Shown: positions 1 to 4,229 of the stretch, piece by piece
Layout of the letters: each line of letters opens with the position of its first letter
Numbering within the stretch: the stretch's first letter is position 1
IMG/VR virus record: IMGVR_UViG_2713896898_000007
Origin: a virus
Taxonomy: Duplodnaviria; Heunggongvirae; Uroviricota; Caudoviricetes
Length of the DNA stretch: 4,229 bases
Direction: 5' to 3' (one strand)
Made by a program: the position numbers and the translations under genes
Notes under the pieces: model-generated
Told to the model about the DNA's origin: nothing
The model's input: only the letters and a program-made list of their open reading frames with translations
The model's database searches: none

Positions 1-660
1 TTTTGTGCGCTGCTTCAGTATGCTGGTGGCGGTCTGCTCTCCCGGTACGATGTCGCTTTCACGGTACATTGAGCGGATTTTTTCCGCACGCAACCCCAGC
101 GAACGACGTAATACCGCTTCCGGTAGCGCGTCCGCCACCTGATTGCGGACCGCCCACCAGGATAATTCAGCCAGAGATAATTCACGCTCCTGCGTACCGC
201 TTATTGCGTGACCGATGGCGTCAATCATCCATGCTGACAGGTTTTGATGAGCAAGTTGCTCGAGTGATTCGGATGTCTGGTCACGCAGCTGGTTGTCGCA
301 GTGCCAGCACAACACCATTGCGCCGGTACCATAACGGTGAATGACGGTTTCGCTGTGATGATAATCGCCGTGTGGCCACTGGCAGGATTTAATATGGCGC
401 AACAGCCAGTCAGACAATGCACCAGCACCACCAGCAGCACGAATCACCCGTGCGTTACTGAAAAACGGCAGCAATGTTTTGTCTTCCACCAGCGGCTGGC
501 GAACGGCAGGAACGACCCCGGACGGCAGATTACGCATGCTTTTCGGTTCCGGCTCCACCAATACCCGGGTATTGTGGAATACCGGCATGGATTCACGGCC
601 CGGCTTAACGATCACCAGCCCGAGTTCCGGTACCAGAACAGGTCGAAGTAATACCCGCAC
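1..660 (-). CDS. Hypothetical prophage protein, 3'-truncated at the window edge (at least 220 aa); possibly YdfU/DUF968-like by position, unverified
   Basis: I translated the reverse complement of 660..1 by hand: 220 codons with no stop, beginning VRVLLRPVLVPELGLVIVKPGRESMPVFHNTRVLVEPEPKSMRNLPSGVV... and containing CQWPHGDYHHSETVIHRYGTGAMVLCWHCDNQ. Candidate start is GTG at 660..658, one nt after the TAA of the upstream ORF, with GGAGG four nt upstream; an alternative ATG is at 588..586. The plus-strand ORFs 3..344, 301..651 and 479..808 overlap it and look like shadow ORFs of GC-rich coding DNA. Family assignment is a guess from synteny with hok. Confidence 0.6.
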   Translation of the reverse strand, partial: MRVLLRPVLVPELGLVIVKPGRESMPVFHNTRVLVEPEPKSMRNLPSGVVPAVRQPLVEDKTLLPFFSNARVIRAAGGAGALSDWLLRHIKSCQWPHGDYHHSETVIHRYGTGAMVLCWHCDNQLRDQTSESLEQLAHQNLSAWMIDAIGHAISGTQERELSLAELSWWAVRNQVADALPEAVLRRSLGLRAEKIRSMYRESDIVPGEQTATSILKQRTK

Positions 661-661
661 G

Positions 662-940
662 TTACCTCCAGATGCGTTGCTGGAATGTGCGAGACGGACG
701 CGGTGGGCGTTCAGAGTAAGGAAGCCTGACGGAGATTATCCAGTGACGATAATCGAGGCTGAGGGCTTTCTTAATCTCGTATCCGTGTCTGCGGTAGCAC
801 TGAATTAGCCACTCGGCCTGTTCTTCAGTGCATGGGTCATGCTGGAACCAGTCAGATTTGAAAGTGCGGGAACGCCGCCCGTGCCTGCTGGCAAAGACGG
901 CAGAATCATCAGAATTGTGTAATTTGGTATCGTGCGCCAT
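662..940 (-). CDS. Hypothetical small protein (92 aa, MAHDTKLHNSDDSAVFASRHGRRSRTFKSDWFQHDPCTEEQAEWLIQCYRRHGYEIKKALSLDYRHW...); position matches rem downstream of hokD in K-12 Qin, unverified
   Basis: The track ORF 662..1069 (135 aa) would have to begin inside the intrinsic terminator at 1008..1039, so I place the start at the internal ATG 940..938. Stop is TAA at 664..662, followed by C then GTG of the next ORF (coupled arrangement). No strong SD before the ATG; no family recognised. Confidence 0.4.
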   Translation of the reverse strand: MAHDTKLHNSDDSAVFASRHGRRSRTFKSDWFQHDPCTEEQAEWLIQCYRRHGYEIKKALSLDYRHWIISVRLPYSERPPRPSRTFQQRIWR

Positions 941-1007
941 CGGTTGTCTCTGCTGGCGCAGCAGGTGCCAGTTGTTCAGGCTGGCGTGCGAATTGTAAAC
1001 CAGAATG

Positions 1008-1039
1008 CCAGGAAAAAACAAAACCCGCCGAAGCGGGTT
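1008..1039 (-). terminator. Rho-independent terminator downstream of hok
   Basis: Minus-strand sequence reads AACCCGC-TTCG-GCGGGTT followed by TTTTGTTTTTT: a 7-bp GC-rich stem with a UUCG tetraloop and a U-tract, about 70 nt after the hok stop codon. Confidence 0.7.
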
Positions 1040-1107
1040 AAGTGCGGGTGCGTTGAGGATGCCTGACACATCAGAGGTGGCGAGGGATTTCTCCCCCGCC
1101 TGGTCTC

Positions 1108-1263
1108 TTACTCCTCAGGTTCGTAAGCTGTGAAGACAGCGACCTCCGTCTGGCCGGTTCGGATTCGTACCTCGCAGAGGTCTTTCCTCGTTACCAGTGC
1201 CGTCACTATGACGGTTAAACAGATGACGATCAGGGCGATTAGCATCGCCTTTTGCTGCTTCAT
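1108..1263 (-). CDS. hokD: Hok/Gef-family type I toxin (51 aa small membrane peptide), HokD/RelF-like
   Basis: Hand translation of the minus strand from ATG 1263..1261 to TAA 1110..1108 gives MKQQKAMLIALIVICLTVIVTALVTRKDLCEVRIRTGQTEVAVFTAYEPEE. This has the hydrophobic N-terminal helix and the conserved TRKDLCEV...GQTEVAVFTAYE core of Hok/Gef peptides. SD AAGGAG sits 9 nt upstream of the ATG. The family call is firm; the hokD paralog assignment (rather than hokC/gef) is from memory of the C-terminal YEPEE and should be checked by alignment. The ORF is below the track's length cutoff. Confidence 0.88.
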   Translation of the reverse strand: MKQQKAMLIALIVICLTVIVTALVTRKDLCEVRIRTGQTEVAVFTAYEPEE

Positions 1264-1437
1264 AGCCTGCTTCTCCTTGACCTTTCGGTCCGTAAGAGGC
1301 TAATCTCTATGTGTCGCATAGATATGGCCTCAGATTAATGTTAAACGTCTTGCAGGACGCGTAATGTTAACTGGGGCTTTTCTCTATCTGCCTTTGGTGT
1401 TCATGCCTGAGACAGATAGCCTCAAGCACCCGCAGCC

Positions 1438-1466
1438 ATTCTACTTAACTCCCGTTACCTCGCCAA
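1438..1466 (-). promoter_or_regulatory. Candidate sigma70 promoter for the hok transcript (TTGGCG-17 nt-TAGAAT)
   Basis: On the minus strand the -35-like TTGGCG is at 1466..1461 and the -10-like TAGAAT at 1443..1438 with a 17-nt spacer. This would give a 5' leader of roughly 170 nt before the hok ATG, similar in length to leaders described for hok-family mRNAs. Motif match only. Confidence 0.3.
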
Positions 1467-1915
1467 TATGAAATCAGTCAGAAAGGCGATCCATAAGAAC
1501 AACAGCAAGGCAATAAATTGCCATTACAGCAGCAATAGCCAGCGCACATTTGAGAACCAGCACCACAACCTCCTGTATTGGACGTACACCAGTCCTGATA
1601 AATATGAGGCTGTCTCGTCAGTGATTCAATACAACTATTGGGTATAGTTTCTGTGATTTTGTTCTGTAGAAATGGAACATAATAACCAGTCACCACCAGC
1701 ACTTCTTTAAATACGCCAAGTCCGACGCAAGCTAACCTTCTAGCCCACTTTGAGCGAGAAGCAGACATTTACTTAACTGGATAGCAAGAGACTTCATATA
1801 TCATGGTTGATCCCGGAGTTTTCAATAATGGAAAGACATTGCCCGTATGATCGGGCCGTAACCACATTAGAAGCAGGTGCCCTTTGTGAATTTTGATTGT
1901 GTCAACCTATCTGTT

Positions 1916-2056
1916 TTGAATTTTTTATAAAAAATATTCGCAAATTTGTGAATTATGAGAGACAAACGAGCATGGACAACCAATGTTACTTTCATACACA
2001 ATGAAGCAACATGATAAAAGTACACTGACTTTAGCAAGTAAATTTAGGAGATTGCG
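1916..2056 (+). promoter_or_regulatory. AT-rich upstream region of the 444-aa ORF with its ribosome-binding site (AGGAG at 2046..2050)
   Basis: AGGAG lies 6 nt upstream of ATG 2057. The region 1916..2040 is about 30% GC with A/T tracts (TTTTTTATAAAAAATATT at 1921..1938) and several weak -10-like hexamers (TATAAA 1926..1931; TG-n-TAAAAG at 2012..2020). No convincing -35/-10 pair, so the promoter position is unresolved. Confidence 0.3.
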
Positions 2057-3391
2057 ATGTTTAGCTTAATCATGGCCGGAGAACCGGACGTTTTTGACCG
2101 CTGGCCGTGTATGGACCCTGGGCTTAAAGAAGGCGAGGAAAGATTCTCGATGTCCCGCATGCTGGAAGGCACCCCAAGCGATATTTACAGTAAATTAACA
2201 CCAATAAGACCCGATACCTTAAGAGAACTCGCCAAGCTACCAGTATTGTTCATGACCGAAACTTATACAAAAGATGATGAATATGATACAAACAAGTACA
2301 TCAGGATCAGACTTGGGGAAATAAGAAATTTACGTAAAGATGGTGGCGATATTTTATTTTCTTTCAAGATTAATCATAATTTTGGAGAAATAACGAATCC
2401 CCAAACGACATTATATAAAGAAACCCTAGGGCTAGGATCTTTCGGGTTAAGTCGTACACATTGGGCAGTAAAAAATAAGGATTTAAATATTGTTCTGGAA
2501 TCACTTGGTTTAAACAAACAAAATAGTCACCTGAAAGGTACAATCAAATTAAAAAAACAAACATACCCAGTAGTCGAGAACATTATAGATTATCTTAATT
2601 TCATAAAGAAAAACTTTCGTGATGGTCTCATTACCTTTTATCGTGGACACTCTAAAAGCTCATATGAGCTTGTCCCCTCTCTTTACAGAAAAAATCAAAA
2701 CGGGACGTACAGGCATCTTGCTTCAGAATCTGATTTAGTACGTGAAATACTCAGCGCAAGACCAAATGAATTTAAGGAGGATAAATTTACGATTGATAAA
2801 CTTGTCCGCATGCAGCATTATGGCTTGCCTACAAGACTCTTAGATATTACATCTAACCCACTGATAGCATTATATTTTGCTTGCTGTTCGAACCCCGATG
2901 AAAACGGACAGGTGATTTCGTTTTCAACAAATAGAAAGAAAATTAAATATTTCGACTCAGATACAGTGAGCTGTATAGCAAACTTATCACTTTTATCTTA
3001 CGAAGAGTTGGAAAAATTGTCCTCCTCTGATTCCAGAAAAGGTAATATGGAGTTATCTGAACTCACTGATAAACTTGCAGACCTTATACAGAATGAAAAA
3101 TCATATTTCAGAAACAGAATAATTCCTGATGACTTAAGGAAAGTTGTTTTCCTTAAGGCTAAAATAAATAATGAACGCATACAATCTCAGGCAGGAGCTT
3201 TTCTTCTGTTCGGACTTGATCCCATTTTACCGGAAACAGATGCTGAGTTTCCTCTTAACAGAGTGGAGATAGCGAACAAAAATAAAATTCTGGAAGAGCT
3301 GGCGCAGCTTAATATATCCGAAAGCACTGTATATCCCAGCATGGAGAAAACGGCAGCAGAAATTACAAAAAAGTTTTTATCGGTATCATAA
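2057..3391 (+). CDS. FRG-domain-containing protein (444 aa) with unassigned N- and C-terminal regions; candidate horizontally acquired defense or abortive-infection gene
   Basis: An uninterrupted 1335-nt ORF in about 32% GC DNA is itself strong coding evidence, since stop codons are frequent by chance at this composition. SD AGGAG precedes ATG 2057. The translation contains FYRGHSKSSYELVPSLYR (aa 194-211, nt 2636..2689) and QHYGLPTRLLDITSNPLIALYFAC (aa 253-276, nt 2813..2884), which I recognise as the FRG-domain motifs (Pfam PF08867, a family of unknown function). The flanking ~190 and ~150 residues were not recognised. The start is ambiguous: in-frame ATG at 2150 is also possible. Confidence 0.85.
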   Translation: MFSLIMAGEPDVFDRWPCMDPGLKEGEERFSMSRMLEGTPSDIYSKLTPIRPDTLRELAKLPVLFMTETYTKDDEYDTNKYIRIRLGEIRNLRKDGGDILFSFKINHNFGEITNPQTTLYKETLGLGSFGLSRTHWAVKNKDLNIVLESLGLNKQNSHLKGTIKLKKQTYPVVENIIDYLNFIKKNFRDGLITFYRGHSKSSYELVPSLYRKNQNGTYRHLASESDLVREILSARPNEFKEDKFTIDKLVRMQHYGLPTRLLDITSNPLIALYFACCSNPDENGQVISFSTNRKKIKYFDSDTVSCIANLSLLSYEELEKLSSSDSRKGNMELSELTDKLADLIQNEKSYFRNRIIPDDLRKVVFLKAKINNERIQSQAGAFLLFGLDPILPETDAEFPLNRVEIANKNKILEELAQLNISESTVYPSMEKTAAEITKKFLSVS

Positions 3392-3418
3392 AGGGATAAA
3401 CTAAAGGCAACGAAAACT

Positions 3419-3434
3419 AAGACTGCGCAGTCTT
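3419..3434. repeat. Perfect 16-bp palindrome AAGACTGCGCAGTCTT in the convergent intergenic region
   Basis: Read directly from the sequence, 28 nt after the stop of the 444-aa ORF. There is no T-tract on the plus strand and only a weak one (AGTTTTCGTT) on the minus strand, so it is a poor intrinsic terminator and might instead be a protein-binding site. Confidence 0.5.
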
Positions 3435-3448
3435 CAGGTGGAAGTGCT

Positions 3449-3490
3449 CACTGGGAACGGTTTCAGGGGCAAAAACTGGAAGTTCCAGTG
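3449..3490. repeat. Inverted-repeat cluster: CACTGGGAAC (3449..3458) pairing with GTTCCAGTG (3482..3490), including the perfect palindrome ACTGGAA-G-TTCCAGT (3475..3489)
   Basis: Read directly from the sequence. The ACTGG(G)AAC core occurs three times, twice direct and once inverted. It could be a long-loop hairpin or an operator-like site. Confidence 0.5.
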
Positions 3491-3629
3491 GGCCTTGAGC
3501 TGCTCCCTATAAATTAACATATCTCAATGTTATCAATATCTGCTTTTGGCACAAAGCGGACAACCACGCTAGCTCTACCCTGTGCCACAAAATGTCAATT
3601 TACATCTGAACTAATGCACTTTAATCTCG

Positions 3630-4052
3630 TCACTTCAATAAATACCGAACATCCCCCTGATAAAACGACAATATGCGCTGCATAACTTCGCTTTTACGAC
3701 ACTCAGTACAAATCATATTATGACGCCTGTCGTAACGACGTATTTCTCCATCAGGTAATGACCAGATAAGGTCCGGATCAACCGCAGATGGTTTCTTCAG
3801 CTTTGCCCTTGAGAGCTTTTTACGGGCATTTTGCCAGTCCTTACGCGCCTGTTCAGACGGGAATAACCCGTAACCAGAGTTGCATACATCGCCACTGGCA
3901 ACCAGCTCTCTGGCCAGAACGCTCATCAGATATCTTGTTGCCCCAGTTTTAGCTTCCAGTTGTCGTAACGTCTCGCGCCCACTCTGGCGTACGAGTTCAA
4001 CAACCTGCCCTTTAATTTTTTCCCGCTCTTCTTGTGTAAAAACTTTTGCCAC
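3630..4052 (-). CDS. Hypothetical prophage protein (140 aa), with a helical, possibly DNA-binding N-terminus and a single C-x2-C near the C-terminus
   Basis: Track ORF MAKVFTQEEREKIKGQVVELVRQSGRETLRQLEAKTGATRYLMSVLARELV...MICTECRKSE...GDVRYLLK. Start is GTG 4052..4050 with AGGAGG four nt upstream; stop is TGA 3632..3630. GC content matches the backbone. The overlapping plus ORF 3880..4089 is judged a shadow. No family recognised. Confidence 0.7.
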   Translation of the reverse strand: MAKVFTQEEREKIKGQVVELVRQSGRETLRQLEAKTGATRYLMSVLARELVASGDVCNSGYGLFPSEQARKDWQNARKKLSRAKLKKPSAVDPDLIWSLPDGEIRRYDRRHNMICTECRKSEVMQRILSFYQGDVRYLLK

Positions 4053-4092
4053 AAGCCCTCCTGAAAATTACCTCATGACCAGAAATTAACAC

Positions 4093-4229
4093 TTACCCCC
4101 TGAAGCCCGGCGGAATTTCGTTATCCGGTTCAGAAATGTGATTCACGCAACGCTGTACAGGCGAACGCCCCAGACGAATAACCAGCTCATCCCATTTTTC
4201 GCGAAGCTTTGACGGGCTCATGACGTTTT
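4093..4229 (-). CDS. Partial ORF (C-terminal 45 codons in window: ...NVMSPSKLREKWDELVIRLGRSPVQRCVNHISEPDNEIPPGFRG), 5' end outside the window or starting at ATG 4221
   Basis: The minus-strand frame is open from the window edge to TAA 4095..4093. An in-frame ATG at 4221..4219 would give a 42-aa peptide, but the frame is also open upstream of it. It ends 40 nt before the start of the 140-aa ORF on the same strand, consistent with an operon. No family recognised. Confidence 0.4.
   Translation of the reverse strand, partial: NVMSPSKLREKWDELVIRLGRSPVQRCVNHISEPDNEIPPGFRG

Follow-up and report, generated by a model that had tools for sequence, protein, structure and literature searches.

A variable gene slot bounded by inverted palindromic arms beside hokD in a Qin/Rac-type lambdoid prophage, with an FRG gene as candidate defence cargo

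Known hotspots and the layout of the window

Stem-loop repeats are said to border accessory genes in the PeSL "mobile regulatory cassettes" of T4-type phages, reportedly described by Arbiol et al. in 2010 with a proposal of shuffling. In lambdoid phages, short conserved "boundary sequences" reportedly stand at accessory-gene borders, and Clark et al. are said to have proposed recombination-mediated shuffling in 2001. The palindromic arms described here differ from both in sequence, form an inverted pair, occur in temperate phage families that are unrelated to each other, and are members of a hairpin family with multiple copies in distant bacteria. A variable locus of P2 was reportedly described by Odegrip et al. 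in 2006.

In P2-like phages, the second hotspot of defence genes is the P2 fun(Z) locus (Vassallo et al. 2022, PMC9519451), and the published descriptions found by our literature search do not mention flanking repeats. Its backbone runs from tail sheath FI to tail-fibre assembly gene G, whereas the slot studied here runs from DUF977 to hokD; both have the same palindromic arm pair and defence-rich cargo, and some strains carry the same FRG cassette, with an identical protein, at fun(Z). The P2 and P4 antiviral hotspots are likewise prophage-borne, with conserved flanks around variable cargo that is often a single-gene defence, but they adjoin cos, and their authors speculate on recombination at cos ends (Rousset et al. 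2022, PMC9122126). Our slot is instead bounded by short inverted palindromes in a lambdoid element, and neither FRG nor hok is mentioned in that study. The recombination pathway for gene exchange at hotspots remains to be validated (Rousset et al. 2022, PMC9122126), and the arms give a testable handle on the movement of defence genes between prophage hotspots. The new point is that all contexts examined, reference P2 among them, have an inverted pair of arms at the borders of the slot, with crossovers inside the arms.

The window, by which we mean the whole analysed stretch of 4,229 nucleotides, belongs to the early-right region of a lambdoid prophage of the Qin/Rac type, probably one from Escherichia albertii; this region is transcribed on the minus strand (Table 1). 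Genes annotated in its relatives are Q, RusA, DUF968, hokD, the slot, DUF977, replisome organizer, YdaT and cro/cI-like. The preliminary description had noted a long minus-strand ORF, a small ORF and a hokD-like gene, and this pattern is borne out. The long ORF is DUF968/ydfU, running off the left end; it is annotated as such by RefSeq in the 93%-identical stretch of strain XDL and is 86% identical to K-12 ydfU. The small ORF was listed by the program as 135 codons extending to 1069, but its phrog_1212 match (1.7e-35) covers residues 70-135 and its residues 1-19 overlap the hok terminator region; the N-terminal extension is probably spurious and the real gene probably the 92-aa one. This ORF is not rem, which is absent from the window; its counterpart in K-12 (75% over 96 aa) is unannotated and lies between ydfU and rem. 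The 793 bp from 1264 to 2056, previously described as about 790 bp without a convincing gene, are not featureless: they hold the hok leader/Sok region, a conserved flank, the left palindromic arm, and the cassette's own upstream region (1769-2056). On the other side of the slot, the stretch between right arm and DUF977 also resembles the gene G-to-arm stretch of P2-like phages.

Table 1. Features of the window (positions count from its first nucleotide; an empty strand cell marks an unstranded feature)
Feature	Position	Strand	Basis or remark
DUF968/ydfU gene, 3' part	1..660	-	Prophage backbone; continues past the left end of the window
Conserved 92-aa hypothetical gene	662..940	-	phrog_1212; RefSeq 279-bp genes at the same place
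hok mRNA 3' end: fbi element (1046-1058) and intrinsic terminator (1039-1022)	1022..1058	-	Terminator scan
hokD, type I toxin, 51 aa	1108..1263	-	Pfam Hok/Gef PF01848, 1.2e-23
19-codon upstream ORF	1260..1319	-	Three-frame translation
Complete hok mRNA leader, region to which Sok is antisense	1261..1431	-	Rfam RF01794
Putative Sok antisense unit	1277..1390	+	Read from sequence only
hok mRNA promoter-like site, TTGGCG-17-TAGAAT	1438..1466	-	Consensus scan
Conserved non-coding left flank of slot	1467..1742		Chi octamer at 1693-1700(-)
Left arm, imperfect palindrome, core 1743-1768 GCCCACTTTGAGCGAGAAGCAGACAT	1730..1769	+	Inverted partner of right arm
Mobile low-GC cassette with FRG gene	1769..3535	+	GC content; same cassette in two other contexts
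Gene for 444-aa protein	2057..3391	+	N-terminal PUA/EVE/YTH-like domain (~residues 1-150), C-terminal FRG domain
Right arm, core 3536-3561, minus strand GTCCGCTTTGTGCCAAAAGCAGATAT	3535..3574	-	Inverted-repeat scan, motif search
Right boundary stretch, arm to DUF977 stop codon	3562..3629		P2-context match to window reaches 3618; alignment
DUF977 gene, last gene of replication module	3630..4052	-	Backbone; Pfam DUF977 1.8e-28, phrog_142, RefSeq annotation

Variable cargo and the FRG cassette

The slot lies between the hokD/Sok locus and DUF977, within the two arms. Its left flank is common to about 1800 genomes, and prophages with other cargo share 90-95% identity with the window up to 1757-1771. 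A 96-aa Cys-rich ORF at 1478-1768(-) in this flank was rejected as a gene, since a 1-nt indel between variants shifts the frame and the ORF is not conserved; it has no Pfam, PHROG or PADLOC match. The survey of cargo in E. coli prophages supports the proposal of a variable hotspot holding many different, often defence-like genes. Besides FRG, the slot is occupied by genes for DUF5677, DUF262, RelA/SpoT, SIR2, DUF4209, an alpha/beta hydrolase, QueH with an ATPase, and DUF7167, in either orientation. Conserved genes thus flank highly variable cargo at a fixed position, and this cargo is enriched in known or candidate defence genes, as in other prophage defence hotspots. PADLOC finds PDC-S33 (5e-119), PDC-S39 (2e-102) and an NsnA/PD-T4-2-like gene (9e-28) among other cargo, and mREase_IV (1e-139) and PDC-S51 on viral contigs, where "PDC" entries denote candidates only; several cargos, namely the alpha/beta hydrolase, DUF5677 and FlxA, have no PADLOC match. 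The slot is an added lambdoid hotspot, and its uncharacterised cargos can be regarded as candidate new defence genes.

Some variants break outside the arm, at 1643 for SIR2 and at 1504 for the alpha/beta hydrolase. A search with a synthetic junction turned up no empty site of Qin type with a single arm, and even in the smallest slot two arms remain, 220 bp apart. Neither a circular nor an empty-site form of the cassette was found.

In 28 of 5426 E. coli genomes the slot holds the FRG gene, always in the same orientation (28/28 copies colinear, no inverted isolate). Its 1.77-kb cassette has a GC content of 37.5%, against 52% in the left backbone, and carries its own promoter-like site (1973-2002, promoter scan) and RBS (2045-2050). 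A P2-like prophage and a chromosomal island hold the same cassette at 93-96% identity, the breakpoints in the window being 1748/1751 on the left and 3563/3618 on the right. In the P2-like prophage the segment equivalent to 1748-3563/3618 has the tail sheath gene on one side and gene G on the other, which is the fun(Z) hotspot, and encodes a protein (WP_001774471.1) identical to a Qin-context copy. The island copy lies beside paoABCD and adjoins an ATPase/HNH pair. No recombinase or transposase is encoded in or beside the cassettes at the loci examined.

The preliminary description was correct in placing an FRG gene on the strand opposite to the operon (Pfam PF08867, 2.5e-22). The product also matches PADLOC PDC-S15 (3.5e-99, residues 166-440), and its N-terminal domain has a PUA-like beta-barrel fold. 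PUA/EVE-like domains are a fold that reads modified bases. Pfam EVE, YTH and ASCH gave no sequence-level match in this protein, and neither a PDB sequence search nor Foldseek with the full model of the protein returned anything significant. PUA/EVE/YTH-like sensors are also present in type IV modification-dependent enzymes (VcaM4I, McrB-N, PD-T4-3) and in PUA-Cal-HAD, but the effector in the window is an FRG domain instead of a nuclease or phosphatase. A PUA-like reader joined to FRG suggests a sensor-effector logic for the candidate system PDC-S15. Frg has been predicted to be an ART/NADase (PMC9503650). If the FRG domain is, as others predict, an NAD-consuming effector of the ADP-ribosyltransferase fold, then the protein might protect the lysogen by sensing modified nucleic acid or a modified nucleotide and triggering NAD+ consumption or ADP-ribosylation, a form of abortive infection. 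Its defence function is putative; our literature search found no experimental report of anti-phage activity for this gene or PDC-S15, and nothing specific on this hotspot.

Palindromic arms and the exchange of cassettes

The arms are the top-scoring inverted repeat in the window and in five of the six related loci scanned; the DUF5677 locus had no arm pair at the scan settings used. A motif search of the window returned two matches, against 0.01 expected by chance. Arms are 26-40 nt long, and those of the P2 context reach 36 nt, of which the outer 12 bp match perfectly. Reference P2 has arms at 15335-15360 and 17430-17455, flanking fun(Z), and arms are likewise present in P2-like prophages that hold other cargo, as well as in 51 viral contigs with several backbones. 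Some contigs have three arms, which suggests adjacent cassettes. A defined pair of repeats thus stands at both ends of two unrelated hotspots, one of them the classical P2 locus.

Nucleotide differences within the arms locate the joints between backbone and cargo. Arm position 8 is C in 10/10 P2 backbones and T in 23/23 Qin backbones, while the sequence at position 21 and in the inner flank depends on the cargo, position 21 being A in all eight FRG copies of both backbones. Because the outer half varies with the backbone and the inner one with the cargo, the exchange joints lie inside the arms, within a 12-nt core. Apart from the arm region, the P2 and Qin backbones lack shared homology, but the same cassette is found in both.

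We consider it probable that the locus is an arm-bounded cassette slot beside an intact hokD/Sok locus, that its contents are swapped by way of the arms, and that the FRG gene is candidate defence cargo. Cassettes would be swapped between unrelated phages by recombination in the roughly 12-nt invariant core. The most plausible route would be short-homology recombination by Red/RecET-type annealing enzymes of phages or by RecA, with a dedicated recombinase as the alternative.

The arm core is not restricted to phages. Alpha- and Betaproteobacteria, among others, carry it in multiple copies as an intergenic hairpin with housekeeping genes on either side, and in Alpha-, Beta- and some Gammaproteobacteria it often forms tandem sets 45-46 nt apart. 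In this respect it resembles REP/REPIN elements, which are multi-copy intergenic palindromes, but in E. coli the core is low-copy (median one place per genome, maximum five) and confined to accessory positions; moreover, REPs are lineage-specific, whereas the arm core is nearly identical across phyla. In Nitrosomonadaceae and other MAGs the genes beside the hairpins (symporter, MATE efflux, SDR, TetR) look housekeeping-like by eye, and the idea of a cassette array there was dropped. Since the core is multi-copy outside phages, the arms may have a different primary function, and recombination at them may occur only because they are the sole shared homology.

A broader proposal, which we hold tentatively as a possibility, is that one cassette system reaches across phage families, with the arms as its dedicated sites of exchange; the arms would have originated from the widespread hairpin, and crossovers in the 12-nt core would be made by annealing recombinases of phages or by another recombinase. 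Defence and other accessory genes would then travel as arm-bounded cassettes among hotspots that include P2 fun(Z), the Qin/Rac-type site after DUF977, a lambda-type site after gene P, umuC-SRAP, and islands.

Each arm can form a hairpin with a 9-bp stem, and hairpins of the same family lie between housekeeping genes in many other bacteria. It is therefore conceivable, though in our judgement unlikely, that the arms are functional hairpins with no role in mobility, acting as transcript insulators or as processing or host-protein binding sites, and that cargo turns over by homologous recombination in the flanks or by illegitimate events. Flanks within the Qin-like family are indeed homologous over hundreds of bases, but this would not account for the cassette common to P2 and Qin backbones, where the arm region is all that is shared and the joints fall inside it. 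Intrinsic terminators were rejected, because no T-run follows the hairpins and their folding energies are unremarkable (z-scores -1.15 to +1.1), and the V-operon terminator in the P2 record is annotated elsewhere, inside the cassette. Selection for hairpin pairing was likewise rejected, as stem position 4/21 lacks covariation (C-G 36, T-G 22, T-A 7, C-A 15). The arms match no Rfam family at E up to 1, and a literature search with the arm sequence string returned no relevant paper.

Inverted repeats of 26-40 nt that travel with cargo into three kinds of site, sometimes as three arms on one contig, and whose core is widespread and multi-copy across phyla, could also mark a non-autonomous, MITE/MIC-like transposable unit or a segment on which a site-specific recombinase or invertase acts, mobilised in trans, with the arms as terminal inverted repeats or as 26-bp recombinase sites. 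We regard this as quite doubtful. IS-derived MITEs and MICs have inverted repeats, but at the P2-context junctions there is no target-site duplication (the flanks of that copy are TATCA and AGGCT), transposase and recombinase genes are absent in and next to the cassettes, and backbones keep both arms whatever the cargo, with outer halves that are backbone-specific. Segments inverted by serine invertases at hix, gix or cix have a similar architecture of 26-bp inverted sites, but the Qin and P2 contexts have no adjacent invertase and all full-length FRG slots are colinear. Integron cassettes do not fit either, since the arms lack RYYYAAC/GTTRRRY cores, cargo occurs in both orientations and no integrase is adjacent; more generally, the arms are unlike the hix/gix and attC consensus sequences.

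relBE of K-12 Qin and the intact hokD/Sok locus

The preliminary description gave the K-12 Qin order ydfU-rem-hokD-relE-relB on a single strand, which is accurate, and suggested that K-12 relBE and the FRG gene of the window are alternatives in one variable slot, a toxin-antitoxin module having been exchanged for a defence gene. Annotated relatives, K-12 gene order and alignment support a shared prophage context for hokD of the window and Qin hokD. RelE and RelB are absent, as had been stated: tblastn with the K-12 proteins (word size 2, E up to 10) gave only scattered noise, with best E values of 0.42 and 0.14, outside 1264-2056. Homology of the window to K-12 is confined to 1-957 and 1014-1277. 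Because DUF977 has no protein-level match in the K-12 stretch, ydfW and ydfX included, the window and K-12 Qin are not colinear on the right side.

Both relBE and the FRG gene do lie between hokD and replication-side genes, and the relBE block of K-12 ends on the right at an arm (7982-8007 of the K-12 Qin stretch, L002), where a plasmid-borne relBE fragment also ends. But K-12 has its own complete arm pair (7982-8007 and 8971-8996), which encloses flxA, and relBE is outside this pair, to its left. Its left breakpoint is inside the hok leader, at window position 1277, where there is no arm and which is about 470 bp from the left arm of the slot. The block, which starts 14 nt upstream of the hokD ATG, replaces the hok leader and flank (window 1278 to ~1742), and is monomorphic across 1137 genomes, not one among many alleles. 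Since relBE lies outside the arms and shares just one boundary with the slot, it is an adjacent replacement and not a slot occupant; the proposal that relBE and the FRG gene alternate in one slot is very unlikely and already largely refuted. The remaining alternative, that the FRG gene is conserved prophage backbone or serves a housekeeping phage function, draws on a PHROG family match over its full length and is already refuted by its rarity beside flanks found in thousands of genomes, its GC content (37% vs 47-52% in the flanks), its strand, and its recurrence in unrelated contexts, all of which mark it as variable cargo.

K-12 Qin is a rearranged relative, and its relBEF arrangement is derived. 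A passage of PMC6379469, citing Ramisetty & Santhosh 2016, already describes integration of relBE beside hokD and truncation of hokD. In K-12, relBE was inserted beside an arm and deleted the hokD promoter, leader and sok. Because relBE replaced them, K-12 hokD is without all three, whereas the window keeps them, and the intact locus is now visible.

HokD of the window is identical to K-12 HokD at 51/51 residues. Type I hok/sok loci of plasmid R1 and the chromosomal hokA-E loci, reportedly treated by Pedersen & Gerdes in 1999, are alike in having a Hok/Gef peptide, the Rfam hok/sok leader, tac-fbi pairing and a terminator. The window leader matches RF01794 over the full model (positions 1-157 of 157; 104.3 bits, gathering score 59; E 8.8e-24), and the promoter-like site lies 7 nt upstream of its start. 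A tac element, GGGTGCTTGAGGC at 1431-1419, pairs with fbi (1058-1046) with a 1-nt bulge, so that the feature of fold-back inhibition is present. Other hok/sok loci have a long overlapping mok, whereas the upstream ORF here has just 19 codons and its TGA overlaps the hok ATG (AUGA); it is a candidate mok-like coupling ORF. On the opposite strand, a TTGACC -35-like hexamer (1277-1282) is followed by a hairpin and then a T-run, which may represent the promoter and terminator of Sok.

The slot between hokD and the DUF977 gene

The variable slot between hokD and the DUF977 gene is real, and is a prophage defence hotspot, a category already known. We did not find described a lambdoid hotspot at hokD-DUF977, common palindromic arms that also bound the fun(Z) hotspot of phage P2, or exchange joints placed inside those arms. 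Some part of the window is matched in 5011 of 5426 complete E. coli genomes, and the entire arrangement in 28. The same flanks hold other cargo elsewhere, so the FRG gene is variable cargo, as the preliminary description had supposed. Occupants in a spread sample of matches are DUF5677, DUF262, RelA/SpoT, DUF4209, SIR2, alpha/beta hydrolase, QueH with an ATPase and DUF1627, DUF7167, HTH genes and unnamed proteins, in both orientations. Relative to the window, left breakpoints group at 1757-1771 and right ones at 3526-3539, with outliers at 1643 (SIR2) and 1504 (hydrolase). GC content is ~52% on the left, 37% across 1770-3534 and higher again on the right. PADLOC places the FRG protein in PDC-S15 (3.5e-99), the RelA/SpoT cargo in PDC-S33 and the DUF4209 cargo in PDC-S39; the DUF262 cargo gives an NsnA/PD-T4-2_A-like match, and the SIR2 cargo matches a profile weakly.

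The region's longest inverted repeat (1730-1769 / 3535-3574) coincides exactly with the cargo boundaries. For the arm core, a degenerate 20-mer has just two sites in the window, inverted, where 0.01 are expected by chance. This pair ranks first among inverted repeats in five of six related loci scanned: a copy in the P2 context (36 nt, 83%), a copy in a chromosomal island, and Qin-like loci with DUF4209, RelA/SpoT and DUF262 cargo. The sixth, with DUF5677 cargo (L006), gave no inverted-repeat pair at the scan settings used. The 5426 genomes yielded no single-arm "empty site". Strain A20 has a nearly empty slot (L071 1744-2015), in which only ~220 bp without a gene separates the arms and the inner half of the left arm is degenerate.

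The FRG cassette (window 1748/1751 to 3563/3618) recurs at 93-96% identity at two unrelated sites. One of them lies in a P2-like prophage, with the tail sheath gene on one side and the tail-fibre-assembly gene on the other; the FRG protein there has the same accession as a Qin-context copy. This position is fun(Z), which Vassallo et al. (PMC9519451) name as a second defence hotspot of P2. In reference phage P2 the arms enclose fun(Z) and the annotated V-operon terminator, and arms also occur in P2-like prophages with other cargo. The other place is a chromosomal island beside paoABCD, where the cassette adjoins an AAA ATPase/HNH pair. In strain 2452 (L003 6001-9952) this pair, Septu-like by composition, is followed by an e14-like remnant (pinE, tfaE) and a DGQHR-domain gene, a succession of genes suggestive of a composite defence island. 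Past the FRG stop codon, window 3395-3534 contains a perfect 16-nt palindrome, AAGACTGCGCAGTCTT, which is without a T-run and is kept in all three cassette contexts in the alignment.

The exact arm core (GCTYTGTGCCAAAAGCRGAC) is present in 51 IMG/VR contigs. Most of those with enough sequence have an inverted partner 0.9-5.4 kb away, and several contigs carry three arms. Arm-bounded cargo includes a type IV methyl-directed HNH enzyme (1e-139), PDC-S51/DUF3800, a RES-domain protein, DUF5677 and an SMC/LmuB-like ATPase. Additional backbones place the arms directly after lambda-type replication protein P, or between umuC-like and SRAP genes; this second site holds the DUF4209 cassette also found in Qin-like phages. 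In one contig (L023 7354-12081), 4.7 kb of cargo lies directly 3' of the P gene, where phage lambda has ren; its products are an SMC/LmuB-like ATPase and a protein of 469 aa whose N-terminus is response-regulator-like.

Exchange joints and the route of exchange

Right arms were sorted by backbone marker and by cargo. Arm position 8 is C in 10/10 P2-type backbones and T in 23/23 Qin-type backbones, and position 21 and the inner flank go with the cargo. Copies with FRG cargo have A at position 21 plus ATTGATAACA (8/8, in both backbones), and those with DUF4209 cargo have G plus ATCGAAT, in Qin-type and a third backbone. Left arms behave in the same way. Because position 8 tracks the backbone, and position 21 and the inner flank track the cargo, comparison of the arms at the nucleotide level shows that exchange between backbones fell within 12 invariant nucleotides, TGTGCCAAAAGC.

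The arms are the only sequence that P2 and Qin-type phages have in common around the cassette, and Qin/Rac-type prophages encode an exonuclease region of Red/RecET type. Exchange could proceed by Red/RecET-type annealing recombination at the arms, whose 26-40 nt would be long enough. Phage Rad52-like enzymes have a documented capacity for relaxed recombination (De Paepe et al. 2014, as cited in PMC13492144). Transposition or site-specific recombination would also move a cassette, but we rank these routes lower, since no recombinase gene, target duplication or inverted isolates were seen among the cassette loci, junctions and FRG copies compared.

Arm-mediated exchange should be viewed with caution because the arm core is not phage-specific. 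In a scan of one genome per species, the matches listed include Xanthobacteraceae, Pseudolabrys, Hyphomicrobiales, Nitrosomonadaceae, several Enterobacterales genera, Vibrio and single MAGs of other phyla, and the core is often multi-copy within a genome. There the palindrome is longer (ATGTCCGCTTT-loop-AAAGCGGACAT), often forms tandem sets 45-46 nt apart with loops GGGTCA, ACCCCCR and GTGCCA, and appears to sit between ordinary housekeeping genes. Tandem triplets with identical stems occur among GTDB loci L072-L151 (e.g., L077 1183-1300, L083 and L149). In E. coli, by contrast, the core is low-copy (2311 genomes, median one place per genome). Searches for an Rfam family for the arm hairpin, for covariation in favour of a selected stem, and for a paper containing the arm sequence were all negative.

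hokD and relBE in comparison with K-12

Coordinates of annotated features in the window and of the arms in K-12 MG1655 Qin (L002)
Feature	Position	Strand	Setting	Basis
DUF968/ydfU gene, 3' part	1-660	-		ORF listing and family scans
Small conserved gene	662-940 (mechanical ORF to 1069)	-		ORF listing and family scans
hokD	1108-1263	-		ORF listing and family scans
FRG-domain gene, 444 aa	2057-3391	+		ORF listing and family scans
DUF977 gene	3630-4052	-		ORF listing and family scans
K-12 arm 1	L002 7982-8007		108 nt past relB start, inside annotated "ydfV" ORF	Relaxed search
K-12 arm 2	L002 8971-8996		between flxA and ydfW; inverted relative to arm 1	Relaxed search

The K-12 Qin order given in the preliminary description, ydfU, rem, hokD, relE and relB on one strand, is correct; beyond relB the other strand carries ydfV and flxA, and ydfW, ydfX and dicC come next. 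The HokD peptides of the window and K-12 are identical, and nucleotide homology is confined to two stretches: 1-957, with both ydfU and the small gene, and 1014-1277, which reaches from the hok terminator to a point 14 nt before the hok start codon. The K-12 counterpart of the small ORF lies, unannotated, between ydfU and rem, and rem is absent from the window. That the window has no RelE or RelB coding sequence was borne out, as tblastn with both found no remnant.

The 790 bp upstream of hok that had been described as lacking a convincing gene is not empty. It contains a full-length match to the Rfam hok leader/sok model at 1261-1431(-) (104 bits, E 9e-24), a promoter-like site at 1466-1438 and a conserved non-coding flank at 1467-1742. 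The hok 5' end (tac) is complementary to the 3' element (fbi, 1046-1058), and a 19-codon upstream ORF has a terminal AUGA that overlies the hok start codon. The plus-strand sequence has a putative Sok unit (promoter, hairpin and T-run). A 96-aa ORF in 1467-1742 was rejected as a gene, being frame-shifted between variants and matching no family. A weak Rfam match to isrK (1018-1099(-), 27 bits, under the gathering score of 50) overlies the hok 3' terminator region and most likely reflects mere terminator similarity.

Homology to K-12 stops at 1277, where relE starts in K-12, and by this alignment K-12 has lost the hok leader/sok, the promoter-like site and related elements. The stop at 1277 agrees with the view, given in PMC6379469, that relBE integrated beside hokD, truncating the locus; the relBE/hokD rearrangement is already published.

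The positions of the two K-12 arms, the second of which has the loop type found on the hok side in the window, make flxA the arm-bounded cargo of K-12, with relBE outside the pair. The proposal that relBE and the FRG gene occupy the same slot is accordingly not supported, although relBE shares one boundary, an arm, with the slot. The block hokD-relE-relB-ydfV-flxA of K-12 type occurs in 1137 genomes and is monomorphic. Plasmid pMB07152_contig_2 (75 kb; L016 2997-3531) carries K-12-type relB and truncated relE among IS/Tn remnants, with 99.4% identity to the chromosomal copy, and homology stops at the arm. As flxA is arm-bounded, relBE lies beyond the pair and the plasmid fragment ends at an arm, relBE is, on sequence grounds, an adjacent replacement and not a cassette allele. 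The ydfV ORF (L002 7898-8203) spans K-12 arm 1 and the flxA cassette boundary, and may be a spurious ORF over a recombination joint.

The FRG protein and its host prophage

Full-length homologues of the FRG protein, at 40-50% identity, occur in Enterobacterales, Aeromonas, Rhizobiales and Sphingomonas, and its AlphaFold model is confident (pLDDT 84; N-domain alone 87.9). PUA-like sensors of modified nucleotides joined to effectors are an established defence logic. The FRG protein might sense a modified nucleic acid or nucleotide and thereby trigger NAD-directed toxicity, a mechanism to which we would give an even chance.

The window probably derives from Escherichia albertii, as FRG proteins 100% identical to its own carry that label. 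The nearest complete E. coli genome is strain XDL (97% identity across 98% of the window), in which the region is part of a lambdoid prophage with the gene order Q, RusA, DUF968, hokD, FRG, DUF977, a replisome-organizer-like gene, YdaT, cro/cI-like genes, ydfABC and dicB. Four Chi octamers (GCTGGTGG) occur in the 4.2 kb, against ~0.13 expected, at 22-29(+), 428-435(-), 486-493(-) and 1693-1700(-). The last is ~45 bp outside the left arm and, in the alignment, is kept in Qin-like variants with other cargo. Chi-rich lambdoid phages were reported in 2025 (PMC12315714), where we found nothing on the hokD-DUF977 locus. A second small variable site, at window ~957-1014, separates the hok terminator from the 92-aa gene. 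It is occupied in relatives by rem (H12, L005) or by a gene for a 130-aa hypothetical protein (XDL, L001 7237-7629) and, in the window, by nothing, and its breakpoints fall at 957/987/1038 and 1014/1020.

Follow-up and report, generated by a model that had tools for sequence, protein, structure and literature searches.

A prophage hok/sok locus with a short mok-like leader frame that ends at the hok start codon

The hok/sok system is a textbook model of antisense-RNA control and of toxin translation that depends on a leader open reading frame (ORF). In hok/mok/sok (parB) of plasmid R1 and in flm of F, the toxin gene has its own promoter, a pair of tac and fbi elements, an anti-Shine–Dalgarno (anti-SD) box, and a GAGG followed by the ATG of the leader ORF, mok. 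The ATGs of mok and hok are 58 nt apart, and mok runs for 70 codons over nearly all of hok. In the R1 mRNA, the two ends pair and the mok SD, likewise a GAGG, is sequestered by an upstream box (PMC9841398). Tests in R1 with stop codons at two kinds of position, upstream of the hok SD and downstream of the hok start, are summarized in the same source; according to that account, which cites Thisted & Gerdes 1992, mok translation is needed up to the hok SD, and stop codons after the hok start are without effect.

Related loci are found on the Escherichia coli chromosome and in its prophages. The K-12 hokC/mokC/sokC locus (gef), flanked by IS186, has a mokC that starts 57 nt before hokC and is in frame with it, giving a 69-aa N-terminally extended Hok; the R1-style long overlap is thus not a universal feature. 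The hokW-sokW pair of Sakai prophage Sp5 lies in a lambdoid prophage, in its nin-like region, and encodes a 51-aa Hok reported to share 44% identity with R1 Hok (PMC8621323). Its antisense RNA of ~71 nt is complementary to the 5′ UTR, and the pair works as a type I toxin–antitoxin system that aids phage release after induction (PMC8621323). In relBE-hokD (relF) of the K-12 Qin prophage, relE lies directly upstream of hok, and the mok SD and ATG, the Sok promoter, and the tac leader are all missing.

We compared these systems with a hok locus in a 4,229-nt stretch of Caudoviricetes DNA (IMG/VR record IMGVR_UViG_2713896898_000007), referred to here in its full length as the window. The window shares the layout of R1 and F, the leader architecture of K-12 hokC, and the Hok length and genomic setting of hokW-sokW, and it carries the leader elements that K-12 relBE-hokD lacks. 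Its leader ORF differs from each of the annotated mok frames in where it ends.

The prophage locus and its hok mRNA

The toxin gene occupies 1263..1108 of the minus strand and encodes a small hydrophobic protein of 51 aa plus stop (MKQQKAMLIALIVICLTVIVTALVTRKDLCEVRIRTGQTEVAVFTAYEPEE). The product matches Pfam PF01848 HOK_GEF with an E value of 1.2e-23 and 82.9 bits (cutoff 22) and is identical to K-12 HokD, the name that PGAP gives to the same protein in E. coli genomes. Similarity to R1 Hok is only distant, and R1 hok lies on a plasmid whereas the window locus lies in a prophage. The hok SD, a near-consensus AAGGAG at 1278..1273 (minus), is placed 9 nt before the ATG, is kept in all relatives compared, and falls inside the leader ORF, as it does in R1 and F. 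On one flank is DUF968, followed in relatives by RusA and Q; on the opposite flank are an FRG-domain gene and DUF977. The genes adjoining the locus are prophage genes, and they place it in the nin-like region of a lambdoid prophage. The nearest phage records (~95% identity) annotate either MokW or HokD at this locus.

A generic sigma-70 scan called a single promoter-like site within 950..1550: a −35 TTGGCG and a −10 TAGAAT separated by 17 nt, at 1466..1438 on the minus strand. This candidate hok promoter ends 6 nt upstream of position 1431, the 5′ end aligned by Rfam. The Rfam family in question, RF01794, describes, despite its name "sok," the sense-strand leader of hok mRNA up to the hok AUG; it aligned over its full model (1–157) to 1431..1261 of the minus strand with 104.3 bits (gathering threshold 59; E 8.8e-24), which identifies a structured leader of the family type on the hok sense strand. 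Sub-threshold Rfam matches to isrK, rsmX, ceN48, and sR55 were dismissed as chance or terminator-driven. Downstream of hok, the scan found an intrinsic terminator at 1039..1012 (minus), with a hairpin at 1039..1022 and then a T run. From the Rfam start, the terminator, and the fold, the full-length hok mRNA is predicted to be about 415 nt long (1431..1013, minus).

Folding of 1431..1016 (416 nt) gave a minimum free energy of −173 kcal/mol (z −7.4), with the 5′ and 3′ ends paired. The pairing joins a 5′-terminal tac element, GGGUGCUUGAGG (1431..1420, minus), which forms the start of the Rfam model, to an fbi element, CCUCAACGCACCC (1058..1046, minus), complementary to the mRNA 5′ end. A GCCCCAG box at 1377..1371 (minus), which we call ucb or anti-SD by analogy with R1 (PMC9841398), pairs with the SD region of the leader ORF in the same fold. 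End pairing and sequestration of the SD by an upstream box are thus predicted for the window in the architecture described for R1 (PMC9841398). The expected tac/ucb refolding was not clearly seen in a fold of a 3′-truncated mRNA with a guessed end (1431..1056).

The leader SD and start codon themselves lie in a hairpin at 1331..1296 (minus), the proposed Sok target, formed by an outer stem GAGGC/GCCUC, an inner stem UCUAUG/CAUAGA, and a 5-nt loop, CGACA. R1 and F have the same outer stem. Leader folding, one of the checks proposed with the original prediction, returned the SD–AUG hairpin in single-sequence folds and the tac/fbi and GCCCCAG–SD pairings in the fold of the full-length mRNA. With leader model, promoter, terminator, end pairing, and toxin all present, the locus is a complete hok/sok module, not a fragment.

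The original prediction had kept open a degenerate locus in which hok depends on read-through as in relBEF. Under that explanation, hok would lack both its own promoter and its own antisense control, and its expression would come from an operon upstream, as with K-12 relBE-hokD. The identity of the two Hok proteins speaks for it. The 14 nt immediately upstream of the hok ATG are shared as well. Homology to the relBE-type upstream region (L005), which encodes RelE, is confined to those 14 nt. In the window, hok is preceded by the full leader matched by Rfam and by a promoter of its own, and relatives have no annotated gene upstream on the same strand. We found no RelE ORF in the window, and hence no relE upstream of hok in place of the native leader. 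The sequence contradicts read-through dependence, which is extremely unlikely on these grounds, and we retain the reading of an autonomous hok/sok module.

The putative Sok promoter and its predicted antisense RNA

Opposite the leader ORF, the plus strand carries the TTGACC (1277..1282) and TAATCT (1301..1306), 18 nt apart, that had been proposed as an antisense promoter. This putative Sok promoter (1277..1306) is supported by its position: R1 and F have their antisense promoter, TTGCGC-17-TATCCT, at the same place, and K-12 hokC shares the −35 hexamer TTGACC. Of 64 distinct leaders, 63 have a pattern of TTGNNN, 17–18 nt, and NANNNT at this place on the antisense strand, R1/F and K-12 among them, and three leaders (L009, L010, and L022) have exactly the hexamers of the window. 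The generic sigma-70 and terminator scan called neither a Sok promoter nor a Sok terminator; the promoter was missed because its −10, TAATCT, matches three of six consensus bases. Support for this promoter is homology, not consensus strength. The corresponding −10 at K-12 hokC, CACTCT, is weaker still, although an ncRNA, sokC, is annotated there.

In K-12, the annotated sokC RNA begins 7 nt downstream of this −10. Transferring its ends to the window gives a predicted Sok RNA of about 75 nt at 1313..1387 (plus), ending in GGGGCUUUUCUCUAU. A transcript of this extent would span both the leader-ORF ATG (1319..1317) and its GAGG (1331..1328), as expected of a cis-antisense RNA opposite the mok SD and start, and the proposal that the plus-strand promoter drives an RNA antisense to the leader-ORF start region agrees with it at the level of sequence. 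Folding of 1313..1388 yielded a long hairpin (−28.7 kcal/mol, z −4.9).

The leader ORF and its spacing classes

The leader ORF that had been described upstream of hok is present at 1319..1260 (minus): 19 codons, translated as MRHIEISLLRTERSRRSRL, whose UGA shares two bases with the hok AUG in the sequence AUGA. A GAGG at 1331..1328 precedes it, at a measured spacing of 8 nt from the ATG where the original prediction gave about 9, and is homologous to the mok SD. When the leader is aligned with annotated hok/sok, hokC/mokC, and hokD loci, its SD and ATG coincide with those of mok in R1/F and of mokC.

The frame used by R1 mok, which starts one base before the hok frame, is closed in the window as had been reported. 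A TAG at 1309..1307 interrupts it, and no ATG, GTG, or TTG was found between this stop and the TGA at 1117..1115, two codons before the hok stop. From this closure the original prediction concluded that an intact mok was not apparent. The conclusion stands for the R1-style overlap of ~70 codons, which is absent, the leader ORF stopping on the hok AUG; it does not stand for mok as such, which is present with its own SD, open to the hok ribosome site, and shortened in another frame. The reason is spacing: the leader-ORF ATG lies 56 nt upstream of the hok ATG, where relatives have 57 or 58 nt, and this difference of 1–2 nt shifts the frame. Translation from an ATG at 56 nt would therefore read the third frame and end in the UGA of AUGA. 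The alignment supports the 19-codon ORF as a homologue of mok, present but shortened rather than absent.

To place this spacing in the family, we gathered 53 loci from reference genomes and 80 from IMG/VR and added two comparators, an F-type plasmid locus with an annotated mok and K-12 hokC/mokC/sokC. Intact leaders all have GAGG, a spacer, and ATG at a common position, and they fall into three classes by the distance from this ATG to the hok ATG. The 57-nt class holds 44 of the 60 distinct leaders and reads in frame into hok, giving an N-terminally extended Hok of 68–70 aa; K-12 mokC and phage "MokW" belong here, and so do the annotated MokW-type leaders generally. Nine of 60 leaders have 58 nt and an R1-like overlap with hok, as in the F-type locus (mok 543..755, hok ATG at 601). 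The remaining seven, the window among them, have 56 nt and a leader ORF of 19 codons that stops at the UGA within AUGA. Most loci with an identical Hok are of the 57-nt in-frame class.

The three classes share one property. From the mok ATG, the ORF is open as far as the hok SD in 60/60 distinct leaders, against 12/60 and 14/60 for the two shifted frames. This difference argues that selection maintains translation between the mok start codon and the hok ribosome site, with any frame allowed beyond it, and it makes the leader-ORF arrangement more than chance.

Nor is the AUGA-terminated arrangement unique to the window or newly arisen. The 56-nt class comprises E. coli prophage loci of hokD type, hokC-type loci of E. 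ruysiae and E. whittamii, and loci of Erwinia and Kalamiella. In the E. ruysiae and E. whittamii loci the hairpin loop is 1 nt shorter than in K-12; the hairpin loop of the window, directly downstream of the ATG, is 2 nt shorter than in its nearest 58-nt leaders, L009 and L010. The window allele itself is common. At least 778 complete E. coli genome records, including those of strains ATCC 43886 and STEC299, contain an exact 96-nt stretch (1250..1345) at 100% identity, and 11 of the 80 IMG/VR loci combine an identical Hok with the 84-nt leader of the window. An exact leader in so many E. coli records and in phage contigs indicates a fixed allele, and a degenerate one-off lesion is unlikely.

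These counts bear directly on whether the locus has decayed. A frameshift lesion could have destroyed mok and left Hok untranslated, in which case the 19-codon ORF and the AUGA would be accidental leftovers. The R1-type overlapping frame is indeed closed, a run of 18 random codons is stop-free with a chance of ~0.4, such that a single open ORF proves little, and several K-12 chromosomal hok loci are inactivated. As summarized in bioRxiv 10.1101/2025.08.07.668861, chromosomal hok loci formerly tested also failed to give post-segregational killing. Set against this are the at least 778 genome records and phage contigs with the exact allele, the intactness of all remaining regulatory elements, and a mok-ATG ORF that is open in every distinct leader when other offsets are open in ~20%. 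The AUGA class has, moreover, arisen in unrelated hok lineages, and the R1 mutagenesis as described in PMC9841398 found translation past the hok start dispensable. We regard decay as unlikely and favor a functional module with a short mok.

Proposed control and diversity of the recognition loop

Taken together, these features suggest that the window holds a hok/sok module with a mok that ends at the hok start, is translationally coupled to hok, and is under Sok control, a reading to which we assign a probability of about 0.8. It draws on sequence homology, conservation of the ORF and of promoter position, and predicted folds; from these we infer that both strands are transcribed, that the mRNA is processed at its 3′ end, that the leader ORF is coupled to hok, and that Hok is toxic here. 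Of the two outcomes that the original prediction had envisaged, a variant mok/sok-like circuit or a degenerate one, the elements present match the former: a conserved mok SD and ATG, a Sok promoter opposite, a promoter of its own, tac/fbi, and a terminator. Among described relatives, HokD is reported to be toxic on overexpression (bioRxiv 10.1101/2025.08.07.668861).

In the model, the hok mRNA made from its own promoter would fold with its 5′ tac element paired to the 3′ fbi element. The GCCCCAG box would sequester the leader SD in this locked fold and keep both ribosomes and Sok off. Trimming of the 3′ end would open the leader, and ribosomes could then start at the GAGG and ATG of the 19-codon mok homologue, cross the hok SD, and stop at AUGA, with Hok made by termination–reinitiation or by unfolding of the ribosome site. 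An unstable Sok RNA, transcribed from TTGACC-18-TAATCT with a start near G1313, would pair with the leader SD/AUG hairpin and block translation of the leader ORF, and hence indirectly that of hok.

The sole departure from the R1 paradigm would then be that mok ends at the hok start rather than overlapping hok, a consequence of the 56-nt spacing between the two ATGs in place of 57 or 58 nt. A mok ending on the hok AUG fits, by analogy, the R1 results, in which translation had to reach the hok SD. The trpB-trpA junction is a classical case of AUGA/UGAUG termination–reinitiation coupling in operons. There too, the upstream stop overlaps the downstream start, and the SD of the second gene falls within the first ORF. 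Unlike trpB-trpA, the upstream ORF of the window is a nonconserved 19-aa leader whose sole apparent role is ribosome delivery, and this leader would itself be gated by mRNA refolding and an antisense RNA.

Coupling need not be invoked if ribosomes bind hok directly. After processing, the AAGGAG could recruit them by itself, leaving the leader ORF irrelevant and Sok acting mainly as a trigger of RNase III degradation. The near-consensus hok SD at 9 nt from the ATG would suit such a route, and Sok/hok duplexes are RNase III substrates in R1 (PMC9841398) and in hokW-sokW (PMC8621323). The R1 locus has the same strong hok SD, yet mok-start mutations or early mok stops abolish Hok there, as PMC9841398 reports, and RNase III was only partly required in the hokW work (PMC8621323). 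Direct translation would also leave the open leader frame in 60/60 leaders without an explanation. It appears very unlikely, and we continue with translation of hok through the short mok.

The loop differences noted above for the window and for the E. ruysiae and E. whittamii loci lie in the SD–AUG hairpin, and the loop region of this hairpin is the most variable part of the mRNA. Single-sequence folds, which are not a formal covariation test, contain the hairpin, its inner stem included, in all 51 distinct variants, and the 5-nt loop of the window is the shortest among them. In an alignment of 43 sequences (MAFFT and RNAalifold), the outer stem GAGGC/GCCUC was invariant in 43/43; no covariation was detected in the hairpin, and this invariant outer stem was the only part recovered, the inner stem being mis-aligned because loop length varies. 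We also computed column entropy over 69 distinct regions (80 loci) that all encode a 100% identical Hok. Entropy peaked at 0.64–0.70 bits/column in 1300..1329, which covers the hairpin loop and the Sok 5′ end. Most other 10-nt bins of the mRNA were at or below 0.3 bits; 1340..1369 and the 5′ end gave 0.33–0.46, and values within the hok coding sequence were close to zero. One genome, CP178302.1, holds several loci with the same Hok and differing loops.

The loop of the window lacks the CU-N-R start that many relatives have, and several relatives likewise lack the YUNR U-turn motif; a short loop without this start might bind Sok more slowly. The entropy profile and the co-resident loci suggest that the recognition loop diversifies, perhaps so that each co-resident copy retains a specific Sok RNA. 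Loop indels would flip the mok frame at no cost, since the reading frame past the hok start is immaterial. We therefore advance, tentatively and as somewhat short of an even chance, the view that the mok frame is evolutionarily free. Loci would switch among an in-frame extension, an R1-like overlap, and a 19-codon AUGA ORF through 1–2 nt indels in the SD–AUG loop and the adjoining hairpin, and the loop would be a hotspot under diversifying selection for Sok/hok specificity. If so, near-identical hok/sok copies in one genome could avoid cross-talk, and short-mok loci would represent a natural "minimal mok," yielding neither Mok nor an extended Hok and working by pure termination–reinitiation.

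Full-text searches of accessible papers found no description of an AUGA-terminated mok class, which may be mentioned in Pedersen & Gerdes 1999, Steif & Meyer 2012, or Gultyaev et al. 2000; a 2026 preprint on Hok diversity set Mok aside from its analysis as "not trivial." Annotation pipelines that seek a ~70-codon Mok or an in-frame "MokW" would miss or mislabel the 56-nt class. By the sequence comparison, the short-mok allele recurs but is an ordinary variant within a very well-known system, and it looks functional. The finding confirms current understanding of hok/sok and overturns none of it. A widespread mok that stops at the hok start would replicate, through evolution, what mutagenesis showed in 1992 and 2022, namely that only translation as far as the hok ribosome site counts, with the consequence that the Mok peptide sequence would be without function. 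The hypervariable Sok-target loop, if confirmed, would offer a handle on how near-identical hok/sok copies coexist without cross-regulation.

Genes flanking the hok/sok module

A plus-strand gene at window 2057–3391 encodes a protein of 444 aa with an FRG domain (Pfam PF08867, E = 2.5e-22); the protein also matches PDC-S15, a PADLOC candidate anti-phage defence family (E = 3.5e-99). The gene lies within a low-GC island (GC 0.33–0.42, compared with ~0.55 in the flanks) and is probably a prophage moron or a defence gene. The hok/sok module directly adjoins it. Between the hok promoter and the FRG-domain gene, a 96-aa ORF whose C-terminus is rich in Cys can be read on the minus strand (1478–1768); a Pfam search returned no match for it, its position carries no annotation in the relatives, and it is probably not a gene.

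On the downstream side of hok, the window lacks a 393-nt hypothetical gene that separates hok from a 92-aa ORF in the closest full-length relatives, such as E. coli XDL (97% identity). This difference in gene content was placed at window ~940–1108, compared with 2441–3272 of locus L137. Within the hok 3′ UTR, a minus-strand stretch (1018–1099) covering the terminator and fbi, the element complementary to the 5′ end of hok mRNA, matched the Rfam family isrK below threshold, scoring 27 bits where the gathering score is 50. IsrK is a prophage-borne, Hfq-binding sRNA of Salmonella; the match is probably driven by the terminator.

Annotation and provenance of related loci

At loci matching window 1250–1345, PGAP annotates hokD alone, with neither the sok RNA nor mok, and phage records label the in-frame 70-aa form "MokW protein". 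The short-mok class, whose 19-codon leader ORF overlaps the hok start, is therefore left unannotated. E. coli-type HokD (96–100% identity) also appeared on very short contigs (275–2,995 nt) of non-enterobacterial assemblies, namely Acinetobacter idrijaensis (L016), Xanthomonas pisi (L021), and a Candidatus Scatousia MAG (L054); these contigs most likely represent contamination of the respective assemblies.

Variability at the mok start

Sequence variability was compared across loci L055–L134 and L002–L012. In 69 distinct regions encoding a 100% identical Hok, column entropy reached its maximum (0.64–0.70 bits) at window 1300–1329, a hypervariable hotspot spanning the Sok 5′ end and the loop of the mok SD–AUG hairpin; hok itself was near-invariant across its coding sequence, as was the greater part of the remaining mRNA. 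One genome, CP178302.1, carries several copies that encode the same Hok beside different loops. Together, the hotspot and these differing loops suggest that Sok/hok recognition specificity is under diversifying selection at 1300–1329.

Follow-up and report, generated by a model that had tools for sequence, protein, structure and literature searches.

A mobile single-gene cassette of an Escherichia coli prophage encodes an FRG-domain protein with a predicted PUA-like N-terminal domain, a candidate anti-phage system

INTRODUCTION

Proteins carrying an FRG domain are already present in several catalogues. The protein studied here is listed as 'FRG domain-containing protein' in RefSeq, as phrog_4962 in PHROGs (a family that matches amino acids 1–440) and as the single-gene candidate system PDC-S15 in PADLOC. 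The classification of FRG as an ART reportedly goes back to Burroughs & Aravind 2020 (J Bacteriol). The Aravind group assigns Frg to the ART superfamily as one of its clades and predicts it to be an effector, and possibly an NADase, in prokaryotic immunity (PMC9503650), and a survey of Legionella ARTs repeats this assignment (bioRxiv 10.1101/2024.07.30.605764). A first-pass annotation of the locus, made from the sequence alone, had described FRG as a domain without established function. This is correct as far as experiments are concerned, and in the literature searched none were found on any FRG or PDC-S15 protein, but it does not do justice to the two published sequence analyses, which predict an ART NADase or effector (PMC9503650; bioRxiv 10.1101/2024.07.30.605764). 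FRG proteins are widespread on prophages and plasmids and in defence islands, and are flagged by PADLOC as well as by DefensePredictor (supplementary tables of PMC13092281). PDC-S15 was not among the systems covered by the PDC tests in S. thermophilus. The paper on prophage defence by GiPD474, which was also considered, is about an ATPase and is unrelated.

Here we analyse an FRG gene carried by an E. coli prophage. It had been singled out from sequence as the type of gene expected of a prophage-borne anti-phage candidate, and its match to the candidate system PDC-S15 is in line with that suggestion. On balance we lean towards the reading that the gene encodes a one-protein anti-phage system of the Abi or exclusion type, expressed in the lysogen and carried as a swappable moron, in which a PUA-like N-terminal domain (N-domain) would act as the sensor and the FRG module, with a predicted, divergent ART fold, as the effector.

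RESULTS

The FRG gene is intact and maintained within prophage DNA

The window, i.e. the whole stretch of 4,229 nucleotides that was analysed, belongs to a prophage of the Qin/lambdoid type from E. coli or E. albertii. It had been recognized as prophage DNA before, which is supported by near-identical E. coli prophages and by phage Tritos. The features that frame the FRG gene, the sole plus-strand gene of the window, are the following:

2057–3391, plus strand: gene of an FRG domain-containing protein of 444 amino acids (ORF list, Pfam, PADLOC PDC-S15, phrog_4962, dN/dS 0.16–0.37)
2046–2050, plus strand: Shine-Dalgarno sequence AGGAG, 6 nt upstream of the ATG (read from the sequence)
1973–2002, plus strand: weak sigma-70-like promoter match, TGGACA-18-CACAAT, upstream of the FRG gene (promoter scan)
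1108–1431, minus strand: hokD toxin gene (1108–1263) and hok/sok RNA element (1261–1431), backbone outside the cassette (Pfam, Rfam)
3630–4052, minus strand: DUF977/Ren-like backbone gene, phrog_142, convergent with the FRG gene (ORF list, Pfam, PHROGs)

The 444-codon reading frame had been reported at these coordinates, and it was confirmed together with all peptide motifs that had been quoted from its translation. Its ATG start is supported by the N-terminus MFNLIMGGEP, which is conserved in an alignment of 62 homologues. These proteins come from Enterobacterales, Aeromonas, Rhizobiales and Sphingomonas and align end to end at 41–88% identity. A scan of the region for promoters and terminators gave nothing significant. 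Matches such as the one at 1973–2002 were no commoner than in shuffled sequence, and this promoter is therefore regarded as a candidate only. Downstream of the stop codon, a mildly stable RNA fold was observed (z = −2.4).

To assess selection, the window was compared with four further copies of the gene, from three E. coli genomes and phage Tritos, and these were compared with each other. They represent three distinct alleles, all of them intact, whose differences are mostly synonymous (dN/dS 0.16–0.37; 0.26 for the N-domain and 0.20 for the FRG part). Intact alleles and predominantly synonymous changes show that the FRG gene is real and maintained under purifying selection. Of 5426 complete E. 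coli genomes, 41 carry the gene, each in a single chromosomal copy; it is additionally present in phage Tritos and strain LF82.

On the minus strand, the window begins with the 5′ part of a DUF968/ydfU gene, followed by a small phage ORF and by hokD with its sok/hok RNA; beyond the FRG gene lies the DUF977/Ren-like gene, which precedes replication and immunity genes. Within this Qin-like prophage, the cargo thus has hokD/sok on one side and the DUF977/replication genes on the other. A hok toxin had been noticed next door, and the Pfam match of hokD (HOK_GEF, E = 1.2e-23) and the Rfam match of the sok/hok RNA (E = 9e-24; 1261–1431, minus strand) agree on its identity. The FRG gene had also been described as convergent with the backbone genes. 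This applies to the DUF977 gene (3630–4052, minus strand), but hokD (1108–1263, minus strand) is divergent from it. In transcription, the FRG gene opposes the early-operon backbone of the phage, and it has an upstream region of its own. Both properties are typical of morons that are expressed in the lysogen.

The gene travels as a 1.8-kb cassette

1751–3552, no strand assigned: AT-rich single-gene cargo cassette, 37% GC (comparison with the loci L002, L004 and L005; GC count)

The GC content is 36.9% in the ORF and 37.4% in the cassette, compared with 55% in the left and 47% in the right flank. The first-pass annotation had given about 32% for the gene and 50–60% for the flanks. The value for the gene was too low, but the contrast is real and so is the conclusion that the gene is compositionally foreign. 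The stretch 1751–3552 recurs with 93% identity at an unrelated locus of E. coli (L002), namely in the remnant of an e14-like prophage next to paoABCD. Its neighbours there are genes for an AAA_15/AAA_21 ATPase, an HNH-endonuclease-annotated protein and a DGQHR protein. Where prophages carry other cargo (L004, L005), homology to the backbone ends at 1757–1769 and returns at 3539. Other prophages carry at the same site a YobI-family P-loop NTPase of 1210 amino acids or a protein of 333 amino acids. While the left backbone up to 1757–1769 is common to about 1800 E. coli genomes and the right backbone from about 3531–3547 to about 1270, the sequence between them is present in only 28.

Because the same stretch occurs at two unrelated places, the FRG gene travels as a 1.8-kb unit, which comprises the gene itself together with about 300 bp of upstream and 160 bp of downstream sequence. 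No second supported ORF was found on the cassette in the ORF list. With its limits mapped against the other-cargo prophages and the unrelated locus, the earlier description of the gene as foreign single-gene cargo proved accurate. An inverted repeat at the cassette ends (10 of 12 positions matching) was considered and rejected as weak, since 91 of 2000 local shuffles were as good.

Homologues reside on mobile elements and lack a recurrent partner

In IMG/VR, 92 viral contigs encode relatives, and about 43 of the 80 that were retained span nearly the full length of the protein. At least 80% of the protein is covered by matches in 218 plasmid records; homologues with 47% identity are found on many large conjugative plasmids, IncHI2 among them. 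A full-length homologue lies near the end of the E. coli phage PhiR11_1. Another one, with 44% identity, occupies the tin/old position of a P2-like phage, where it follows gene A at the right end. It had been predicted that homologues would occur in mobile or defence rather than housekeeping contexts. Since they are found in prophages, on conjugative plasmids and beside candidate defence genes, housekeeping operons are not their setting.

A Pfam census of the two neighbours on either side of 33 genes with the N-domain–FRG architecture returned integrases, transposases, kinases, HNH proteins, a C5 methylase, MobA and an AbiJ-like protein, but no recurrent partner or antitoxin family. Judged from these gene neighbourhoods, the FRG homologues are stand-alone genes without a conserved partner. 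With a single supported ORF on the cassette and no recurrent neighbour among the homologues, the locus lacks the adjacent co-transcribed antitoxin gene of a type II toxin-antitoxin module.

The exclusive carriage on prophages and plasmids would also suit a protein that does not defend the host at all. It could serve the mobile element as a counter-defence or fitness factor, for example by breaking down immune signals derived from NAD+, or it could be a self-contained addiction toxin by which the prophage or plasmid is stabilized. The adjoining hok/sok addiction module would fit such a role, and ART/NAD+-processing domains are used by phages as well (PMC9503650). On the other hand, NADase-active ARTs are under-represented in phage genomes compared with prokaryotic immune systems (PMC9503650), and an antitoxin-like partner is missing both from the cassette and among the homologue neighbours. 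Additionally, the orientation against the lytic operon and the location in slots such as P2 tin/old, which are known to harbour defence genes expressed in the lysogen, are better suited to defence. We consider a role outside host defence very unlikely and retain the one-protein anti-phage system as the preferred reading.

The FRG module includes the C-terminal region and shows a weak resemblance to ARTs

2507–2551, plus strand: low-confidence linker, amino acids 151–165 (drop in pLDDT, no regular secondary structure, variable-length alignment columns)
2552–3376, plus strand: complete FRG module, amino acids 166–440, ART-superfamily-like (PADLOC models, alignments)
2633–2902, plus strand: Pfam FRG segment PF08867, amino acids 193–282 (Pfam)

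A Pfam search, in which PF08867 was expected at about amino acids 185–300, placed the domain at 193–282 (E = 2.5e-22; 80 bits against a cut-off of 25; profile positions 3–92 of 94). A considerably longer region, amino acids 166–440, is matched by 14 PADLOC models of PDC-S15 (best E = 3.5e-99, 330 bits). Conserved residues of the module are R196-G197-H198, S208, Q253-H254-Y255, P258-T259-R260-L261-L262-D263, T265, N267, R374, Q378 and G380. The (F/Y)RG motif is present as F194-Y195-R196-G197, of which R196 and G197 are invariant in the 62 homologues and kept in distant FRG proteins. An alignment of such distant proteins, from a Klebsiella plasmid, a Lactococcus plasmid, phage TP901-1 (ORF54/55) and a P2-like phage, contains only two invariant columns, N267 and Q378. 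Beyond the Pfam segment, these proteins conserve the motifs (N/D)xRIxSQSGxF and GIxxSx(I/V)YPxxE.

The C-terminal region of about 150 amino acids had been regarded as a separate flanking region. This view had to be abandoned, as the FRG-family models of PADLOC span amino acids 166–440 and the motifs RIxSQSGxF and YPxxE are conserved in distant proteins. The C-terminus thus makes up the second half of a conserved FRG module. A Pfam search with the isolated amino acids 292–444 returned noise only, and NCBIfam gave no match. In the AF2 model of the full-length protein (pLDDT 84.8, pTM 0.84), a helical insert at about amino acids 302–361 lies inside the FRG module. The module is preceded by the linker at amino acids 151–165, where the 10-residue blocks of the N-domain model fall to pLDDT values of first 62 and then 48. 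Amino acids 150–175 show no regular secondary structure in the model, and the alignment columns in this region vary in length.

The model of amino acids 166–440 shows weak but recurrent structural similarity to ARTs, in line with the published assignment. These matches were absent when the N-domain alone was used as the structure query. Foldseek returned nothing significant for the full model against the PDB, and the family profile had no usable match to PDB sequences, i.e. no sequence-level link to solved ARTs. Going by the order of secondary-structure elements only, R196 of the FYRG motif lies in the first strand (191–198), and the DITSNP segment (T265/S266/N267) follows the second strand (261–265), similar to the S-T-S turn of R-S-E ARTs. 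By the same criterion, the slot before strand 381–385, where the catalytic glutamate would be expected, is occupied by the invariant Q378 and then G380. No obvious counterpart of the canonical ART glutamate was found in the FRG module in the alignments or by secondary-structure order.

The N-domain is predicted to adopt a PUA-like fold

2057–2506, plus strand: N-domain, amino acids 1–150, an unannotated beta-barrel domain with a predicted PUA-like (EVE/YTH/ASCH-like) fold (model, alignments)

Modelled alone with 31 homologues, the N-domain yields a confident beta-barrel with helices (pLDDT 89, pTM 0.86). Its neighbours in a structure search, with modest scores, are modified-base readers of modification-dependent endonucleases. 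Next in rank are McrB N-terminal domains, DrmA and Lon-N, and further down the 5hmC reader of PD-T4-3, SauUSI and LpnPI. The model points to a PUA-like fold of the modified-base-reading kind. A Pfam search with amino acids 1–168 gave no match even at E ≤ 10, EVE, YTH and ASCH included, and a profile of the N-domain found no relevant match among PDB sequences. Because of the modest scores and the lack of sequence-profile support, we do not place the N-domain in any of these three families.

Nine residues are invariant or almost invariant in N-domains across architectures (R34, E37, T39, E68, R133, T134, H135, W136 and K139), and R133–K139 corresponds to an RTHWAxK strand. As these residues are kept even when the architecture differs, the conserved polar and aromatic positions suggest a putative ligand site. 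No earlier description of this apparently shared PUA-like domain was found in the literature searched; the EVE survey of Bell et al. 2020 makes no mention of FRG or of TIR fusions.

The N-domain is combined with different partner domains

The N-domain profile retrieved 825 cluster representatives at E ≤ 1e-3, many of which lack FRG. Partners in this representative library are PF10137 TIR, AbiJ_NTD3 plus TIR (in the order AbiJ_NTD3, N-domain, TIR), protein kinases, a CHAT protease, a KAP NTPase and a cyclase plus FRG. The proteins that combine the N-domain with PF10137 TIR (CAP12/Pycsar-type) are about 300 amino acids long and correspond to the PADLOC candidate PDC-S35. The kinase partners are PD-T4-6/Stk2-like, and one of them additionally carries EAD2 and FGE-sulfatase domains. 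The first-pass annotation had raised the idea that the N-terminal 190 or so amino acids form a separate sensing module, and it gains support from a mobile domain that is common to TIR, kinase, CHAT and NTPase proteins. A census of 80 species-level genome loci (Pfam partner threshold E ≤ 0.001) gave the following distribution:

FRG partner: 33 of 80 loci
PF10137 TIR partner: 19 of 80 loci
TIR_2 partner, one also matching SEFIR: 5 of 80 loci
Kinase partner: 1 of 80 loci
CHAT partner: 1 of 80 loci
McrB-like AAA_5 partner (L056): 1 of 80 loci
HTH partner: 1 of 80 loci
N-domain-only proteins of 191 amino acids, mitis-group and related oral streptococci: 12 of 80 loci
Other, without a Pfam partner at E ≤ 0.001: 7 of 80 loci

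According to this census the N-domain is mobile and is partnered mainly with predicted NAD+-consuming effectors. Either FRG or TIR can follow one and the same N-domain. This interchange argues for equivalent effector roles, and we regard it as the best indirect argument that FRG is an effector directed at NAD+ and that the N-domain provides sensing or regulation. An overlapping ORF of 413 amino acids beside the N-domain–AAA_5 gene at L056 was considered as a possible McrC and dropped, as it has no Pfam match.

The structural neighbours of the N-domain, i.e. modified-base readers of modification-dependent endonucleases, and its position in front of the McrB-like AAA_5 at L056 would also be consistent with a mode of action reminiscent of type IV restriction. 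The N-domain would dock on modified phage DNA or RNA and FRG would ADP-ribosylate this nucleic acid, blocking replication or translation without global depletion of NAD+. ARTs that modify DNA or RNA do exist, DarT being an example (cited in PMC13092281). However, apart from FRG the N-domain is most often joined to TIR NADases and kinases and not to nucleases, neither an EVE or YTH sequence signature nor an aromatic cage could be confirmed for it, and the ORF that follows the AAA_5 protein of L056 has no McrC match. We therefore consider this DarT-like mechanism unlikely.

A further partner raises the question of whether the protein responds to a second messenger. P0193, a protein of 760 amino acids, consists of a complete CBASS-type cyclase (E = 1e-112), the N-domain and FRG, in this order. 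Accordingly, the N-domain of the prophage protein might bind a cyclic or linear nucleotide that is supplied in trans by a CBASS/Pycsar-type cyclase of the host or made during infection, and FRG would be activated as an orphan effector. That the main TIR partner family, PF10137, is the TIR of CAP12/Pycsar effectors would agree with this. On the other hand, P0193 is known from a single metagenomic contig, with transposases on both sides, and the window contains no cyclase gene (ORF list, Pfam). Using the cyclase domain of P0193 in phmmer, which has limited sensitivity for this diverse family, a cyclase-like ORF was found near only one of the 80 N-domain loci (L028). This cyclase is part of a separate, divergently oriented type II CBASS (SMODS, ThiF-like and peptidase-like genes) that lies beyond a LysR remnant, and a CBASS link of the N-domain loci was rejected on these grounds. 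We regard activation by such a messenger as quite unlikely, and the proposal of a self-sufficient sensor–effector protein is maintained.

DISCUSSION

From the data above we infer a defence role, ART chemistry, a ligand and an activation step for the FRG protein. In the uninfected lysogen, the FRG effector would be held inactive. Upon superinfection, the N-domain would bind an infection cue, for which a nucleic acid or a nucleotide, for instance modified phage DNA or RNA, is the likeliest candidate; such a ligand seems most plausible because of the predicted fold of the N-domain and its conserved Arg, His, Lys and Trp residues. Binding of the cue would release or assemble the FRG domain, which would then hydrolyse NAD+ or transfer ADP-ribose to a target, so that phage replication is halted and the cell is sacrificed.

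The two aspects that seem most worth following are the predicted ART-like FRG effector and the shared PUA-like N-domain. With the E. coli allele the family becomes directly accessible to experiments, as the cassette is compact (1.8 kb), self-contained and equipped with its own upstream region, and the gene is present in strain LF82 and phage Tritos. If the proposal holds, ART-like FRG would join TIR and SIR2 among the validated immune effectors, and a handle would be gained on a shared sensor domain that apparently controls several effector classes. If no phenotype is observed, the 'candidate defence' label that is commonly reported would have to be downgraded. In a broader and more doubtful version, the N-domain would be an unnamed PUA-like reader of hypermodified phage nucleic acid or of a nucleotide cue, serving as a universal switch for FRG, TIR, kinase, CHAT and McrB-like effectors. 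In that case, the FRG fusion would provide the first example of an immunity that senses modifications or nucleic acids and acts through an ART-fold NAD+-consuming or ADP-ribosylating enzyme instead of a nuclease.

Compared with the existing catalogues, the gene adds an ordinary member to a known candidate family, and the prediction of a defence role will not surprise a specialist. The protein matches PDC-S15, PF08867 and phrog_4962 directly and shares with them the single-gene organization on mobile elements. However, these are catalogue entries, and the PDC-S15 and Pfam FRG models leave out the N-domain. What is new here is the joining of the C-terminus to the FRG module, the mobility of the N-domain and the observation that homologues have no conserved partner gene. 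FRG proteins elsewhere carry other N-termini or none, as in an FRG-only protein of 296 amino acids (Klebsiella plasmid), a protein of 567 amino acids (Lactococcus) and the split ORF54/55 of phage TP901-1.

With ART-fold toxins and defence enzymes (DarT, RES toxins, TNT/Tse6-type NADases, TreX), the FRG protein has in common a weak structural similarity, the arginine in the FYRG strand and the Thr/Ser-rich DITSNP turn. In contrast to them, it carries Gln378 in place of the glutamate, has no detectable sequence similarity to solved ARTs and is encoded on a cassette without an antitoxin or immunity gene. Single-protein Abi systems that deplete NAD+ (TIR proteins, PDC-S35, SIR2-type DSR) likewise unite a sensor and a predicted NAD+-targeting effector in one polypeptide, and PDC-S35 even has the very same N-domain, fused to a CAP12/Pycsar-type TIR. 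The effector of the FRG protein differs in being ART-like, with a predicted NADase activity. Finally, nuclease and GTPase domains are absent from the FRG protein and its cassette (ORF list, Pfam, PADLOC), which sets it apart from type IV restriction systems with PUA-superfamily readers (EVE-HNH VcaM4I, McrB N-domains, PD-T4-3). It nevertheless resembles these enzymes in the predicted fold of its N-domain and in its layout, in which an N-terminal reader is followed by a C-terminal catalytic domain.

Variable slots and the ends of the FRG cassette

The position of the AT-rich FRG cassette was compared with the corresponding position in related prophages. At one locus (L005, 5472-9104) the slot is occupied by a 1210-aa YobI-family P-loop NTPase, and at another (L004, 5441-6442) by a protein of 333 aa that faintly matches GNAT. 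The slot holds different cargo in other strains and behaves as a cargo hotspot. Between hokD and ydfU, E. coli LF82 (L003, 3121-4877) and phage Tritos (L007) have a second slot of variable content. Its cargo in both consists of an ImmA/IrrE-HTH protein and a 204-aa protein, neither of which is present in the prophage of the window. Just downstream of hokD, Rfam gave a match to IsrK, a prophage sRNA, that falls below the threshold (window 1018-1099, minus strand; 27 bits, gathering score 50, E=0.005).

Both cassette junctions coincide exactly with imperfect inverted 12-mers, complementary at 10 of 12 positions:

1754-1765: GCGAGAAGCAGA, first inverted 12-mer
3539-3550: TCTGCTTTTGGC, second inverted 12-mer

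Since an equally good match arose in 91 of 2000 shuffles in a local test, the reading of these 12-mers as a recombination site is only suggestive.

DNA upstream of and within the FRG gene

The roughly 330 bp from the hok/sok element to the cassette (window 1432-1770) form a conserved segment shared by about 1800 E. coli genomes. Of the sampled records, nearly all show no annotated feature here and one has a hypothetical protein; an ORF scan returned only short, implausible reading frames. The AT-rich DNA upstream of the FRG gene contains a direct repeat, with its two copies 62 bp apart:

1883-1896: TTTGTGAATTTTGA, first copy
1945-1958: TTTGTGAATTATGA, second copy

This repeat could be an operator or could have arisen by chance. 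Within the FRG ORF, the GC content is 49% in the first 48 codons (window 2057-2200) compared with 34-37% in the remainder. This GC-richer stretch specifies the N-terminal strand and loop that are conserved in the N-domain, the predicted PUA-like domain preceding the FRG module.

FRG homologues on plasmids, phages and viral contigs

A protein 100% identical to the FRG protein of the window is encoded on a 6.8-kb IMG/VR viral contig (L094, IMGVR_UViG_2713896909_000010), from which the window may derive. In the plasmid-borne clade (L014-L016 and L018; also L009, an IncHI2 plasmid), the FRG gene comes 14 bp after a conserved gene of 267 aa that weakly matches TPR, and at most of these loci conserved 148-aa and 268-aa genes follow the FRG gene. 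Because of these conserved neighbours, the FRG gene may form part of an operon in this clade only. In Lactococcus phage TP901-1 (L012, 3058-4119) the FRG module is present in two pieces, ORF54 and ORF55, located in a moron region with the lysin on one side and a Fic-family gene on the other.

Other architectures of the N-domain

The N-domain is found alone, with about 50 additional N-terminal residues, in 191-aa proteins of oral streptococci that belong to the mitis group or are related to it (S. mitis, S. cristatus, S. parasanguinis, S. infantis and S. pseudopneumoniae; loci L048, L067, L075, L076, L078, L079, L081, L082, L086 and L088). One of these loci, L086, also has a distinct FRG-like ORF, 6 kb from the N-domain-only gene.

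A single 760-aa ORF (P0193; L093, 6001-8283) encodes an oligonucleotide cyclase of the CBASS type fused to the N-domain and an entire FRG module. This gene is flanked by transposases and was found on one metagenomic contig. In Corallococcus interemptor (L056, 7929-11368), a 733-aa protein consists of the N-domain and a McrB-like AAA_5 domain. Its ORF overlaps the next one, which is 413 aa long and gave no Pfam match. These two ORFs may represent a McrBC-like pair in which the N-domain would serve as the reader.
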